Made by a program: the position numbers and the translations under genes
Shown: piece after piece, positions 1 to 64,000 of the stretch
How the letters are laid out: every line of letters begins with the position of its first letter
Position numbering within the stretch: the stretch's first letter is position 1
The notes under the pieces: generated by a model
Seen by the model: the letters and a program-made list of their open reading frames with translations, nothing else
Told to the model about the DNA's origin: nothing
Database searches by the model: none
Assembly (NCBI GenBank): GCA_040751795.1
Contig: JBFMHR010000001.1
Span: 64,001-128,000 of the forward strand
DNA length: 64,000 nt
Reading direction: 5' to 3'
Origin: Thermoplasmatota archaeon
GTDB taxonomy: Archaea > Thermoplasmatota > Thermoplasmata > UBA10834

Positions 1-605
1 CGCAGGTACGCGGACTTGAGGATGCCCCTCTGGTCGTCGGAGGTGTTCCGCGCGAGGTATTCCCCGATCAGCCAGTTGAGCTCGAAGCTCGTCAGCGACT
101 CGAACCGGTCTGAGACGTCCTCGACCACCTTCCTGAAGATGACCTCCATGTCGTCGAGGCTCTTCTCCAGCTCTATGGTGTCGTAGATCCTGTTGTACCC
201 CTTGTGGTAGAGCTCGGTGTCGCTCATCGACTCCTTGTACTTGAAGTGGGTGAGGCCGGTCGACTCCACCATCCCATGGGCCATGATGGCCCCGGTCGAG
301 ATGACGGCGTCGGCCATCCCGAGGTCGATCATGTCGCAGATGACGAGGCCCATCTTCGCGGGGGTCATCGCGCCGGAGAGGGTCAGGACCTTGAAGCAGT
401 CCTTGTCCTCCACCATCGCCTCCATGACCTGGGCGGCCTCGCCCACGCTCCTCGCGCCGAAGCTGCACCGGCCCATCGCCTCGACCAGCTCCGACACCGA
501 TGAGCAGGACCTCAGGTCCAGGGACGACAGCGACTCGAGCCTGTCGCTCGCCCCGTCGCTCATCTCGCCCGCCTTCCTGGAGCCCTTCTTGCCCGTCCGT
601 GACAT
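1..605 (-). CDS. dys: Deoxyhypusine synthase (DHS)-family protein, partial (3' end runs off the window)
   Basis: Manual translation from ATG 605 gives ...FGARSVGEAA...LTLSGAMTPAKMGLVICDMIDLGMADAVISTGAIMAHG...GYNRIYDT..., typical DHS motifs. Not in the ORF track because it has no stop in the window. Confidence 0.88.
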   Translation of the reverse strand, partial: MSRTGKKGSRKAGEMSDGASDRLESLSSLDLRSCSSVSELVEAMGRCSFGARSVGEAAQVMEAMVEDKDCFKVLTLSGAMTPAKMGLVICDMIDLGMADAVISTGAIMAHGMVESTGLTHFKYKESMSDTELYHKGYNRIYDTIELEKSLDDMEVIFRKVVEDVSDRFESLTSFELNWLIGEYLARNTSDDQRGILKSAYL

Positions 606-646
606 GCGCAACACCTCTCGAACTCAACGCCCGCCTGCCGCGGGGA

Positions 647-1234
647 TCACTGTCCCTGCTGCTGGCACGGGGCCGGCTCGCCGACCTCGTCGCATATGAA
701 CACCGCGGCCGCGAGGACCGTCGTGTAGCCGTTCTTGTCCCCCTCCGCGGTCTTGGTCACGTTGAACGACTTGACGATCTTCCCGCTCATCTTGTACTGG
801 TCCTCCCTCTCGTCCCAGTCCTTCTCAGGGTCGAAGGGGATGCCGAGCGTCGTGGCCAGCATGGTCGCTGCCAGGTCCTCGGCCATGTGCCCCGCGGACT
901 CCGCGTTGGTACCGAACCCGTGGTACTCGGAGATGTAGCCGTACTGCGAACCCTCGGCGGGGACGGCGACGCCTATGGACGACGCGACCATCCTGTTCGG
1001 CTCGTTGGTCGAGTTCCTCGACATAACGAGGAACACGACCTGCCCGGGCTTGAGGTGCTTGAGGCCCTCCTCCCGGCTCACCAGCCTGCATCCGGGCGGC
1101 AAAATGCTGGAGACGGACACGAGGTTGAACTTCTCTATCCCTGCGTCCCTCAGAGCCATCTCGAAGGACTGGAGCTCGTACTTGTGCCTGCCAACACCCT
1201 TGGTGTTGAACATCATTCTCGGAACTATGGCCAT
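647..1234 (-). CDS. pdaD: Pyruvoyl-dependent arginine decarboxylase
   Basis: [25 protein letters not shown] (Ser-Ser autocleavage site), [17 protein letters not shown]; start taken as ATG 1234 (MAIVP). Confidence 0.93.
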
Positions 1235-1360
1235 GGGTTGAACGAATTGTGATGCTATGTTCTTAAAACTATTCTTTAGACCAGATTCTCGTTCCGTCGC
1301 GGTGTCGCGATGCGACACGGCGCTCCGATACTGTCATCCTTCGGAGGATTTTCACCGTGC

Positions 1361-1963
1361 TCAGTGGCATGCGACCGCCGTCACGACCTCCATGGTCTGG
1401 ACGTCGAGCGACTCGAGCTCCGGCTCGTCGACGAAATAGGCCGGTGTCACGTAGAACAGGACGATGGATTCGAAGTCGACGTTGCAGAACCACGCGATGG
1501 CGCCAATCTCGGCGACCCTCGCGTCCAGCGTCGTCTCGAAGGGCGGGTATCCGACCATGATCGGCTTCACCACGGCATATGTGTGCCGCACCGCGTCGTG
1601 TCCAGAGAACTCGTAGCCGGTCTCGTTCGACTCCGGGACGACGTCGATCTCGATGCCGTACTGCTCCCTGGCGTAGTCCTCGGCGTATCCGTCCAGCCGC
1701 TCGAAGGCTGCGCTGAATGCGGCACTGGGCGCGCTGATGGTGCGGATGGTCGCCACGCCGACGAACGCCTTGCCGTTGGTGTAGATGGTCTCGTGGATCC
1801 TTGGGAAGTAGCTGTACACCCCGTCCTCGATGGAGAACGATAGGGCATCGAGCGGTTCGGCCGGGGTCACGGGCATGGCGAAGAACGTGCAGTAGCACAG
1901 CAGGGCGCAGCCGTAGGCGGACGCGACGACGGCCGACCTTCGCCGCCCGGTGAGAGGTCTCAG
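1361..1963 (-). CDS. Hypothetical membrane-anchored/secreted protein
   Basis: Open frame with basic residues and a hydrophobic stretch (RRRSAVVASAYGCALLCYCTFFA) followed by a globular acidic domain; start uncertain (CTG overlapping the upstream TGA). Confidence 0.55.
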   Translation of the reverse strand: MRPLTGRRRSAVVASAYGCALLCYCTFFAMPVTPAEPLDALSFSIEDGVYSYFPRIHETIYTNGKAFVGVATIRTISAPSAAFSAAFERLDGYAEDYAREQYGIEIDVVPESNETGYEFSGHDAVRHTYAVVKPIMVGYPPFETTLDARVAEIGAIAWFCNVDFESIVLFYVTPAYFVDEPELESLDVQTMEVVTAVACH

Positions 1964-2268
1964 AGCATCACCAACCCGATGGTGACCAAGGCGAGCACTG
2001 CGGCCAGCGCCGAGGGCCTCGCATATTGGAGGACCCCGCCTCCGCGCCGGACCCGCGATAGGGACGAGACTATCATGATGAGGAGGAGCCCTGGGAAGAA
2101 GATCAGGCCGGGCACGCCGAGATACACCAGGAGGACGCCTGAGAGGGACCACGCGGCCGAGGCTGCGCCGAACGCGCCCTTCCGTGCCTCTCCTGAGGCG
2201 ATGTCATGGAGGGCGATCAGGCCGAAAGGCACCGAGGCAGATGCGAGGACAATTATCGAGACGTCCAA
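1960..2268 (-). CDS. Small multi-pass membrane protein
   Basis: 102 aa, TTG start, 3-4 hydrophobic segments. Confidence 0.6.
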   Translation of the reverse strand: MDVSIIVLASASVPFGLIALHDIASGEARKGAFGAASAAWSLSGVLLVYLGVPGLIFFPGLLLIMIVSSLSRVRRGGGVLQYARPSALAAVLALVTIGLVML

Positions 2269-2544
2269 GGTTTGCCCCGGTCATGGAACGACGAACAGGT
2301 ATTCAATCATCGTTGACGCCGGAGGCTCCGCTGAGGGTCGAAATAGAAAAAAGAAGAGGGGGGAGGAAGTTCTGTAACGACTTTGTCCTCTGAGCATATA
2401 AAGCCCTGACATCGGAGGTCGAAAAAGGCCTGCCCGTCGATGGAACCATTGAAATACATCCTATCTACCACATGGACATTAAGAATCATTGATGGACCAT
2501 TGGATTCGTCAACAGGCCGGTCCGCGCATCCGCCCTGCGCGCGC

Positions 2545-4347
2545 TCACCGCTCGGCCATGGCGCCCTGGGACACCATTCTGAGCACCCTGTACAGGACGC
2601 GCGGGATCTCGTCGAACGAAGAGACGGTGAACATCTGGCCCCCGCCCTTCGCCGCCATCGCCTCGCACTCGCCGGGCTTGCAGTCGTGGCTCTCTGTCAT
2701 CACCACGAAGAGCCGCCTGTAGGCGGACGCCGCGTCCCTCGGGTCCGGACCGACGGTGTAGTTGCCGTCGGTTATCAGGATCCCTATCCTGTTGCGCGTG
2801 CGCGCGCGGTGCAGCTCCTCGCTGCCCCTCCTGAGGGCGGAATCTATGTCGGTGTAGCCCGAGGCGTTCGATGAGAGGAGGTCCGAGACGAGGTCGTCGA
2901 GGTTCTTGGGCTCGCCCATCCTCTTGACCGTGCTCGGCCTGTCGTTGAACGTGATGAGGAGGTAGTCCACCGTCTTCAACCTGTAGGCGAGGACGGCGAT
3001 GGCCGCGCTCGCCATCGCCAGCTTGTCGCCTGTCATGGACAGGCTCGCGTCCAGTATCAGGGCGACCGCCAGCTCCCTCGGGGCGCGGTCCTCGACGACT
3101 ATGTCCCCTGGCTCGATCCTATCGTGCCCCATGATGCGCTCGAGGGTTTCATCGATGTCTATCTCGCCCTCGCCCCCCTGTCCGAAGGTCGTCCTCTGGA
3201 CCCTCGTCGGGAGCGACACGGGCCCCAGGAGCCGCAGCACGCGCCTTATCGTCGCCCTGATGGCGATCCTGCGCGCCAGCTCCGCGAGGGCCGGGGATCC
3301 CAGTGAGAACCTCAGGCTGGAGTAGTTCCTGGCGATGTCCCAGCCGATGTCGTCGTAGTCGACCTTCCCCCCGCCTCCGATCTCCTCCAGCGCCGGGACG
3401 AGGTCGGCCATGCCCGCGACCTTCGCCTTGGGAACGCCCGCGCGCCCTCCGCCCTCCGGCCCCTTTTCGGGGGCCGGCGGCGGGACGCCCCTCGGCGGGA
3501 CAGGCACGGAGAAGCACTCGTTGACGATCTCGTCAACGACCTCCTCGACCGTCGCGTTCGACTCCTCCCTGATCTCGATGCGCGTCGGCACGGCCATCTG
3601 GGCCGCCCTCCTCACGCCCTCGACCGCGTCCCCGGGGAAGGCCCCTGCGAGCTCCGCCATGCTCATCGCGGCCCTCATGCTCGCACCCCTCCTGACGTCG
3701 GGATGCGTCCGAGTCCTGCGCGCAATCCACACGCATCGGTAGACGAGCTCGCCCGGGACCCCGGGGAGCCTGCGGGAGACTATCTCCACCTCCTCCGCCT
3801 CGGGCTGGTAGTCGATGAGAAGGAGCTCGAACCTGTCCGAGAGGGCCTCCGACAGGGCCGTGGTCGCGACGAACTCGCGGGGGTTCTGGGTGGCCACGAC
3901 GACGAAGCCGGGCTCCGCCCTGACGGTCCCGATCTTCGGGACCTCGATCATCCCCTCGTCCATGGCGGGGAGGAGGATGTTCTGCACCCCCTCGGGCATC
4001 CGGTTCAGCTCGTTGATGAAGAGCACCCCGCCCTCGCGCATAGCCTCCGTCAGCGGGCCCGGGACGAAGGCCTCCTTGACGTACCCCTTCTGCAGGACCA
4101 CGGGGGGGTCGAACCATCCGGACAGCTTCTGCTCGGTGTACCTCTCGTCGCCGTCGACGCGGAACACCTTGGCGCCCAGGTGCCTGGCCACGGCGCTGGC
4201 GATCACCGTCTTGCCGACGCCCACGGGCCCCTCGATCATCAGGTGCTTCCTGGCGCGGAGGGAGGCCATGGCCTTCTCGAGCTCCCTCTCCCTGCCCACG
4301 ACCCCGTACTCCCTCTGGACGGCGGCGACCTCATCGGAAAGCGCCAT
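2545..4347 (-). CDS. MoxR-family AAA+ ATPase fused to a C-terminal VWA domain
   Basis: Walker A GPVGVGKT, variant Walker B LFINELNR, ATQNP, ALSDRF; VWA MIDAS DASLSM, GYTD, LITDG. Confidence 0.9.
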   Translation of the reverse strand: MALSDEVAAVQREYGVVGRERELEKAMASLRARKHLMIEGPVGVGKTVIASAVARHLGAKVFRVDGDERYTEQKLSGWFDPPVVLQKGYVKEAFVPGPLTEAMREGGVLFINELNRMPEGVQNILLPAMDEGMIEVPKIGTVRAEPGFVVVATQNPREFVATTALSEALSDRFELLLIDYQPEAEEVEIVSRRLPGVPGELVYRCVWIARRTRTHPDVRRGASMRAAMSMAELAGAFPGDAVEGVRRAAQMAVPTRIEIREESNATVEEVVDEIVNECFSVPVPPRGVPPPAPEKGPEGGGRAGVPKAKVAGMADLVPALEEIGGGGKVDYDDIGWDIARNYSSLRFSLGSPALAELARRIAIRATIRRVLRLLGPVSLPTRVQRTTFGQGGEGEIDIDETLERIMGHDRIEPGDIVVEDRAPRELAVALILDASLSMTGDKLAMASAAIAVLAYRLKTVDYLLITFNDRPSTVKRMGEPKNLDDLVSDLLSSNASGYTDIDSALRRGSEELHRARTRNRIGILITDGNYTVGPDPRDAASAYRRLFVVMTESHDCKPGECEAMAAKGGGQMFTVSSFDEIPRVLYRVLRMVSQGAMAER

Positions 4348-4463
4348 GGTATGCGTATGCCAGATGATGCTGGGAACGATTAATGTTGCTGTCCGACCCG
4401 TCGGCCGGGCGGCGCCCGAGGGGTATGGATTTATCCCAGGTCCGCGTTGACGGTGCGGAGAAC

Positions 4464-4919
4464 ATGGCAGGAGGCAGGCCGAAGCGCGACTTCACCGTCA
4501 GGGTGCTCAGCGAGAAGGACCTGGAGCAGGTCCCACGGGTGTGGGTCGATTCGGGGCTCCCCTACAGGCCCAATGGCAGGGACTCGCCCGAGGGGCTCAG
4601 GGCCCAGCTCAGGAGGGACCCCGACCTGTTCATAGGGGCGTTCGTCGGGCCCGAGATGATCGGCGTGGCCATAGCGACCGACGACGGCAGGAAGGGGTGG
4701 ATCAACCGCCTCGCCGTCCTCCCCTCACACAGGAGGAAGGGCGTAGCGAGGGCCCTGGTCGAGATGTGCGAGGAGGCGCTCAGGAGGAGGGGCCGGGGCG
4801 TCTTCAGCATACTCATCGAGGGGGAGAACGAGGCCTCCGAGAGGCTGTTCTTGACTTCCGGATACAGGGACGAGAGCGACATCAGGTACTACGCGAAGAG
4901 GGACAGCGAGGAGACCTGA
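4464..4919 (+). CDS. GNAT family N-acetyltransferase
   Basis: GWINRLAVLPSHRRKGVA acetyl-CoA motif A; NEASERLF..GY. Confidence 0.88.
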   Translation: MAGGRPKRDFTVRVLSEKDLEQVPRVWVDSGLPYRPNGRDSPEGLRAQLRRDPDLFIGAFVGPEMIGVAIATDDGRKGWINRLAVLPSHRRKGVARALVEMCEEALRRRGRGVFSILIEGENEASERLFLTSGYRDESDIRYYAKRDSEET

Positions 4920-4924
4920 GGGAG

Positions 4925-5761
4925 CTAGCCTAGCTCGAAGCCCGCAATGCCCAGGGCGCCCGACTCTGCCGCGCTGTAGCGGTCCTCGCCCCTGACCATC
5001 ATCCTGACGGGTATCCTCTTGACGCTCGCGCACGACCCCATGAACGACCTGAGGTACGGCACGTCGTCGAAGAAGCCCAGGTCGACCCTCCGGCCGGCGA
5101 AGCCGCCGAGGAAGGTGTCGACCAGGGCGAGCGCGTCCTCGGGGGAGGGGGACAGCGAGGCGAGCGGGCCGAGGTCCCCGCCGAGGGGGTTCCGCCGCCC
5201 GAGGCAGTAGCCCGTGATGCGGCCTCCCCTCCGGACCTTGTAGCAAAGGTCCGGGTACTCCCTGAACAGACCCTCGATGAACTGCGACCTGTCGTCCCCG
5301 AAGACCCTCGCGTCGATCCCGCAGACCTCGCGGAGGTCCTCCGGGAGGAGCCTCTCGCACGGCGAGGATGTGCCGCGCCCCTCCACGATGAAGCCGTATG
5401 ACACCAGCTGGCGCGTCCGCTCGAACCCGCACGAATGGTAGAGCCTCTCCGCGGCCGGGGTCGAGAACACGACGACCGAGCCGAACCCGGCCCTGTCGAA
5501 GTCGGCAAGGGACGCCTCCAGGAGCTTCCTCCCGACCTTCCTGCCCCGGGACACCTCCGACACGACCAGGTGCCCTATCACGGCGGTCCTCCCGTAGTGA
5601 AGGCTGGCCACGAACCCTGACGGGCCGCCCTCGTCCCAGAGGTAGGAGCCCATGCTGGACATCCGCAGGACCCTCTCCAGCTCGGGCCTGCTGTAGCCCC
5701 AGCCCTCGCGGTCGGTGAGCTCCAGGGCGAAGTCCAGGTCCTCCTCGGTCAGCCTCCTCAT
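4925..5761 (-). CDS. Tandem GNAT acetyltransferase (YitH-like)
   Basis: IGHLVVSEVSRGRKVG, LYHSCGF, second domain DARVFGDDRS...LGPL. Confidence 0.82.
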   Translation of the reverse strand: MRRLTEEDLDFALELTDREGWGYSRPELERVLRMSSMGSYLWDEGGPSGFVASLHYGRTAVIGHLVVSEVSRGRKVGRKLLEASLADFDRAGFGSVVVFSTPAAERLYHSCGFERTRQLVSYGFIVEGRGTSSPCERLLPEDLREVCGIDARVFGDDRSQFIEGLFREYPDLCYKVRRGGRITGYCLGRRNPLGGDLGPLASLSPSPEDALALVDTFLGGFAGRRVDLGFFDDVPYLRSFMGSCASVKRIPVRMMVRGEDRYSAAESGALGIAGFELG

Positions 5762-5913
5762 GTGCGCGCCTCCTCAGGGCGGGGGATGGAATGACGTAGC
5801 CGCCCCATAACCCTTGCCCAAAGGTGAGCCAGCTCCCCCGTGCGCCTTTCTCGACAGGTTTTTATAAGATGTAAAGAATCCAGAACCGCGGGACCTCGTC
5901 CCGAGGGATTGGG

Positions 5914-7293
5914 ATGCATAGCGGAGAGCGTGCCGACGAGAGCGATGCCCCAGAGGCGTCCACGCCCGGGCCCATCCCGATCTCCGACATGCTGGACATA
6001 CTCAAGCTCATCTCGAGGGCGGAGCCGGTCGACCTCCTCATCGACAAGACCGCGGCCACGATAATGTCGACCTTCGGGGTAAGGTCCCTCGTCGTCTGCG
6101 TCCTGGACGAGCAGACGGGGACCTTCGCCCCCAGGTGCGTGAAGGGGTTCCCGCAGGGCAACGCCGCGGCGATCCGGAAGCACACCTACGCCGTCGACGC
6201 GAGGACCAGGGACTTCCTCACCAGGCACAGGACCGACCAGCGCACGTGCCATGTGAGGGCCGAGGACTCGCCCCCGATGACCAACGACGACATGGACTAC
6301 ATCGTCGACACGGCGGCCGTCTCCGAGCCGCGCGGGTCCCCCGACCGTTGGCACCCGCTCGACTTCATGCTCTTCCTCATGGTGGACAGGCTGGGCAACT
6401 GGATCGGGTGGATAGAGGTGGACTCCACCGCGGACGGCCGGGTGCTCCCGCAAGACTCCGTGCACAGGATCCAGCTCCTGGCGGACCTGATAGGCATCGC
6501 CGTGGAGAACGCCAGGATATACGAGGACGCGATCTCGGCGATGAACGAGTCGCAGGGGTACCTGGACCTCATATCCCACGACATCGGGAACATGATCAAC
6601 CCCCTGACATACTACCTCGAGAGGATGGAGAGGAGCGGGACCCTGGACTCCGAGAACAGCGAGTCCCTCTCCAAGGCGCTCGCGGTCTCCAGGGCGGCGA
6701 AGGGCCTCGTCGACAACGTCCGCAAGATGTCGGAGGCGAGGTGCTCGCACAGCCAGGAGAGGGCGCCGTACGACCTGAGGGACGTCCTGGTCAAGTGCAT
6801 CTCCGCGCTCAAGAGGGAGTTCCCCTCCCGGGACATCGTGGTGAGCTTCGACTGCCCCGAGGGTGAGTGCCTCATCCAGGCCGACGAGCTCGTGCACGAC
6901 CTCTTCATGAACCTCCTCAGCAACGCGGTGAAGTACAACCCGAAGCCGATGGCCGAGGTCGAGGTCTCCATACAGCACGGCGCGGGCGTCTGGACCGTCA
7001 CCGTGGAGGACCACGGGATGGGCATCCCCGACGACCGCAAGGGGGCCGTGTTCTCCCGGTTCGCCAAGAGGCCCGACGGCGCGAGCGGGACCGGGATGGG
7101 CCTCTCGATCGTGAGCCTCCTCGTCGACAGATACTCCGGAGTCATAGGAGTCACCGACAGGGTGCCAGGGAACCCCTCCGAGGGGGCCTGCTTCGAGGTC
7201 GCGTTCCCCAAGACGAACGGAAACGAAGCCGCCCGGGCGCAGGGGGCCGCCGGGGCCTTCGGCGCGGGCTACTCGTCCGCGAACCCCCTCTGA
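5914..7293 (+). CDS. Cytoplasmic GAF-sensor histidine kinase
   Basis: GAF end IAVENARIY, H-box SHDIGN, N-box NLLSNAVKY, G1 DHGMGIP, G2 GTGMGLSI. Confidence 0.92.
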   Translation: MHSGERADESDAPEASTPGPIPISDMLDILKLISRAEPVDLLIDKTAATIMSTFGVRSLVVCVLDEQTGTFAPRCVKGFPQGNAAAIRKHTYAVDARTRDFLTRHRTDQRTCHVRAEDSPPMTNDDMDYIVDTAAVSEPRGSPDRWHPLDFMLFLMVDRLGNWIGWIEVDSTADGRVLPQDSVHRIQLLADLIGIAVENARIYEDAISAMNESQGYLDLISHDIGNMINPLTYYLERMERSGTLDSENSESLSKALAVSRAAKGLVDNVRKMSEARCSHSQERAPYDLRDVLVKCISALKREFPSRDIVVSFDCPEGECLIQADELVHDLFMNLLSNAVKYNPKPMAEVEVSIQHGAGVWTVTVEDHGMGIPDDRKGAVFSRFAKRPDGASGTGMGLSIVSLLVDRYSGVIGVTDRVPGNPSEGACFEVAFPKTNGNEAARAQGAAGAFGAGYSSANPL

Positions 7294-7340
7294 GGCGCAG
7301 GCGAGGGGTTATCTAGGACCGCGCGCCTCAGCGGCTGGCG

Positions 7341-7823
7341 ATGGCGGTTGAAACGAGGGCCGGAGCGCCCTCCCTCAGGAAGACGGACGACTACGAGGCG
7401 GTGAGGGCGCTCGCCACCAGGTCCGGCCTGGAGGACGGTACCTTCGACGACGTCGTCATGGCATGGGGCTACTTCATAGGCGACGGGCTGGTGGGGTGCG
7501 CTGCGCTGAAGCAGGAGGACGGCAGGCACGCGGTCGAGTGGCTGGCGGTCTCCGAGGGGCTCAGGGGCAAGGGGCTCGGGAGGATGCTCGTCGGGATGGT
7601 CGAGGCCGAGGCGAGGATGAGGGGCGCCGACAGGGTCTGGGCCTTGGCGAGGGCGCCCAGGTTCTTCGAGAGGATAGGCTACCGCGTCTCGCCGCCCGGC
7701 GAGTCCGGGGGGCCGATGATGTCCAACTGCCTCCTCTGCTCGCAGTACCAGCGGTCATGCTTCCCCGCGGTTATGGTCAAGAATCTCTCGGCCCAAGAAA
7801 ATGCGCACCAGCGACACGTATAA
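7341..7823 (+). CDS. GNAT acetyltransferase (ArgA-like amino-acid N-acetyltransferase) with Cys-rich C-terminus
   Basis: LAVSEGLRGKGLG, FFERIGY, CLLCSQYQRSC. Confidence 0.8.
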   Translation: MAVETRAGAPSLRKTDDYEAVRALATRSGLEDGTFDDVVMAWGYFIGDGLVGCAALKQEDGRHAVEWLAVSEGLRGKGLGRMLVGMVEAEARMRGADRVWALARAPRFFERIGYRVSPPGESGGPMMSNCLLCSQYQRSCFPAVMVKNLSAQENAHQRHV

Positions 7824-7861
7824 GTACCGAATCCGCGTGGCATTGCATAGAGGGCATCACA

Positions 7862-9022
7862 ATGGCGGTCACCGAGAGGAAGGTCACCGAGTGCGCCAAG
7901 CGCATGGTCGAGACGTGCAACGTCAAGAAGGGAGAGGGCGTCGTCGTGAGGGGCGGGGCCCACACACAGCAGCTGCTCGAGGACATAGCGCTCGAATGCT
8001 ACCGGCGCGGGGCGACGCCGTCCATCGTCGTCACGTCCGACAGGTACGCGAAGGCGGTATACGACCAGATCCCCGCGAAGACCCTCGAGACCGTGCCGAA
8101 GCAGTACGTCGGGATGGTGAAGGCCGCCGACCTGCTGATCACGGTCGAGGACCTCGACGACCCGAAGGTGGCGGAGGGCTTTCCCCGCGAGAAGGTCGCG
8201 GCGAGGCAGAAGGGCTCGCTCCCGCTCTACGACATCATCTACCACAAGACCCGCGGCAAGAAGTGGCTATATGCGGGGTGGCCGACCAAGGCCGCCGCCA
8301 AGAGCTTCGGCGTGCCCTATGCGCTCCTGGAGGACATAGTCATCGGGGGCATATCCGTCCCGAGCTCCCAGCTGATGAAGACGGGCAAGAGGATGGCGAA
8401 GGCGTTCGAGGACGCCGACTGGGCGCACGTCTGGGACGACAAGGGCACCGACTTCAGGGTCAACGTGCGCGGGCGGAGGCTCAACATCGACGACGGCTTC
8501 ACGAGCGACGAGGACTTCGAGGCCGGGGACAGGGGCGCGAACCTGCCCGCGGGGGAGCTCTTCATCGCGCCGAAGGAGACAGTCGGCGAGGGGACCATAT
8601 TCTGCCCCGTGACGAGGGACCGGATGTCCGAGAAGATCGTCACGGACGTGCATCTCGAATTCAAGGACGGGAAGCTGCTGCTCGACAGGGTCACCGCCAA
8701 GAAGAACCTCCCCGCGCTCGTGGCGAGCTTCGAGGAGTGCGAGGCCATAGACCGGAAGCGGTACAGGACCGTCAGGACCAGGCACGTCGGCGAGCTCGGG
8801 ATAGGCTACAACCCGCGCATCAAGAAGGCGATAGGCTACATCCTGACCGACGAGAAGGTCAGCGGCACAGTCCACGTCGCGTTCGGCTCCAACAACACCT
8901 ACGGCGGCACCTCCGAGTCCACGATGCACTGGGACTTCGTGTCGGCCCCGGGCGTGAACATCGAGGTCGAGCGGACGGATGGCAAGACCGTCCGGATGAT
9001 GACCAAGGGCAGGCTCGTCTGA
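7862..9022 (+). CDS. Aminopeptidase, M29 (thermophilic metalloprotease) family
   Basis: NLPAGELFIAP, GELGIG, DEKVSGTVHVAFG, SxxHWD. Confidence 0.9.
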   Translation: MAVTERKVTECAKRMVETCNVKKGEGVVVRGGAHTQQLLEDIALECYRRGATPSIVVTSDRYAKAVYDQIPAKTLETVPKQYVGMVKAADLLITVEDLDDPKVAEGFPREKVAARQKGSLPLYDIIYHKTRGKKWLYAGWPTKAAAKSFGVPYALLEDIVIGGISVPSSQLMKTGKRMAKAFEDADWAHVWDDKGTDFRVNVRGRRLNIDDGFTSDEDFEAGDRGANLPAGELFIAPKETVGEGTIFCPVTRDRMSEKIVTDVHLEFKDGKLLLDRVTAKKNLPALVASFEECEAIDRKRYRTVRTRHVGELGIGYNPRIKKAIGYILTDEKVSGTVHVAFGSNNTYGGTSESTMHWDFVSAPGVNIEVERTDGKTVRMMTKGRLV

Positions 9023-9031
9023 ACGCGGCGT

Positions 9032-9616
9032 TCAGACCAGGCGCCTGCCCGCCTCGAGGGCCCGGGCCAGCGCGGCCTCTTTCCTCGGCGCGAGCTCAGG
9101 GTCGTCCGTGTGCCCCAGCAGCACCTCTCCCGTGTACTCGTAGTCGATGGCTGCGAAGAACGCCTTTGCGATGTGCAGCGACGGCTCGAAGATGGTCGGC
9201 TTGGGGGAGCCCGCGCACGACAGGAACAGCCCCTTCGGGCGTTCCCTGCCCTCGTAGACCCGCCTCTTCATCTGGTACTTCTCCACCCAGAAGCACTGGC
9301 ACCGGTCGATCATCGCCTTGGTCTGCGCGGTCAGGCCCATGAAGAACACGGGCGAGGAGAGGGCTATCGCGTCCACCTGCCTCACGCGCGCGTAGATGAG
9401 CCCCATGTCGTCCCTGGTCTGGGAGCAGGAGGCGGACTCCTCGCATCGCCTGCACTCCATGCAGGGGGATATCCTCATGGCCGCGAGGTCCATCCTCTCG
9501 GTCTCCGCCCCCGCGGAGCGCGCGCCCTCCAGGGCGGACTCGAGCAGCTGCGCCGCGTTCCCGTCCCTCCGGGGGCTCCCGAGGATGCCTAGGACCTTCT
9601 TCGCCGTGGGGCTCAC
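9032..9616 (-). CDS. Iron-sulfur flavoprotein / NADPH-dependent FMN reductase (flavodoxin family)
   Basis: GSPRRDGN, CMECRRC...C, SPVFF, KAMIDR; GTG start. Confidence 0.9.
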   Translation of the reverse strand: MSPTAKKVLGILGSPRRDGNAAQLLESALEGARSAGAETERMDLAAMRISPCMECRRCEESASCSQTRDDMGLIYARVRQVDAIALSSPVFFMGLTAQTKAMIDRCQCFWVEKYQMKRRVYEGRERPKGLFLSCAGSPKPTIFEPSLHIAKAFFAAIDYEYTGEVLLGHTDDPELAPRKEAALARALEAGRRLV

Positions 9617-9722
9617 CGCCTCTCCAGCCTTGGATGAGTTACCAGCAGTTATTTGTATCTGCTGCGGCCGGACGGAGGACATTCTTAAGGCGGCGGCCGC
9701 AGTTACACCCTGGCGGATACAC

Positions 9723-10496
9723 ATGGCGGGACGGAGGTTCGAGGGCAGGAGGGTCCTGGTCACCGGCGGGGCCTCGGGCATCGGGAAGGCGACCGCGGAG
9801 AGGTTCCTGGAGGAGGGGGCGCGCGTCGCAGTCGTGGACATCTCGGAGGCGGCGTGCAGGTCCGCGGAGGAGGAGCTGAGGGGCAGGGGCCACGAAGTCC
9901 TGATGGTCCGCGGCGACGTCAGCAGCTCCGAGGAGGTCAGGAGGACGGTCGGGAAGGTCGCCGACGCCTTCGGCGGGATAGACATACTGTTCAACAACGC
10001 GGGGATACTGGTCGAGGGGACGGTCGAGCAGGTGTCCGAGGAGGACTGGGACAGGATCATGTCCATCAACGTCAAGGGGGCGTTCCTCATGTGCAAGGAG
10101 GTGGTCCCCCTGATGCTCAGGCAGGGCAAGGGAGCCATAGTCAACAACGCGTCGTGCAGCGGCCTCGTCGGCGACAGGAACGCAATAGCATACAACACGT
10201 CAAAGGGCGCCGTCGTGCTCATGACGAAGTGCCTCGCGCTCGACTATGCCCAGAAGGGGATAAGGGCGAACTGCGTCTGCCCGGGGGAGATAGACACGCC
10301 CATGTTCAGGCAGGAGGCCAGGTCCCGCAACAAGCCGGTCGAGGAGTACAGGAAGGAGCTCTGCGAGGTCCACCCCATAGGGAGGCTCGGGGTCCCCAAG
10401 GAGGTCGCGGACGCGGTGCTGTTCCTCGCCTCCGACGACGCCAGCTTCATCACCGGCGCGGCGTTCTCCGTCGACGGCGGATACACGTGCCAATGA
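9723..10496 (+). CDS. SDR family oxidoreductase
   Basis: TGGASGIG, NNAG, YNTSKGA, CPGEIDT. Confidence 0.93.
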   Translation: MAGRRFEGRRVLVTGGASGIGKATAERFLEEGARVAVVDISEAACRSAEEELRGRGHEVLMVRGDVSSSEEVRRTVGKVADAFGGIDILFNNAGILVEGTVEQVSEEDWDRIMSINVKGAFLMCKEVVPLMLRQGKGAIVNNASCSGLVGDRNAIAYNTSKGAVVLMTKCLALDYAQKGIRANCVCPGEIDTPMFRQEARSRNKPVEEYRKELCEVHPIGRLGVPKEVADAVLFLASDDASFITGAAFSVDGGYTCQ

Positions 10497-10609
10497 GACA
10501 TGTGACCGCCAAAGGGTTTATGACCGATGGTGGCAGTCCTTAACAGCGTCAAGGGCCTGCGCCCGTGCGCGCGTGTGGGAGAGGGGGCCCTGACGGAGGG
10601 AGGAATGCC

Positions 10610-11038
10610 ATGACATCGGAGAAGCTGAAGGACCTGCTCAACAAGGCAATCGCAAGGGAGATCCAGGTGTCCGTCCAGTACATGTGGCAGCACGTGCAGT
10701 GGATGGGCGTGGAGCACTTCGCCATAAGCGGGAAGCTGAAGGAGATCGCCATCACCGAGATGAAGCACGCCGAGAAGATCGCCGAGAGGCTGTGGTACCT
10801 CGGCGGCGTCCCGACCACGAAGCCCGCGCCGATCAGCGTGGGCGACGAGATGTGGCAGATGGTGGACTTCGACATCAAGGCCGAGGTCGAGGCGATCGAG
10901 CTCTACAAGCAGATCGAGGAGGTCGCGGACGCGGAGGGCGACCCCACGACGAGGTTCATCTTCGAGAGCATCCTGGAGGACGAGGAGGACCACCACGACT
11001 TCTTCACGTCCCTCAAGGAGAGGCCGAAGAAGAAGTAG
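10610..11038 (+). CDS. Ferritin-like (bacterioferritin-type) protein
   Basis: Diiron ligands E..QY, EMKHAE, E..A...Y, EEDH. Confidence 0.9.
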   Translation: MTSEKLKDLLNKAIAREIQVSVQYMWQHVQWMGVEHFAISGKLKEIAITEMKHAEKIAERLWYLGGVPTTKPAPISVGDEMWQMVDFDIKAEVEAIELYKQIEEVADAEGDPTTRFIFESILEDEEDHHDFFTSLKERPKKK

Positions 11039-11116
11039 CCCCGCCCATACGGGTGAGAAATAGCAGAAGGAGGGACGAGGCCGCGGCCTCTCCCTCCGTT
11101 TCAGGGGTTTGCCAGC

Positions 11117-11854
11117 TCACTTCTTGGCCCTGCGCCTGCCGAGCAGCTTCCTCTTGAAGGCCTTCATCTTCATCTTCTGGATGGCCTCCGTCGGATTCAG
11201 CTTCTTCGGGCAGACCTCGACGCAGTTGAACTGCGTGTGGCAGCGCCAGACGCCGCTCTCGCCCTCGACGATGTCGAGGCGGTCGTCGTAGATCGTGTCC
11301 CTCGTATCGGCGAGGAACCTGTACGACTTCAGCAGCGCGGCCGGGCCGAGGTAGTCGCTGTTGGTCCAGGCCATGGTGCAGGAGCTGGTGCAAGAGCCGC
11401 AGAGGATGCAGTCGATCGGCTCGTTGATCGGCTGGCGCTCCTTCGGCGACTGGATGTACTCCTTCTCCGGGTACGGCTCCTTGCCGACCATGTAGGGCCT
11501 GACCCTCTTCAGCCGGTCGAAGAAGTGCGTGTAGTCCACGGCGAGGTCCTTCACGACCTTCTGGTGCGGCAGGGGGCTCAGCATCAGCTCGCCCTTCCCC
11601 ATGAACTGGGCGACCTGGGTCTCGCACGCGAGCCTCACCTTCCCGCCTATGACCATCGCGCATGAGCCGCACACGCCGGCCCTGCAGCAGAACCTGAACG
11701 CGAGGGTGCCGTCCTGGTGGTTCAGCACCTCGAAGAGCGCGTCGAGCACGGTCATCCCCGGGCGGGTCTTCACCGTGAAGCTCTGCCAGTAGGGCAGTCT
11801 GTCGGCCGTGGGGTCCTGCCTCTGCACCTTCAGGGTTATCTCGTCAGCGGCCAT
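11117..11854 (-). CDS. sdhB: Succinate dehydrogenase/fumarate reductase Fe-S subunit
   Basis: CRAGVCGSC, CILCGSCTSSC, CHTQFNCVEVCP. Confidence 0.95.
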   Translation of the reverse strand: MAADEITLKVQRQDPTADRLPYWQSFTVKTRPGMTVLDALFEVLNHQDGTLAFRFCCRAGVCGSCAMVIGGKVRLACETQVAQFMGKGELMLSPLPHQKVVKDLAVDYTHFFDRLKRVRPYMVGKEPYPEKEYIQSPKERQPINEPIDCILCGSCTSSCTMAWTNSDYLGPAALLKSYRFLADTRDTIYDDRLDIVEGESGVWRCHTQFNCVEVCPKKLNPTEAIQKMKMKAFKRKLLGRRRAKK

Positions 11855-11855
11855 C

Positions 11856-13556
11856 TCAGTACCTCCTCGCCTCGGGCTTGAACCTGGTGATCTTCACCGG
11901 CGAGTAGGTGATCACCGGCCCCTTGGGCGAATAGGTCGCTATTGTGTGCTGCAGGAACTTCGTGTCGTCCCTCTCCTTGAAGTCGAGCCTGGAGTGCGCC
12001 CCCCTGCTCTCTTCCCTCTTGAGGGCGCCCACCACTATGGCCTCGGCCACGTCCAGCATCCCCTCGATCTCTATGGCCCTCACCAGGTCGATGTTGTAGC
12101 CCTTGCCCTTGTTCTGGACAGTTATGTTGGCGTAGCGGGCCTTGAGCTCCCTGATCTTCGCCAGGGCCTCCTCCATGGGCGCCTTGTCCCTGTATATGCC
12201 GACCTTGGTGATCATCGTCTCCTTCATCTCGGCCCTTATGTCGGCGTGGTTCTCGGTGCCCTTCCTGGCCAGCATGGCGTCGAGGCGGTCCCTGGTCTCC
12301 CTGAGGCACTTGTTCATCGCGGCCTCGCCCTCCTTGAAGGCCTTCTTGGAGAGCACGTACTCGGCCGCGACCTGCCCGCACCTCTTCCCGAACACGACCG
12401 TGTCGAGGAGGGAGTTGCCTCCTAGCCTGTTGGCGCCGTGGACGCTCACGCAGCCGCACTCGCCCGCCGCGTAGAGCCCGTTGAACTTGGTCGCGCCGTC
12501 AATGTCCGTGTCGATGCCGCCCATGGTGTAGTGCTGCCCGGGCTGTATCGGCACCGGCTTCTCGATTGGGTCGACGCCGACGAAGTTGATGGCGAGGTCC
12601 CTGATGCCCGGGAGCCTCTCGAGTATCTTCTGGCGACCGAGGTGCCTGAGGTCCAGGTGCACGTAGTCCTTGCCGTCGATGCCCCTGCCCTCGTTGATCT
12701 CGGTCTGGATGGACCTGGAGACTATGTCCCTGGGCGCGAGCTCCATCGCCTTCGCGGCGTACTTGGACATGAACCTCTCGCCCTGACTGTTCACGAGGTA
12801 CCCGCCCTCGCCCCTCGCGCCCTCGGTCATCAGTATGTTGGTGCCGAAGAGCGACGTCGGGTGGAACTGGACGAACTCCATGTCCTTCAGGGGGACGCCC
12901 CTCCTGTAGCAGGCGGACTGCGCGGATCCCGTCGAAATGAGGGCGTTCGTGGACCGGCCGTATATCTGGCCGCTCCCGCCGCTCGCGATTATGACCGCCT
13001 CGGCCATGAACTGCTCGAGCTCGCCGGTCCTGAGGTTGAAGCATATGACGCCCCTGACGGCGCCCGCCTCGAGCACGAGGTCCACCATCACGCGGTCCTC
13101 GTAGAGGGGTATGTCCAGCTTCACCGAGCGCTCCCAGAGCGTGTGGAGCATGTACATGCCGGTCTTGTCGGTCGCGAAGCACGTCCTCGGGTAGCCTGCG
13201 CCGCCGAACGGCCTCTGGGCGATCTTGCCATCGTCGGTCCTGGAGAAGGGGCAGCCCCAGTGCTCGATCTCGTATATGCACGGGCCCGCCTCCTTGGTCA
13301 TGAACTCGACGGCGTCCTGGTCGGCCAGGTAGTCGCTGCCCTTTGTCGTGTCGAAGGCGTGCTTCTCCCAGTTGTCGTCCTTGGCCGCCGGGTTGTTGGC
13401 CAGGGACGCGTTCACGCCCCCCTGGGCCGCGCCCGAGTGCGACCTGACCGGGTGCACCTGCGATATTATCGCCGTGTCGGCCTTGGGGGCGCACTCTATG
13501 GCTGCCCTGAGGCCCGCGAGGCCGCCGCCGATCACCAGTATCTTGTGGTAGTACAT
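11856..13556 (-). CDS. sdhA: Succinate dehydrogenase/fumarate reductase flavoprotein subunit
   Basis: GGGLAG, RSHSGAAQGG (covalent FAD His), QFHPT, HYTMGG, HGANRLGGNSL; start ATG 13556. Confidence 0.96.
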   Translation of the reverse strand: MYYHKILVIGGGLAGLRAAIECAPKADTAIISQVHPVRSHSGAAQGGVNASLANNPAAKDDNWEKHAFDTTKGSDYLADQDAVEFMTKEAGPCIYEIEHWGCPFSRTDDGKIAQRPFGGAGYPRTCFATDKTGMYMLHTLWERSVKLDIPLYEDRVMVDLVLEAGAVRGVICFNLRTGELEQFMAEAVIIASGGSGQIYGRSTNALISTGSAQSACYRRGVPLKDMEFVQFHPTSLFGTNILMTEGARGEGGYLVNSQGERFMSKYAAKAMELAPRDIVSRSIQTEINEGRGIDGKDYVHLDLRHLGRQKILERLPGIRDLAINFVGVDPIEKPVPIQPGQHYTMGGIDTDIDGATKFNGLYAAGECGCVSVHGANRLGGNSLLDTVVFGKRCGQVAAEYVLSKKAFKEGEAAMNKCLRETRDRLDAMLARKGTENHADIRAEMKETMITKVGIYRDKAPMEEALAKIRELKARYANITVQNKGKGYNIDLVRAIEIEGMLDVAEAIVVGALKREESRGAHSRLDFKERDDTKFLQHTIATYSPKGPVITYSPVKITRFKPEARRY

Positions 13557-13561
13557 CTCGC

Positions 13562-13963
13562 TCAGCCTCCGTTGGTGATGAAGGGAAGCAGGATGACCAT
13601 GCCCCAGATGAGCGTCGCTATCCCGACGACCCACAGGGTCACGTCGATCAGCTTCCTCCTCTTCACGAACATGTCGAAGTCGAACAGAACCGTCCTGAAG
13701 CCGTTGAGGCCGTGCAGGAGCACCATCGACAGCATGCCGTAGTCGACGACGATGTACAGGAGCTGGTCAAGCCTGACGCTGACCTCGTCGAACGTTATCA
13801 GCGGCTCCTCGCCCGTCTCGGACCCCACGTCCATGAAGTGGGATGCGTACAGGTGCACCGCCAGGAAGACTATCAGCAGCACCGCGGAGAGCCTCTGGAG
13901 GGCCCATGCCCATGTGCCCGCGACCTTGGAGGTCGCGACCCTCTGCTCGGCCACCTCAGGCAC
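13562..13963 (-). CDS. sdhD: Succinate dehydrogenase membrane anchor subunit
   Basis: WALQRLSA, heme His (VHL, HGLNG), 3 TM. Confidence 0.88.
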   Translation of the reverse strand: MPEVAEQRVATSKVAGTWAWALQRLSAVLLIVFLAVHLYASHFMDVGSETGEEPLITFDEVSVRLDQLLYIVVDYGMLSMVLLHGLNGFRTVLFDFDMFVKRRKLIDVTLWVVGIATLIWGMVILLPFITNGG

Positions 13964-14372
13964 CCCCCTCAGGGAACACCAGGTGCCATATCGCGATGAG
14001 CCCGCCGACGATCAGCACGGCCGCGACGGCCATGGTGATCCAGAAGACGAGCTTCTGGCGCCTTATGCCGATGCCGAGGTCGAATAGGACGACCCTGAAC
14101 CCGTTCATCGCGTGGTATATCACCACGATCACGAGCAGGAAGTCCATGGCGACGAACAGGGGCTGCGAGGTCGTCTCCATCAGCGCATCGAAGTCCGCGC
14201 CCCCCTCAGCCATCGAAGCGGTCGATATGAACGAGAGGTGCAGGAACACGTAGGCCACGAGGACCAGCCCCGTCAGCCTGTGCCCGACCCATGCCCACAT
14301 CCCGGTCTTCATGTTCGTCGGCCAGAACTCCGAGTTCTTGCCGAACAACCACTTGAAGCTGCTTATCTTCAT
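13956..14372 (-). CDS. sdhC: Succinate dehydrogenase cytochrome b556 subunit
   Basis: GMWAWVGHRLTG, HAMNGFR, 3 TM. Confidence 0.9.
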   Translation of the reverse strand: MKISSFKWLFGKNSEFWPTNMKTGMWAWVGHRLTGLVLVAYVFLHLSFISTASMAEGGADFDALMETTSQPLFVAMDFLLVIVVIYHAMNGFRVVLFDLGIGIRRQKLVFWITMAVAAVLIVGGLIAIWHLVFPEGGA

Positions 14373-14723
14373 TCGAACACCTTTGCCGGAAATCCCGTTC
14401 CGCTCTCGCGGGGACCCTGGGAACTCAGCACTGGCGGATAGACGCCCGGAGCCCCCGGGCGCCTAGACAAGCGAGATTGTACTTAAGAGTATCTAATCGA
14501 ACATATTGTTAGCGGGTTTCACCACCGAGGGTTCAATTCTCGACGGATAGCCGTCACACAACATTCGAAATTCGTTCCTCGGGCTCGACCGCCGTTCAAA
14601 TCGCGCAAAGCGGCCCCGGACCGCGGGGCTGCGGACGGTCCATCGCACTCCCTCCCTCCTGGGAGACGGCGCCTCGGGACAGAATAAAAGTACGTGCAGG
14701 AAGATACAAGCCGCATGGCCGAC

Positions 14724-14882
14724 ATGGCGAAGTACCAGTGCAATGTGTGCGGCTGGGTGTACGACCCGGAGAAGGGCGATCCGAGCCAGAACATACCGCC
14801 AGGCACCGCCTTCGAGGACCTGCCCGACGACTGGACGTGCCCCGAGTGCGGCGCAGGCAAGGACGAGTTCAGCAAGACGTGA
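14724..14882 (+). CDS. Rubredoxin
   Basis: [10 protein letters not shown]...[18 protein letters not shown]. Confidence 0.96.
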
Positions 14883-14929
14883 GCCCTCCGGCACACACCC
14901 CTGCCCGGGGCCTCCGAAAGGTGAGCTAG

Positions 14930-15973
14930 ATGATACTCCGCCTCGCGATGATCGGTTTCGGCAACGTCGGCCAGGAGTTCGCCAGGCTCCTCCTGTCCAA
15001 GCGGCAGTGGCTCCTCAGGTCCAAGGGCCTCGATGTCGAGGTCGTCGCCATCTCAACGAAGACCAGGGGGACCTTGGTCTCAGACAGGGCTCTGGACCTC
15101 GAGGCGGTCCTCAAGGAGCTCGATGCGGTCGGCAGCCTCAAGGGCTTCCCCGGGGCGAGGGAGGACCTCTCTCCCCTTGAAGTGATTGACCGGACCGTCG
15201 CCGACATGGTCATCGAGCTGACCACACTGGACATAGGGTCGGGCAGGCCCGCGATCGACCACATCACCCGGGCCATCGAGTGCGGCATGGACGTCGTGAC
15301 GGCCAACAAGGGGCCCGTGGCATTCGCGTACCACGAGCTCAGGGCGCTCGCGCGCTCCCGCGGCGTCAGGTTCAGGTTCGAGGGCACCGTCATGGACGGG
15401 ACCCCGGTGTTCAGCCTGGTGGAGAGGACGCTGCCAGGGTGCCAGGTCCTCGGGATCAGGGGCATCCTGAACAGCACTTCGAACTACGTCCTCACCGAGA
15501 TATCCAAGGGCAGGACCGCGCAGGACGCGATCAGGGAGGCGCAGGCCCGCGGCATAGCGGAGGCGGACCCGTCCCTCGACATGGACGGGTGGGACGCGGC
15601 GGCCAAGATAACCGCCCTTGCGAACGTGTTGATGGAGGCGAGGAAGACGCCGAAGGACGTGGACAGGACGGGCGTCGGGGACGTCTCCGCCCGGACCCTG
15701 GAGGACGCGAGGGCTGCCGGCGCCAGGCTGAAGCTCGTCGCGAGCGCGTCCATGGAGGACGGGGACGTGAGGCTCGTCGTCAGGCCGGAGAGGATCGGCC
15801 CCGATAGCCCGTTCTGGTCGGTCGAGGGCACCTCCAGCGCGGTGACGATAAGGACGGACCTCATGGGGGACCTGACGATACTCGAGGAGGGCCCGGCCCT
15901 CACCCAGACCGCCTACGCGGTCTTCTCCGACATGCTCCTGGCCGTCGAATCGATCCGCAGCGGGACCCTCTGA
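14930..15973 (+). CDS. hom: Homoserine dehydrogenase
   Basis: GFGNVG, VTANKGP, EGTVMDGTP, GILNST, EADPSLDMDGWDAAAK. Confidence 0.94.
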   Translation: MILRLAMIGFGNVGQEFARLLLSKRQWLLRSKGLDVEVVAISTKTRGTLVSDRALDLEAVLKELDAVGSLKGFPGAREDLSPLEVIDRTVADMVIELTTLDIGSGRPAIDHITRAIECGMDVVTANKGPVAFAYHELRALARSRGVRFRFEGTVMDGTPVFSLVERTLPGCQVLGIRGILNSTSNYVLTEISKGRTAQDAIREAQARGIAEADPSLDMDGWDAAAKITALANVLMEARKTPKDVDRTGVGDVSARTLEDARAAGARLKLVASASMEDGDVRLVVRPERIGPDSPFWSVEGTSSAVTIRTDLMGDLTILEEGPALTQTAYAVFSDMLLAVESIRSGTL

Positions 15974-15976
15974 CCC

Positions 15977-16504
15977 TCAGTCCTTCTCGAGGCTGAACTC
16001 CATGTTGTCGTAGTAGAAACCCGCCCCGGACCTGCTGTCGCGCTCGGCGCGCAGGATGGTAAGGTGGCCCGTCTCCTCGCCGACCAGCCAGTTGAACACC
16101 TGCCTGGCGTTCGGGTCGTCGGACCTCTCCCCGGCGGTCCTGTAGTACCGTATCGACCTCTCTTCGACATCTATCCCCACGTCGATGACCTCGAGCTCTC
16201 CTGCGCCCGGGTCGAGCTCGATGTGCCTGACGTCGCCCTCCGAGAAGACCGAGTGTCCTGCCCTGGCCGAGGGCCGCCTGGCGTCCTCGAGCGTGTCCCA
16301 GCCCTTGCCACCCTCGATCCGGGCGAGCTCGTGGCTCAGCACCTCGATGTGCCTCTCCTCCTGTGTGACCAGGCTCAGGAACATGTCCTTGGACCTCTTG
16401 CGGGCGACCAATCCCGAGGCGCGCTCGAAGAACTCCCTGCCCTCGACCTCCATGGCTATCGCGCCCCTGAGCACCTCTGAAGCAGACCTATCCGTCCCGG
16501 ACAT
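15977..16504 (-). CDS. Ferritin/rubrerythrin-like diiron protein
   Basis: AIAME..G..FF, QEERH, EERSIRYY, EETGH. Confidence 0.85.
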   Translation of the reverse strand: MSGTDRSASEVLRGAIAMEVEGREFFERASGLVARKRSKDMFLSLVTQEERHIEVLSHELARIEGGKGWDTLEDARRPSARAGHSVFSEGDVRHIELDPGAGELEVIDVGIDVEERSIRYYRTAGERSDDPNARQVFNWLVGEETGHLTILRAERDSRSGAGFYYDNMEFSLEKD

Positions 16505-16573
16505 GCTGGACCTCCCTCCCCTGATCCACCGCCATCCCGTGATATATGGTTATCCACGAATGCGCGGGCCGCA

Positions 16574-17332
16574 TCACTGGGCGGTGGTCCCGCCGTCCAC
16601 GGAGAGGCAGGCCCCCGTGACGAACGAGGACTCCCCGCTGGCCAGGAACAGGACAGCCTTCGCGACCTCCTCGGGCCTTCCGATCCTGCCCATGGGGCTC
16701 TCGGCCTGGGACCTGGCCATGTAGGCCTCGGGGTCCTCCGCCGCGCGCACCTCGCGAGCGAGCATGGGCGTGTCTATTATGCCGGGGTTGACGCAGTTGA
16801 CCCTTATTCCGTGCTGGGCGTAGTCGAGGGCCATGGCCTTGGTCATCAGCGCCACGGCGCCCTTGGAGGCGCAGTATGCCGGGCAGCTCCTGTTGCCTAT
16901 GAGCCCCGCGTCGGAGGAGTTGTTCACTATGACGCCCCCGCCCTGGCGCTTCATGTGCGGGACTGCGAACTTGGCCACCATGAACGGGCCCTTGACGTTG
17001 ACGTCCATGAGCCGGTCGTACTCCTCCTCGGACATGTCCTCGACGGTCTTCTCGATATACACGCCGGCGTTGTTGAAGAGGATGTCGAGCCGTCCGAACC
17101 TGGCGACCGTCTCCTCCACCATCCTCCGCGCGTCCTCCGGCCTGGAGACGTCGCCCTGGACGAAAATGACCTCGCCCAGCCCTGACAGCGACTCGACGGC
17201 CCGGCGCCCCTTGTCCTCGGACCTCCCCGCCACGGCGACACTGGCGCCCTCTTCAAGGAACAGTCTAGCGCACGCGTACCCTATGCCCTCGGTGCCCCCC
17301 GTGACGAGGGCCGCCTTGCCCTTCAGACGCAA
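16574..17332 (-). CDS. SDR family oxidoreductase (paralog of 9723..10496)
   Basis: TGGTEGIG, NNAG, YCASKGA; TTG start after GGTG SD. Confidence 0.92.
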   Translation of the reverse strand: MRLKGKAALVTGGTEGIGYACARLFLEEGASVAVAGRSEDKGRRAVESLSGLGEVIFVQGDVSRPEDARRMVEETVARFGRLDILFNNAGVYIEKTVEDMSEEEYDRLMDVNVKGPFMVAKFAVPHMKRQGGGVIVNNSSDAGLIGNRSCPAYCASKGAVALMTKAMALDYAQHGIRVNCVNPGIIDTPMLAREVRAAEDPEAYMARSQAESPMGRIGRPEEVAKAVLFLASGESSFVTGACLSVDGGTTAQ

Positions 17333-17385
17333 TCCAACACCAGGCACCGAATCTGCCTGCTCCGAGAAATACCTTCCAGGTGGTC

Positions 17386-18750
17386 CTACCCGGACGAGGC
17401 CATCGGCAGGGCGACCTTGAACACGCTCCCCTTCGAGTGGTCCCCCGGCACGCGGTCCTCCACCCATGCCATGCCCTTGTACGCGTCCACGATGGCGCGC
17501 ACCGTGGAGAGTCCGAGCCCCGAGGCGGGCATCTTCCCCTCCTCCCCGTTGAACCTGCCGAACACGACATGCTTCTTTGAGTCAGGGATGCCTATGCCGT
17601 TGTCCGCCACGGATACGCACCAGTAGCGCATGTAGTCCACGAAGAACTCGCCTATGGACACGTCCACGACCACGGAGCCGTGCGGGTCGTAGTCGACCGC
17701 GTTCCTGAGGATGTTGGTGAATATCTCGTCCACAAGCTCGTTGCCCGTGGCGAAGTACCTGCTGTTGCCGAGCCTGAGGTTGATCTTGACGTCGCGGCCG
17801 GAGTTCTCGCGGAGGACCGAGGACACGCTCTCCTTCAGGGCCTCGCCCAGCTCCACCGGGCCCATGTTCTCGGCCCCCTCCTCCTCTATCTTCGCCAGCT
17901 TGCTGGCCCTCTGGATCAGCTCGCTGATCGACCACGCCGAGGAGGACGCCCTCTCCAGGAACTTCCTGGTGCTCTTCGCGTCCTGCCCCTCGTCCTGGGC
18001 CATCGCGAGGTAGCTCGTGACCGCCTGGTTGTAGTTGTTTATGTCGTGCGCGATTATGTCGCCGAGGAACTTGGACCTCTGGGCGACCTCCAGCTGCCGC
18101 TGGTACATCTTCGCGTTCTCGATCGCGACGCCGGCGAGCTGGGAGAACAGCTGCATCGCCTCTATGGTGTCGCGCTCGAACGTCCTCCCGCTGACCGGCT
18201 CGATTATCTCGATGTACCCGCTGACGGAGCCGTCCCTGCCGTGGAACAGCAGCTTGAGGTAGTCCATCTCGTGCCAGTCCTTGGGGTCCCCCCGCGGCTT
18301 GGTGATGTCCTGCAGGTTGAAGTAGAACAGCTCGTCGGCCTTGACGTACTCCTCCGGTCCCGGGCGGACGAAGTAGACGTTGTCTATGACCTTGTACCTC
18401 TCGTCGAGGTCCTTCTTCATCCGCTCCTGGCTGTACGTGAACTTCTTCAGCTTGTCCGCCACCGCGGGCGGGTAGCCGTGGGTCGCCCGCACCCGGAAGA
18501 CCTGCTCGTTCTCGTCGAGCACGGATATGATCAGGCCCCTGACGGAGAAGAGCTCTGCCACGGTCGAGGCGATGTCCTGGAGCACGGGGTCGAGGCGCTC
18601 GACGGACATGATGTCGGAGAGGACGCTGAGCATCTCCCCGGCGAACCTCGGAGGTGTCGGGCACCTCCTGACCGCGGGTTTGCGCCTGGACTTCTGAGCC
18701 TCCGCCATCATGCATCCCCTGGCCTGTGTCGGCTGAGTTGAGTGAACCAC
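17386..18750 (-). CDS. Cytoplasmic GAF-sensor histidine kinase (paralog of 5914..7293)
   Basis: VAIENAKMY, AHDINN, NILRNAVDY, DNGIGIP, GLGLS; start uncertain. Confidence 0.9.
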   Translation of the reverse strand: MVHSTQPTQARGCMMAEAQKSRRKPAVRRCPTPPRFAGEMLSVLSDIMSVERLDPVLQDIASTVAELFSVRGLIISVLDENEQVFRVRATHGYPPAVADKLKKFTYSQERMKKDLDERYKVIDNVYFVRPGPEEYVKADELFYFNLQDITKPRGDPKDWHEMDYLKLLFHGRDGSVSGYIEIIEPVSGRTFERDTIEAMQLFSQLAGVAIENAKMYQRQLEVAQRSKFLGDIIAHDINNYNQAVTSYLAMAQDEGQDAKSTRKFLERASSSAWSISELIQRASKLAKIEEEGAENMGPVELGEALKESVSSVLRENSGRDVKINLRLGNSRYFATGNELVDEIFTNILRNAVDYDPHGSVVVDVSIGEFFVDYMRYWCVSVADNGIGIPDSKKHVVFGRFNGEEGKMPASGLGLSTVRAIVDAYKGMAWVEDRVPGDHSKGSVFKVALPMASSG

Positions 18751-18890
18751 TACTGCCTATTATAACTTTCGCGGAACATCCGCGCGGAGCCAGCGCAGTT
18801 TCGGCGGACGGGCGCAGCGGTGCCAGCTGGGGGCACCACCTGCAAAATTCCTAATAGACGTAAGCGGATTTGGAGGCACAGAGGGGGACC

Positions 18891-19148
18891 ATGGCCGAGG
18901 AGCTTGTAGGGAACGTGATGCTGTTCTTTGCCAAACCGTGCGTCGCAGCCATCGAGATAACATCTGGGACCCTGTCCGTGGGCGACACCGTCAGGATAAA
19001 GGGTGCCACGACCGACTTCGAGCAGAGGATCGAGTCCATGGAGATCGACCGGAAGCCTGTCACGAGCGCAGGGGCGGGCCAGTCCGTCGGCGTGAAGGTC
19101 AAGGACAGGGTAAGGCAGCACGACAAGGTCTTTAAGCTGGTCGTGTAG
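18891..19148 (+). CDS. Small translation elongation factor-like beta-barrel protein (EF-Tu domain II / U32 C-terminal-like)
   Basis: VG.V..FFAKPCVAAIEI...LSVGDTV.IKG.TTDFEQ.IESME...A..GQSVGVKV..RVR..DKVF. Confidence 0.8.
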   Translation: MAEELVGNVMLFFAKPCVAAIEITSGTLSVGDTVRIKGATTDFEQRIESMEIDRKPVTSAGAGQSVGVKVKDRVRQHDKVFKLVV

Positions 19149-19182
19149 ATATTATAGCCAGCCACGCCATTCCCTCAGCTGC

Positions 19183-20166
19183 ATGAAGCCGAGCATGATC
19201 GTCCACGGCGGGGCGTGGGACATACCTGACGACCAGGTCGACGCCCACGTGAAGGGATGTGCTGCGGCGATGTGTGCCGGAAGGGACCTCCTCCTGGGCG
19301 GGGCCTCGGCGCTCGATGCGGTCGAGGCGGCGGTCTCCACGATGGAGGACGACCCCATATTCGACGCCGGGAGGGGCTCCGTGCTCAACCAGTCGGGGCA
19401 GGTCGAGATGGACGCGATTATAATGGACGGCTCGACTCTGAGGTCCGGGGCCGTCGCTGCGATTAAGCGCATGCGGAACCCCGTGAAGGTGGCGCGGCGC
19501 CTTATGGACGGGACCCAGTTCTCGATGCTCGCCGGCGACGGCGCCCTGAGGTTCGCCCTCTCGAACGGGTTCGAGGAGTGCACGGAGGAGGACCTCCTGG
19601 TCGGGAGGGAGCTCGAGGACTACAGGGAGTACCTCAGGACGGGGGTGCTCCATACAAGGGAGGAGTTCTCCGGGAGGCCTCAGGACACGGTGGGCGCCTG
19701 CGCGATGGACGTGGAAGGGCACCTCGCGTGCGCGACCTCCACCGGCGGCACCAGGAGGAAGATCGCCGGCCGCGTGGGGGACTCGCCCATAGTGGGCGCG
19801 GGCGCGTACGCGGACGACCTCCTCGGGGCGGCGTCTTCGACGGGCTGGGGCGAGAAGATCATGGCCGTGGTGCTGGCCAAGACGGCGCTTGAACTCCTCA
19901 GGGACGGGAGGGGTGCCTACATGGCCTGCGAGGGGGGACTGGAGGTGCTGGCGAGGCGCGTGGACGGCCTCGGCGGGATCATAATGGTCGACAGGAACGG
20001 GGCTGTGGGCCTGCACCACAACACGCCGCGCATGGCATACGCGTTCTTCGAGGGCGCATCTGGCCGAGAGGAGGACGGGGTCAGGAGGAAGGCTGGGCCG
20101 GCCGTGCGACGGCATCCCGGTCCTTGCAGCCAGGCGGTCCGCACATGTACGACTCGACCTCCGTGA
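19183..20166 (+). CDS. Isoaspartyl peptidase / L-asparaginase (Ntn hydrolase)
   Basis: IVHGGAW, EMDAIIMDG, DTVGA (Thr nucleophile), TSTGG, GRVGDSP. Confidence 0.93.
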   Translation: MKPSMIVHGGAWDIPDDQVDAHVKGCAAAMCAGRDLLLGGASALDAVEAAVSTMEDDPIFDAGRGSVLNQSGQVEMDAIIMDGSTLRSGAVAAIKRMRNPVKVARRLMDGTQFSMLAGDGALRFALSNGFEECTEEDLLVGRELEDYREYLRTGVLHTREEFSGRPQDTVGACAMDVEGHLACATSTGGTRRKIAGRVGDSPIVGAGAYADDLLGAASSTGWGEKIMAVVLAKTALELLRDGRGAYMACEGGLEVLARRVDGLGGIIMVDRNGAVGLHHNTPRMAYAFFEGASGREEDGVRRKAGPAVRRHPGPCSQAVRTCTTRPP

Positions 20167-20956
20167 GCAGCTCCTCGTGCTCCTCGCGCGAGATCATGAA
20201 CGTCTTCCTGAGCATCTTCAGTATGTCGTCCTCCGGTCCAGAGATCTTCCCGTCGGTCAGGGCCACCTCGAGCACGCCGCGGTAGATCCTGAGGAACTCC
20301 ATGTGGTCCTGCGCCACCTTCTTCAGTATCTCGCCCTCGAGCAGCTGGTGCTGCGACTCCGATATCTGGAGGTGCTTCCTGAGCTCCTCGATCAGGAACC
20401 GCTCCGTGGCCGTGACCTGGCCGTCCCTCCAGGCGGTCTGGAGGGCACGCTTGTAGATGTCCGAGGAGCGCTCCTTCGCCTCGAGGGCCTCGCGCTTCTT
20501 CGCGTCGACGCTCAGCAGGTCGGGGAGGGTCAGCTCGCCCTTCGCGATGGCCTCCCTGACGATGTCGCAGTAGGTGATCCTCACAGGGGTCGCGTCGTCG
20601 ACCTCGCTGACCTTCATCCTCCGGGTGCGTCCATTGTCCCTTACCTCCACCTCGGTGTCGCCCACCCGGTCGCGTATGTCGCAGGCCTTCGAGTAACCCG
20701 CAGAGGAGAGGTAGTAGCCGTTCATCCGCTGCTTCATGCCCTGTATGTGGGCCTTCCTCTCGACGATCAGGTTCTCCTTCATCAGATCGTCCAGGTACTT
20801 CGACAGGTGCTTCCTCTGCACCCCGGTGCAGTAGGAGATCGTCTCCTGTATGAGGTCGGAGGGGAGCTCGAACCTGTCCTCCATGTGGCGGAAGTCCACG
20901 AGGTACAGAAGGATCCGCTCCTTGCTGGTCAGAGAAATGATGTCATCTATTGGCAT
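20081..20956 (-). CDS. Winged-HTH protein with two C-terminal TerB-like helical repeats
   Basis: N-terminal wHTH (ERILLYL...QETIS...VQRKHLSKYLDDL...YYLSSAG); repeats YKRALQTAWRDGQVTATE..L and YRGVLEVALTDGKISGPE..L. Confidence 0.65.
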   Translation of the reverse strand: MPIDDIISLTSKERILLYLVDFRHMEDRFELPSDLIQETISYCTGVQRKHLSKYLDDLMKENLIVERKAHIQGMKQRMNGYYLSSAGYSKACDIRDRVGDTEVEVRDNGRTRRMKVSEVDDATPVRITYCDIVREAIAKGELTLPDLLSVDAKKREALEAKERSSDIYKRALQTAWRDGQVTATERFLIEELRKHLQISESQHQLLEGEILKKVAQDHMEFLRIYRGVLEVALTDGKISGPEDDILKMLRKTFMISREEHEELLTEVESYMCGPPGCKDRDAVARPAQPSS

Positions 20957-21064
20957 GGATGCCGTAATCTCACTATCTTATATATGCGCCTTGCTGAGGT
21001 TCCTGCAGCCATCCTCGGAAAGAGTTAAGGCGCAGGGGCTGGATAACCGGAACGGGATGATGGG

Positions 21065-21157
21065 TTGATAGACAAGAGGGCGTTGCTCTTCCTGTTCATT
21101 GTTCTCATGGCCGCCTTCGGGGCGATCGCGCTCATCATATTGATCTCAGGGAGCTGA
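21065..21157 (+). CDS. Putative 30-aa single-TM membrane peptide
   Basis: TTG-initiated MIDKRALLFLFIVLMAAFGAIALIILISGS; below the ORF-track cutoff. Confidence 0.5.
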   Translation: MIDKRALLFLFIVLMAAFGAIALIILISGS

Positions 21158-21462
21158 GGCGGCGGCAAGGGCTCCTCCCTTAGGTTGGGGCGAAGGGCCC
21201 GCGCACCTCCGAAATCGGCGCGCCGGCTTCGATTCTCGTCGCTGAGACCATTTAAATAAGACACATTATATACCTACTTTGAATATTTCATATTGTATAT
21301 ATTCCGACATATGCCCTAGGGCGTCCAGATTCGAATGGAAGCCGTCCGAACACCGACATGACGCGCCGATTCTGTCACAATATCGATGTTAATATAATTA
21401 CATGGATATCTCCAAGTTGGTAACGGGGAAACCATATAATACGCCGTGGGCTTAGGACAGTC

Positions 21463-21595
21463 CGACGAGCATGGAAGCGCACAAATCCGGCCCATCGGAT
21501 TCTTCCGCCAAGGAAGGGCTACCGCGCAGACCATGCTAGGTTCCGCCGAAGTCCGATGGGATGCCGGGCCGGTGGAACTGTCGCAACAGGAGGTG
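21463..21595 (+). ncRNA. Putative structured RNA leader with loop-loop/pseudoknot pairing
   Basis: Downstream of BRE/TATA-like GGGGAAACCATATAAT (21425-21440); several complementary segments (see findings); ends in SD AGGAGGTG. Confidence 0.5.
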
Positions 21596-21603
21596 CAGAT
21601 GTG

Positions 21604-21729
21604 ATGAGACAGGCAGGCGTTTGGAGCACGATCAAGCAGGTCCAGCTTGAGAGGCAGCTCCTCTGGGTCCCCAGGACGCAGAGGGCGAAGCTCAGAGCCT
21701 ACGTCGCTGGCAGCAAGTTCAACGAGTGA
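21604..21729 (+). CDS. Unannotated 41-aa basic small protein
   Basis: Strong SD AGGAGGTG, then MRQAGVWSTIKQVQLERQLLWVPRTQRAKLRAYVAGSKFNE with GC3-rich codons, followed by a pyrimidine/T tract. Confidence 0.65.
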   Translation: MRQAGVWSTIKQVQLERQLLWVPRTQRAKLRAYVAGSKFNE

Positions 21730-21783
21730 GCTTCAAACCCCTTCACACCTGTTTTTCCGGTTCGTTGGATGGACAGGGGCGGG

Positions 21784-23118
21784 TCACACCCCGACCCTGT
21801 TCCTCTGGCGCCTGAACCAGTCCTTCATGAGCCCGCGGAGCGTGGCCGGGTATTTGACCGGGTCCTCCAGCTTGAAGAACCATAGCGCGCAGGCGGCCCT
21901 ACCGAAGGCGGATATCGCGTAGACCGCCCCGAGGGCCAGGACGAGGTCCTGGGCGTAGAAGTCGAGGAAGAAGACCGCGAGGTACCCCCCGAGCACCGAC
22001 CCGACGAAGGTCGCTATCCCGATGAGGGTGTTGTAGACGGCGAAGTACTCCCCCTTCTTCTCCGCCGGGGCGACGTCCAGGACGTACGCGAAGAAGGCGA
22101 CGTTGGCCATCGCGGTGGCGAACCCGAGCGCCGCGTTGAGGACGTAGATGTGCCACACCTCGGTCGCGAGCGCGTACACGATGGGCACGGAGATGAAGGC
22201 GAACCTGGAGATAAGGATCTGGGGCATCGGCCCTATGACGTCCAGGAGCCTGCCGACCTTGGTCTGGAAGAAGAGCGCGGCCCCGGTCGATATGACGGTC
22301 ATCACGGCGATCTCGAAAAGGGTCGCCTCCAGGACGTCGATGTATGTCAGGTACAGCAGCGGCCATATCAGCGACATGATGAAGTTGAACACGGACTGCA
22401 GGACCACCAGGTTCCTGAAGTACAGGTTCTCGGTCAGGTCTGATATGAATATGAACGACCTCAGGCCGAAGGCGAATATGGTCTTGGGCGAGGCGTAGAC
22501 CCTCCTCTTCTCCTCCCTGACCCTGAGCAGGAGGATGGAGCCGGCTATCCCGCTGGCGCCCGCTATGAAGAAGGGAATCGAGTAGATGGCGAAGGCGCTC
22601 CCACCCTCGGGCATGATGTAGCCCGCGAGCATCGTGGCGATGAGGCTGGCCACCGAGGAGACGGCGAAGAACCTCCCCATGATCGCCCCCCTGTTCTTGG
22701 GGGTCGTGACGTCCCCGACGAGGGCGGACCAGGTGGGGATCATCATGGAGCCGATGAACATCTGCAGGGCGACCATGAGGATGAGCTGGCCGGCGCTCAT
22801 GGCCCCCAACATGAAGAAGTACATCGCGAAGGAGAGGACGCCGCCGACCATCAGGAACGGGATCCTCCTGCCTAGGAAGTCGCTCAGCTTCCCCCAGGGG
22901 ACCTGCATGACGGTGGGGAAGAGGTTGACGAACGCCTGGAGCCAGCCCAGCTGCGCTGGGGTGGCCGCGAGGTGTATGGCGAGGGCCGGGACGAACGGGT
23001 CCGCCATGCCCTTGCCGAAGTTGACCGCCGCCTGGTTGGCGTACATGGACGAGAAGGGGTCAGCGCTGCCGCTCTCCCTCACGTCTGGCCTGCGCGGCGG
23101 CTCTCTAGGCAAGGGCAC
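21784..23118 (-). CDS. MFS transporter
   Basis: About 12 TM; motif A WGKLSDFLGRR and VGRLLDVIGP. Confidence 0.9.
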   Translation of the reverse strand: MPLPREPPRRPDVRESGSADPFSSMYANQAAVNFGKGMADPFVPALAIHLAATPAQLGWLQAFVNLFPTVMQVPWGKLSDFLGRRIPFLMVGGVLSFAMYFFMLGAMSAGQLILMVALQMFIGSMMIPTWSALVGDVTTPKNRGAIMGRFFAVSSVASLIATMLAGYIMPEGGSAFAIYSIPFFIAGASGIAGSILLLRVREEKRRVYASPKTIFAFGLRSFIFISDLTENLYFRNLVVLQSVFNFIMSLIWPLLYLTYIDVLEATLFEIAVMTVISTGAALFFQTKVGRLLDVIGPMPQILISRFAFISVPIVYALATEVWHIYVLNAALGFATAMANVAFFAYVLDVAPAEKKGEYFAVYNTLIGIATFVGSVLGGYLAVFFLDFYAQDLVLALGAVYAISAFGRAACALWFFKLEDPVKYPATLRGLMKDWFRRQRNRVGV

Positions 23119-23276
23119 CCCATCCGATGACCGGAATCAGTCCCACCATGTATATCATACTTGGCAATGGGAGGGGCTCCAGGCCTCCCTGGAGGGGGGC
23201 GAGGGGGGTGGGCCGCTCGGCGCCAATCAATAAGGCTTTATATCAACACGAGGCGATACAGGGAATGGTGGGATAC

Positions 23277-23417
23277 TTGGTCAAGGCCTACTGTGTCAAG
23301 TGCAAGAAGTCTATTGAGATGAAGGACGCGAAGAAGGTCAAGCTGAAGAACGGGAAGCCAGCGACGAAGGGCGTCTGCCCGAAGTGCGGCACGAAGGTCT
23401 TCAGGATCGGCGAGTGA
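23277..23417 (+). CDS. Small basic Zn-ribbon protein (DUF5679-like)
   Basis: AYCVKCKK..EMKD.....LKNGKPATKGVCPKCGTKVFRI; TATA-like TTTATAT upstream. Confidence 0.82.
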   Translation: MVKAYCVKCKKSIEMKDAKKVKLKNGKPATKGVCPKCGTKVFRIGE

Positions 23418-23464
23418 CCTCAAACCTTTCCCTCTTCCGGGGATGACGCCTCTCGGCTCTGGCC

Positions 23465-24898
23465 TCAGCGGCCATCGGCCGGGGTCGGGGCCCCAAGCCT
23501 GTTTATTTTATGCTTCTCCAGGTAGCGTCCCCTCTCGACCAGCGCCGCGACCGCCCTGACGGCCCTGAAGATCGTCGGGTATGAAGGGACCCTGCTCCCC
23601 TCCAGCGCGGCGAGCGCCTGGCGCATGTCCTCCCCGCCGAACGCGCTGACAACGATCGGCACAGGGCTGGCCTCCCGCCTCCTCACGGCGACGTCGACGA
23701 GCCCGCGGGTGACATTCGGGGGCTGCAGCTCGAGGGACATCATTATGCAGTCCACCCCGGGGTCGGACTGGAGGACCTCCAGGACCGACTCGTACATCCC
23801 GTCCGTGACGCCCGCGGTCAGGTCGACCGGGTTCCTCACGGACGAGAACGCCGGCACTATGGACGAGAGCCTCTCCATGGTCGACGGGGAGAGTTCCGCC
23901 ATGCGGAGCCCGAAGCCGTGGTCCGTGGACTCGATGTAGTCCGTGGCTATCACGCCGAACCCGCCCGCGCTCGCGACGACGCACACCCTGTCGCCCTTGG
24001 CGTGCCCCAGGTAGGCCAAGGCCCTCGAGAGGTCGACCATCTCCTCCTCGTCGTACGCCCTCACGGCCCCCGACTGCCTCAGGGCGCCGTCGACGAGGCC
24101 GTCCGAGGACGACGCCAGCGCGCCCGTGTGGGAGCTGGCCGCCCTGGCCCCGGCCGCCGACCTCCCCGATTTCAGGACCACGACCGGCTTGCCGAGGGAA
24201 GCGCGCGCCGCGGACTCCATGAACCTCCTGCCGTCCGAGAAGGACTCGAGGTACATGGATATGCAGCCGGTCGCGGGGTCCGCGGCGAAGTGCTCCAGGA
24301 GCTCGCACTCCTCTATGTCGGCCTTGTTGCCTATGCACACGCACGCGGAGACGCCCATGCCGGACCTCTCCGCCTTCTCGAGGAAGGCGATTGCGACGGC
24401 GCCGCTCTGGGACACCATGGCCACGTCCCCCTCAGGGGGACGGGGGCTCCTCTCCGCCGGGATGAGGAGGGTGTCGAGCCCGCGCCCTGGTGCGAACACG
24501 CCCATGGTGTTGGGCCCCAGCAGTCGGGTCGCGGTCCCCCGGAAGACCGACACGAGCCTGTCCTGTAGCTCCTTCCCCGCAGGCCCGCTCTCCGCGAAGC
24601 CGGAGGAGGTGACAATCACGGCCCCGACCCCCTTGCGGACGCACTCCTCGGCCGCCCCCAGGGCGGCCTCGGCCGGCAGCGCCACCAGTGCGAGGTCCAC
24701 GTCACCGTCGATCGCTGACACGGACGGGAAGCACCGATGGCCGAGGATCTGCTCCTCCTTCGGGTTGACCGGGATGACCCTGATCCCGCCCCTGGAGAGA
24801 TTCCGCAGGACGACGTTGCTGATCTTGGCTGGGTTCGCGGAGGCGCCCACAACAGCGACCGACCTCGGCCTGAGCAGCGCGTCGAGTCCCCGGCTCAT
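23465..24898 (-). CDS. acdA: Acyl-CoA synthetase (ADP-forming) alpha-subunit-like CoA-binding protein
   Basis: PRSVAVVGAS, LLGPNTMG, SQSGA, GNKAD, SSHTGALA (phospho-His), NPVDLT. Confidence 0.88.
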   Translation of the reverse strand: MSRGLDALLRPRSVAVVGASANPAKISNVVLRNLSRGGIRVIPVNPKEEQILGHRCFPSVSAIDGDVDLALVALPAEAALGAAEECVRKGVGAVIVTSSGFAESGPAGKELQDRLVSVFRGTATRLLGPNTMGVFAPGRGLDTLLIPAERSPRPPEGDVAMVSQSGAVAIAFLEKAERSGMGVSACVCIGNKADIEECELLEHFAADPATGCISMYLESFSDGRRFMESAARASLGKPVVVLKSGRSAAGARAASSHTGALASSSDGLVDGALRQSGAVRAYDEEEMVDLSRALAYLGHAKGDRVCVVASAGGFGVIATDYIESTDHGFGLRMAELSPSTMERLSSIVPAFSSVRNPVDLTAGVTDGMYESVLEVLQSDPGVDCIMMSLELQPPNVTRGLVDVAVRRREASPVPIVVSAFGGEDMRQALAALEGSRVPSYPTIFRAVRAVAALVERGRYLEKHKINRLGAPTPADGR

Positions 24899-25038
24899 GC
24901 GGCTCGGATTGACTTCTCCCTCTATTAGCTTATCACACGTGCCAGGGGACGGGTAGCTGGCAGCTGACAAACGGGGCGAAGAACTTACTTATACGGTCAA
25001 GGACATAACGGAGCTATTCGACCTCTGGTGGGGAAGCG

Positions 25039-25455
25039 GTGGAGGCCATGGAACTAAGGGACATCATCAGCGGATCGGTGCCAGTGAAGGTCAGATCGGA
25101 CGCGACGGTCGCAGACGCCCTCGTGGCCATGATGGAGAACAAGACGGACTATGTCCTCGTCGACAGGACGGGGCCGGACGACGCGTACGGCATCATCACC
25201 AGGTGGGACATAGTCGAGAAGGCCATCGCCGAGGGCGAGGACATCAAGAAGATGCCCGCGGCCGACGTCGCCAGGAGGCCGCTCGTCACCACGAACAACA
25301 TGGACCTCGACATCAGGTGGGTCGCCAAGAAGATGGCGGACGAGGGCGTCTCGAAGCTGGCGGTCTTCGACAGGGAGAACTTCCTCGGGTTCGTATCCGA
25401 CATGGACATACTGAAGGCGGTCGTCGGCAGGCACAAGAAGGGGGCGGGGCAATGA
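25039..25455 (+). CDS. CBS-domain pair protein
   Basis: ATVADAL..M, YGIITRWDI, GFVSDMDIL. Confidence 0.88.
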   Translation: MEAMELRDIISGSVPVKVRSDATVADALVAMMENKTDYVLVDRTGPDDAYGIITRWDIVEKAIAEGEDIKKMPAADVARRPLVTTNNMDLDIRWVAKKMADEGVSKLAVFDRENFLGFVSDMDILKAVVGRHKKGAGQ

Positions 25456-25898
25456 CGCCGACCAAGCTCACCCTCAGGGACGTCGTCAAGACCTTCGAGC
25501 TCCCGACCATCGACAGGGCGGAGAGCGCGGAGAAGGCGGTCCTGAAGATGGTCGACGAGAACTGCGGCGCCCTCCTGGTGCCCAGGAAGAACAAGAACGA
25601 CGCGTACGGCATAGTGACCAAGAAGGACATCCTCGCCAAGGTCGTCGCGCAGGGGAAGGACGTCTCCAAGGTCAAGGTGGAGGACATCATGTCCCGGCCC
25701 CTGGTCATCCTGACCAACCTCTCGCTGGACATAAGGTGGGTTGCCAAGTCCATGGCCAACTCTGGCGTCTCCACTATAGCCGTGTTCGACAGGGGCGACT
25801 TCTACGGCTACGCGACGGAGTCCTGCATCATCGAGGGCGTGTACAACGCCATGCGCAGGGCGAGGCTCGAAGAGGGAGTGGACTTCGTGTCCTGCTGA
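25452..25898 (+). CDS. CBS-domain pair protein (tandem paralog)
   Basis: ATGA overlap; shares DAYGI.T..DI and PLV..N..LDIRWVAK.MA..GVS..AVFDR with the upstream CBS gene. Confidence 0.88.
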   Translation: MTPTKLTLRDVVKTFELPTIDRAESAEKAVLKMVDENCGALLVPRKNKNDAYGIVTKKDILAKVVAQGKDVSKVKVEDIMSRPLVILTNLSLDIRWVAKSMANSGVSTIAVFDRGDFYGYATESCIIEGVYNAMRRARLEEGVDFVSC

Positions 25899-25927
25899 GC
25901 GCGGGACGGTTCTCGGAGGGGTCTCAC

Positions 25928-27700
25928 ATGGGCGACGGGGCAGGGGTTCAGGGCCAGCGGAAGGGCGTGGCGGTCTACCTGTGCGGGTGCAGGGGGGAGA
26001 TCTCCAAGAAGGTCGACCTCGACGCGCTCGCCGAGGAGCTCGCGAAGGTACCCGGGGTGGCCTCCGTCGGGGTCCACGAGGCGCTCTGCTCCAGGGAGGG
26101 GCAGGAGCACCTGAAGAGGGAGTACGGGCAGAAGGGCTTCGAGAGGGTGGCGGTGGGCGCCTGCTCCCCCAACATACAGGGCCTGATCATCAGCAAGTCC
26201 CTCGAGGAGGAGGGGATGAACAAGTACCTGTTCGACCAGGTCAACATACGCGAGCAGTGCGCGTGGGTCCACGCGGACAGGGCGGCCGCCACCGAAAAGG
26301 CTCTCAGCCTCGTCAGGGGCGCGGTCGCGAAGGCCGAGATGCTCGTCCCCCTGGAGGACATAGAGGTCCCCATCCTCGGTTCCGCGCTCGTCATCGGCGG
26401 GGGCGTCACGGGCATGGCCGCGGCGCTGGACATAGCGGCCCAGGGATACAAGGTGCACCTGGTGGAGAGGACGGGGGAGCTCGGGGGGAGGGCGTACAAG
26501 CTCAGCATGACCTTCCCCACCCACAACTGCGGCATATGCTGCATGCAGTACTGCAAGGAGTGCGTGTTCACCCCGAAGGTCGAGGACGTCATCCAGAACC
26601 GCAACATCGAGGTCCTCCTCGACACCGAGGTGGAGGACATCACCGGGGGCTTCGGCAACAGGCACGTCAAGGTCAAGGGGAAGGACGGCCCCGTCAAGGA
26701 GTTCGACGTCGGGACGATCATAGTCGCGACCGGGACCAAGACCTTCGACCCGAAGCGGATTTCCGAGCTGAGGTACGAGCACCCGGACGTCATAACCACG
26801 GTCGAGCTCGAGCAGCTCCTTGTGGAACAGCGGGAGACGGGCGCAGGCCTGAGGAGGCCCTCCGACGGCAAGAGGCCCAAGACCGTCAACTTCATCCAGT
26901 GCGTCGGCTCGAGGGACAAGCAGAAGGGCAACCTGCACTGCTCCCTCGTCTGCTGCACCTACGCCATAGGCCAGGCGAGGGAGATCGTGAAGCTCGACCC
27001 GGACGCGCACGTCTACATCCACTACATCGACCTCAGGGGGCCCTACAGGGGCTTCGAGGAGTTCTACGACGCCGCCAAGGAGGAGGGCATCAACTTCGTG
27101 AGGGGGAGGATCTCGGAGATCGTCCTCGACAAGGGCAAGATGTACGTGAGGGCCCTGGACACGGACTCCGACACCCTGCTCAACATCGACTCGGACCTCG
27201 TCGTGCTCTCCGTGGGGCAGGAGCCCTCGGACGGGAGCGACCGGATAGCCAAGATGCTCCACATCCAGACGGACATAGACCGCTTCATGAAGGACATCAA
27301 CCCGATGTTCCCCTCGGAGTTCAGGAGGGGCATATACGTGGCGGGGACCGCCCAGGGGCCGAAGGGGATCAGGTACTCCATCGAGGACGCGAGGGCCGCC
27401 GCCGCCAGCGCGGTCGAGGTGATGAAGCGCGGGAAGGTCAGGTTCCCCAGGATCGTCGCGAACGTCGACGAGGCCAGGTGCAGGGGGTGCGGCCGCTGCG
27501 AGGAGATATGCGAGTACGGCGCCATCGCCGTCGTCGAGGACAGGCAGCGCGGGGTGCTGGTCTCCAAGGTGGACGAGATACGCTGCGAGGGGTGCGGCAC
27601 CTGCGCGGTCGTGTGCTGCAACAAGGCCATCTCGGTGTACAACTTCCTCAGGGGGCAGGTCGAGGCGCAGGTCAGGGCCATAGTGCAGGAGGAGGCCTGA
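25928..27700 (+). CDS. hdrA: Heterodisulfide reductase subunit A-like flavoprotein (variant)
   Basis: YLCGCRGEI, GACSP, NIREQCAWVH, GGGVTG, QCVGSRD...CSLVCC, C-terminal CRGCGRC/CEGCGTC ferredoxin. Confidence 0.9.
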   Translation: MGDGAGVQGQRKGVAVYLCGCRGEISKKVDLDALAEELAKVPGVASVGVHEALCSREGQEHLKREYGQKGFERVAVGACSPNIQGLIISKSLEEEGMNKYLFDQVNIREQCAWVHADRAAATEKALSLVRGAVAKAEMLVPLEDIEVPILGSALVIGGGVTGMAAALDIAAQGYKVHLVERTGELGGRAYKLSMTFPTHNCGICCMQYCKECVFTPKVEDVIQNRNIEVLLDTEVEDITGGFGNRHVKVKGKDGPVKEFDVGTIIVATGTKTFDPKRISELRYEHPDVITTVELEQLLVEQRETGAGLRRPSDGKRPKTVNFIQCVGSRDKQKGNLHCSLVCCTYAIGQAREIVKLDPDAHVYIHYIDLRGPYRGFEEFYDAAKEEGINFVRGRISEIVLDKGKMYVRALDTDSDTLLNIDSDLVVLSVGQEPSDGSDRIAKMLHIQTDIDRFMKDINPMFPSEFRRGIYVAGTAQGPKGIRYSIEDARAAAASAVEVMKRGKVRFPRIVANVDEARCRGCGRCEEICEYGAIAVVEDRQRGVLVSKVDEIRCEGCGTCAVVCCNKAISVYNFLRGQVEAQVRAIVQEEA

Positions 27701-27701
27701 C

Positions 27702-29351
27702 ATGCCCGAGGACAGGTTCGAGCCCAAGATAGTCGCATTCACATGCACGTGGTGCGGCTACCCGTCGGCCAACCTCGCGGGGGTGAACAAGATACAGTAT
27801 CCGCCCAACGTGAGGATCGTGAGGGTGATGTGCAGCGGCAGCGTCGAACCGTCCGTCATCATGGACGCCTTCGAGCACGGCGCGGACGGGGTCGCGGTCA
27901 TAGGCTGCCTGATGGACAACTGCCACTACGTGTCGGGGAACAAGAAGGCCCAGGAGAGGGTCGACGCCCTGAAGGAGCTCTTCGACATCATGGGCCTGGA
28001 CTCCAGGCGGCTCAGGACTGAGTGGATCAACGCCTCGGAGAGGACGAGGTTCGCGAAATCCGTGACCGATTTCGTCGAGGAGGTCCGGGCGCTCGGGCCC
28101 CTGCCCATCCCGAAGAGGGAGGGGCCCAGGGCGCCGAAGTCGAAGGAGCAGACCGTGGCTTCGGTCAAGAGGATCATCGAGGACACGGGCGCGTTCGACT
28201 GCGTGGAGTGCGGGAAGTGCACCACCGTGTGCCCCGTCGCCAAGTTCGACACCGAGTTCGCGCCGAGGGCGATAGTCCTCAGGGCCATGGAGGGGATAGT
28301 CGAGAACATCTCCACGGACAGGGACATATGGACCTGCGTCACCTGCGAGCAGTGCAACGCCATGTGCCCTTACAAGGTCGACTACTCCGGGTTCATCAGG
28401 GGGATGAGGGAGGAGGCGGCCGCCTCCGGGGCCGCCCCGATATGTTCGAAGGGGGGCATCATACACGCCGCCCAGCGCATGATGGCCAACGCGGACCTCA
28501 AGCAGGACCGGCTCCGCTGGGTCTCCGGGGACATGAAGGTGGCCGACAAGGGCGACGTGTTCTACTTCGTTGGCTGCCTCCCGCACTACGACGCCATCTT
28601 CAGGGACCGGGAGGGCCTGAGCATGACCTCCATCTGCGGGAGCGCGGTGAGGCTCATGAACAAGGCGGGCGTCGTGCCGGTCGTGAGCAACGACGAGAAG
28701 TGCTGCGGCCACGACCTCAACTGGACGGGCGACGAGGAGGACTTCGAGAAGCTCATGGAGCACAACATCGACCTCATAAGGAGGTCGGGCGCGAAGAAGG
28801 TGGTCTTCACCTGCCCTGAGTGCTACAGGACCTTCAACATGGACTACGCGGACCTGACGGGGGAGCTCGGCTTCGAGGTCCAGCACATAGCCGACTACCT
28901 GAAGGAGCTCATCGACTCCGGGCAGCTGAAGGCGGACGCCTGCAAGGCCGGGGCATTCAAGTTCACCTACCACGACTCGTGCAGGCTCGGGAGGCACTCG
29001 GGCGTGTACGACAGCCCCAGGGCCCTCGCCGCCTCGATGGAGGGCTGCGAGTTCGTCGAGATGCCCAACACGAGGGACAAGGCAGTGTGCTGCGGGGTCG
29101 CGGCCTGGGCGAACTGCAACGCGAACGCGAAGAGGATGCAGGTCGACAGGGTCGTCGAGGCCAAGAAGGCCGGCGCCGACAGGATGCTCCTGTTCTGCCC
29201 CAAGTGCCAGATACACCTCAGGTGCGCCGTCCAGGACAAGGTCCACGTGGACAAGGCGATGGTCGACGTGGTGGTCGAGGACTTCACCGTGGCGATGGCC
29301 AGGATGATGGGCCTGCTGCCCGCCGACGAGAAGGCCGGGCAGAAATCGTGA
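27702..29351 (+). CDS. MvhD/FlpD-like [2Fe-2S] domain fused to HdrD-like (HdrC-type 2x[4Fe-4S] plus two CCG domains)
   Basis: FTCTWCGY...RVMCSG...GC...CHY; CVECGKCTTVCP, CVTCEQCNAMCP; GC..CCG..CPEC and HDSC..CCG..CPKC. Confidence 0.9.
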   Translation: MPEDRFEPKIVAFTCTWCGYPSANLAGVNKIQYPPNVRIVRVMCSGSVEPSVIMDAFEHGADGVAVIGCLMDNCHYVSGNKKAQERVDALKELFDIMGLDSRRLRTEWINASERTRFAKSVTDFVEEVRALGPLPIPKREGPRAPKSKEQTVASVKRIIEDTGAFDCVECGKCTTVCPVAKFDTEFAPRAIVLRAMEGIVENISTDRDIWTCVTCEQCNAMCPYKVDYSGFIRGMREEAAASGAAPICSKGGIIHAAQRMMANADLKQDRLRWVSGDMKVADKGDVFYFVGCLPHYDAIFRDREGLSMTSICGSAVRLMNKAGVVPVVSNDEKCCGHDLNWTGDEEDFEKLMEHNIDLIRRSGAKKVVFTCPECYRTFNMDYADLTGELGFEVQHIADYLKELIDSGQLKADACKAGAFKFTYHDSCRLGRHSGVYDSPRALAASMEGCEFVEMPNTRDKAVCCGVAAWANCNANAKRMQVDRVVEAKKAGADRMLLFCPKCQIHLRCAVQDKVHVDKAMVDVVVEDFTVAMARMMGLLPADEKAGQKS

Positions 29352-29390
29352 ATGAGAAACGGCGGAAGGGGTTTGGATCCTCCTGGCGGC

Positions 29391-30578
29391 TCAGTAGAAC
29401 TTCTGCGCCGTCGTGACGACCTCGTCGACCTTGATCTTCCTCTTGCCCAGCTCCTCGAAGAAGGGCTCCGGGTCGACCGTCGCCTCCGCGGGGTACACAC
29501 CTGGATCCTTGATCCTCTTGGTCATCTGCCAGTGGGCGACGATCGCGGGCGGGACGGCCGTGTCCCTGGCCGAGGAGACGCCCCTCGCGGGGTCGTTCCA
29601 GGTGACTATGTAGTAGGTCACCGTCATGGGCATGCCGGCCTTCTTCCCGGCGCAGTCGATCCTGAACATGTCGTACTCGAACTCCTCCTTCGGGGGGGCG
29701 GCCCTGCCCTCGGACACGCCCCTCTGGTACATCGACGTGAGGTAGTCCAGCGGCGACACCTTGCACCCGCCGGCCTCCAGGGGCTTCTCGTCCGCGAAGC
29801 CGAGCGCCCTGAGTGTCAGGAAGGTCGTCATGTCGTGGGTCGGGAAGCCGATCCTGAATGTCACGTTCTTCGCCTTCAGGTACTTGCCCATGGTCGCGGG
29901 CTCGGAGTGCTTGATGAAGTAGGACTTGATCTTGCCGATGGGCTCCGGCATCACGACCTCCTTCTCGCCGCCGAGTATCCTCTGCTTCTCGTACTTGCCG
30001 TTGACCCACTGCACGGACTCCTGCGTGAACTCGTCCAGGACCGTCCTGATGGAGTAGCCTGGCCATCCGGCCTCCTTGACCGGGAGGGTGTTGCCCCACG
30101 AGCAGACGATGTCGATAGCTTCGACCGAGTCGAGCTTCTTCGCCCCGGCGGCACCTGCGATGTTGGTCATGCCCGGGGTGCTGCCCAGGCCTATGGTCGC
30201 GTTGATGCCCGCGTCCTTCCACTTCTTGTGGAGGTCGATCTGCTTGAGGCACGTGTCGAAGAACCCGCCGAGGTCCGTGTACGTCGCCCCGCCCTTGAGG
30301 CAGGCGTCCATGACGCCCAGGTTCGTCTGGTACCACGCGCAGTTGACCACCGCGTCCACCTTCTCGGACTTGATGGTCCTGAGCACCTTGTCGGTGTCGT
30401 GCGCGTCCAGCTCCATCAACTTGACCTTCTTCTCGAGCTTCAGGTCCGTCATGGCCTTCTTCACGTTGCCCATCTTCCTGCTCGATGCGACGATGTCCTT
30501 CACGCCGCACATCTCGACCAGGTCCTGGACCGTGTACGCACCAATCTGCCCCGAAGCTCCTAGCACCAATGCCTTCAC
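29391..30578 (-). CDS. Saccharopine dehydrogenase-like NAD(P)-binding oxidoreductase
   Basis: LGASGQIG, VVNCA, YTDLGG, GLGSTPGMTN, HSEPAT. Confidence 0.87.
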   Translation of the reverse strand: MKALVLGASGQIGAYTVQDLVEMCGVKDIVASSRKMGNVKKAMTDLKLEKKVKLMELDAHDTDKVLRTIKSEKVDAVVNCAWYQTNLGVMDACLKGGATYTDLGGFFDTCLKQIDLHKKWKDAGINATIGLGSTPGMTNIAGAAGAKKLDSVEAIDIVCSWGNTLPVKEAGWPGYSIRTVLDEFTQESVQWVNGKYEKQRILGGEKEVVMPEPIGKIKSYFIKHSEPATMGKYLKAKNVTFRIGFPTHDMTTFLTLRALGFADEKPLEAGGCKVSPLDYLTSMYQRGVSEGRAAPPKEEFEYDMFRIDCAGKKAGMPMTVTYYIVTWNDPARGVSSARDTAVPPAIVAHWQMTKRIKDPGVYPAEATVDPEPFFEELGKRKIKVDEVVTTAQKFY

Positions 30579-30797
30579 GTTTGCACCTCCTTCTTCCCTA
30601 CCTGACTCAACCGAAAAAGGCCTTCGCAGGCCCGTTGGTGACCGTACTCCTCCAATCTACTTAAACCTTGCCGGATGCTCATCGTCCGCGTTCTGAAAAA
30701 CGACGACGAATCCTCGTCAAATCATGCCTTTGCACAGTTATACAAGCGCAATCGTTCAACAAATTGCGAAAAACCGCCGCAGGAGGAGAAGTCGGCA

Positions 30798-31187
30798 TCA
30801 GGGGATCCTCGCCACGGCGTCTATCTCGACGAGGGCGCCCTTTGGCAGATGCAGGCCGCCGACGGTGGTCCTTGCGGGCTTCCACGAAAAGAAGAACCGC
30901 GCATAGACCTCGTTCACGGCCGGGAAGTCGCCCATGTCCCTGAGGTAGACCGAGACCTTCACCACGTCCTCGGGCCCCGCGCCCGCGGCCCTGAGGATTG
31001 CCCCTACGTTCCGGAGCGCCGCGTCAGCCTGGGCGGCCGCGCCGCCCTCCACCACCGATCCCGACCGCGGGTCCATCCCCAGCTGGCCCGATATGAAGAG
31101 CAGGCCATCGCACACGACCGCCTGGGAGTAGGGGCCCACCGGTCTCGGGGCCTCCTCCGATGAGACGGCCGAAGGACCTCCGGGCAT
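30798..31187 (-). CDS. ridA: RidA/YjgF enamine-imine deaminase
   Basis: APRPVGPYSQA, ISGQLG, VVKVSVYL, PART, LVEIDAVA. Confidence 0.92.
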   Translation of the reverse strand: MPGGPSAVSSEEAPRPVGPYSQAVVCDGLLFISGQLGMDPRSGSVVEGGAAAQADAALRNVGAILRAAGAGPEDVVKVSVYLRDMGDFPAVNEVYARFFFSWKPARTTVGGLHLPKGALVEIDAVARIP

Positions 31188-31190
31188 CCG

Positions 31191-32756
31191 TCACCCCCGT
31201 GCCCTGGGGCGCTCGTACACGATCTCCCCGCCGACCACGGTCTTCAGCACCACCGTGCCCGCGAGCGAGCCCGGGTCCGCGAACGGGTCCGACGACAGCA
31301 CGGCCATGTCGGCATGCTTCCCGACCGAGATGGTCCCCTTCGACGCCTCCTCGAAGGAGGCGTAGGCAGCCTCCCTGGTGTATGCCGCCACCGCCTCGTC
31401 CACCGTGACGCGCTGCGCCTCGTGAGGCGCATTCACCGCGGAGACCAGGCCGTACAGCGGCGAGAACGGCATGCAATCGGACCCGAAGACCATCCTCACC
31501 CCCGAGGCCAGGACCTCCTTGAATGGGTTGTTCCTCCTCGCGCGCGCCTCGCCCAGGCGGGCATAGTACATGCCGTTCGTGCCCCCCCATTCGCCGACGA
31601 AGTTGGGCTGCATCGAAGCGATGATCCTCGACCTGCGCATCCTGCGGAGGTGCTGGGGGGACGGGAGCTCGAGGTGCTCGATACGGTGCCTGTGGTCCCT
31701 CCTCTGGGATTCTGCCAGGGCCCCCTCAATCGACGATATCACTGCCTCGATGCCCATGTCCCCGATCGCGTGGACGACGAGCTGGATGTCGGCCTTGTTG
31801 GCCCTCGAGATGACCTCGTCCATCTCGTCCCCGTCCTGCATGAACATCCCGCTGTTCCCTGGGTCGTCGGCATATGGCTCCGACAGCGCCGCGGTCCTCG
31901 CGCCCAGCGCACCGTCGCAGAACAGTTTGACCCCTCCGATCCTGAGGAGGTCCGAGCCGAGCCCCGAGGACAAGGACAAGCGCACCATGGAGTCGAGCTC
32001 CTCCGCCGGCACGTTGAAGGACACCCTGACCCCCAGCTTCCCCGAGCGTTCGGCCGCCTGGTAGACGGCGAGGTGCTCCGCCACGCCGTTGTCCTGGACG
32101 GACGTCACACCCAACGAGTGAGCCCTCTTCGTGGCAAGCGCGAGGGCCTTCGCGTTCTTCGACCTGTCGGGTCGGGTCGCGTCCCTCACGATGTTGACTG
32201 CGGACTCCTTCACGATGCCGGTGAGCCGCCCGCCGGCGCCCGTCTCCACACCAGGGATGTCCGCGTTGAGCCCGAGCTGCTCGATGGCCTTCGAGTTGAC
32301 CGAGCACATGTGCATGCATATCCTGTGCGCCACTGCCGGGTTGTCGGGGCAGCACGAGTCGAGGTCGTCGCGGTTCATGAACCGCGATGTGCCCCACCTG
32401 CTCTCGGACCATCCAGAGCCGATCACCCACTCGCCCGGGGCGACCTTCTTCGCCCCCGCGGCCATCTTCGCCACCGCCGACTCCAGGGACGCTGTCGCCA
32501 TCAGGTCGACGTTCATCATGTTGACGCCCATGTTGACGAAATGGGTGTGGCTGTCGTTGAACCCCGGCACGACGACCTTCCCTCCCAGGTCGTACTTGTC
32601 GCAGCCCCTCGGGGCCGACCCCTTTATCTCGGCGTCGCTCCCCACGGCGATGATCCGTCCACCTGATATGGCCACCGCGCGCGCGATCCCGATCTCCGCG
32701 TCGAGGGTGTACACCTTGCCGTTGTAGAAGACCGCATCGGCCCTTCTCGCCACCAA
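31191..32756 (-). CDS. Amidohydrolase_3 (YtcJ-like) metallohydrolase
   Basis: PGFNDSHTH, KLFCDGALG, HAIGD, RIEH, GSD.P. Confidence 0.92.
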   Translation of the reverse strand: MVARRADAVFYNGKVYTLDAEIGIARAVAISGGRIIAVGSDAEIKGSAPRGCDKYDLGGKVVVPGFNDSHTHFVNMGVNMMNVDLMATASLESAVAKMAAGAKKVAPGEWVIGSGWSESRWGTSRFMNRDDLDSCCPDNPAVAHRICMHMCSVNSKAIEQLGLNADIPGVETGAGGRLTGIVKESAVNIVRDATRPDRSKNAKALALATKRAHSLGVTSVQDNGVAEHLAVYQAAERSGKLGVRVSFNVPAEELDSMVRLSLSSGLGSDLLRIGGVKLFCDGALGARTAALSEPYADDPGNSGMFMQDGDEMDEVISRANKADIQLVVHAIGDMGIEAVISSIEGALAESQRRDHRHRIEHLELPSPQHLRRMRRSRIIASMQPNFVGEWGGTNGMYYARLGEARARRNNPFKEVLASGVRMVFGSDCMPFSPLYGLVSAVNAPHEAQRVTVDEAVAAYTREAAYASFEEASKGTISVGKHADMAVLSSDPFADPGSLAGTVVLKTVVGGEIVYERPRARG

Positions 32757-32821
32757 TGGAATCTACCCCGTCCGCCGGATGGCGTCGCGGATATTAGAAC
32801 TGACTGAATGGCGCGGCAGGC

Positions 32822-33364
32822 TCACTTCGGGCGGAGGATGAGGTCGACGAGGGTGGAGAACGCGTTCTCGACGTTGTATCCGGTCTTGGCCGACGTCAGC
32901 ATCGCTGGCGCCCCCTGCTTCATCGAGAATATCTCCAGGTCCTGCGTCGACACGCGCATGTCGTCCTTGAGGTCGCACTTGTTGCCCAGGAAGACTATAG
33001 GGACCTCGCCCGTGGTCGAAGTCATGGCCTTGACCCAGTACCTCAGCTCGCCGAGGCTCTCCTTGCTCGTGACGTCGCACACCGCGAGCGCACCCTCGGC
33101 GCCGTAGAAGTACGCCTCGCGCAGGACCTCCCTGAAGCTCGGCTGGCCCATGATGTCCCAGACCAGGAGCATGATCTTCAACTTCTCGCCGGTCTTCGGG
33201 TCGGTGTAATCTATCTCCTTCTTCGTCACCTTGGTCCCGATCGTCGCGATGTACTTGTCATCGAATACGTCCATCACGAACCTGCGGATGAGGCTGGTCT
33301 TGCCGACGCCCACATCGCCGACGAGACATATCTTGAGTTTCTTGACCTCGCCACTTTCGACCAA
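32822..33364 (-). CDS. Rab/Ras-like small GTPase
   Basis: G1 GDVGVGKTS, G2 ATIG, G3 WDIMGQ, G4 NKCD, G5 TSAK; TTG start. Confidence 0.92.
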   Translation of the reverse strand: MVESGEVKKLKICLVGDVGVGKTSLIRRFVMDVFDDKYIATIGTKVTKKEIDYTDPKTGEKLKIMLLVWDIMGQPSFREVLREAYFYGAEGALAVCDVTSKESLGELRYWVKAMTSTTGEVPIVFLGNKCDLKDDMRVSTQDLEIFSMKQGAPAMLTSAKTGYNVENAFSTLVDLILRPK

Positions 33365-33570
33365 TGGCCCAACAACTCCTTTGGCTCGTGATGTATCGCA
33401 TAGAGGTCTAAAAAACGTTTGCACATGATGAATGTCGACAGAAAACGTCGAGCCATACTGATACACATCGCGCGATGCGCGCCTCAATCGCACCGATTCG
33501 CTGCATTGTTATCAGAAAATGGAAAATGAAGCAAAGGCAAATAATACTCTAATGTGCTTACATGGTCAGA

Positions 33571-33633
33571 GATGCGTCATGGAAAGAACGCGGGACCCGA
33601 TGCAATCGGGTCCCTGGTTGGGGAAGACGCATC
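33571..33633 (+). promoter_or_regulatory. Nested inverted repeats / hairpin leader upstream of the Lys-rich mini-ORFs
   Basis: GATGCGTC 33571-33578 pairs with GACGCATC 33626-33633, enclosing GGGACCCGAT-GCA-ATCGGGTCCC (33592-33614). Confidence 0.6.
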
Positions 33634-33686
33634 AGGAAACAAGGAAACGTCAGACCCCAGACGAATGAGATAGGAGGAAAACGCAT

Positions 33687-33764
33687 ATGTCCTGCGGAAA
33701 GTGCGGAAAGAAGACCAAGAAGAAGGCAGTGAAGAAGAAGGCAGCGAAGAAGAAGAAGAAGTAA
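33687..33764 (+). CDS. 25-aa Lys-rich peptide (histone H1/protamine-like) with CxxC
   Basis: SD AGGAGG; MSCGKCGKKTKKKAVKKKAAKKKKK. Confidence 0.65.
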   Translation: MSCGKCGKKTKKKAVKKKAAKKKKK

Positions 33765-33802
33765 TTCTTCAGGATTGGAATCTGGAGCTGGAGGTGGATC
33801 CC

Positions 33803-33892
33803 GTGCCTGCCAAGAAGAAGAAATGCAGCAAGCCGAAGAAGGCCGAAGACAGCTGCTGGGGCAAGGAGATCCGGGCCGACAGATCACGTTGA
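33803..33892 (+). CDS. 29-aa basic peptide
   Basis: SD GGAGGTG; GTG start, MPAKKKKCSKPKKAEDSCWGKEIRADRSR. Confidence 0.55.
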   Translation: MPAKKKKCSKPKKAEDSCWGKEIRADRSR

Positions 33893-34050
33893 TTCTGACC
33901 GAATGAGATTCTGGACGGCGCTACAGACCGTTCGAGTCTCATCAAACTTCTTCCATCTTTGCTTCTGCGATCCATCCCGCCGTGGGCACCTCTCAGCCGC
34001 CCCATACGAAACGAATTAAGGGGACCCATCATTCTCCCCTAGGCATCGAC

Positions 34051-35208
34051 ATGGCGCAGGACAGACGGCTGCTGTGGGTGATCAGTTATCACCACGCGTG
34101 CAACGACGGGACCCTCATGGTCCTCGTCGCAGTCCTCCCGATACTCATCCAGGAGATGGACCTCTCGTACTCCGACGTCGGGATACTCGGGCTCGGCCTC
34201 ATCATAACGGTGGTGGTTCAGTACTTCGTGGGCAAGGCCTCCGACAGGCACTTCTCGAGGTACCTCCTCGAGGTCGGGGCCGGGCTCATGGCCCTCTCGT
34301 TCCTCCTCATCCCGCTCGTCTCGGACTTCGTCGGCCTGTTCATAGTCGTGATCGCGATGAGGGTGGGGGCCAGCTTCTACCACCCGATCGGCGTCTCGTG
34401 GATAACCAGGGAGTACCAGGGGCCGTACCTCGACACCTCCCTCGGAATCCAGAGCGGCGTCGGGAACCTTGGCGTGATCACCGCACTGGGCACCTCGGGC
34501 TTCCTCGGCGAGTACCTCGGGTGGAAGGCCCCGTGCATCCTCTGGGCCGCGCTGAACCTGGTCGCCATCGCGCTGGGCGCCTTCATGACGAGAGGGCACG
34601 AGCCGCCCCGCCCTTCCGCAGGGGACAGCGTGAGGATACCGGTGATGTCCACCTTCCGCAAGATAGCCATCATAGCGTTCCCCGTGGCGGTCGGCGGCGC
34701 ATTCTACCAGGTCACGACTTACTTCGGCCCCATCAGCCTCACGCAGGAACACGGCTGGAGCACGGGGGATGCAGACCTCGTCTTCGCCGTATGGATAGGC
34801 GTCGGGATGCTGACCTCATACCTGTTCGGGAGGGTGAGCGGCCGGTTCGGCCGCGCGAACATCCTGAGGTGGGGGTATGCGACCGCCTGCGTCGGCGCGG
34901 TCATCCTGGCATTCGTCGCGGCATGGTACCTCATCGTCCCCACCCTCGTCGTGTTCGGGGCGCTCTTCTTCCTGACGTACCCCGCCCTGTTCGGCCTTGC
35001 GACCCTCTCCACCGAGCCGGCGGAGCGGGGGGCGACGTTCGGCATCCTCTTCGGGTTCCAGCTCGGCGGGGGCGCGGTGGTCGTGGCTGCGTGCGGGGCC
35101 CTGTCAGATGCGTTCCAGGACCCATCGTACTCGTTCCTCGTCATCGCTGGCCTTGCTGCGGCATCCGTCGTCGCGCTCATGGGTAGCGACCTGGGCAGGG
35201 ACGAATGA
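34051..35208 (+). CDS. MFS transporter (Fsr-like)
   Basis: HHACND, GKASDR, FYHPIG, about 12 TM. Confidence 0.88.
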   Translation: MAQDRRLLWVISYHHACNDGTLMVLVAVLPILIQEMDLSYSDVGILGLGLIITVVVQYFVGKASDRHFSRYLLEVGAGLMALSFLLIPLVSDFVGLFIVVIAMRVGASFYHPIGVSWITREYQGPYLDTSLGIQSGVGNLGVITALGTSGFLGEYLGWKAPCILWAALNLVAIALGAFMTRGHEPPRPSAGDSVRIPVMSTFRKIAIIAFPVAVGGAFYQVTTYFGPISLTQEHGWSTGDADLVFAVWIGVGMLTSYLFGRVSGRFGRANILRWGYATACVGAVILAFVAAWYLIVPTLVVFGALFFLTYPALFGLATLSTEPAERGATFGILFGFQLGGGAVVVAACGALSDAFQDPSYSFLVIAGLAAASVVALMGSDLGRDE

Positions 35209-35220
35209 CCTGGACAGGTG

Positions 35221-35988
35221 TCACTCCAGCCTGCCTCTTGTGACGACTACCCCCTGCGACGGCTGGATGTCCCTTGAGTGGGGCAGGCCGGGCTCCCCGT
35301 GCTCGAACTCCGAGACCATGGCATAGTACCCCATCCTGTCGCGCCGCACCTTCACCCACAGGACGAGCATCGCGATCGCCACAGCCACGACCCCCGTCAG
35401 ATAGACCATGTCGAATATGTTCGCGCCGCCTATGCTGAGCATTGCGAATTCGCCTGGGGGTGCGTCGAAGGAGAGCATCTCCCCCAGCCTGAGGACGTCG
35501 GCGCCCACGAGAGTCCCCAGGACGCCGGACGTGTAGGCGAGCCGCCCGGCCTTGTTGATGTCCGTCCAGAATACCGACAGGGAGTAGAGGCCTGCTGCGA
35601 TGGCGGGGGCGAACGCCAGCGGCACGTCCGCGACTATGCCCACACCCTCCTCCGCCCGGGTGATCGTGTACGTCAGGTATGCGACGATGGCGATCCCGAT
35701 GAACGTCTCGCTCACGCCGACGCGCTTCCTCAGGATGAAGCCCGCGCAGATGAGAACCGGGATTATCGCTCCCCCGACGCTGAGCCCCACCCACCAACCA
35801 TTGTAGGGGAACACCGGTATCGTGAGCCAGCCGAGGAACAGGGTTCCAGCGAGTATCGCGGAGGCCTCGCCCTCGGTGAAGCCGAGGGTGACGAGTACCT
35901 TCCTTATCGACGCCACGTAGAGGTATGTCAGGAGCAGGACGAAGCCCAGTATGCCGACGACCCAGACGTAGTCGGAGATGTCCGCCAT
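35221..35988 (-). CDS. DUF1614 family membrane protein
   Basis: SVGGAIIP, GVGI, AYTSGVLGTLVGADVL, SIGGA.IFD. Confidence 0.85.
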   Translation of the reverse strand: MADISDYVWVVGILGFVLLLTYLYVASIRKVLVTLGFTEGEASAILAGTLFLGWLTIPVFPYNGWWVGLSVGGAIIPVLICAGFILRKRVGVSETFIGIAIVAYLTYTITRAEEGVGIVADVPLAFAPAIAAGLYSLSVFWTDINKAGRLAYTSGVLGTLVGADVLRLGEMLSFDAPPGEFAMLSIGGANIFDMVYLTGVVAVAIAMLVLWVKVRRDRMGYYAMVSEFEHGEPGLPHSRDIQPSQGVVVTRGRLE

Positions 35989-36061
35989 TTCGTGTGAGTA
36001 ACCGACTGATGGCGATAAATACCCTCTGCCCAGGCGCTTTCAGCGACGCGCGGCCATGGCG

Positions 36062-36505
36062 TCATTGCCCGACAGAGTATGGGTGCACGGATCCGGTCCG
36101 GCACAGCCTGAAGAGGACCTCCTCCAGCACGCGTGGCAGCTCCTCGGACGTGCCGAGGTACACGAGATGGCTGGGGCAGCGGCAGTCAGACGACCCGAAA
36201 CCCTTCGCGATGACGCTGGCGCCGTCCACGTTCATCAGGGCCTTGGCAACGGCGCACTCCATGTCCTTGCCGCCGAAAGGTATGAGCAGGCGTGACACCA
36301 CATCCACCTTCGCGACCAGGTAGTCGATGTGCCACCTCATCGTCTTGTGCTTCGTCACGTGCCTCGATACGCGACGCTCTATCCCCGCCTGGGCGGAGCC
36401 AGCATAGGCATAGCATCCCTGAGGGAAGTCGAACGTCCCCAGGGAGCCGCCCTTCACCCTCGTGTCCCTCGGCAGCTCCATCACGATGACGTATGTGCCC
36501 TTCAT
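36062..36505 (-). CDS. DUF123 / GIY-YIG (Uri) family endonuclease
   Basis: KGTY, YAYAGSA, R..RH, WHIDYL, GFGSSDCRCPSHL. Confidence 0.88.
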   Translation of the reverse strand: MKGTYVIVMELPRDTRVKGGSLGTFDFPQGCYAYAGSAQAGIERRVSRHVTKHKTMRWHIDYLVAKVDVVSRLLIPFGGKDMECAVAKALMNVDGASVIAKGFGSSDCRCPSHLVYLGTSEELPRVLEEVLFRLCRTGSVHPYSVGQ

Positions 36506-36621
36506 CCCGGGAATGGATAGGGCTCCAGACGATTAAAACCACCGCGGCATGACGCGCATCGTCGAAAAGCCATATATCTCTGGAATGCATAGGTGCCAGC
36601 AGCAGATGCCAGGGATGGGAC

Positions 36622-37623
36622 ATGGCTGACGCCTACTCGTTGATATTCGTAGCGCTGGCAGCCGTGGGCTTCCTGGTGCTCAACCAGGGCGCCAAGTTCA
36701 TCACCGACAATGCGGTCGCCGTGTCCAGGAACTTCGGCATCAGCCGGTTCGTCATCGGGATGCTCGTCGTCTCGACACTGGCGGCGATGCCGGAGGTCCT
36801 GGTGTCCATCCTCGCGCTCAAGGAGGGTGCGGACCAGATCGCCCTCGGGAACGGCCTGGCCTCGAACGTGGTGACAATCGCATTCGTGATCGGCCTGACC
36901 GCGATCATCGTACCGCTCAAGGTGACCAGGGAGATGATCATGCGCGACGCCGTGTTCCTCATGACGGTGACCATAGTCGCGTCGGTCCTGCTCCTCGACG
37001 GGCAGCTCGCCTTCCTGGAGGGCATCGCGCTGATGATCCTCTTCGTCCCGTACACCATGAACCTGCTCCTTGTGGAGCGGTCCTCTAACAAGAGGGAGGT
37101 GGAGGAGACCCTGGAGGAGGTGACGATCCAGCTCCAGCTCATGGGGAACATCTTCGGGAGGAGGATAGAGGTCCGGGCCGGCCCGCACTGGCTCGTCTTC
37201 GGCATCCTCTGGACGGTGATGGGTGCGGAGTTCGTCGTGAGGAGCATAATGAGGATGACCGACGACTTCGGCCTCGACCCGTGGCTCGTCGGCATAACCA
37301 TCGCGGCGCTGGGCACGACCCTCCCGGACATCGCGGCCTCCTACCACGCGGCCAAGAGGGGGTTCGGCGACCTGGCCCTCGGGGAGGGCATAGGGGCGAA
37401 CATCGTGACGGTCCTCCTCACCCTGGGCCTGATGGGCATCATCAGGCCCATCGACTTCGACATCTCGAGCGTGCTACCCCTGATAGTCGTCCTGAACCTC
37501 TCGACGGTCCTAGTGCTCGTCTTCATGACCAAGGGCATGAGGATCTCGCAGCTGGGCGGGGTCGTCCTCATGGCCACCTACTTCGGGATGGTCCTCTCGC
37601 TCGTCCTCCTCTCCGTCCTCTGA
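36622..37623 (+). CDS. Ca2+/cation antiporter (CaCA, YrbG-like)
   Basis: Alpha repeats (AAMPE...GN..ASN; GTTLPD...GE.IGAN), about 10 TM. Confidence 0.88.
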   Translation: MADAYSLIFVALAAVGFLVLNQGAKFITDNAVAVSRNFGISRFVIGMLVVSTLAAMPEVLVSILALKEGADQIALGNGLASNVVTIAFVIGLTAIIVPLKVTREMIMRDAVFLMTVTIVASVLLLDGQLAFLEGIALMILFVPYTMNLLLVERSSNKREVEETLEEVTIQLQLMGNIFGRRIEVRAGPHWLVFGILWTVMGAEFVVRSIMRMTDDFGLDPWLVGITIAALGTTLPDIAASYHAAKRGFGDLALGEGIGANIVTVLLTLGLMGIIRPIDFDISSVLPLIVVLNLSTVLVLVFMTKGMRISQLGGVVLMATYFGMVLSLVLLSVL

Positions 37624-37685
37624 CGGCATCATTCAGCTTATGTACTGATTATTCAGTTACCATTGAGAGCGGGCAGGCGGACGCT

Positions 37686-38504
37686 ATGTCGAAGCAGCTC
37701 ATCACTGGTCTCGAGGACGGAGAGGTGTCTGGATACGTCTTCCTCTGCGGGGAGCCGGAGAGGGTGCCGAGGATCGCCTCGATGCTGAAGGAGCCGGCGA
37801 AGGTCAGGCAGGCGAGGGAGTACACGGTCCACCGGGGCTCCCTGGACGGCGCCGAGGTAACGGTCGCATCGACCGGCATCGGCGGACCCTCGACGGCGAT
37901 CCTCGTCGAGGAGCTCGCGAACCTCGGGGCGCACACGTTCATCAGGGTCGGGACGAGCGGGGGCATCGCCGACGGCCTGGAGAAGGGGGACTTCGTCATC
38001 GCCACGGGGGCGATACGGGCCGACGGCACCAGCAGGAGCTACACATGGCCGGAGTTCCCGGCCCTGGCCCACCACGAGGTGACCATGGCGCTCGTGGACA
38101 GCGCCGTCAGGTCCGGCGCAAGGTTCGACGTGGGCGTGTGCTTCTCGGTCGACGGGTTCTACAGCGAGAACAAGGTCCTGAAGGACGGGGGCGTCGCGCC
38201 GATGTCCCAGTCCGGGTACATGCCCTCTTTCCTGGCCGACAGGCTCGCCGACGTCAAGGCGATGGGCGCCAAGAACATCGAGATGGAGAACGGCACCATC
38301 TTCACCCTCAGCACGATCATGGGCCTGCGCGCAGGAGCCGTCTGCACCGTATCGGACGTGGTCCCCTGGCACCCGACCGGGAAGATCATAGACTCGGAGC
38401 AGAACATGGCGGACTGCATCAGGGTCGGCGTCGAGGGCATGCGGACGCTCATGGCGTGGGACAGGAAGAGGGCCGGAAGGCACCTCGCGGTGTCCAGGCT
38501 CTGA
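37686..38504 (+). CDS. udp: Uridine phosphorylase-family nucleoside phosphorylase
   Basis: GEPERV, REY, STGIGGPS, IRVGTSG, IEME. Confidence 0.85.
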   Translation: MSKQLITGLEDGEVSGYVFLCGEPERVPRIASMLKEPAKVRQAREYTVHRGSLDGAEVTVASTGIGGPSTAILVEELANLGAHTFIRVGTSGGIADGLEKGDFVIATGAIRADGTSRSYTWPEFPALAHHEVTMALVDSAVRSGARFDVGVCFSVDGFYSENKVLKDGGVAPMSQSGYMPSFLADRLADVKAMGAKNIEMENGTIFTLSTIMGLRAGAVCTVSDVVPWHPTGKIIDSEQNMADCIRVGVEGMRTLMAWDRKRAGRHLAVSRL

Positions 38505-38509
38505 GCCGC

Positions 38510-39724
38510 TCACCGGGACGGCTTCTGACCGGGCTTCCTCTTCTGAGGCGACCGCGCCTCGGCCGGGGCCTGGGCGGGCGGCTTGGCCTTGTCGAGCCTG
38601 GAGAACGGCTCCGGCCAGTCGACCGTGTGGATGCTGGGAGAGCCCTCCCGGTCCCTGTAGTACTGCTGGTAGAACTCCTCCGCCACGTTCGGCACCACCG
38701 GGGCGACGAGCTTCAGCAGCCCCAGGCCGGTGGACCACATGACGTACCACGACGCCTCGTCCTTCGAGTCGAGGCGCTTCCCCTCCGTCGAGAGGTAGCC
38801 GCTGGAGATGTCGTTCGCTATGAACTCCTCCACGACCCTCAGCGCTGCGACGGCGTTCCCGTCCTGGATGTGCTCCTCGACCTTCTCCGCCGTGTTCAGG
38901 AAGGACTCCATCAGTCCCTTGTCCTGGTCCTTCAGGACCAGAAGCTCCGTTATCGGCTTGACCTTGATGCGCTTGGTGATGAACTCCTCGAGGCTCCAGA
39001 GCTGCTTCCAGAGGCGCGTCTCCTGGCGCCTGAGGTCGAGGAGCGTCCGCGCGTCGGAGTACTCCCTCGTCTGCACGGCCGTGGCGAGGTTCCTGATGGA
39101 GTCCTGGATCGAGTCCACCTGCACCCCGCTCCTGCTGAGGGCGGGGGTGAGCTTCAGGACGTCCTTGATGTAGCCGCGCAGGTGGCTGTGCCACTCGAGC
39201 CGGTCCTCCAGGAGGTCCTTCGCCATCATCATGTTGGTCATCGCCTGGTCGAAGCGGCCCTCCCTGTAGGCGCCTATCGAATCGACCACGAGCTCCTCGA
39301 TGTCCTGGCAGAAAACGGCGGCCTTCCTCGCCTGGGTGACGAGGTCCTTGACGGACCTGTAGGTGGAGAGCATGTTGAGGCTGCTGAAGTTCCTCTCCTC
39401 GAGGATGCGCGCAGCGGCCTCGGAGATCGCCCTGTTCTTGCTGAAGACGCACTCGACGAGGGCGAGCTCGCCCGTCTCCGACTGGGTCAGCCGCCCGATG
39501 CTGGCGCGCACCTGGTCCCTGATCTTCGGGTTGTCGATGTTGTAGTGCTTGAGTAGTACAGGGACGATGGCGAGGGGGTTCTTCCTCCCGTGCTCCTCTA
39601 TCCTGTCCAGCATCTTCCGCCTCCTCCCGGGGACGAACGAGGACAGGTCCGAGGTCAGGTGCCGGTCGATCCTGAGGCTCTCAACGTCCTTCGACATCTC
39701 GACGTCGGCGTCGCTGACGTACAT
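38510..39724 (-). CDS. Helical protein with a C-terminal class Ia aaRS anticodon-binding-like domain and no catalytic domain
   Basis: C-terminal LLKLVAPVVPNVAEEFYQ...SIHTVDWPE resembles the Val/Ile-RS anticodon-binding bundle; no HIGH or KMSKS; start uncertain. Confidence 0.65.
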   Translation of the reverse strand: MYVSDADVEMSKDVESLRIDRHLTSDLSSFVPGRRRKMLDRIEEHGRKNPLAIVPVLLKHYNIDNPKIRDQVRASIGRLTQSETGELALVECVFSKNRAISEAAARILEERNFSSLNMLSTYRSVKDLVTQARKAAVFCQDIEELVVDSIGAYREGRFDQAMTNMMMAKDLLEDRLEWHSHLRGYIKDVLKLTPALSRSGVQVDSIQDSIRNLATAVQTREYSDARTLLDLRRQETRLWKQLWSLEEFITKRIKVKPITELLVLKDQDKGLMESFLNTAEKVEEHIQDGNAVAALRVVEEFIANDISSGYLSTEGKRLDSKDEASWYVMWSTGLGLLKLVAPVVPNVAEEFYQQYYRDREGSPSIHTVDWPEPFSRLDKAKPPAQAPAEARSPQKRKPGQKPSR

Positions 39725-39881
39725 CTCCCTGCTCAAGACAGACACCTGGCACGTTCGGATGATGATGCGCATACATAAGTCTTTTCGGCTCTTCCCCGGA
39801 CGGGGACGACTGGGGTCCCGCATCAGGCCGGGCAAAGGTTATGATAGGGCACCGCGGTACAGCCCCCAAGGGGTGAGAAGA

Positions 39882-40451
39882 ATGGGAGTGATGGAGTTCC
39901 TGGAAGGCATATGGGACAACCTGTATGACAAGCTCCTGTCGGGGATACCGAGCGCGATCGTCGCGGTGATCGGCGGCGTGATATTCCTCATAGTGGCGCT
40001 CCTGATCATAATGGTGATCAGGGCGATACTGAGGAAGGTCTTCAGCAAGCTGCCGATCAACAAGAAGATCAGCGGGCTGCTGGTGACGATAGTCTACGCG
40101 CTGATGCTGTTCATAATAGTGGTGTCATTCCTGGAGATGATCGGGCTCGGGCAGGTCGCCCTGGCCTTGGGTGCCGCGATCGCGTTCATAGCCTTGGCCG
40201 TGGGCATGGCGATGAACAGCGTCCTGGGGGACTTCGTGGCGGGCGGGTTCCTGCTCGGCGAGAAGGACTTCGGGGAGGGCTTCCAGGTCGAGGCCGCGGG
40301 CGTCAAGGGCACCGTGGTCGAGGTCGACATAAGGAAGACCAGGATCCAGGGGGACGACGGCGTCCTGTACGTCATACCGAACAAGGCCGTCGAGGGAGCC
40401 ACCTGGAAGGTCTTCAAGAGGCCGGCCAAGACCGAGAAGAAGCTCTTCTAG
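39882..40451 (+). CDS. mscS: Small-conductance mechanosensitive channel family protein
   Basis: 3 TM, LGDFVAG, G.V.EVDIRKT, VIPN. Confidence 0.85.
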   Translation: MGVMEFLEGIWDNLYDKLLSGIPSAIVAVIGGVIFLIVALLIIMVIRAILRKVFSKLPINKKISGLLVTIVYALMLFIIVVSFLEMIGLGQVALALGAAIAFIALAVGMAMNSVLGDFVAGGFLLGEKDFGEGFQVEAAGVKGTVVEVDIRKTRIQGDDGVLYVIPNKAVEGATWKVFKRPAKTEKKLF

Positions 40452-40472
40452 GCCCGGGACGACGCAAACCCC

Positions 40473-41198
40473 TTATCGGTTTCTCATTCCCCCGATGCCA
40501 GGGAACCTCAGAGGTGCGGTCCCCGAGAACGCAATTGGGCTGAGCGCGTCCGTGTCGACGTCCGCCAGGAGCGGGGACATGTCCCTCAGCCGCTCCTCCC
40601 CGACCACCTCCACCCCCCCGGCGACTATGCTCATCGCCGGCAGGACGAGGAGCTCCTGCTCCTCGGAGTACAGGAAGCAGCCGTCCTTGAGGCCCGCCCG
40701 CGGCCCCTCCCTGGGCGCGAGCGACGGGTGGATGTGGCCCATGACCGTGGGCCTGCCGTCCAGCGCCCCCTCGTGCCCGTGGACGATCCGGACGCCGGAG
40801 ACGGAGGCCTCCTTCAGGAACGGGACCCCCAGCCCCCTCAGGATGGAACCCAGGTAGTTGTCGTGGTTGCCCCTGACCACCTCGAGCGGGACGGAGCCGC
40901 TGAGCCCCTCGACGAACCTGGACACGTCGTCCCACTCCTGGGAGAGGTTCCTGGAGAAGTTGTGCTTCAGGTCCCCCGCGACGACGAGCTTCGACGGCCT
41001 GACGCGCTCGACGAGGTCGAGTATGGTCCGCTGGACCTTCCTCGTCTGGACCCTGGGCAGGCTCAGGCCGTCCTGCTCGAGCGCCGCCTCGCACCCGAGG
41101 TGGAGGTCCGCGACCACCATGACGTCCTCCGGGGTAACCAGCGCAGCGCCGCCCGGGAGGACCCTCAGCCTGTCAGAGAGCCTGTATCCTCTCGCCAC
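40473..41198 (-). CDS. Metallophosphoesterase (ICC-like, COG1407-type)
   Basis: ADLHLG, GDLKH, GNHD, HGH, GHIHP. Confidence 0.9.
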   Translation of the reverse strand: MARGYRLSDRLRVLPGGAALVTPEDVMVVADLHLGCEAALEQDGLSLPRVQTRKVQRTILDLVERVRPSKLVVAGDLKHNFSRNLSQEWDDVSRFVEGLSGSVPLEVVRGNHDNYLGSILRGLGVPFLKEASVSGVRIVHGHEGALDGRPTVMGHIHPSLAPREGPRAGLKDGCFLYSEEQELLVLPAMSIVAGGVEVVGEERLRDMSPLLADVDTDALSPIAFSGTAPLRFPGIGGMRNR

Positions 41199-41293
41199 GC
41201 CCGCCCATAGGCGCCGTCAGGATAACAAACTTGTCACTAGTTTCCCCGACCCGACCAGCGGGTTGAATACCCCTCCTGGCCATCCCCGTGGGG

Positions 41294-42067
41294 ATGCTGG
41301 AGCACACCTTCGTGCACCTCCCCGGGGTCGGGCGCGCCACGGAGTCCTCGTTCTGGAAGCGCGGGGTGACGACCTGGCGCGAGTTCCTCTCCGAGCGCAG
41401 GATCCCCAGGGTCTCGGACGAGAGGAAGGCGGCCATGGACGCGCTGCTCCTCGAGGGCGTCGAGCGCCTCAGGGACTCCGACTCCAGGTACTTCCGTGCG
41501 AGGATGGCGGACGGGCACCTGTGGAGGCTCCTGAGGGATTTCAGAGGCGGCACGGTCTACCTGGACATCGAGACGACCGGGATATCCGTCAGGTCGCCGG
41601 TCACGGTGGTGGGCGTGCACACCGGGAGCAGGACCCACACCCTCATACGCGGCAGGGACCTGAACGGCCCCAACCTCGAGGCCATCCTGTCGAGCGCCAG
41701 CCTCCTGGTCACGTTCAACGGAAGGGGGTTCGACATCCCGGTGCTCAGGGCCCAGTTCCCCGGCAGGGTCCCCGACACCCCGCACGTCGACCTGCGCCAC
41801 CTGCTCGCGAGGCTAGGCCACCGCGGCGGCCTCAAGGCCATCGAGAGGGAGCTGGGGGTGGAGAGGGACCGGAGGGTGGAGCTCATGACCGGGGCGGACG
41901 CGGTCTACCTGTGGAGGCTCTGGGAGAGGCGGGGCAAGGCGAACGCTCTCGACCTCCTGGTCGAGTACAACACGGCCGACTGCGAGAACCTCAGGGGGCT
42001 GGCCGAGTACGCATACGACAGGATGAGGCGGCAGACCTTCTCCGCGGTCGCCCGCGGCAAACCTTGA
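41294..42067 (+). CDS. RNase H-like DEDD 3'-5' exonuclease (YprB/RNase_H_2)
   Basis: YLDIETTG, TFNGRGFD, HVDL, GGLKAIE, YNTAD. Confidence 0.9.
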   Translation: MLEHTFVHLPGVGRATESSFWKRGVTTWREFLSERRIPRVSDERKAAMDALLLEGVERLRDSDSRYFRARMADGHLWRLLRDFRGGTVYLDIETTGISVRSPVTVVGVHTGSRTHTLIRGRDLNGPNLEAILSSASLLVTFNGRGFDIPVLRAQFPGRVPDTPHVDLRHLLARLGHRGGLKAIERELGVERDRRVELMTGADAVYLWRLWERRGKANALDLLVEYNTADCENLRGLAEYAYDRMRRQTFSAVARGKP

Positions 42068-42096
42068 TTATCGGACCGGCGGTTAAGGTCATAGGG

Positions 42097-42243
42097 ATGG
42101 ACGGGCTACTCGCACTCATCATCGCGCTCCTGGTCTTCGCGGGCATAATATTCCTCGCCAGCCGGACGGCACGCACCATATTCATCGTGGGCATCGGCAT
42201 GATCGTGCTCGCGGCGCTGGTCTTCTTCGGGGTGATCGGGTGA
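42097..42243 (+). CDS. 48-aa two-TM membrane protein
   Basis: MDGLLALIIALLVFAGIIFLASRTARTIFIVGIGMIVLAALVFFGVIG; its TGA overlaps the GTG of the next gene. Confidence 0.7.
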   Translation: MDGLLALIIALLVFAGIIFLASRTARTIFIVGIGMIVLAALVFFGVIG

Positions 42244-43730
42244 GCGCCGGCGCGGAGGAGTTCTCGAAGAGGCTGCCCCCCGGGCTCTGGGCGTCCGCCA
42301 AGGAGGCGGCGGCAGCGCTGGTGGGCGCCTCCAGGGTCGTCGTCGCGACGCACATAGACGCCGACGGGATATCCGCGGGGGCGATCGCGGCCACCGCCCT
42401 CGGGAGGAAGGGTGTGATGGCCGAGGTGAGGTTCTTCAAGAAGCTGGACGACGAGGCCATCGCCTCTCTGTCCGCGACAGGCGCCGACATCGTCTGGTAC
42501 ACGGACCTCGGCAGCGGCTCGGCCTCGAAGCTCGGGGGGAAGCAGACGGTCGTCTCCGACCACCACGTCCCCGATACGCAGTCAGGCGGGTCCAACGTCA
42601 CGGGCCAGGCGAGGCTCTTCGACTTCTCAGGCGTCCTGCATGTGAACCCCCAGCTGCACGGGGTGTCCGGGGCCACCGACCTCAGCGGGGCGGGGGCGAC
42701 CTTCCTCGTCGCGGCGGCCCTCGACGGCCGCAACGCCGACCTCTCCCACCTCGCCGTGCTCGGCGGGGTCGGGGACCTGCAGGACCAGCGGACGAGGAGG
42801 CTCGAGGGGCTCAACAGGGAGATCTCCGCGCTCGCGGTGTCCGCCGGCGTCCTCGAGGTGGTCCAGGACATAAGGCTCTTCGGGCGCGAGACCCGGCCCG
42901 TGCACAAGATGCTGGAGTACTCCTCGGACCCGTTCCTCCCTGGCATCACGAGCGACGAGCAGTCGGCGATATCGTTCCTCCTGAGCCTGGGCATCGAGCT
43001 CAAGGAGGGGGACGCCTGGAGGACCTGGGCGATGCTGTCCCGGGACGAGAAGGACACCGTCATCGGCGCCCTCAGGGAGATGCTCTCCAAGAGGTCGCGG
43101 AGGCCGGAGTCACTGCTGAGGCTGACCGGGGAGGTCTACGTGCTCAGGAAGGAGGCTGCGGGCTCCCCGCTGCGGGACGCGAAGGAGTACGCCACGCTGC
43201 TCAACGCGTGCGGGAGGCACGCGAGGGGCGAGGTCGGCCTGGCGATATGCATGGGGGACAGGGGCGCCGCCCTCCAGGAGGGGCTCGCGCTCCTCCGGGA
43301 CCACAGGTCCGCCCTGAGCCAGGCGATCTCGCTCGCCAAGGACCTGGGCGTGACGAGGCTCAGGAACATCCAGTACTTCGACGCCGGCCCGGACATCGAG
43401 GAGACGATAGTCGGGACGGTCGCGGGGATGCTGCTCGGCGAGGCGGGCTCCGACAGGAGCGCGCCCATGGTCGCCTTCGCCGACTCGGACGAGTACTCGG
43501 AGGAGCCGAAGGCGAAGGCCTCGGCGAGGGGGACCCAGGACCTGGTTTCGAGGGGGATGGACCTCTCCGTCGCGATGCGAAGGGCGGCGGAGGCCGTGGG
43601 CGGCGTGGGCGGGGGCCACAACATCGCCGCAGGGGCGACGATACCAGCGTCCAGGAAGGAGGACTTCCTGGACGAGCTGGACCGGACCGTGGAGGAGCAG
43701 CTCAGCTCCCGAGCACGGCGACCAGGATAG
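42240..43730 (+). CDS. RecJ-like DHH/DHHA1 nuclease
   Basis: HIDADG, TDLGSG, SDHH, LSGAG, GDLQ, LLNACGR, GGGHNIAAGA. Confidence 0.9.
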   Translation: MSAGAEEFSKRLPPGLWASAKEAAAALVGASRVVVATHIDADGISAGAIAATALGRKGVMAEVRFFKKLDDEAIASLSATGADIVWYTDLGSGSASKLGGKQTVVSDHHVPDTQSGGSNVTGQARLFDFSGVLHVNPQLHGVSGATDLSGAGATFLVAAALDGRNADLSHLAVLGGVGDLQDQRTRRLEGLNREISALAVSAGVLEVVQDIRLFGRETRPVHKMLEYSSDPFLPGITSDEQSAISFLLSLGIELKEGDAWRTWAMLSRDEKDTVIGALREMLSKRSRRPESLLRLTGEVYVLRKEAAGSPLRDAKEYATLLNACGRHARGEVGLAICMGDRGAALQEGLALLRDHRSALSQAISLAKDLGVTRLRNIQYFDAGPDIEETIVGTVAGMLLGEAGSDRSAPMVAFADSDEYSEEPKAKASARGTQDLVSRGMDLSVAMRRAAEAVGGVGGGHNIAAGATIPASRKEDFLDELDRTVEEQLSSRARRPG

Positions 43731-44631
43731 CCTTCTGGGCGTGCATCCTGTTCTCGGCCTGGTCGAAGACGACGCTGTGCGGCCCGTCCATCACTCCCGC
43801 CGAGACCTCGAGGTCCCTGTGGGCGGGGAGGCAGTGCAGGAAGATCCAGTCCTTGTTGGCCTTCTCAGCGAGCCTTTCGTTGACCTGGTAGGGCAGGAAG
43901 AGGTTCTCCCTCTCGGCCTTCTCGGTCTCCTGGCCCATCGACACCCACGTGTCCGTGTATATCACGTCGGCGCCCTCGCAGGCCTTGTGCGGGTTGGACA
44001 TCAGCTCGATCCTCGCCCCGGTCCTCTTCGCGACCTCCTCGGCCTTCGCGACGATGTCCGCGTTCGGCCTGTGGGACTTGGGGGTCGCGGCGCGCATGTT
44101 CATCCCGACGAGGGCGCAGCCGAGCAGGAGGGAGTTGCAGACGTTGTTGCCGTCCCCGACGTAGGTCAGCTGGAGGCCCTTCAGGGCCTTCTTCTTCTCC
44201 AGGACCGTCAGGAGGTCGGCGGCGCACTGGCACGGGTGCTCGAGGTCGTCCAGGCCGTTGATCACGGGCACCTTGGCGTGCTTGGCGAGCTCCCTCATGA
44301 CCTGGTTGCTGAACGCCCGGTACATGATGCCGTCGACGTACCTGCCCAGGACGTTGGCCACGTCGTAGGCCGACTCCCTCTTGCCGATCTGGACCTCGTT
44401 GGGGCTGATGTAGAGCGAGGTCCCGCCAAGCTGGGTCATGCCGACCTCGAAGGACACCCTGGTCCTGAGGCTCGGCTTCTCGAAGACCATCCCGAGGACC
44501 TTGCCCCTGAGGGGGTCCTTCTTCTGCCCCTTCTTGGGCCCTGACTTCATCCTGAGGGCCTCGTGGAGGATCTGCTCGAAATCGTCCTTCATGTCGAGAA
44601 CGGAGATGATGTCGCGCTTCAGTCCGATCAC
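43702..44631 (-). CDS. argF: Ornithine carbamoyltransferase
   Basis: FEKPSLRTR, HPCQ, GDGNNV, YTDTWVSMG, FLHCLPA, QAENR. Confidence 0.95.
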   Translation of the reverse strand: MIGLKRDIISVLDMKDDFEQILHEALRMKSGPKKGQKKDPLRGKVLGMVFEKPSLRTRVSFEVGMTQLGGTSLYISPNEVQIGKRESAYDVANVLGRYVDGIMYRAFSNQVMRELAKHAKVPVINGLDDLEHPCQCAADLLTVLEKKKALKGLQLTYVGDGNNVCNSLLLGCALVGMNMRAATPKSHRPNADIVAKAEEVAKRTGARIELMSNPHKACEGADVIYTDTWVSMGQETEKAERENLFLPYQVNERLAEKANKDWIFLHCLPAHRDLEVSAGVMDGPHSVVFDQAENRMHAQKAILVAVLGS

Positions 44632-44694
44632 CGTGCCCCCCTCTATCGCCAGCGCCGACTTAAGCCTTTTGCGCGCGGCCCGTGCCCGGACGGG

Positions 44695-44832
44695 TCACCC
44701 GGCGCATCGGGACAGCCCGCAGAACAGGCAGGACTCGCAGCCCGACGTCCTCACCATCGGTCCGCCGCACTCCGGACAGTGCGCGCGCGCATCGACCCCC
44801 TCGATGGGGTCACCGCATGAAAGGCACTCCAT
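44695..44832 (-). CDS. 45-aa Cys-rich protein resembling the C-terminal Zn-ribbon/redox tail of class II RNR
   Basis: Manual translation MECLSCGDPIEGVDARAHCPECGGPMVRTSGCESCLFCGLSRCAG; purine-rich SD-like sequence upstream; not in the ORF track. Confidence 0.65.
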   Translation of the reverse strand: MECLSCGDPIEGVDARAHCPECGGPMVRTSGCESCLFCGLSRCAG

Positions 44833-44981
44833 GTCTCATCCCCCTGCGACCGTGACGGCGGGGCATGGGCAATACCCTGACCGCAGGGGGTCGACGAAAG
44901 TACCCTCGCCCAGAGGTGCCAGACAGGGCACGGGGGGTTGTGATAATGTTTATCTATGGAGACCACATGATGCCCGTCCGT

Positions 44982-45056
44982 GGCCGGGGTGGGGTAGTGG
45001 TATCCTTGGGGACTGTGGATCCCTTGACCCGGGTTCGATTCCCGGTCCCGGCCCCA
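44982..45056 (+). tRNA. tRNA-His (GUG) with encoded G-1 and 3' CCA
   Basis: Acceptor GCCGGGG/TCCCGGC, anticodon arm GGGGA-CTGTGGA-TCCCT, T arm CCGGG-TTCGATT-CCCGG, C73 discriminator; TATA-like TTTATCTA upstream. Confidence 0.96.
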
Positions 45057-45075
45057 CGTCCCCTATCCCCAGCCC

Positions 45076-45435
45076 TCACTCCGTGAAGCGCGCACCGCAG
45101 TGCGGGCACGCGTCGTCCTTCTCGCCGACGGGTTTGCCGCACGCAGGGCACTCGTAGGCCGCCGCGTCCTGGACCCCGGCCCCCGGCGCCTCGGTGGGCC
45201 CGTCCAGGTCCATGGTGGCGGCCTCGTCGACGGCCTCCGCGAACAGGGAGAACTGCGTCCCGCACTCGTCGCACCTTGTCTGGACCGCGGAGACGATCTC
45301 GCCGCAGAAGGGGCACTCGAAGCACATGTCCTCGAAGGACGCCCCGCACCGGGGACACCTGTCCTCGGCGCCTGACACCGTCTTCCCGCAGGAGAGGCAT
45401 GCCAGGACGAAGACCGGCGGCGACTCTTCGGACAT
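45076..45435 (-). CDS. Multi zinc-ribbon (DZR-type) protein
   Basis: Six CxxC motifs (CLSC, CPRC, CPFC, CDEC, CPAC, CPHC). Confidence 0.82.
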   Translation of the reverse strand: MSEESPPVFVLACLSCGKTVSGAEDRCPRCGASFEDMCFECPFCGEIVSAVQTRCDECGTQFSLFAEAVDEAATMDLDGPTEAPGAGVQDAAAYECPACGKPVGEKDDACPHCGARFTE

Positions 45436-45521
45436 GCCCCTCATTATCGGCCTGCGGATATATAATGCGTTGCTGCTGACCAGCGGGATGGAGAAACGAT
45501 GGCTCGCGGAGGGCTCATCGC

Positions 45522-46226
45522 CTATGCTTCTTGGGCTTGGCCCTCGCCAGCGGCGACTTCTTCGCCGGCTTGGAGGGCTTGGCGTGCTCCTTGGCCGGGT
45601 GCTTCTTCGCCGGGGCCTTCTTGGGCTCGTGCCTCGGCCTTGCGCGCCTTCGCGTGCCTCGGGGCGTGGACCTCTGGCTCCGCCGCCACGGCGACGGGGG
45701 CCGCGGCCGCCGCCTGCGCAGGCGCCTCCTCCACGGGTGCGCCCTCCTCCGGGAGCTCCTCGAACACGGCCTGGCAGCCCCCGCACGACTTGGCGGATAT
45801 GGATATCTTCTCGCCGCACACCGGGCAGTCGACCTTGGCCTCCTCGAGGGGGAGGTCGCAGCGTGGGCACTTCTCCTCGTCGCCGCGGATCATGAGGCCG
45901 CAGCCGGGGCAGGCCACCCTGCGGATGGTGGACTTGAGCTGGTCCAGCTCGTTGTTGATGATGCCGTCTACGAAGTCGTCCATGTCGAAGCCGGAGCTCG
46001 TCCTGACGACGCTCTCGGAGAACTCGGTCAGGTCGATGCCGCACGAGGCGCACTTGGTGGCGTTGCGCCATATGAGGCCGGAGCAGAAGGGGCACTCGAA
46101 GAGGGTCCCGGGGCCGAACTGCAGGCCGCACCTGGGGCACTCCGCATCGCTCGACCTCACTATCCTCCCGCACTTGAAGCAGCTCAGGAAGATGTCCCTG
46201 CTCTCCGCGGCTTCCATCATCGACAT
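45522..46226 (-). CDS. Multi zinc-ribbon protein; C-terminal tail probably frameshifted
   Basis: Eight CxxC motifs; N-terminal half aligns with 45076..45435; the alternative frame gives a K/P/A-rich tail ending at 45515. Confidence 0.8.
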   Translation of the reverse strand: MSMMEAAESRDIFLSCFKCGRIVRSSDAECPRCGLQFGPGTLFECPFCSGLIWRNATKCASCGIDLTEFSESVVRTSSGFDMDDFVDGIINNELDQLKSTIRRVACPGCGLMIRGDEEKCPRCDLPLEEAKVDCPVCGEKISISAKSCGGCQAVFEELPEEGAPVEEAPAQAAAAAPVAVAAEPEVHAPRHAKARKAEARAQEGPGEEAPGQGARQALQAGEEVAAGEGQAQEA

Positions 46227-46285
46227 GAAATAGCATCCCCGTTATTTAAACTCTGGAACCCGTAGTCCGACGCGCGACACCGCCC

Positions 46286-49200
46286 TCACGGGCCCTCTTC
46301 CCGCCTGGACCGCCTCCGGTAGATGGCGATGAAGACGGTCAGCATGAAGAGGACTGGCAAGGCCACCTCCGAGAACTCGGGGATCTTGTCGAAGGTGACG
46401 TCCATGGGCGCGGTCGTGTTCTGCGTCCACTGCCAGCATATGTACGCCTCGCCGCCAGCGGAGTAGATGGATGTCAGGTATGTCTTCGCATAGGTCGTCT
46501 GGGCCAGCGTGAGGAACGACCATGTGCCGGAGACGTTCTTCTTCGCCACTATGCTGTCCGAGCTGGTCCCGTCGCTGACCCACAGCGCGAAGAGGTTCCC
46601 CGTGGCCGAGTCGAGGGATATCGTGGGGAACTTCAGGGTGCCCCCGCCCGCGGAGTTCAGGGTGATGGGCGTGGACCAGGTCGTGGTGGATGTGTTGTGG
46701 ACGTACTGGATGTTCGGGGCCCATGCGGGCGTCCCGTCGACGTCGCCCGTGCCGTACACCACGTGGACCGTCCCGCGGGAGTCCACGACCGCGGAGGGCG
46801 GCGCATAGTCGGAGTTCGACTGGTCCGCCCCTCCAGCGTAGATCTCCTCGGGGGACGCCCAGCCCGAACCGGTGAACCTCGTCGCGGAGACGATCCCCTC
46901 GTATGTGCTCACCACCCAGACGACGGTGGTCGGCCCCGACCCCGGGAGGATGGTGCCCTTCATGCTCGGGTCCTTGATCAGGTTGATCGCGTTGTTCCTG
47001 TCGGTCCATGTGCCCTCGACGTCGCCTGCCGCGTCAGACTGGTAGCATCTGAGCTTGTACTGCGGCTGGCTCGCGTGCACCTTCGAGATCGATGCCACCC
47101 AGACCAGTCCGCTCGCGTCGAGGCACACGGTGGGATGCTTGCCGAGCATGGGGTTGCTGGATATCGCCAGTGTCTTCTCGTTCCCCCAGGCTATGCTGTG
47201 GCTCGACGGGGTGACGGCGCCCTTCCGGACGATCACGTTCGCCGTCGAGACCTCCGCTTCCCCCACGATGTACACGCTGCTGCCGGAGGCATCGTACCAT
47301 ATGGATGCCCGCCTCACGTCCGCGCTCGAGAAGGCGTATCCCCCGTCCGTCCATGTGACGCCGCCGTCGGTGCTGTACCTGTAGGCGGTGCTCGAGCCGT
47401 CGAAGTAGAAGCTCCAGAAGTTGGTGCCGTCGTAGAAGAGCTTCCTCTGCATCGAGCTGGCCGTCGCCGCCGAGGAGGTCGTGGAGTCGATGGCCCAGGC
47501 GAGCGTCCCGACGGAGGACGATATGCCGCCCGTGATGGCCAGCATGGTCGCCTCGTCGAGGGCGACGAAGTCCCTGTACTGCCTCCAGTCCGTCGTCTCG
47601 ATCACGAAGTCTATGTCGACCGCCCCGCCCAGGTTGCTGGCGAGCACGCCGACCTCCATGCTCTGGGAGTCGACCTCGGCGGCCAGCTCGTCGGAGGCGA
47701 GGGCCCAGGCGGTGCCCGTGTAGGAGTGCAGGACCGCGCTCACGACCATGCCGTTCAGGCCGCGCACCTCGACCCTGTATTCAGCGCCTATGACCTTCGA
47801 CTCGACCGAGACCGCGTAGCCCGTCAGGGCGGACATGTCCGAGTCGATGTAGATCCGGGTGATGTCCTCCGCGGTCTTCCTGGTGATGGGCACGACCGAC
47901 CCGCCGCTGCTGGGCACCGGCTTGCCCTTCATGACCGGGACGTAGGAGCCGCTGCACATCTCCCCCGCGACGCTCACGTAGAAGGACGACGAGAGGCTCG
48001 TGTTGAACACGCCCACCTGGCGGACGTCTATGTTGGGGTTCAGGACGTCCACGAGGTCGACGTCGGAGGCGGTCCTGCCGGACCAGTCGCCGAAGGCGCC
48101 GTCGATGGCGACCGCGGAGGGCGCGGAGCCCACATAGGCCCTCGCGGGGTGGCCGACGACCTCGACCGCGGCGAAGGTCGAGTTGATGTCCTCAGCGGCG
48201 ACGAACGCCGCGACGAACTGAGCAGGGGAGAAGGCCGAGGTGTCGAACTCGAAGTCCACCGTGACCACCTCGCCCGGCTGCAGGGTGAGCGCCTCGAAGG
48301 TGCTCACGGCCGGGGAGAGGTTCTCGGTCCGGACGTCCACCGAGCCCACCGTGCCCCCGGCGCCGTCGCACGAGAACTCGAGGCTCAGCACGGCCTCCGA
48401 GCCGGAGGCCGGGACTATCCCCGAGACAGGGACCGACGAGGAGAGGCCCTGCCTGACCGTGAGGACGCTCCCCTCCGACGGGACGCCCGCGCTCACCGAA
48501 CGCCTCGCCTGCTGGTCCTGGGACAGCAGCAGGAACCTGGCGTCCTCGGAAGGGGCCTGCTGGACGTTCCCCATCGCCTCGAGCCTGTTGTCCACGAGCC
48601 TGCTCGCCGCGCCGCCGAGCGACTCCCACGAGTTCCAGTCGCACATGTCGTCGGCGGAGGGCGGGTCGTACGCGCTGACCTGGGAGGACTCCACCGACCC
48701 GTTCCACCCGTCGAGTTCGACCATGAAGTCGGCCCCGAGGGTGCCGACGGCGTAGCCCGTGCCCGCGTCCCCGTCGGAGTCGATGAAGAGGAAGAAGCTC
48801 TCCACGGAGGTCGTCCCGAAGATGTCGCCCGTGGCGGCCACGTAGAGGAACACGCGAGTCCCTTCGACGCCGACGGACCACTCCTCGACCACGGTGATCG
48901 GGGTGGTGGTGAGTATCGACATGCTGTAGGGCGTCGCGCCGTCCCACTCGCCGAAATCCCCGTCGACCGAGTAGAGCTCGTCCTCCTTGGAGTAGGATAT
49001 GTAGATGAACGTGGGGATGATGATCACGAGGGCCACCAGGACCGCCAGGAACTGCCACCTGGCAATCCCGCGGCCGCGCCTCCTGGGCGCGCCCCCGAAC
49101 GCGCCGGACTTGGTCCCGTTGACCATCCCGGTGCCATTGACCAGCCCGTTCCCGTTCACGAGGCCCGTCCCGTTGACGAGGCCCGTGCCGTTCACGAGGC

Positions 49201-49768
49201 CCGTCCCGTTTATGGCCCCCCTGCCGTTCGTCAGCCCGCGGCCAATCTGCCCCGCCTCGACCGGGGGCACGGGGGTCAGGGCCTGCGGCTCCGGCCTCGC
49301 GGGCGCCTCCCCTGCCGCTTCTGCATCCCCGGGCGCCTCCTCGGGCGCCCCGGTGATGGGGGCCAGCAGGGGCTCCGGCTCCGCCGCCTCGCCGAGGGCG
49401 GCGCCGCAATTGGCGCAGGTCCTCGCGCCTTCAGCATGCGCCGTGCCGCACTCTGGGCACGAACCGACCGCCCCCTCCGCGGCGAGCGGGATGCCGCACC
49501 TGGCGCACTTGACCTCGCCCCCCCTCAGCTCGAGCCCGCAGCCCGGGCATGTGACCTTCACCTCGGGGATCGGGGCGTGGGGCACCTCGACCGCGGGCGC
49601 CTCCTCGGCGGCCTTGACCCGCCGCATGACCCGGCGCTCTATGACCTTGTCGAGCTCCCGCTTCATCATGACCTTGTCGATGTGCGTCGAGCAGTAGGGG
49701 CAAGTGTCGACGTCCGAGGGTACCTTCTTACCGCAGAGAGGGCAGTGGATCGTTCGCTCGTTCGGCAA
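46286..49768 (-). CDS. Large surface protein: cytoplasmic Zn-ribbons, GLVNGT repeats, TM, extracellular CBM9/DOMON-like and Asp-box regions, PEF-CTERM
   Basis: Six CxxC; 7 hexapeptide repeats; RRRGR plus TM; duplicated VDGDFGEW/IDGAFGDW; Asp-box YSTDGGVTW; IPEF-TM-RRRSR. Confidence 0.8.
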   Translation of the reverse strand: MPNERTIHCPLCGKKVPSDVDTCPYCSTHIDKVMMKRELDKVIERRVMRRVKAAEEAPAVEVPHAPIPEVKVTCPGCGLELRGGEVKCARCGIPLAAEGAVGSCPECGTAHAEGARTCANCGAALGEAAEPEPLLAPITGAPEEAPGDAEAAGEAPARPEPQALTPVPPVEAGQIGRGLTNGRGAINGTGLVNGTGLVNGTGLVNGNGLVNGTGMVNGTKSGAFGGAPRRRGRGIARWQFLAVLVALVIIIPTFIYISYSKEDELYSVDGDFGEWDGATPYSMSILTTTPITVVEEWSVGVEGTRVFLYVAATGDIFGTTSVESFFLFIDSDGDAGTGYAVGTLGADFMVELDGWNGSVESSQVSAYDPPSADDMCDWNSWESLGGAASRLVDNRLEAMGNVQQAPSEDARFLLLSQDQQARRSVSAGVPSEGSVLTVRQGLSSSVPVSGIVPASGSEAVLSLEFSCDGAGGTVGSVDVRTENLSPAVSTFEALTLQPGEVVTVDFEFDTSAFSPAQFVAAFVAAEDINSTFAAVEVVGHPARAYVGSAPSAVAIDGAFGDWSGRTASDVDLVDVLNPNIDVRQVGVFNTSLSSSFYVSVAGEMCSGSYVPVMKGKPVPSSGGSVVPITRKTAEDITRIYIDSDMSALTGYAVSVESKVIGAEYRVEVRGLNGMVVSAVLHSYTGTAWALASDELAAEVDSQSMEVGVLASNLGGAVDIDFVIETTDWRQYRDFVALDEATMLAITGGISSSVGTLAWAIDSTTSSAATASSMQRKLFYDGTNFWSFYFDGSSTAYRYSTDGGVTWTDGGYAFSSADVRRASIWYDASGSSVYIVGEAEVSTANVIVRKGAVTPSSHSIAWGNEKTLAISSNPMLGKHPTVCLDASGLVWVASISKVHASQPQYKLRCYQSDAAGDVEGTWTDRNNAINLIKDPSMKGTILPGSGPTTVVWVVSTYEGIVSATRFTGSGWASPEEIYAGGADQSNSDYAPPSAVVDSRGTVHVVYGTGDVDGTPAWAPNIQYVHNTSTTTWSTPITLNSAGGGTLKFPTISLDSATGNLFALWVSDGTSSDSIVAKKNVSGTWSFLTLAQTTYAKTYLTSIYSAGGEAYICWQWTQNTTAPMDVTFDKIPEFSEVALPVLFMLTVFIAIYRRRSRREEGP
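49111..49238 (-). repeat. Seven tandem 18-bp coding repeats (G-L/A/M-V/T/I-N-G-T/R/N)
   Basis: GLTNGR GAINGT GLVNGT GLVNGT GLVNGN GLVNGT GMVNGT; synonymous variation between units. Confidence 0.85.
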
Positions 49769-50033
49769 GCTCTAAACACCTCTGTTCACAGTGCGACCCG
49801 GCGCATCGCGGGGTGCGCAGCGGGAACCCTCGTAGGGTGAATTGCCTGGCATCCCGGTCTGGATGGTTAGAGGCCTCCTGGATATATATAGAATCCGTCT
49901 GATAGAGGTCACTGACTCCCCCCAGGGCGCATATGTCCAGCGAACGGGCCCATCCGATGGGCGCGCCCCGCCAGGGAGAGGGGGGCGTGCGCCCCACAAG
50001 ATTAATATACGCCCCATATCGTCGAAAGCCAGG

Positions 50034-51497
50034 GTGAGGGGCACGGCCTGGACCGGGACACTTCTCAAGAAGGACGACTACAGGTTCGAGATACCGAAGG
50101 GCTACAAGCCCTGCATGTCCACGTCCGCGGTCATATTCGCGGACGACAGCCTGATCCGCTCCGTCAAGGCGGACAACGCGCCCGAGCAGGCGGCGAACGT
50201 CGCGTGCCTCCCCGGGATAGTGGGCCGCTCCCTCGCGATGCCAGACATCCACTGGGGGTACGGCTTCCCCATCGGCGGGGTCGCCGCCTTCGACTCCGAG
50301 GAGGGGGTCATATCCCCAGGCGGGATAGGCTACGACGTCAACTGCGGCGTCAAGCTGGTCAGGACCGACCTCGCCGTGAAGGACGTCCAGCCCGCCATCA
50401 AGGGGCTCATCGACGCCGTATTCGACAACGTCCCCTCCGGCGTGGGCGAGAAGGGGAAGCTCAGGCTCACGGGCAAGGAGGTCGACGACGTCCTCGACGA
50501 GGGCGCCCGCTGGGCCGTCTCCAAGGGGTACGGCTGGGAGGACGACCTCGTCTCGTGCGAGGAGGGCGGCCGCATGGCCGGCGCGGACTCCTCCAAGGTC
50601 GACCAGAAGGCCAAGCAGAGGGGGGCGCCGCAGCTCGGGACCCTCGGCGGGGGCAACCACTTCCTCGAGATACAGAGGGTCGAGCGCATTTTCGACGAGG
50701 AGGCCGCGAAGGCCTTCGGGATCGTCGGGCCAGACCAGGTGATGGTCAGCATCCACTCCGGCTCCAGGGGCTGCGGGCACCAGATCGCCAGCGACTACAT
50801 CCGCGTGATGGAGTCCGCCATACGCAAGTACGGCATATCGGTCCCAGACAGGCAGCTGGCCTGCGCCCCGGTCGACTCCCAGGAGGGGCGGGACTGCTTC
50901 GCCGCGATGAGCGCGGCCGCCAACTACGCCTGGGCCAACAGGCAGCTCATCCTGCACTGGGTGAGGGAGTCGTTCGAGCAGGCGCTCGGGAGGAAGGCCG
51001 AGGAGATGGGGATGTCCTGCGTGTACGACGTGGCGCACAACATCTGCAAACTCGAGGAGCACCAGTTCGAGGGCAGGCGGATGAAGGTCTACGTCCACAG
51101 GAAGGGGGCGACCAGGGCCTTCGACGCCAGCAGGCCCGAGGTCCCCGCGAAGTACAGGGCCGTGGGCCAGCCGGTCCTGATACCCGGCGACATGGGCAGC
51201 TCCAGCTACGTCCTCGTGGGCACCCCGCAGGCGATGGCCGAGACCTGGGGCTCCACGTGCCACGGGGCCGGGAGGCTCATGTCGAGGAGCGCCGCGACGA
51301 GGAAGTTCACCGCCGACGACGTGGTGCGGATGCTCAAGGACCGCGGCGTCTACATCCGCGCGGCCTCGCGGGACGGCATCATCGAGGAGGCGCCGGGCGC
51401 GTACAAGGACGTCGACGAGGTCGTGGGCGTCGCCCACGGCGCGGGCATATCGAGGCTGGTGGCCAAGCTCAAGCCCATAGGCGTGATGAAGGGCTAG
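50034..51497 (+). CDS. rtcB: RNA-splicing/repair ligase RtcB
   Basis: MPDIHWGYGFPIGGV, GYDVNCG, GGGNHFLE, HSGSRG, YDVAHN, HRKGAT, HGAGR, PGAYKD; GTG start assumed. Confidence 0.96.
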   Translation: MRGTAWTGTLLKKDDYRFEIPKGYKPCMSTSAVIFADDSLIRSVKADNAPEQAANVACLPGIVGRSLAMPDIHWGYGFPIGGVAAFDSEEGVISPGGIGYDVNCGVKLVRTDLAVKDVQPAIKGLIDAVFDNVPSGVGEKGKLRLTGKEVDDVLDEGARWAVSKGYGWEDDLVSCEEGGRMAGADSSKVDQKAKQRGAPQLGTLGGGNHFLEIQRVERIFDEEAAKAFGIVGPDQVMVSIHSGSRGCGHQIASDYIRVMESAIRKYGISVPDRQLACAPVDSQEGRDCFAAMSAAANYAWANRQLILHWVRESFEQALGRKAEEMGMSCVYDVAHNICKLEEHQFEGRRMKVYVHRKGATRAFDASRPEVPAKYRAVGQPVLIPGDMGSSSYVLVGTPQAMAETWGSTCHGAGRLMSRSAATRKFTADDVVRMLKDRGVYIRAASRDGIIEEAPGAYKDVDEVVGVAHGAGISRLVAKLKPIGVMKG

Positions 51498-52816
51498 AGC
51501 CCGAGGACCTTCTCGGCCGCCTTGGCGACCTTCGCCTTGTGCCTCTCCGGGCAGGCGACCATCACCGCCCAGTCGTACGCCCTCCGGGACTGGAGCGCGG
51601 ACGCTATCGGGCTGAGCCTCGGGAGGAGGCGTATCTTGCCCTGCTGGAGGATCCTCACGTCCATGAGGGACATCCTCGGCTCCGAGACGGGGATCTCCGA
51701 GGACGGGACGTCGATGACGACATGGCCGGGTTCGAGCCCCGCCCTGGTCGCGATATCCTCCTCCGCGGACCTCCGCCTTTTCATGTCGCCCAGGCGGTCT
51801 ACGGCCTCCCACTGGCCCTCCGAGACGTCCGTCACCGCGATGGCGTAGGCCTTCTTGAAGAGCCTGCGGTACTTGATCAGCGTGGCGATCTCCCTGCAGA
51901 GGCCCCCCTCCGAGTTGAGCCTCGAGAGGAGGGTCGCGTCCGTCATCTGGTGCATGGAGTATATGTCCTCGGGGCCGAAGCCCTCCACCGCCTTGGCGAG
52001 CATCAGCTCCGATATGCGGACGGTCTTGTGGAAGTACACGGACGTGAACATGAGGGACCTCGCCACCAGCATCCCCTCGACGGCGCTGAGGCCGCCCCTC
52101 TCTATCACCAGGTCGCCGTTGAAGAGGTCGAAGGTCTCGACCAGGCGGTCCAGGTCTATGACGCCGTACGCGACCCCCGTGTAGTGCGCGTCCCGGACGA
52201 GGTAGTCTAGCTGGTCCGCGTCCACGGTGCCGCTCACCATCTGGGACATGTAGCGGCGGGAGTTGAAGTGCGCCTGCCCGTGGTGCCTGTCGAGGCCCCT
52301 CGCCGGGCGCTGCGCCTCGGCCCCCTCGAGGAGGCTGGCGACCTCCTTCGGGTCGAGGCCCATCCGCTCGATGGCCTCGGGGACCGAGACGTGCTTGCCG
52401 AGGACCTTGCGCTCCTCCTCGGTCAGCACCGAGTCCTCCCCGCGGATCATCCGCCTGGAGATCTCGGCGTGGTCTATCCCGAACTGCTCGTGGAGGACCA
52501 TCTCGAAGGTGTGCGAGTAGGGGAGGTGCCCGACGTCGTGGAGCAGGGCGGCGGCCCTGACCATGGACGACTCCCTCGCGTCCAGGCCGAGGGACGAGCA
52601 CATCCTGCCCGCGACGGCGAAGGCGCCGAGGGAGTGCTCGAAGCGGGTGTGGTTCGCGCCCGGGTAGACGAGGTACGCGAGGCCGAGCTGGTGGATGCTG
52701 TGGAGCCTCTGCAGCTCCGGCGCCGCGGCGAGGGCGAGGAACTCGTGGTCCACCCTGATGCTCCCGTGTACCGAGTCCCTTATGGTCTTGTGCTCGGACA
52801 TCGCGTCGGAGGACAC
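51494..52816 (-). CDS. HD-domain dNTP triphosphohydrolase (SAMHD1/YdhJ-like)
   Basis: IRDSVHG, QRL..IHQLG, HTRFEHSLG, LLHDVGHLPYSH, DADQLDY..RD, VYFHK. Confidence 0.92.
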   Translation of the reverse strand: MSSDAMSEHKTIRDSVHGSIRVDHEFLALAAAPELQRLHSIHQLGLAYLVYPGANHTRFEHSLGAFAVAGRMCSSLGLDARESSMVRAAALLHDVGHLPYSHTFEMVLHEQFGIDHAEISRRMIRGEDSVLTEEERKVLGKHVSVPEAIERMGLDPKEVASLLEGAEAQRPARGLDRHHGQAHFNSRRYMSQMVSGTVDADQLDYLVRDAHYTGVAYGVIDLDRLVETFDLFNGDLVIERGGLSAVEGMLVARSLMFTSVYFHKTVRISELMLAKAVEGFGPEDIYSMHQMTDATLLSRLNSEGGLCREIATLIKYRRLFKKAYAIAVTDVSEGQWEAVDRLGDMKRRRSAEEDIATRAGLEPGHVVIDVPSSEIPVSEPRMSLMDVRILQQGKIRLLPRLSPIASALQSRRAYDWAVMVACPERHKAKVAKAAEKVLGL

Positions 52817-52978
52817 ATTATCCGGATATAAGGGTTCACTATGACCGTGGCAACGGGGCCACCTACGGGCCCGCGCGCAGGCCGCCCGACATTATTGAAC
52901 ATGATACCGGAGGCCAAACGCTTTTAAGAGGGGCGACCGATGCTTTACCGTAGCCTCGCCCCCCGGAGGCATCTCGCC

Positions 52979-53707
52979 ATGACATCGGATCTCGGCACGG
53001 ATAGCGAAGACAGGGTTCAGCTGTTCATAGACGGCTTCGACAACAAGATCGGCGGAGGGATCAAGAAGGGCCACGTGGTGCTCCTCGCGGGCACCCCCGG
53101 CACCATGAAGTCCTCCATCGCCATGAACATGCTCATCAACAGCGTGAAGAAGAAGGGCGTGAACGTCCTCTACGTGAGCATCGAGGAGAGCAAGGAGAGC
53201 CTCCTCTCCGCCATAGAGATGCTCGGCCTGGGGAAGGTCGACGAGAACAAGTTCTTCATAGTCGACATCGGGAAGCTGAGGCTGGAGCACACCGACGCGG
53301 ACGTCGGGAGGGACTGGTTCAAGATCCTCAAGGAGTACCTGAGGAAGAAGGTCGAGAACGAGGGCGTCGAGGTGGTCGTCGTCGACTCCCTCACGGCGAT
53401 ATACTCCCTCGCCACGATACCCAATCCGAGGCAGGAGCTGTTCCACTTCTTCGGGTTCCTGAAGAAGCTGGGCGTCACGACCTTCCTGATATCGGAGACG
53501 CAGCAGAACGGGAACGCGTTCGGGCCGTACAACGAGGACTTCCTGGCGGACGGCGCCATACTGCTCAAGTTCGTGGAGGTCGGGGAGACCGACGTCCAGC
53601 TGAGGATCAGGGCCGTCAAGATGAGGCACTCGAAGATACACCACGGCTACCTGACGCTGCTCTACAAGGACGGAAGGTTCTCAGCCATCACCCCGCTCTC
53701 GGAGTGA
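52979..53707 (+). CDS. KaiC/RAD55-like single-domain RecA-superfamily ATPase
   Basis: GTPGTMKS, YVSIEES, VVVDSL, FLADG, KMRHS. Confidence 0.88.
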   Translation: MTSDLGTDSEDRVQLFIDGFDNKIGGGIKKGHVVLLAGTPGTMKSSIAMNMLINSVKKKGVNVLYVSIEESKESLLSAIEMLGLGKVDENKFFIVDIGKLRLEHTDADVGRDWFKILKEYLRKKVENEGVEVVVVDSLTAIYSLATIPNPRQELFHFFGFLKKLGVTTFLISETQQNGNAFGPYNEDFLADGAILLKFVEVGETDVQLRIRAVKMRHSKIHHGYLTLLYKDGRFSAITPLSE

Positions 53708-53746
53708 CGGCGCGCGAGGCCCCCCGGGGGCCCGCGCCAAGGGGGC

Positions 53747-54148
53747 TCAGAAGCCGCCCTTGAGCTTGTTCCTGTCTATCTTGATCGACCTGGGCGTGAC
53801 CATGAGGAGGTTCTTCCCCACTCCGGCGACGTCGCCGTCGACGTCCCTCGCCACGTTCTTGAGCTCGGCGGTCAGGCGCTTCATCGTGAGGTCGTCGTTC
53901 GCGACCGAGGTGTAGTCTATCACCAGTATGTTCCCCGAGTAGACCTGGCTCGTGAGGTTGGACAGGTCGTCGTACCTGAACAGCTCGCCGACCTTCACCA
54001 CGGTCTGGGCGCCCTCGGTGCCGAGGACCCCCTCGTCCTCGAAGACCATGTCCGTCAGGTCGATGTACTGCTCTGCGCCCATCGTGTCCCTCGATTCGTT
54101 GTCAGCGGTTCCAGCGAAGGGTTTCTTCTTGAGAATCGTCAAGTGCAT
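53747..54148 (-). CDS. sepF: Archaeal cell division protein SepF
   Basis: YIDL, VYSGNILVIDY, DVDGDVAG, LMVTP..IKIDR. Confidence 0.87.
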   Translation of the reverse strand: MHLTILKKKPFAGTADNESRDTMGAEQYIDLTDMVFEDEGVLGTEGAQTVVKVGELFRYDDLSNLTSQVYSGNILVIDYTSVANDDLTMKRLTAELKNVARDVDGDVAGVGKNLLMVTPRSIKIDRNKLKGGF

Positions 54149-54185
54149 CCCTCGCCAGCGTAATCACGTTGTTCGGATATAAATC

Positions 54186-54728
54186 CTACTGGTCGGGCTC
54201 AGGAGGCCCTTCGCCCTCCTCCTCGGCCTCTTCCTCCTCCTCGTCGACAAGCCACAGCTTGTCGCCCACGAAGTGCACCGAGGAGACGACCTTCCCCTTC
54301 GGCTTGGAGCGCATCGCCTCGCCGGTGACGAGGGCCCTCCCGATCGCCAGCGGGCGCCTGTTCCTCTCGTCCCTGATCCAGACCATGACCCCCTCGGCGA
54401 TGCCCGGGTCCGCGTCCACGACCCCCGGGCCCATGACGTCCGCCCCGTTGGCGACGAACCGGACCGCGCCCATGTCGACGGTGACGTACCCCTTCGTCGC
54501 CGGGTACCTCAGCAGGCCCCGCACCGTCAGGAACGGGACGCCGTCCATGACGACCGCCATCACCTTCCCGTCGACCATTATGGCGTCGTAGCCCGGCCCC
54601 TCGGCCATGTCGACCGTGTCCGAGGCCGAGAACACCCTCGCCCCCGTCGCAGCCTCTATCGCGGAGGCGACGGAGGCGATGTCCTTCTGCCTCATCCTGT
54701 GCCTCTTCCTCAGCCGCACGTCGGTCAT
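54186..54728 (-). CDS. PUA-domain RNA-binding protein (DUF1947/Tma20-MCT1-like)
   Basis: PFLTVRG, VDMGAVRFVANGADVMGPGVVDAD, HFVGDKLW. Confidence 0.9.
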   Translation of the reverse strand: MTDVRLRKRHRMRQKDIASVASAIEAATGARVFSASDTVDMAEGPGYDAIMVDGKVMAVVMDGVPFLTVRGLLRYPATKGYVTVDMGAVRFVANGADVMGPGVVDADPGIAEGVMVWIRDERNRRPLAIGRALVTGEAMRSKPKGKVVSSVHFVGDKLWLVDEEEEEAEEEGEGPPEPDQ

Positions 54729-56839
54729 CCACGGCCACCGTCCTTCCGCCCGGGCGCGGCCCCGGCCGCCTCCTCCTCCGCGGCCGGCTGCGCCGTCCCT
54801 GCGAGCGCCATGTGGGCGCGCCTGATCAGGCCGGTCGCGCCCGGCTCCGTGGGGTCGATGCCCAGCGCGGTCCTCGCGGCGTCCAGGGCCTCCTTCGGCC
54901 TGCCCATCCGCAGCCTCACCCGCGCGAGGGACTCCGACGACGTGTAGTCCGAGGGCTCCTCCCCGATGGCCTTGATGTACTCCGACTCCGCGGCCGCCAA
55001 CTCCCCCTTCGCCTCGGCGAGCTCCCCCTTCAGCCTGTGGGCGGCGGCGCACGAGACCCCCGAGAGCAGGGCCTCCACCTCGTCCTCGGGGAGCCCGGCC
55101 CTCGCGTACGCGCGCGCCTCGAGGTACGAGATGCGGGCGCGCGACGCGTCGTTGACCGAGACCCTCTCAAGGACGACGAGGGCCTCGTCGTGCATCCCCC
55201 TGTCGAGGAGGAGCTCGCAGTAGTCGAGGAGGACGCACGGGTCCCTCACCGACTCGAGGGCGTCCCTGAGGCCCTCAGGGATGGGCATCTGGGTGGACAC
55301 CCTCAGTATCTTGATGCAGTCGCTGCCGATCCCGGGGTCGAAGGTCCTCGTGGTCATGGCGTCGCAGAGGAGCTCGGTCGCCTCGGAGAACTTCCCGAGC
55401 CTCAGGAGGACGTTGCCCTTCCGCCTCAGCTGCGCCGACTCGCCCTGGGACCCGCTCCTCATCGGGGGGAACAGGTTCAGCGATGTCCTGTACGACGCCT
55501 CCGCCGCGAGCGAGTCGCCCATGGCGGAGAGGATGTCGCCCCTGTCCGCCCAGCCGTCGGCGTAGCCCGGGTTCACCGCCAGCGCCTCCTCGATCGCGTT
55601 CAGGGCCTCGTCCCAGCGGCCCAGCATCCGCGCGACCCTGGACTTGGCCTTCCAGGCCTCGTCGTAGTCCGGGTTGAGCGCTATCGACTCGAGTATGAGG
55701 TCGTACCCCTCCTCCGGCCTCCCCGTCATGGAGAGGCACATCCCCTTGGCGTAGAGGGCGTAGTCGAAGTCGGGGCGGATCTCGAGCGAGCGCTCGTGGA
55801 AGGGGATGGCCTCGGCCCACATGCCCATCTTCTCCAGGGCGTTGCCTATGTTGTTCCAGGCGATCTCGTAGTCCGGATCCACCTTCAGCGCCTCGACGAA
55901 GAGGGGGACTGAGTCGGCGAACCTCCCCAGGTTGTAGAGGGCGTTTCCCAGGTTGTTCCAGAGGACGCGGTCCCTGTGGTCGATCTCGAGGGCCTTCCTG
56001 TAGCACTCGACGGCCTCGTTCAGCCTCTCGGCGCCGTGGTACGCGTACCCCTTGTTGTACCATGCGTGCTTGTACCCAGGGTCGATGGCCAGGGCCCTGT
56101 CGAAGGCGGCGAGGGCCGGGTCGAGGAAGCCCGCGCAGAAGAGGGAGTAGCCCATGTTGTTGAGGATCTCCTTGTTGTTGGGCGACATGACAAGGGCCTT
56201 CTCGAACGACTGGACGGCCATGGCGAAGTTGCCGGACTCGTGGTACGCCGTCCCGAGCAGGGACATCGCCTCGGGCGAGTCGCCCCTGAGCCTCATGTGC
56301 TCCCTGCAGGCGTCCGCCGCCGCCTCGTAGAGGCCGAGGTCGAGCAGTATCTCCGCCGCCATAAGGTGGAGGGCGGGGTCCCTGGAGCCCGAGGAGAGCA
56401 TCCGGTCCACGACGGCCTTGGCGCGCCTCACCCTCCCGAGCTTGGAGTAGGAGTTGGCCAGGCCGGCGAGGTTCTGCACCCTCGACGGGTTGAGGGAGGA
56501 GGCCCGCTTGTAGGCGTCGGCGGCCCCCTCGAAGAGGCCCTGGGCGAGGAGGCAGTTGCCGAGGTTGTGCCAGGCGAGCTCGTAGCCCGGGGAGCGCTTG
56601 ACCGCGGCCATGTAGCCCTCGGCCGCGCGCCCGCACTGCCCGAGGGCGTCGAGGGCGGCGGCCCTGTTGTTGTGGGCCACCTCGGTGTCGACCCCCGACG
56701 CCATGGCCTCGTCGAAGAGGCTGAGCGCTCTGGGGTAGTCTCCTGCATCGTAGGCCGCGTTGGCCTGCTCCAGTAGGGCCGATGCGCCCAGCTTCCTGGT
56801 CGCCCCGGCTTCGTCGGAGGGGGTCACTCGGGTTACCAT
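54725..56839 (-). CDS. Tetratricopeptide repeat protein
   Basis: Many TPR units (AWHNLGN, AWYNKG, LWNNLGN, AWNNIGN). Confidence 0.9.
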   Translation of the reverse strand: MVTRVTPSDEAGATRKLGASALLEQANAAYDAGDYPRALSLFDEAMASGVDTEVAHNNRAAALDALGQCGRAAEGYMAAVKRSPGYELAWHNLGNCLLAQGLFEGAADAYKRASSLNPSRVQNLAGLANSYSKLGRVRRAKAVVDRMLSSGSRDPALHLMAAEILLDLGLYEAAADACREHMRLRGDSPEAMSLLGTAYHESGNFAMAVQSFEKALVMSPNNKEILNNMGYSLFCAGFLDPALAAFDRALAIDPGYKHAWYNKGYAYHGAERLNEAVECYRKALEIDHRDRVLWNNLGNALYNLGRFADSVPLFVEALKVDPDYEIAWNNIGNALEKMGMWAEAIPFHERSLEIRPDFDYALYAKGMCLSMTGRPEEGYDLILESIALNPDYDEAWKAKSRVARMLGRWDEALNAIEEALAVNPGYADGWADRGDILSAMGDSLAAEASYRTSLNLFPPMRSGSQGESAQLRRKGNVLLRLGKFSEATELLCDAMTTRTFDPGIGSDCIKILRVSTQMPIPEGLRDALESVRDPCVLLDYCELLLDRGMHDEALVVLERVSVNDASRARISYLEARAYARAGLPEDEVEALLSGVSCAAAHRLKGELAEAKGELAAAESEYIKAIGEEPSDYTSSESLARVRLRMGRPKEALDAARTALGIDPTEPGATGLIRRAHMALAGTAQPAAEEEAAGAAPGRKDGGRG

Positions 56840-56939
56840 GACGTAATTGGTAGATATCCTTTTCCCGGTTCCGCCATTCGCGACGTTTGGCCAAAGCTTA
56901 TATCAGGATTAGATTATAATTAGCTGGAGCGGTGTCTAG

Positions 56940-57728
56940 ATGCTGGTTCTGTTCGGGCGCACCCCCAGGTCCATGGTGACGGCCTTCCTGGTCAGCAGGA
57001 ACACGGGGGCGAAGCCGGCCCTCAGGGAGCAGGGGAGGCAGTTCTACTTCGACGAGACGCTCGACGCGGACGCCGTTGACTACGACGCCCAGTACAAGGA
57101 GTTCCGGGAGAGGTTCGGCGGCCTCGACTTCCTGGAGGACGAGAAGCTGTACGAGATAGTCGAGGACGAGGTGTTCTGGGCCTCCAGGTACAGCTCCCCC
57201 GACAGGTTCGTCCTGATCTTCACCGTCCTCGGGCAGATCGAGAAGGAGGGCACCAGGGCCTACCTCGCCCAGAGGAGCCCCGAGGCCAAGGAGATGAAGG
57301 ACCGCATAAGGCGCGTGGTCGGGGAGTTCCGGAGGGCGAAGGTGTTCATCACGTTCCAGGAGGACGAGAGGAACAAGGTCCTGATAGGCAAGGCGGGCCT
57401 GGAGCACGACATCGCGGACCTCGTCCTCAGGCACTTCGCCAAGAAGCGCCCCGGCTACTCCGTCGCCCTGCTGGGGGACGACACCGTCCACATATGCTAC
57501 AACGACGAGATCCTCGTGGACGCGAGGGGCAGGTTCCCGGAGAGGATCTCGAGGAAGGACTCGGGGAGGTACTGGACCATGATGACGGACGTCAAGCACC
57601 TCGAGTCGAGGAGGGACCCCAAGTACTCCGCGGAGCCCCTACCGAAGAACTACTGGAAGTGGGTCGCCGAGGGGGCGCAGGACGAGCAGCCGCGCCCGAA
57701 GGTCACCCTGGAGGACTTCGGGGCCTGA
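56940..57728 (+). CDS. DUF4130-like putative DNA-metabolism protein
   Basis: RRV..E..RAK.FI.F, HDIADLVLRHFAKK, PKNYWK pattern. Confidence 0.6.
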   Translation: MLVLFGRTPRSMVTAFLVSRNTGAKPALREQGRQFYFDETLDADAVDYDAQYKEFRERFGGLDFLEDEKLYEIVEDEVFWASRYSSPDRFVLIFTVLGQIEKEGTRAYLAQRSPEAKEMKDRIRRVVGEFRRAKVFITFQEDERNKVLIGKAGLEHDIADLVLRHFAKKRPGYSVALLGDDTVHICYNDEILVDARGRFPERISRKDSGRYWTMMTDVKHLESRRDPKYSAEPLPKNYWKWVAEGAQDEQPRPKVTLEDFGA

Positions 57729-57827
57729 TGGCGGCGGGCCGGCGCCCTCCCAGGCCGGCGGAGCCAGCCGAAAAGTTACTTAAGGCGCGATATCGTTCGA
57801 GTATGGGCACACACCTGAGGGAATCAG

Positions 57828-58547
57828 TTGAGGAACCCCACCCCCTGCGTCGGCCCCGAGGAGATCGGCGTCCTGATGGACCTCCTCAGCCACGACATGC
57901 TCAACAACAACCAGGCGACCCTGAGCTACCTCGAGCTGATACACTCCTCCAAGGTGGACAGGAGGACCAGGGAGTTCGCCGAGAAGGCGGCGTCCCAGGT
58001 CCACACGTCCTCCATGCTCCTGGACAGCATCAGGCGCTTCGTGACGTCGTCCAGGGCCGGGCCCCTCGCGGCCAGGCCCGTCGACCTGAAGGCAGCCCTC
58101 GCGGGGGTCGCCCGCGAGATCCCCGAGATGTTCCCGCACAAGCGCGTGACGGTGGACGCATCCGGCCTGGAGGCGGGGACGGAAGTCCTCGGAGGACAGA
58201 GCGTCAGCGACCTGTTCATGAACCTCATAGCCAACCTGGTGCAGCTCGACCCCGGCGAGGAGGTCCGCGTCCAGGTGCGGCCCTGCGGCAGGGACCGCGG
58301 GGCCCAGGGCGCCGTGAAGGTCGAAGTGGCCGCGCCGACGGCCGCGCTGCCGCAGGGGGTCGGGGATGACATCTTCGCCCACGCCAGGGCGGAGGACCTC
58401 TCGAAGATGTCGAGGGTGTCGGGAGCCGTGTTCGCGGGGAGCGTAGCCAGGGCCCTGGGGGGGTCCGTCTCCGCCTGCGCGCCGGGGACGAAGAGGGGGC
58501 GCGGCTGCGTCTTCGAGGTCACGCTGAAGGGGGCGGGCCGGGCATGA
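57828..58547 (+). CDS. Histidine-kinase-like protein with degenerate ATPase domain (possible phosphotransferase)
   Basis: H-box SHDMLNNNQ intact; N-box NLIANLVQ; G1/G2 glycine boxes absent; no sensor domain. Confidence 0.7.
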   Translation: MRNPTPCVGPEEIGVLMDLLSHDMLNNNQATLSYLELIHSSKVDRRTREFAEKAASQVHTSSMLLDSIRRFVTSSRAGPLAARPVDLKAALAGVAREIPEMFPHKRVTVDASGLEAGTEVLGGQSVSDLFMNLIANLVQLDPGEEVRVQVRPCGRDRGAQGAVKVEVAAPTAALPQGVGDDIFAHARAEDLSKMSRVSGAVFAGSVARALGGSVSACAPGTKRGRGCVFEVTLKGAGRA

Positions 58548-58906
58548 CGTCGGTCATGATAGTGGACGACGAGCTCTTCATCGTGGAGCTCTACAGGGAC
58601 ATACTCCAGCTCAGGGGATACAAGGTCGTGGGCACGGCCTTCGACGGGGAGGAGGCCGTGAGGAGGTACAGGGCGCTGCCCGAGAAGCCCGACGTCATAA
58701 TAATGGACCACCGCATGCCCGTGATGAACGGCGTCGAGGCGACCAAGGAGATCATACGCGGCAACCCCGCCCAGAAGATCATCTTCGTGAGCGCAGACGT
58801 GCTCATAGAGAAGGACGCGCGCGACGCGGGCGCTGCGGAGTTCCTCCCCAAGCCGTTCCGGATGGACGACCTCATAGAGAAGATGCAGAGGGTGTCGGCC
58901 TCCTGA
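58544..58906 (+). CDS. Single-domain response regulator (CheY-like)
   Basis: IVDDE, MDHRMPVMNG, VSA, LPKPF; ATGA overlap. Confidence 0.93.
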   Translation: MTSVMIVDDELFIVELYRDILQLRGYKVVGTAFDGEEAVRRYRALPEKPDVIIMDHRMPVMNGVEATKEIIRGNPAQKIIFVSADVLIEKDARDAGAAEFLPKPFRMDDLIEKMQRVSAS

Positions 58907-59001
58907 GCGGGGCGTGCTGGCAGATTTATTCTTGCGTGACGATACATCCCGATAAGTTGAAGAACAGGACGAGCATATTACTGCGAAGGTAGGGCGTCCC
59001 G

Positions 59002-60063
59002 ATGGATGGATTCAAGAAGGTCCGCGCGATGAGCTTCCCGAGGCAGGTCCTCACCGGGCACGACGTCATCGGCCAGGCGGGGTCCATGTGCGAGGAGTTC
59101 GAGTTCCAGGGGACCGGCCTGATAGTCACCGGGCAGACGACCGGGGAGCTCGCGGCCAGGCAGGTCGAGCAGATCCTCAGGGACAAGGGGTTCGAGGTCC
59201 AGTCCATCGTCGTCGGTGAGGCGAGCAGGGGCAACCTCGTCAAGGTCGAGGAGGTGGCCAAGGACGTCAAGGCCTCGTTCCTCCTGGGCGTGGGCGGGGG
59301 CAGCAAGATAGACCTCGCCAAGCTCGCCTCGTTCAACCTGAAGATGCCCTTCCTGAGCGTCCCGACCTCCGCCTCGCACGACGGCATCGCCAGCCCAAGG
59401 GCCTCGATCAAGGACGGGGGCAACTCCCTCTCCCTGAACGCCAGCGTCCCCATGGGCGTCATAGCGGACACCAAGGTCATCTTCAAGGCGCCCTACAGGC
59501 TCCTCGCCTCCGGGTGCGCCGACGTCATATCCAACACCGCGGCCATCCTGGACTGGCAGCTCGCGGACCGCCTCAGGAGCGAGTTCATCAGCTCCAGCGC
59601 GGCGAGCCTCGCCAAGTACGCGGCCGAGGCGATCATAGAGAACGCGGCCGCGATCAAGCCCAACCTCGAGGAGAGCGTTTGGGTCGCCATACGGCCCATT
59701 ATCATCTCCGGCATCTCCATGGCCGTGGCGGGCTCGTCGCGCCCGACGAGCGGCTCCGAGCACATGTTCTCTCACGTTCTCGACAGGATCGCGCCCGGCA
59801 AGGCCCTCCACGGGGAGCAGTGCGGCGTCGGTTCGATCATGATGATGTACCTGCACGGGGGGGACTGGCAGCGCATACGGGACGCCCTCCAACTCATAGG
59901 CGCGCCCACGAGCGCCGGGGAGCTCGGGGTGACGAGGGAGCAGGTCATAGACGCTCTCGTGCACGCGCACGAGCTGCGGAAGGACCGGTACACCATCCTG
60001 GGGGACCGCGGGCTCACGCCCGACGCGGCGGAACGCCTGGCGACGATCACGAAAGTGATATGA
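59002..60063 (+). CDS. egsA: sn-glycerol-1-phosphate dehydrogenase
   Basis: GVGGGSKID, PTSASHDGIASP, SSRPTSGSEH, HGEQCG. Confidence 0.95.
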   Translation: MDGFKKVRAMSFPRQVLTGHDVIGQAGSMCEEFEFQGTGLIVTGQTTGELAARQVEQILRDKGFEVQSIVVGEASRGNLVKVEEVAKDVKASFLLGVGGGSKIDLAKLASFNLKMPFLSVPTSASHDGIASPRASIKDGGNSLSLNASVPMGVIADTKVIFKAPYRLLASGCADVISNTAAILDWQLADRLRSEFISSSAASLAKYAAEAIIENAAAIKPNLEESVWVAIRPIIISGISMAVAGSSRPTSGSEHMFSHVLDRIAPGKALHGEQCGVGSIMMMYLHGGDWQRIRDALQLIGAPTSAGELGVTREQVIDALVHAHELRKDRYTILGDRGLTPDAAERLATITKVI

Positions 60064-60078
60064 TGGGAGGTATCGGCA

Positions 60079-60507
60079 ATGGTGCTTGTGACGGTCGTCG
60101 GAGAGCTTCAGTGCAGGAAGGGCTTCGAGTTCGCCTTCTCGGGGCCCCTGGCTGAGTGCAGGGACTGCAAGGTCAGGAACGTCTGCTTCCACCTCGAGGA
60201 GAACAAGTGGTACAGGGTCACCGAGGTCAGGGAGGTCCACCACGAGTGCAAGGTGCACGAGGGGGGCGTGAGGGTCGTCGAGGTCGAGCGGGTGCCGACC
60301 AGGGCGGCCATACCCGCCAGGACCGCGCTGGAGGGGTCCATGATCACGTGGGAGGGGAGCGACTGCGACGCCGTCGGCTGCCCCAACTACAGGCTCTGCT
60401 GCCCGGCCGGCGCCTCCGACGGGATGAGGTACAAGGTCCTCTCCGTCGAGCCCTCCGAGGTGGTCTGCCCCAGGGCGAGGAGCCTCAGGGTCGTCTCGCT
60501 CGAATGA
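60079..60507 (+). CDS. UPF0179 family protein
   Basis: VTVVG....KG.EF, CRDCKVRNVC, HECKVHEGGV, C...CP....C.P. Confidence 0.87.
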   Translation: MVLVTVVGELQCRKGFEFAFSGPLAECRDCKVRNVCFHLEENKWYRVTEVREVHHECKVHEGGVRVVEVERVPTRAAIPARTALEGSMITWEGSDCDAVGCPNYRLCCPAGASDGMRYKVLSVEPSEVVCPRARSLRVVSLE

Positions 60508-62215
60508 GCAGGAAGACCGCCAGTACCGCTGCCACCGGTATCAGCAGGGCGGGGAACTCGGGTATCGCCGTCCCCTGGACCCACACCGTCACCGTGTCGG
60601 TGTCGGAGCTCCCCTGGGCGTCCGTGACCGTGAGCGTCACCGGGTAGACGCCCTCGGTCCAGAAGGTGAACGCGGGCGACACTCCGTAGACCGAGACGTC
60701 CGAGCCGTTGTAGACGAAGGTCCATGTGTAGTTCGTTATCCCGCCGTCGTCCGTCGAGTCGGACGCGTCGAACGCCACCTCGGCGCCCGGGGCGCTGCTG
60801 ATGTCGTCCCCGGCGTCGGCCACCGGCGCCGCGTTCAGGGACTCCGTGACCGTGAAGGAATGCACCTCGTACGGCGCGTATCTCGGGCTCATGAGCTCGA
60901 CCCCCCCGAGGTCGTGCGCGACGATGTAGTACTCCACCGTCGAGCCGGCGGCCTGCGAGGGTATCGTGCCCGAGTAGGAGTCGTTGGAGGCCCCCTGGGC
61001 CATGGGCGACTCGGCCCATGCGCCGCCGTCCACCCTGTAGAGCACGCCGAGGTCCGAGGCGTCGACGCCCCTGCCCGCGGTGATCTCCGCCTCCACCTCG
61101 TGGCCCAGGGCGGAGAACTCCGAGTCGCCGAGGGGCGTGTGGGATATGGCAAAAGGCGCCTGGTAGCGGTCACCGCACAGCTCTATCCCGAGGAGGGTGG
61201 GGGCGTAGTTCTCGTACACTATCTCGAGGACGTCCTCCTCCCACTCCGGGTGGAACTCGGTCGCGCCCATCTCGAACAGGAACGCGAAGATGCCCAGGCT
61301 GCCGTAGAGCCAGTCCAGGGAGTCGCCCGTGGTCGCGTACATGTCCACCGACTGCGCCGCGGTGTAGCCGTTCAGGGCGGCCAGCTGCTGCCCTATGTCG
61401 ACGAAGTGATCGTCGTCGGCCGTGAGGTTGGCCGTGTACCCCCAGGGCCACATGACCGAGTCATCATAGGTGTGGAAGTCGAACGCGATCTGGAAGTCGT
61501 GGGCCCGCGCGAGGTCGCGCACCGCCTGCGTCTCCGGCTCGGAGAACGGCTCCTCGCCGCAGTAGACATCGGACGATGTGAGGTCGGAGGTGCCCGCCCC
61601 GCCCCAGGCCCCCAGCGGGTCCCCGTTCTCGGAGCCGTTGTAGTTCCTGTTGAGGTCTACCCCGAACGTGCCGTCGAGGTTGTCCCTCCTGTTCTTCCTC
61701 CACATGTCGTCCACCGTGAGGGCGTAGTCCAGCCCGTCCGGGTTGACCACCGGGACGATCCATATCTCCCGGTTGTCTATGAGCCAGCTGACCCTGGCGT
61801 CGAGGCCGTAGCCCTCCGTGAGGTTCTCGATGACGTTGAGGGCGGTCTCGTGCGTCGGCCACTCCCGCGCGTGGTGCAGGGCCACCAGGAGGAACTCGGG
61901 CTCGTCCTCATCGACGCCCGCGTTGTCGGAGATCTTGATGGCGAGTATGTCCCGGTCCGCCACGGCGGCGGTCTTCTCCCAGCTGTCGCCGATGTCGTAG
62001 AGCGCGGCGATGTCCGGGTGGTCGGCCACGGTCTGCTCGAGTATCTGCTTGACCTCGGTGTAGTTCCTGTACCCGTAGTTCACGGGGGGCCCCGCCGTCG
62101 GGGCGGATGCCGCAGGTGCAGCATCGTCCCCTCCCGATGCAGGAGCAGCCAATACCGCTGATACCATCAGAGCGGCCACAAGCACGATCGATGCCGGAAG
62201 TATCCCAGAACTCAT
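60485..62215 (-). CDS. Secreted M14 zinc carboxypeptidase (carboxypeptidase T-like) with PKD domain and PEF-CTERM
   Basis: Signal peptide; HHARE, NPDG, WRKNR, DLNRN, FSEPET, DFHTY; PKD motif; IPEFPALL...RARRP. Confidence 0.92.
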   Translation of the reverse strand: MSSGILPASIVLVAALMVSAVLAAPASGGDDAAPAASAPTAGPPVNYGYRNYTEVKQILEQTVADHPDIAALYDIGDSWEKTAAVADRDILAIKISDNAGVDEDEPEFLLVALHHAREWPTHETALNVIENLTEGYGLDARVSWLIDNREIWIVPVVNPDGLDYALTVDDMWRKNRRDNLDGTFGVDLNRNYNGSENGDPLGAWGGAGTSDLTSSDVYCGEEPFSEPETQAVRDLARAHDFQIAFDFHTYDDSVMWPWGYTANLTADDDHFVDIGQQLAALNGYTAAQSVDMYATTGDSLDWLYGSLGIFAFLFEMGATEFHPEWEEDVLEIVYENYAPTLLGIELCGDRYQAPFAISHTPLGDSEFSALGHEVEAEITAGRGVDASDLGVLYRVDGGAWAESPMAQGASNDSYSGTIPSQAAGSTVEYYIVAHDLGGVELMSPRYAPYEVHSFTVTESLNAAPVADAGDDISSAPGAEVAFDASDSTDDGGITNYTWTFVYNGSDVSVYGVSPAFTFWTEGVYPVTLTVTDAQGSSDTDTVTVWVQGTAIPEFPALLIPVAAVLAVFLLIRARRP

Positions 62216-62321
62216 GTCCCCCCACCGTCGAATCTAATCTAGCAGAGTCAGTATGACCTTATTGCGCCGTGAACGGCCTTATGCAGCGACGGGTATAAGC
62301 AGGTTCTGCAACGCCCCGCGC

Positions 62322-62567
62322 TCAGCCGCCAGTCACCGGGGGCAGGAAGGACACCTCATCCCCCTCCTTCAGGACCCTCGACGGGGCACCGTACTCGCGG
62401 TTCACGGAGAGGATGATGTGCTCCCGGTAGCGCTCGAGGGCGGGGAACCGGCGTATGTATTCGTCCAGCAGTCCGCTGACGGTGGTCCCGGGAGGGAGAT
62501 CCAGGTCCTCCTCCTTCATGCCTACCACCTCTCTGAACGCCGCGAAGAGCTTGACCTTCACGTTCAC
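62322..62567 (-). CDS. MoaD/SAMP ubiquitin-like sulfur-carrier protein
   Basis: KLFAAFRE, LKEGDEVSFLPPVTGG C-terminal di-Gly. Confidence 0.92.
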   Translation of the reverse strand: MNVKVKLFAAFREVVGMKEEDLDLPPGTTVSGLLDEYIRRFPALERYREHIILSVNREYGAPSRVLKEGDEVSFLPPVTGG

Positions 62568-62752
62568 CGCATCACCTGTCCGTCGCGCCGAGTGGTTAAT
62601 GGCAGACCCTTATACATACTGTGCGCCGTAGCGATCTCATGAGGAGGGAGGGCAGTGGAACTGCGGGTGGGCGGGACCGCACAGACCGGTGTCTGTCGAA
62701 CTCCATCGGAAATCCATCCTGTGAAGGAGGGATTGCGCATCTGGAACAGAGT

Positions 62753-62829
62753 ATTGATAACAATATTGGTAACAATACGGATAACAAATCGCCCCGGCGG
62801 CCCGTGAGGATGTCGGAGTCTGTTACCAA
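62753..62829. promoter_or_regulatory. Tandem quasi-palindromic operator-like repeats upstream of nrdJ
   Basis: ATTGATAACAAT ATTGGTAACAAT ACGGATAACAAA (62753-62788) plus inverted TGTTACCAA (62821-62829), just before TATA-like TTTAAAT. Confidence 0.55.
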
Positions 62830-63025
62830 GTCTTGTCGGAAAACTTCTTTAAATCATCCCCGCTCATTCGCCTCTCTGCACGCAGCCGCAAAGCTTTTCA
62901 CCTCTGTTTACAGACTGAAGTGGGGGAGGAGGACTCAGCCCACCTTCGCGAGCGGAGGGGGAAGCCATCAACCCGTGCGCCCACCGCACCTGTAGGGAGA
63001 GTACAGGTACGCCAGAGGGGGAGAA

Positions 63026-64000
63026 ATGTCAAGCACGCCTAACTACAAGCAAGGGGACTCTGTCGCACCTGGGGACAGGCAGTTCAGGACAGACTCCGGA
63101 TGGGATCTGGAGCCCCAGATCAGCTCCAACGCCAGGACGGTGCTCGAGCGGAGGTACCTGAAGAAGGACGACGACGGCAAGCCGGTCGAGACTCCGCGGC
63201 AGCTGTTCGAGCGGGTGGCCAGGGCGATAGCCTCAGCGGAGGCGAACTACGGCGCCGGGGAAGCCGAGGTCGAGAAGGTCGCCGAGAAGTTCTATGAGAT
63301 GATGGCCCGGCTCGACTTCATGCCCAACAGCCCGACGCTGATGAACGCCGGGAGGGAGCTGGGCCAGCTCTCCGCGTGCTTCGTCCTGCCCATAGGGGAC
63401 TCGATGGAGCAGATCTTCGACGCCGTCAAGTACACCGCCCTCATCCACAAGTGCCTCGTCCCAGAGACCATGGTCATGACCGACGTGGGCTGCATGAGGC
63501 TCGGGGCCGTGACGCCCGGCGCATGGATCGAGACCCACGAGGGGATGGAGGCCGTCGCCGAGAGGCATGAGAACGGGACCCAGGAGGTCTTCACACTCGA
63601 GACCGAGGAGGGCTACTCCATCACCGGGACAGCCCTGCACAGGCTCCTCGCTAGGACCGCCTCCGGCGACCTCGAGTGGAGGAGGATAGGCCAGCTGAGG
63701 CCTGGGTCCGAAGTGGTGATGAAGCTCGGGGGGTGGCTCGGCGGGGCCGAGCCGGCCGTGCCCCACGAGGCGTCGGAGTTCGCAGGCGGCGTCGACGACA
63801 GGGTCCTCAGGGCCGACGAGCCCGGGCTCTGCGAGTTCCTCAGGAGGGCCTTCGGCGACCACGGGTGGGTCTCGCCCGCCGGCATGGTCTCGGCGGAGCT
63901 GCCGTCCGAGCGGCTCGCGAAGGACGTACAGACGATGATGTTCTACGTCGGGATACCGACCACTAGGGAGGGGGCGCGCCTCGCAGTGAGCACCGCCTCC
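63026..64000 (+). CDS. nrdJ: Class II (adenosylcobalamin) ribonucleotide reductase, partial, intein-containing
   Basis: Manual translation: NARTVLERRYL, ETP..LFERVA, FMPNSPTLMNAG, QLSACFVL, DSMEQIF, ALIHK; no stop in the window. Confidence 0.92.
   Translation, partial: MSSTPNYKQGDSVAPGDRQFRTDSGWDLEPQISSNARTVLERRYLKKDDDGKPVETPRQLFERVARAIASAEANYGAGEAEVEKVAEKFYEMMARLDFMPNSPTLMNAGRELGQLSACFVLPIGDSMEQIFDAVKYTALIHKCLVPETMVMTDVGCMRLGAVTPGAWIETHEGMEAVAERHENGTQEVFTLETEEGYSITGTALHRLLARTASGDLEWRRIGQLRPGSEVVMKLGGWLGGAEPAVPHEASEFAGGVDDRVLRADEPGLCEFLRRAFGDHGWVSPAGMVSAELPSERLAKDVQTMMFYVGIPTTREGARLAVSTAS
63452..64000 (+). mobile_element. Intein in NrdJ with a degenerate LAGLIDADG-type endonuclease region (partial)
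   Basis: After ALIHK, block A CLVPETMVMT, block B GYSITGTALHRLL, WRRIGQLRPG, then EFLRRAFGDHG and SERLAKDVQTMMFYVGI. Confidence 0.88.

Follow-up and report, generated by a model that had tools for sequence, protein, structure and literature searches.

Overview of the locus

Positions 21461–21729 of the window (the whole stretch of 64 000 nucleotides analysed, from an uncultured Thermoplasmata archaeon) are best read as one transcription unit, in which a structured leader RNA of about 140 nucleotides precedes an open reading frame (ORF) of 41 codons. A TATA promoter lies upstream, a strong Shine–Dalgarno (SD) sequence precedes the ORF and a terminator-like 3' end follows it. The initial annotation had proposed a self-contained unit made of these parts, and all of them are present. 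The leader itself is best read as a new, family-specific, two-armed RNA, and it probably sets the amount of the tiny basic protein that is made. To the fuller proposal, a new cis-acting leader that controls translation of a small helical-hairpin protein, we assign an even chance. The features of the locus are given in Table 1. Every helix that had been named for this region was found at or very near its proposed place, formed by standard pairs only.

Table 1. Features of the leader–ORF locus and its neighbourhood, in window coordinates
Feature	Position	Strand	Basis or remarks
Winged-helix + ENT/TerB-like protein, divergent conserved neighbour, not part of the RNA	20081–20956	−	Pfam matches
Upstream promoter element GGTAACGGGGAAACC, including BRE-like AAA	21419–21433	+	Aligned in 35 homologous promoters
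TATA box ATATAATA	21434–21441	+	TATA-like octamer in 35 loci
Structured 5' leader RNA, read as a new family	21461–21603	+	Covariance model match, conservation step, no Rfam match
Closing stem CGAC/GTCG	21463–21466 / 21580–21583	+	28.6% paired, seven closest genomes
Arm 1, long interrupted helix (AGCAUGG/CCAUGCU, GCGC/GCGC) around a conserved interior	21468–21537	+	Model helix 1
Outer arm 1, AGCATGG/CCATGCT	21468–21474 / 21531–21537	+	93.9% paired, seven closest genomes
GCGC/GCGC	21477–21480 / 21524–21527	+	100% paired, invariant, seven closest genomes
CCGG/CCGG extension	21487–21490 / 21564–21567	+	53.6% paired, seven closest genomes
Kissing loop, 5' half, CCCAUCGGA (CCCATCGGA)	21491–21499	+	Candidate; perfect nine-base complement to 21552–21560
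GGAUUCUUCC, most conserved unpaired motif inside arm 1; family form GGAUUcUUCCCCC	21497–21506	+	Candidate recognition site
Internal hairpin CTTCC/GGAAG	21502–21506 / 21512–21516	+	68.6% paired, seven closest genomes
Arm 2, hairpin abutting the ribosome-binding site	21539–21579	+	Sequence differs between genera, structure kept
Arm-2 helix GTTCCGCCG/CGGTGGAAC	21540–21548 / 21570–21578	+	77.8% paired, one compensatory pair, seven closest genomes
Kissing loop, 3' half, UCCGAUGGG (TCCGATGGG), arm-2 loop	21552–21560	+	Candidate; perfect nine-base complement to 21491–21499
Shine–Dalgarno AGGAGGUG (AGGAGGTG)	21588–21595	+	Eight bases before ATG
Small ORF, 41 residues, basic, orphan family	21604–21729	+	Predicted helical hairpin
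3'-end region, AAACCCCUU motif then T5 tract	21735–21756	+	Motif after stop codon in 26 of 26 loci inspected

Distribution and neighbourhood

Of the 46 genomes of one uncultured Thermoplasmata family (four genera, g1–g4; the window belongs to g1), 41 carry a single copy of the leader and its ORF. At all 41 loci the RNA lies directly upstream of an ORF of 37–43 codons. The leader was not found in the 135 genomes of other families that were searched, and a search for the ORF in 355 genomes of other families gave no convincing match. The locus has one copy per genome, keeps its gene neighbourhood and is inherited vertically. In all 18 genomes checked, from the four genera, tblastn found the divergent neighbour with winged-helix and TerB-like domains in the corresponding position, at 53–84% identity; one of these matches spans only the C-terminal two thirds of the protein. 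A membrane protein of 30 residues that is encoded nearby is also conserved.

Structure and conservation of the leader RNA

The covariance model R2 matched the window at 21461–21606 (G000:C1:85461-85606) with a score of 42.9 bits and an E value of 7.8e-10. When the 41 leaders (from 41 genomes) were aligned by fitting to the model, a procedure biased towards structure, 83.8% of 1219 cells were paired, compared with 33–37% when the partners were slid. On both sides, 27 of the 33 pairs had changed (174 cells), and none of 500 shuffles reached any of five structure measures. The picture was unchanged on a set of 34 sequences, the pairing counts of which carry the same bias. Model-free alignments were made with MAFFT. 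For 11 sequences of g2 and g3, 89.5% of cells were paired (31–45% when slid), with six compensatory pairs. For 11 sequences of g4, RNAalifold predicted 30 pairs from the MAFFT alignment, seven of them compensatory, and this independent run recovered arm 2. RNAalifold returned no structure when all 30 leaders were simply aligned with MAFFT, because the stems of different genera were misaligned, a problem that the covariance models solved.

The leader proper had a folding z of −2.5 in the window and a mean of −2.9 over 37 homologues, with 30 of the 37 below −2. The span of the initial annotation together with its flanks (21450–21610) folded no better than shuffles (z = −0.89). Summed over the pair types of the 41 leaders, 109 of the paired cells are G–U. 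These would be A–C on the opposite strand, and the plus strand is therefore the RNA. A minus-strand RNA was rejected, as its folding is matched by shuffles (z = −0.33) and its counterparts of the G–U pairs are mismatches. The model also gave weak reverse-strand matches, which are by-products of the palindromic stems. Among the seven closest genomes the leader (identity 0.79) and the ORF (0.81) are better conserved than the spacer between TATA box and start (0.49) and the 3' untranslated region (0.52).

Homologues were thus gathered and covariation was present in both arms, confirming family-wide the two arms that had been proposed for the window. Arm 1 corresponds to model helix 1, with 12 pairs, eight of which had changed on both sides, and 87.5% of cells paired in the 41 sequences. 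Arm 2 (model helices 3–5) has 16 pairs, 14 changed on both sides, and 80.8–88.1% paired cells; its sequence is best read as free to change as long as pairing is kept. About 15 unpaired bases in arm 1 are conserved across the four genera. The GGAUUCUUCC motif is recognizable by eye in the alignments of all lineage types, and the pairing of this motif and of the arm-1 interior differs between genera. K-turn and T-loop motifs were considered for arm 1 and rejected by eye against their consensus. The proposed closing stem CGAC/GUCG and the CCGG extension both pair in the window and are not conserved among its closest relatives (Table 1).

The centrepiece of the initial annotation was a pseudoknot, or kissing loop, between the arms. 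The arm-1 interior is indeed complementary to arm 2 in the window and its close relatives, a feature narrower in scope than the family. A perfect nine-base complement was reached by 34 of 5000 shuffles, so that the one in the window is rarer than chance. Among the seven closest genomes 96.8% of its cells are paired, with seven pairs invariant and one one-sided C>U change. The terminal A–U is broken in two of the seven, the first base of the 3' half being U, C or G. The kissing loop is kept in seven of seven close genomes and six of six metagenome contigs, with no covariation. All 13 type-A sequences share invariant halves, and neighbouring loop bases vary. The contact cannot form and has no equivalent in genera g2–g4, where arm 2 ends in short loops (e.g. 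GAAA or UUCG), so that the feature belongs to one sub-lineage of one genus. A family-wide loop–loop or loop–SD interaction was rejected, since duplex energies were no better than with a shuffled arm-1 interior, and over 37 leaders the arm-1 interior had no excess complementarity to arm 2 or to the SD (mean z of −0.3 and +0.4, respectively). An inner four-base-pair helix in type-A arm 2, a competitor of the kissing loop, was discarded because its register is ambiguous and its support weak.

Rfam 15 (4227 models) at the gathering score matched the whole window only with a tRNA at 44983–45053; as to the Infernal/Rfam check that had been suggested, the leader matched no known family. With E values up to 10, positions 21200–21900 gave two chance-level matches, both off the leader. 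Six homologous loci searched with E values up to 1 gave one sub-threshold match, to iscRS at 2319–2426 of locus L059, where the leader occupies 1348–1500. A full-text search of the literature listed no article describing an RNA of this kind in Thermoplasmata.

The Shine–Dalgarno sequence and its pairing

GGAGG does not vary among the 41 leaders, and the longer GGAGGUG hardly does. A CACUUU strand just 3' of arm 2, present in three of the four genera, can pair with the SD bases GAGGUG; at least five of the six pairs can form in 27 of the 30 leaders of g2–g4. When all column pairs were scanned, no other paired stretch beyond the model was as long. The predicted unpaired probability of the SD is often 0.2–0.4 in the leaders that have this pairing. 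In g2 and g3 the base of arm 2 uses the anti-SD strand too, so that the two pairings are mutually exclusive. In g4 the strand is separate from arm 2, and hence nothing forces a switch there. None of the 11 leaders of g1, including that of the window, has the anti-SD strand; the window SD is predicted to be mostly free (0.85 unpaired). The anti-SD helix shows no covariation, since the SD is unchanging; it is 85.2% paired (47–67% when slid), a level also reached by shuffles.

Promoter and transcript

The upstream promoter element and TATA box have a mean pairwise identity of 0.88 among the seven closest genomes, compared with 0.49 for the next 21 bases. The upstream element is possibly also a transcription-factor site. 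At 35 loci a TATA-like octamer lies at fixed spacing, about 24–28 bases upstream of a conserved CGAU. From this spacing we infer a transcription start near 21463, the position at which conservation among the seven closest genomes rises from 0.49 to 0.79.

Contigs from RNA libraries, 90–99% alike and obtained from four runs of one study, cover 21477–21798, 21531–21871, 21514–21758 and 21564–21727. Three of them bridge the junction of leader and ORF with at least 31 letters on each side, and the fourth reaches 21564. Strand, transcript ends and abundance cannot be read from such contigs, which may also include carried-over DNA. One contig has an adapter-like loose end ahead of 21477, which, as a single record, was not accepted as the transcription start. 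No contig covered 20900–21476 and only one short contig fell within the MFS gene; these counts prove nothing about silence. Downstream, TTTTT occupies 21752–21756. The AAACCCCUU motif is a genome-wide one, present four times in the window (0.29 expected), and two of the other three copies lie just after the stop codons of other genes.

The encoded protein

The ORF is open, with a length of 37–43 codons, in all 41 genomes, and its third codon positions vary most, which marks it as coding. The 41 proteins have net charges of +5 to +12 (+6 for that of the window), means of 10.1 Lys and Arg and 1.8 Asp and Glu residues, and a longest hydrophobic run of five. AlphaFold2 predicts helices at residues 3–19 and 24–40 with a pLDDT of 75.7. 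From its charge and the two predicted helices the product looks like a nucleic-acid binder. Searches of Pfam, NCBIfam, PADLOC and PDB sequences with the small protein found no match, and a Pfam scan of all 41 members with E values up to 10 gave no hit, the Rop family included. Foldseek returned nothing from the PDB at E below 2, and the ESM Atlas nothing above 0.88 and no families.

The overlap of start, stop and start codons (ATG-TGA-ATG) noted earlier is present in the window as ATGTGATG at 21599–21606. Outside it, the overlap recurs only in one near-identical metagenome contig and is not conserved. A longer ORF of 57 codons from the ATG at 21556 was rejected: four of seven close relatives have an in-frame stop directly before the start, and the frame is broken by one-base insertions or deletions.

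Discussion

We infer a mechanism, with its direction and trigger, along the following lines. Arm 1 would act as the sensor for a trans-acting factor, which may be a protein; autoregulation by the encoded basic helical hairpin is one possibility. The expression platform would consist of arm 2 with its 3' flank. Since g1 has no anti-SD strand, this platform model does not cover the window's own sequence; in that lineage the nine-base-pair loop–loop contact between the arms may replace the missing coupling. As the trigger we favour a protein, perhaps the leader's own encoded product, over a metabolite solely because the distribution is narrow, only one gene would be regulated and its product is basic. 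The chief competing explanation is a metabolite riboswitch.

Autoregulatory leaders of genes for ribosomal and other RNA-binding proteins are bound by the product of their own gene, which prevents initiation, and the mechanism proposed here is of this kind. The leader resembles those of ribosomal and RNA-binding proteins in its conserved structure adjoining the SD of a small, very basic protein and in its narrow phylogenetic range. It differs in that the product is neither a ribosomal protein nor a member of a known family, and in that its binding to the leader is a proposal. A small helix-turn-helix hairpin protein beside an RNA with complementary loops also resembles ColE1 Rop/Rom and the RNA I–RNA II kissing complex. 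Unlike Rop/Rom, the 41 members share neither sequence likeness nor a Pfam hit with that family, and Rop is not known to be strongly basic; unlike in RNA I–RNA II, the loops sit in one molecule and pair in one sub-lineage only. In a bolder and unlikely variant the helical-hairpin protein would recognize, in the manner of Rop, the loop–loop complex that its leader forms, giving a self-contained RNA–protein feedback module. The archaeal riboswitches for TPP (RF00059) and fluoride (crcB, RF01734) are likewise cis-acting structured leaders, the latter being described in bacteria and archaea in PMC2864571. Their models do not match the present leader, and they are widespread and associated with transporters or enzymes, whereas this leader belongs to one family and one small ORF.

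If the leader is a metabolite or ion riboswitch, which we regard as unlikely while giving it appreciable weight, arm 1 and its interior would be the aptamer and the ligand would alter arm 2 and access to the SD, thereby controlling a small regulatory protein. Conserved unpaired bases framed by covarying helices, with 27 of 33 pairs changed on both sides, are what an aptamer fold should have, and in g2 and g3 the SD can pair in alternative ways. Downstream-peptide and glnA motifs are about half the length of the present leader. Precedents come from PMC2864571, in which downstream-peptide and glnA RNAs are structured 5' untranslated regions before short conserved ORFs (17–100 residues) of no known protein family, and from PMC6212724, in which a glutamine aptamer in the gifB 5' untranslated region controls the small factor IF17. 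The likeness to the downstream-peptide or glutamine-II riboswitch (RF01704), a leader directly before a short ORF of no known family, is one of context only: RF01704 and glnA RNAs are cyanobacterial and marine, the present leader is archaeal and has two long arms, and the RF01704 model does not match it even at E values up to 10. Restriction to one family and one gene leaves no regulon to hint at a ligand, the arm-1 interior pairs differently among genera, which is unusual for a binding pocket, and no Rfam riboswitch model matched. A new archaeal riboswitch class, with a metabolite bound by the arm-1 interior switching a basic regulator of 40 residues as a counterpart of the glutamine riboswitch–IF17 circuit, has the same low probability. 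If true, the regulator might, as a small inhibitor, act on an enzyme or on the winged-helix/TerB-like neighbour.

That the structure is constitutive or temperature-sensitive seems rather improbable. The arms would then protect the 5' end, and a weak, wobble-rich anti-SD hairpin would tune or thermally gate translation with no ligand. Three of the six CACUUU/GAGGUG pairs are G–U, as in fourU-type thermometers, arm-2 sequence is variable and excess long-range complementarity is lacking. A U-rich strand that pairs with the SD in a weak hairpin is present in the 27 of 30 leaders of g2–g4 and is missing from g1 and thus from the window, and the conserved unpaired bases of arm 1 would be needless for a mere stabilizer. 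Distinctly improbable is an RNA that is itself a product, either as a small RNA or as the RNA component of a particle that includes the basic protein, and is released from or acts within a dual-function transcript. Leader and ORF are equally conserved, the protein is small, basic and helical, and the invariant kissing halves would suit a protein that recognizes a loop–loop complex; against this, the window has no terminator or T-tract between RNA and ORF, the RNA-library contigs cross the junction, and no second copy or target is apparent. To a self-cleaving ribozyme or a type I toxin–antitoxin-like locus, both raised in the initial annotation, we give a very small probability. The fold in the window is compact and pseudoknotted and a small ORF follows a structured leader, but no Rfam ribozyme or toxin–antitoxin RNA model matched even at E values up to 10 (hammerhead, twister, HDV-like, pistol and hatchet among the unmatched models), and the pseudoknot is not conserved in the family. 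The toxin option is further contradicted by a protein that is basic rather than hydrophobic and by the single-copy, syntenic, vertically inherited locus. The broader claim, a regulatory RNA with a small protein, retains its two covarying arms and loses the pseudoknot, closing stem and CCGG extension as family-wide elements.

Very few classes of cis-regulatory RNA are known in archaea, and the control of expression by archaeal leaders is poorly understood. Structured regulatory leaders are rare there, which makes this candidate notable. Its comparative support is unusually clear (most pairs covary among 41 sequences, which represent four genera), and it is tied to one equally unknown small-protein family. 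An RNA of about 140 nucleotides and a peptide of 40 residues can both be synthesized, so that binding, folding and translational control are testable. The basic protein of 41 residues and the membrane protein of 30 residues are conserved, and gene callers may skip both. Their position beside a conserved regulator-like gene points to an uncharacterized small-protein circuit in this lineage.

Distribution of the leader and its reading frame

When 61 related genomes were searched at the DNA level, the whole 331-base unit was recovered from six congeneric genomes (75–80% identity); beyond these six, the ORF part alone was matched. In the window's family, an uncultured Thermoplasmata family of four genera (g1–g4, the window belonging to g1), a profile of the small protein was matched in 36 of the 45 remaining genomes, with one match per genome. 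Among 355 genomes of other families in the class the profile gave just four short matches (E 0.002–0.008), which were taken as noise. Searching 1.84 billion representative proteins with a profile gave 23 matches, nearly all of 40–63 aa; in two long proteins among them the similarity consists of short repeated stretches.

A first covariance model was built from 11 leaders of g2 and g3. In each of the 30 loci initially fetched, and in 7/7 additional loci, the RNA was located immediately 5' of the ORF, and one RNA per genome was found in 39 of the 46 family genomes. One of these 39 matches (E 0.0028) was counted as false, as the ORF does not follow it; four others exposed diverged ORFs overlooked by the protein profile. 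Two genomes that carry the RNA, including that of the window, were missed by the model. With all evidence combined, leader and ORF are present in 41/46 family genomes, and two of the remaining five are 55–60% complete. A second covariance model (34 leaders) matched the window at 21461–21606 (42.9 bits, E 7.8e-10), detected a single copy in each of 15 sampled family genomes (15/15) and gave zero matches in 135 genomes from 28 other families. Rfam 15 held no match to the leader at gathering score, nor at E up to 10.

Features of the locus (window coordinates)
Feature	Position	Strand	Basis or remark
Leader	21461–21603	+	
Arm 1	21468–21537	+	
Arm 2	21539–21579	+	
GCGC/GCGC	21477–80 / 21524–27	+	window reading
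CTTCC/GGAAG hairpin	21502–06 / 21512–16	+	window reading
Candidate loop–loop contact	21491–99 / 21552–60	+	
Unpaired motif GGAUUCUUCC	21497–21506	+	
Shine–Dalgarno site (SD) AGGAGGTG	21588–95	+	window reading
Start-stop/start overlap ATGTGATG	21599–21606	+	window reading
Small ORF	21604–21729	+	window reading
T5 tract	21752–56	+	window reading
Upstream element ATATAATA	21434–41	+	window reading
Upstream element GGTAACGGGGAAACC	21419–33	+	window reading
Conserved GGTAACGGG	21419–21427		
AAACCYYTT	21735–21743	+	
AAACCYYTT	29366–29374	-	
AAACCYYTT	40466–40474	+	
AAACCYYTT	10511–10519	-	
Winged-helix + ENT/TerB-like protein	20081–20956	-	highly conserved; mean column identity 68%, 15 sequences
Second small ORF (30 aa)	21065–21157	+	starts MIDKRALLFLF
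G+C-rich block	21150–21240	+	up to 70% G+C
96-aa ORF	23127–23417	+	C-terminal DUF5679 zinc ribbon

Structure of the leader

All complementary segments listed in the initial annotation are present in the window (direct reading, with every pair also verified by script), at coordinates that were exact, or exact once unnamed segments had been located. Both arms appear in the minimum-energy fold of 21450–21610, which is not more stable than the folds of shuffled sequences (z = -0.89; minus strand, z = -0.33); trimmed to the conserved RNA, the window leader gives z = -2.5.

Covariation among homologues bore the two arms out: pairs changed on both sides were found in fitted and unfitted alignments, and on this comparative evidence both arms are real. 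In the model-aligned set of 41 sequences, 83.8% of cells were paired (33–37% when slid) and 27/33 pairs changed on both sides (174 cells); in that of 34 sequences the values were 85.4%, 33–40% and 26/33. None of 500 shuffles attained any measure in either set. Model-fitted alignments are biased towards structure, and an unfitted MAFFT alignment of 11 g2/g3 leaders was used as one check on this bias, giving 89.5% of cells paired (31–45% when slid) and six pairs changed on both sides. As a second check, MAFFT and RNAalifold applied to 11 g4 leaders recovered both arms, with seven compensatory pairs among 30 predicted. G–U pairs account for 109 paired cells of the 41-leader alignment (our own sum of pair types), which fixes the RNA strand.

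The leader begins with a conserved CGAU(A)AG. Arm 1 is a long interrupted helix, with an inner helix in most lineages, and encloses 28–45 bases that hold the family's best-conserved unpaired motif, GGAUUcUUCCCCC, whose form in the window is GGAUUCUUCC. Pairing in this interior varies by genus: in g4 a pyrimidine tract makes a local hairpin with a compensatory A–U to G–C change, and in g2 the 5' partner is a different one. A short junction leads to arm 2, a hairpin of two or three tiers whose sequence is entirely different between genera; it is followed by 6–10 bases, GGAGGUG and the start codon. Across the seven genomes closest to the window, the closing stem CGAC/GUCG (28.6% of cells paired) and the CCGG/CCGG extension (53.6%) of the initial annotation are not conserved; the corresponding value for the CTTCC/GGAAG hairpin is 68.6%. 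The ATG-TGA-ATG overlap also lacks conservation among the homologues compared.

A kissing contact between the two loops, as originally proposed, is plausible in the window's sub-lineage (type A) but, judging from the sequences compared, is not a family-wide feature. Its 9-mer is 96.8% paired in the seven closest genomes: seven pairs are invariant, one has a one-sided C>U change that retains a G–U pair, and the terminal A–U is broken in two of the seven. Both 8-base cores are identical in six further type-A metagenome leaders, in which adjacent loop bases vary. A perfect 9-base complement between the arm-1 interior and arm 2 was reached by 34 of 5000 shuffles, and one with the arm-2 loop alone by 13 of 5000. 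Within the genus, the sister lineage pairs at only 3/9 homologous positions (by eye), and arm 2 of g2–g4 is capped by short loops, e.g. GAAA or UUCG.

Transcription unit and neighbouring genes

Identity among the seven closest genomes is 0.88 in the promoter element and TATA box, drops to 0.49 in the spacer after the box, rises to 0.79 at 21463, and is 0.81 in the ORF and 0.52 beyond it. The RNA probably starts near 21463, since identity jumps there and the TATA spacing agrees. RNA-library contigs from four runs of one study span the leader–ORF region, three of them crossing the junction and extending 31 letters or more to each side. The promoter region is A+T-rich (36–47% G+C); the G+C-rich block lies between it and the 30-aa ORF.

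The sequence AAACCCCUU 3' of the stop codon is a genome-wide motif at gene ends. AAACCYYTT occurs four times in the window versus 0.29 expected from shuffles; three sites lie 5 to ~20 bases past a stop codon, two of them followed by GTTTCTCATTC, and the motif probably serves as a transcript 3'-end signal typical of this lineage. Four g4 loci (L059, L061, L062 and L065) have a conserved insert of ~70 bases between the small-ORF stop and the AAACCCUUU motif, with hairpin-like repeats (CCCUUUGACAAAGGGG..., CCGGAGUCAGCUCCG) within 90 bases 3' of the stop; this may be additional 3' UTR structure.

The constant neighbour (18/18 genomes checked, four genera) is the winged-helix plus ENT/TerB-like gene, invariably divergent from the small-ORF locus; GGTAACGGG could, at a guess, be its operator. 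Downstream, an MFS gene occurs in g1–g3 and is absent from g4, where the first large ORF in the loci examined is an acetyl-CoA-synthetase-like gene. The 96-aa ORF of the window lies between these two genes. The second conserved small ORF, encoding one hydrophobic helix, lies on the leader's strand ~440 bases upstream of it, and the start of the divergent gene is 108 bases away. Using tblastn against 29 homologous loci, 22 matches at E below 1e-3 were obtained, in all four genera; NCBIfam gave no match. This ORF may be part of the same small-protein circuit.

The small protein

The small ORF is open in 41/41 genomes, with lengths of 37–43 aa. Third codon positions vary most, both in close relatives (0.27 versus 0.15 and 0.15) and in 38 ORFs (0.50 versus 0.37 and 0.37), and in-frame stops immediately precede the start in four of seven close relatives. 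The product has a net charge of +5 to +12, hydrophobic stretches of at most five residues and a predicted fold of two helices (3–19 and 24–40; pLDDT 75.7), and looks like a nucleic-acid binder. No relatives were found in Pfam, NCBIfam, PADLOC, PDB or ESM Atlas.

Possible mode of action

These features fit a cis-acting leader: an arm that is under constraint and resembles a sensor precedes a hairpin free to vary, and this hairpin touches an SD that is both strong and invariant. In 27/30 leaders of g2–g4, CACUUU after arm 2 pairs with GAGGUG; when all column pairs were scanned, no run of paired columns outside the model was longer. The CACUUU strand doubles in g2 and g3 as the 3' strand of the arm 2 basal helix, so that the two pairings would be mutually exclusive. 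The anti-SD helix lacks covariation because the SD never varies; it can coexist with arm 2 in g4, and g1, including the window, lacks the CACUUU strand and has an SD predicted to be free. The arm-1 interior shows no general complementarity with either arm 2 or the SD. On these four counts anti-SD switching is not proven.

We give an even chance to the reading that a factor binding arm 1 controls translation. Such a factor would rather be a protein, the first candidate being the basic product, because the element is restricted to one family and controls one gene, whose product resembles a nucleic-acid binder. We consider a metabolite riboswitch doubtful, though the likeliest of the alternatives; a constitutive or thermal structure is unlikely, a stand-alone or particle-forming RNA improbable and a ribozyme or toxin locus, ranked last, very improbable.

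Among described cases the closest is the Downstream-peptide/glutamine-II motif, which precedes short orphan ORFs (PMC2864571; PMC6212724); the likeness is one of context only, because the models do not match. A full-text literature search listed no report of such an RNA in Thermoplasmata. Comparative support from the aligned homologues is strong, and the leader is a new family within the structured cis-acting leaders, themselves a known kind.

Follow-up and report, generated by a model that had tools for sequence, protein, structure and literature searches.

BIG, the 1160-residue product of the longest of three co-oriented genes in the window (the whole 64,000-nucleotide stretch of DNA analysed), is best explained, at a probability of roughly 55%, as a surface protein that is held in the membrane at both ends and carries a docking head derived from a protein of the type of its soluble neighbour ZR234, with neither ZR234 nor the second soluble neighbour, ZR122, serving as a dedicated adaptor. 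On strong indications, the first ~230 residues of BIG are cytoplasmic and comprise three Zn ribbons, a disordered tether of ~100 residues (Pro/Glu/Ala-rich, then Asn-Gly) and a basic patch; a single conserved helix (237-259) spans the membrane; the ~870 residues outside are predicted to form a pair of related beta domains with a middle beta region, then a 7-bladed propeller; and a PEF-type sorting signal ends the protein. With such an origin, the three proteins probably recognise a common type of cytoplasmic partner, or one another, and the trio shows no evident signalling output. The genes lie on the minus strand where the sequence-only reading had placed them, and the features are as follows.

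46286..49768 (-), BIG, bitopic surface protein of 1160 aa, TTG start with GGTG 8 nt upstream (ORF and translation)
49691..49744 (-), BIG Zn ribbon A (C9, C12, C23, C26), at least 90% conserved, pLDDT 85-87
49619..49672 (-), helix 33-50 between ribbons (AF2 secondary structure), aligned by BLASTP with the ZR234 helical hairpin
49406..49549 (-), Zn ribbons B and C (C74-C91, C104-C121), a double zinc ribbon (Cys positions, Pfam DZR)
49244..49393 (-), Pro/Glu/Ala-rich disordered linker, 126-175, pLDDT about 30-36
49112..49243 (-), Asn-Gly hexad repeats G-x-x-N-G-x, about 176-219, cytoplasmic and membrane-adjoining, predicted disordered
48992..49087 (-), basic patch RRRGRGIAR and signal-anchor helix, 237-259 (hydropathy, AF2)
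48509..48985 (-), ecto-domain D1 (262-420), all-beta, with VDGDFGEW and FIDSDGDxxTGY..GAD..E..GWNG motifs, pLDDT >90 (profile A3)
48134..48508 (-), middle all-beta region (421-545), AF2 strands, pLDDT >90
47534..48133 (-), ecto-domain D2 (546-745), internal duplicate of D1, with IDGAFGDW (BLASTP of D1 vs D2)
46385..47512 (-), 7-bladed beta-propeller (753-1128) (structure comparison of AF2 model)
47351..47374 (-), single Asp-box STDGGVTW, 799-806, within the propeller
46289..46381 (-), PEF-CTERM-like sorting signal: PEF, hydrophobic helix, RRRSRREEGP
45522..46226 (-), ZR234, 234 aa, four ribbons (translation, AF2)
45076..45444 (-), ZR122, 122 aa, ribbons C16-C33, C43-C61 and C99-C116, no tail (translation)

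The N-terminal CxxC ribbons (C9-C26, C74-C91, C104-C121), the GxxNG repeats and the basic patch with its TM helix had all been named in the sequence-only reading, and all were found. The ribbons match Pfam Zn_Ribbon_1 (42 bits), Zn_ribbon_3 (38.1 bits) and DZR (35.2 bits, residues 74-122), each above cut-off. Across 91 aligned BIG homologues, the eight Cys of ribbons B and C are all invariant, as are N211, G212 and G214 of the Asn-Gly repeat and W238 of the anchor; P250 is invariant in profile A3, and the linker at 126-175 is the least conserved of the BIG regions (0.19 identity). Only two hydrophobic segments occur in BIG, at 240-258 (the anchor, with a hydropathy peak of 2.7) and 1132-1150, and the AF2 model (mean pLDDT 81.6) has helices at 237-259 and 1133-1154. 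Basic residues flank the first segment on its N side and the second on its C side, and the ecto part is acidic (98 D+E vs 42 K+R). The orientation proposed earlier, head inside and body outside, is thus borne out by the two segments with their flanking residues and by relatives: in selected relatives the anchor is preceded by a KaiC-type ATPase, which places the head in the cytoplasm, and a cytoplasmic N-terminus is likewise indicated by the variety of heads among relatives (Zn ribbons, KaiC-type ATPase, TPR, HhH). Right after the anchor stands a Ser-x-Ser (S256, S258), which could be a signal-peptidase site and would then free the head.

The duplicated (V/I)DGxFGxW motifs (VDGDFGEW at about 268, IDGAFGDW at about 555) and the Asp-box ascribed to the extracellular region are both present, and D1 matches D2 in BLASTP (E 1e-7, 29% over 132 aa). 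These ecto-domains do lack a curated family, as had been supposed: D1 and D2 gave zero Pfam matches at E<=10, a family search with the middle region (421-545) gave no match, the Asp-box reaches just 13.4 bits with Pfam BNR against a cut-off of 27, and the Atlas features of D2 come closest to Glucodextran_C (0.93, a lead only). The propeller aligns over model residues 753-1132 with 7-bladed propellers (VIA Z 28-31), and Foldseek (E 7e-10) links it to a PL42 lyase, Photorhabdus lectins and sialidases. The description of the ecto-domain as glycan-binding was not upheld, its sole basis being this class of fold, which puts the propeller close to lectins, lyases and sialidases, together with the language-model lead; the modelled propeller may bind or process a glycan.

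Surface location and a PEF-CTERM anchor, also proposed earlier, gain support from the C-terminal end, where P1130 is the same in all 91 homologues, with conservation of at least 90% for E1131 and F1132, and where the last 40 aa have TIGR03024 as their best match, although at 20.6 bits this falls below the curated cut-off of 23. The genome holds exactly one archaeosortase-family gene (TIGR04178, 52.5 bits vs a cut-off of 23), its best subfamily being ArtC at 80 bits, below the curated cut-off of 100, and five of its six credible PEF-tail ORFs carry the Asn-Gly anchor. In a phylum sample, an ArtC-like match was present in 24 of 25 module-bearing genomes vs 16 of 126 others, counts that include kin and are not independent. 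In the ArtA/PGF-CTERM system, the archaeosortase removes the C-terminal helix and a lipid anchor takes its place; by analogy, the ArtC-like archaeosortase would remove the C-terminal helix of BIG and add a lipid anchor. ArtC is named as the enzyme recognising PEF-CTERM in a passage of PMC5244752 that cites Haft 2012.

The genome encodes five such paralogues, BIG included, and other genomes have up to 19 matches each. Profile A3, which covers the Asn-Gly repeat, the anchor helix and the first ecto-domain, matched 1384 representative clusters at E<=1e-3, of which 377 remain at E<=1e-30. Among the best 150 of the 1384 matches, 149 have the DG motif; exactly one hydrophobic segment precedes it in 144 of these 149 (positions 32-1062), at least one ribbon occurs in the head of 67 and none in 82, and PEF lies within the last 45 aa of 99. 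Heads of long-head relatives contain a KaiC-type ATPase, TPR, HhH or up to 12 Zn ribbons, with FG-GAP repeats outside and protein-interaction modules inside; the ATPase is N-terminal to the anchor in 9 of 22 such relatives, a set picked for long heads and few ribbons, so this fraction is no family-wide frequency. A Thermoplasmatota superfamily defined by a variable cytoplasmic head, Asn-Gly repeats, an anchor helix and a DGxFxEW domain is thereby shown or strongly indicated. It is uncurated, and a literature search turned up no published description, in keeping with the earlier word 'undescribed'; the general idea of outside domains coupled to inside modules also holds in its distant members, whose heads carry the modules just listed.

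In its AF2 model, ZR234 has two double Zn ribbons (13-65, 103-155) with a helical hairpin (66-100) between them, followed by a disordered tail. An alignment of 58 sequences contains 62 invariant columns in the core, and within the genus the ribbon core is 80-94% identical in ZR234 vs 52-75% in BIG. ZR122 matches Pfam DZR at 41.4 bits and has orthologues at nine of the 11 genus loci and at all six family loci; because their alignment begins at residue 4 of the called ORF, translation probably begins in fact at the ATG at 45435. The BIG orthologues in the family are full-length. The remaining features of the locus, the boxes being read from sequence only, are these.

45515..45631 (-), Lys/Pro/Ala-rich basic tail of ZR234, out of the ribbon frame, ending KPKKHRR and stop (three-frame translation)
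49883..49890 (-), TATATATA, candidate TATA box ~115 nt upstream of the BIG start
46243..46250 (-), TTTAAATA box, lying 17 nt before the ATG of ZR234
45458..45466 (-), ATTATATAT box, upstream of ZR122

The Lys-rich tail, out of frame in this window, is in frame in orthologues: all seven genus orthologues listed read through into such a tail and terminate in much the same way. By the usual form of archaeal promoters, TATATATA is presumably a TATA box, and the position of TTTAAATA suggests that ZR234 may have its own promoter and a near-leaderless mRNA.

The resemblance of the BIG head to its soluble neighbours, noticed at first sight, is strong for ZR234 (BIG 9-130 vs ZR234 30-160, 34% identity over 134 aa, E 2e-14) and weak for ZR122 (E 2e-4), while ZR122 matches ZR234 at E 4e-16. 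The head scores 62 bits against ZR234, compared with 32-45 bits against the heads of three ribbon- or NG-bearing paralogues and 32-48 bits against other ribbon modules, so the likeness exceeds shared CxxC spacing. Since the head is most like ZR234, local duplication with fusion best explains the adjacency: BIG, with its ZR234-like head, and ZR122 would have arisen next to ZR234 in this family's ancestor, and the head may be a docking module derived from a ZR234-type protein of two double ribbons and a helical hairpin. Among the modules compared, ZR122 is closer to a second ZR234-type paralogue on another contig (80 bits) than to ZR234 (70.5 bits), which leaves its origin by local duplication uncertain, and the synteny would fit equally well if the sister family had lost BIG and ZR122 rather than this family having gained them.

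The sequence-only reading went further, proposing a dedicated trans-membrane signalling or envelope-organising module in which ZR234 and ZR122 act as adaptors on the BIG head through homotypic ribbon contacts and relay events at the ecto-domains. This appears unlikely, even though the likeness of head to ZR234 is specific and includes the inter-ribbon helix, BIG and ZR122 are co-present in the family and co-absent in the sister family, and superfamily heads include TPR and KaiC-type ATPases, the latter reportedly proposed as archaeal signalling hubs in a 2017 mBio paper by Makarova and colleagues. Conservation of the gene neighbourhood holds within the family, where BIG adjoins ZR234 in 22 of 24 genomes and the trio is complete at all six loci fetched; it does not hold beyond, as ZR234 occupies the same locus, between RtcB and the OTC gene, in 3/3 sister-family genomes, with BIG and ZR122 not found at these three loci and no ZR122 orthologue found in the three genomes. 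Moreover, the whole 12-kb neighbourhood of unrelated housekeeping genes (RNase-H-like, DHH, OTC, RtcB, HD, KaiC) is as collinear as the trio, and the synteny of the trio is thus not specific. A TATA-like box precedes each of the three genes, which does not point to co-transcription. A soluble multi-ribbon neighbour was not found beside the three other ribbon-headed paralogues of the genome or for the two ribbon-headed members at 20 loci of other classes, and a full-length ZR234-type protein was not found in 150 other genomes of the phylum sample, 24 of which have the anchor module. The role of dedicated adaptors is therefore not sustained: ZR234 is kept without BIG or ZR122 in the sister family and is far more conserved, its core being near-invariant vs 0.23-0.47 identity for the BIG head regions. 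We infer that ZR234 is an older, order-wide, highly constrained cytoplasmic protein.

A more doubtful reading reduces the head to a device of biogenesis and topology, whose fast-folding Zn ribbons, basic patch and Asn-Gly tether would hold the N-terminus inside for type II export of the very large ecto-domain, the soluble proteins being unrelated in function, neighbours by descent, and engaged, for example, in nucleic acid or membrane binding via the Lys-rich tail. Folded N-terminal domains, a zinc finger among them, reportedly block N-terminal translocation of signal-anchor proteins (Denzer, Nabholz and Spiess, EMBO J 1995), and it fits that heads vary in kind and length (32 to 1062 residues; 82/149 ribbonless), that what stays constant is the Asn-Gly repeat with its anchor, and that ZR234 is distributed order-wide, independently of BIG, with Lys-rich tails in its orthologues. 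However, the basic patch and 23-residue anchor would already suffice for an N-in orientation, all 91 aligned homologues keep every Cys of ribbons B and C, and ATPase, TPR and HhH heads suggest a function beyond topology. Very improbable is a head and anchor acting as one long leader, cut by signal peptidase after Ser-x-Ser 256-258 to leave mature BIG on its archaeosortase-added lipid and the head as a small membrane protein: S258 is at least 90% conserved, S-Y-S and then acidic residues follow the helix, and sortase-type substrates usually carry cleaved signal peptides, but the hydrophobic stretch (~22 residues) is anchor-like rather than a signal-peptide core, Ser-x-Ser is not conserved in the genome's four other paralogues, and W238, F240 and F254 are conserved as in a retained membrane segment.

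Among known systems, BIG comes close to the PEF-CTERM substrates of archaeosortase C (NCBIfam TIGR03024, TIGR03762; Haft et al., 2012, as cited in part of PMC5244752), sharing the PEF motif, hydrophobic helix and basic tail, a single archaeosortase-family gene, nearest ArtC, that would serve several substrates, and the form of a large multi-domain surface protein. Unlike them, it has no N-terminal signal peptide and has a 230-residue cytoplasmic head (up to about 1060 in relatives), and with its anchor retained mature BIG would have a tether at either end; the PEF and ArtC HMM scores here lie below curated cut-offs, and the phylum is Thermoplasmatota. The Haloferax volcanii S-layer glycoprotein, with ArtA and PGF-CTERM, offers a mechanistic template for swapping helix for lipid on a large surface glycoprotein, although the motif there is PGF, the enzyme is of another subfamily, and the glycoprotein carries a Sec signal peptide but lacks any cytoplasmic domain; the paralogue numbers given above look more like a repertoire of adhesins or enzymes than one lattice protein. 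Bitopic proteins whose N-terminus is a cytoplasmic zinc ribbon, such as S. aureus TcaA (NCBIfam NF053815), and zinc-binding anti-sigma factors similarly place a Zn module inside, one helix, and a sensor-like domain outside. The TcaA model gives weak ribbon-level matches (11.8-17 bits vs a cut-off of 550), archaea are not known to have sigma factors, and BIG has three ribbons, the Asn-Gly tether and a second, C-terminal anchor. Lastly, integrin alpha-type, lectin or lyase 7-bladed propellers (PDB 5e6r, 5c9o, 7esk) share the fold of BIG 753-1132 (Z 25-28) at 5-12% sequence identity, a likeness of fold only with no common descent claimed; with FG-GAP outside and interaction modules inside in relatives, the layout works like an inside-outside connector.

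The three co-oriented genes described in the sequence-only reading, namely a large gene for a surface protein (BIG) and two neighbours encoding soluble proteins with four (ZR234) and three (ZR122) zinc ribbons, are indeed present where that reading placed them:

46286-49768, minus strand: BIG, 1160 aa, TTG start with GGTG 8 nt upstream
45522-46226, minus strand: ZR234, 234 aa
45076-45444, minus strand: ZR122, 122 aa

For ZR122, position 45435 is the likelier start, given that orthologues begin at its fourth residue. We consider it likely, with a probability of roughly 0.8, that BIG has the architecture of an archaeosortase-type surface protein anchored at both ends and that it belongs to a large, undescribed superfamily of Thermoplasmatota.

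By hydropathy, BIG contains only two membrane-type segments (residues 240-258 and 1132-1150). The sequence RRRGRGIAR leads into the first, RRRSRREEGP comes after the second, and the stretch between them is acidic. The two segments, their flanking basic runs, and the acidic middle together fit an N-in, C-in arrangement with the body outside, in agreement with the earlier proposal of a cytoplasmic head joined to an extracellular region. An AlphaFold2 (AF2) model built from a 91-sequence alignment (mean pLDDT 81.6) divides the protein as follows:

BIG head: three ribbons, pLDDT 82-87
BIG 33-50: helix
BIG 127-236: disordered stretch including the Asn-Gly repeats
BIG 237-259: helix
BIG 262-745: confident all-beta domains
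BIG 753-1132: propeller
BIG 1133-1154: terminal helix

The tail of BIG, IPEFSEVALPVLFMLTVFIAIYRRRSRREEGP, combines the three elements of the tripartite criterion, i.e., a PEF motif, a hydrophobic helix, and a basic cluster at the extreme C-terminus; across 91 sequences, P1130 is invariant, while E1131 and F1132 are conserved in at least 90%. The PEF-CTERM model TIGR03024 is the best match on the last 40 residues (20.6 bits, E 3.7e-4, profile positions 1-24 of 25; cut-off 23), does not match full-length BIG at E<=1, and yields 22.1 bits, 15.6 bits, and no match on the tails of three paralogues, all below 23. A single archaeosortase-family gene is found in the window genome, where it exceeds the cut-off of Pfam Exosortase_EpsH and scores 52.5 against TIGR04178 (cut-off 23), its best subfamily being ArtC (TIGR03762; 80.1 bits, below the cut-off of 100). 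Archaeosortase C recognises PEF-CTERM, according to a statement in PMC5244752 that cites Haft 2012. Cleavage of BIG and attachment of a lipid are predicted as archaeosortase-type processing. Convergent to the sole archaeosortase gene (locus L023, 1162-2235) and about 150 bp from it lies a radical SAM/SPASM-type gene (L023 2382-3380, minus strand, contig C45).

An N-terminal secretion signal peptide is usual in sortase-type substrates. BIG has none: its three Zn ribbons and a disordered tether come first, and no hydrophobic segment begins before residue 237. It is therefore treated as a variant PEF-CTERM protein rather than as an ordinary member. When the genome was scanned for P[EG]F-type tails, seven ORFs were recovered, one of which was discounted for want of a hydrophobic segment. 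In five of the remaining six, Asn-Gly repeats and an anchor helix lie at a distance from the N-terminus, preceded in four cases by 1, 3, 4 or 7 ribbons; the sixth, an M14 carboxypeptidase with PKD, has an ordinary N-terminal hydrophobic leader. This 576-aa zinc carboxypeptidase (window 60485-62215, minus strand) ends in a PEF-CTERM-like tail that scores 16.2 bits against TIGR03024.

The external part of BIG comprises two internally duplicated domains, D1 (262-420) and D2 (546-745; E 1e-7), followed by the propeller. The latter resembles the 7-bladed propellers of lyases, lectins, and integrin alpha (VIA Z 25-31, top matches 28-31), and Foldseek with the BIG model returned a PL42 lyase, Photorhabdus lectins, and the sialidases NanB/NanC (E 7e-10 to 2e-9, identity 9-14%); these propeller matches give a fold class, not a function. 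The best propeller matches are 7-bladed; classical sialidases have 6 blades. A single Asp-box occurs in BIG (799-806), the repeated Asp-boxes of BNR sialidase-like propellers are absent, and Pfam BNR reaches 13.4 bits (E 0.08) against a cut-off of 27. Scanned singly, D1 and D2 match no Pfam family even at E<=10, and Pfam and NCBIfam searches of the external part of BIG and its paralogues yielded nothing except a Lamin Tail Domain in one paralogue, a domain also found in 8 of 43 short relatives. Language-model features (Atlas) place D2 nearest to Glucodextran_C clusters (0.93, 17 of 30 matches) and BIG 262-745 nearest to CBM9_1 (0.86). Among the 43 shorter relatives, PF09985 (Glucodextran_C) was found in none at E<=0.01, and the one weak CBM9_1 match lies elsewhere in a single protein. 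A Glucodextran_C- or CBM9-like beta-sandwich for D1 and D2 is offered as a lead, the full-model fold searches having been filled by the propeller.

Placement in a superfamily is based on profile A3, which was built from 16 sequences and spans the Asn-Gly repeats, the anchor helix, and D1 (hereafter the module). At E<=1e-3 it matches 1384 representative clusters, of which 747 remain at E<=1e-10 and 377 at E<=1e-30, and it has no meaningful match in the PDB by sequence. The motif [VIL]DGx[FLW]x[DE]W is present in 149 of the best 150 relatives, 144 of which have exactly one hydrophobic segment before the DG motif (position 32 to 1062, median 232). At least one ribbon occurs in the head of 67 of the 149 (maximum 12), and 99 have PEF within the last 45 residues, 85 of these together with a terminal hydrophobic segment; some relatives without PEF may be cut by contig ends. 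In 22 members picked by the author for long, ribbon-poor heads, not a random sample, Pfam identifies KaiC-type ATPases (9), TPR (13), and helix-hairpin-helix (2) in the heads, as well as FG-GAP repeats in 5, Sortilin/BNR in 1, and no family in 4. With an ATPase N-terminal to the only anchor, the head must be cytoplasmic.

In an even draw of 151 genomes across the phylum, the module is carried by 25 genomes from 18 of 95 genera, and a single genome can have as many as 19 matches to it. Of these 25, 24 also have an ArtC-like match (E<=1e-8), compared with 16 of the 126 others, an association and not a statistical test since the genomes include non-independent kin; the curated ArtC cut-off is exceeded in only one genome of the sample. 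Full-text literature searches, whose reach did not extend to Haft 2012 and Makarova 2017, produced no published description of Zn-ribbon or Asn-Gly-anchored PEF-CTERM proteins, and a check of terms in PMC5898192 and PMC12448462 gave nothing relevant; the 2017 Makarova KaiC paper is cited in the reference list of PMC6393860.

Asn-Gly dipeptide runs are kept in the tether (BIG 176-219; across 149 relatives, the 90 residues that precede the anchor contain a median of 10) though predicted to be disordered. Asn-Gly is the most deamidation-prone dipeptide. A left-handed beta-helix for the Asn-Gly hexads was considered and dropped, as AF2 gives pLDDT ~30 and no strands (a monomer model leaves an oligomeric fold possible), and N-glycosylation was likewise dropped because the N-G-T sequons are cytoplasmic and other members have N-G-R or N-G-L.

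Zinc-ribbon and double-zinc-ribbon Pfam models exceed their cut-offs in all three proteins of the trio. DZR (PF12773; gathering cut-off 27.3 bits), the units of which are paired CxxC..CxxC, scores 35.2 bits in BIG, 37.7 in ZR234, and 41.4 in ZR122, and the ribbons of BIG and ZR234, putative metal binders, are modelled by AF2 as beta-hairpins (pLDDT 80-89). Apart from a sub-threshold BNR repeat at BIG 798-807, no other Pfam family was detected in the three proteins, the KaiC/RecA-type ATPase domain (PF06745) being absent from each, and no NCBIfam family over its cut-off was found. The alignments claimed among the three proteins were borne out by BLASTP, which pairs BIG 9-130 with ZR234 30-160 (34% identity, E 2e-14), ZR234 with ZR122 (E 4e-16), and BIG with ZR122 (E 2e-4); a PDB sequence search with profile A1 gave generic ribbon matches only (PolD DP2 at E 3e-4, ArnA, and ribosomal Zn proteins). 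Layouts combining ribbons with membrane helices are common in this organism: contigs C1, C12, and C45 hold many ORFs with two or three N-terminal Zn ribbons and two to four membrane helices (e.g., C1:191644-192297, C1:467369-468013, C12:60455-61186, and C45:224094-224942).

A search of the protein collection yielded 204 relatives of ZR234 (E<=1e-3). For the 120 that were listed, the labels are generic, reading 'hypothetical', 'double zinc ribbon domain-containing', or JGI RPABC4/Spt4, and the organism labels are Thermoplasmata or Thermoplasmatota. An alignment of 58 sequences contains 62 invariant columns within residues 13-155, followed by variable, Lys/Pro/Ala-rich tails ending in KKRKR-like runs, and AF2 predicts a pair of double ribbons connected through a helical hairpin and followed by a disordered tail; with this model, Foldseek returned no match (E<=1e-3). 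The window copy has its Lys-rich tail out of frame with the ribbons, from 45631 down to a stop at 45515-45517 (region 45515-45700, minus strand). Since all seven genus orthologues examined carry the tail in frame, either a frame shift or an assembly error is indicated here, and the final ~50 residues in the 234-aa reading probably differ from the native tail. Matches to ZR234 at E<=1e-20 were obtained in 24 of 24 family genomes (that of G016, at 5.8e-23, is of paralogue level) and in 3 of 3 sister-family genomes, with none in 13 genomes from as many other families of the class and no full-length match in the 150 other genomes of the phylum sample. A second ZR234-type paralogue of 280 aa resides on another contig of the window genome, and the nearest relative of ZR122 is not clearly ZR234.

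Comparison of coordinates in the 24 family genomes places BIG and ZR234 as neighbours in 22, with ZR234 inverted at a contig edge in one of these and the pair split across contig ends in another; the 24 also include one case with both genes at contig ends and one 67%-complete genome with neither orthologue. The row of genes continues with ZR122 in 9 of 11 genus loci, contig ends truncating the remaining two, and in 6 of 6 family loci. In those six, the whole block of RNase-H-like, DHH, OTC, ZR122, ZR234, BIG, RtcB, HD, and KaiC genes is collinear. The expected co-location holds in the family but not in its sister family: in the same block at 3 of 3 sister-family loci, ZR234 sits between RtcB and OTC with neither BIG nor ZR122. 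No ZR122 orthologue was found elsewhere in these three genomes (86-89% complete), and their best BIG matches are of paralogue level (29-30% identity).

Several smaller features accompany these loci. In one locus (L004, G001), the ZR234 orthologue at the contig start points the opposite way to BIG and has a 28-aa duplicate fragment beside it; in another (L017, G019), the head region of the BIG orthologue is interrupted and matches as two pieces with stops in between. Each case may reflect either a genuine rearrangement or an artefact of assembly. Immediately downstream of ZR122, on the other strand, is a tRNA-His (GTG) gene (window 44983-45056, plus strand), and between it and OTC is a 45-aa ORF with eight Cys and weak matches to DUF7129 and an A2L Zn ribbon (window 44695-44832, minus strand). 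This ORF recurs at the same place in 5 family and 2 sister-family loci by tblastn, and is thus a fourth small Zn-finger gene of the neighbourhood. Three kb from BIG stands a separate KaiC-type ATPase gene (window 52940-53707, plus strand; PF06745, 133 bits); its domain also occurs fused as the head of distant members of the BIG superfamily, but the sister family keeps the gene in this block without BIG, which leaves any link tentative.

The head of BIG scores higher against ZR234 (62 bits) than against the second paralogue (48) or the heads of BIG's own paralogues (32-45). From these best-hit scores and the synteny, we read ZR234 as the older resident, beside which BIG, with its ZR234-like head, and ZR122 would have been added; BIG and ZR122 may instead have been lost in the sister family. 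The combined explanation, in which the BIG head would be a ZR234-derived ribbon module and the neighbours paralogues arisen by local duplication, is favoured by a narrow balance of probability, and ZR234 and ZR122 may share a ligand with the head.

That the three genes form a dedicated functional module, with ZR234 and ZR122 as adaptors of BIG through homotypic contacts, as the sequence-only reading proposed, appears improbable. The similarity between head and ZR234 is specific, BIG and ZR122 are present together and absent together, and the layouts of BIG and ZR234 run parallel, from ribbons through an acidic spacer to a membrane-proximal element (a helix in BIG, a polybasic tail in ZR234 orthologues). 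Nevertheless, ZR234 persists without BIG in the sister family, and its core is 80-94% identical within the genus vs 52-75% for BIG (head regions of BIG, 0.23-0.47 across homologues), a disparity indicating that ZR234 is constrained by something other than BIG. Adjacency within a collinear block is not specific to the trio, and a separate TATA-like box precedes each gene (TTTAAATA 17 nt from the ATG of ZR234, ATTATATAT before ZR122, and TATATATA ~115 nt before BIG). The three other ribbon-headed paralogues of the window genome have no soluble multi-ribbon neighbour, nor was such an ORF found at 20 loci (361 kb) from other classes, although only 2 of the 16 module genes there are ribbon-headed, too few to carry much weight. 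Complex prediction for BIG 1-135 with ZR234 1-160 from separate alignments scored 0.00 in both runs, which is no evidence either way. Among sequencing runs, only four DNA runs share a small part of the words (0.06-0.09), and no RNA run is listed.

Returning to the doubly anchored surface protein, its conserved unit (Asn-Gly tether, anchor helix, and DGxFxEW domain) constitutes a testable object, as do a nearly invariant, polybasic-tailed four-ribbon protein specific to this order and a natural 'fused against free' pair for determining what multi-ribbon modules bind. If the reading is true, a sizeable unannotated Thermoplasmatota family spans the membrane with both ends fixed, linking surface domains to ATPases, TPR arrays, or Zn ribbons inside, and this would bear on envelope organisation, adhesion, and sensing in mostly uncultured, possibly wall-less archaea. 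More speculatively, and with a low likelihood, the superfamily could be an unrecognised class of archaeal inside-outside connectors, integrin-like in that archaeosortase-processed propeller, FG-GAP, or lectin-like ecto-domains would be coupled, mechanically or allosterically, via the conserved helix and the membrane-adjacent Asn-Gly tether to cytoplasmic hubs (Zn-ribbon arrays, KaiC-type ATPases, TPR, and HhH). Within this taxonomic order, soluble ZR234 and ZR122 would then be adaptors of, or competitors for, the ribbon heads, and the invariant Asn-Gly runs might serve as an oligomerisation element or a deamidation-prone timer. The usual picture of an archaeosortase substrate is a secreted protein that has lost a signal peptide at one end and gained a lipid at the other, whereas the predicted substrates described here, which make up five of the six credible PEF-tail ORFs of the genome, keep a long, often domain-rich, cytoplasmic N-terminus.
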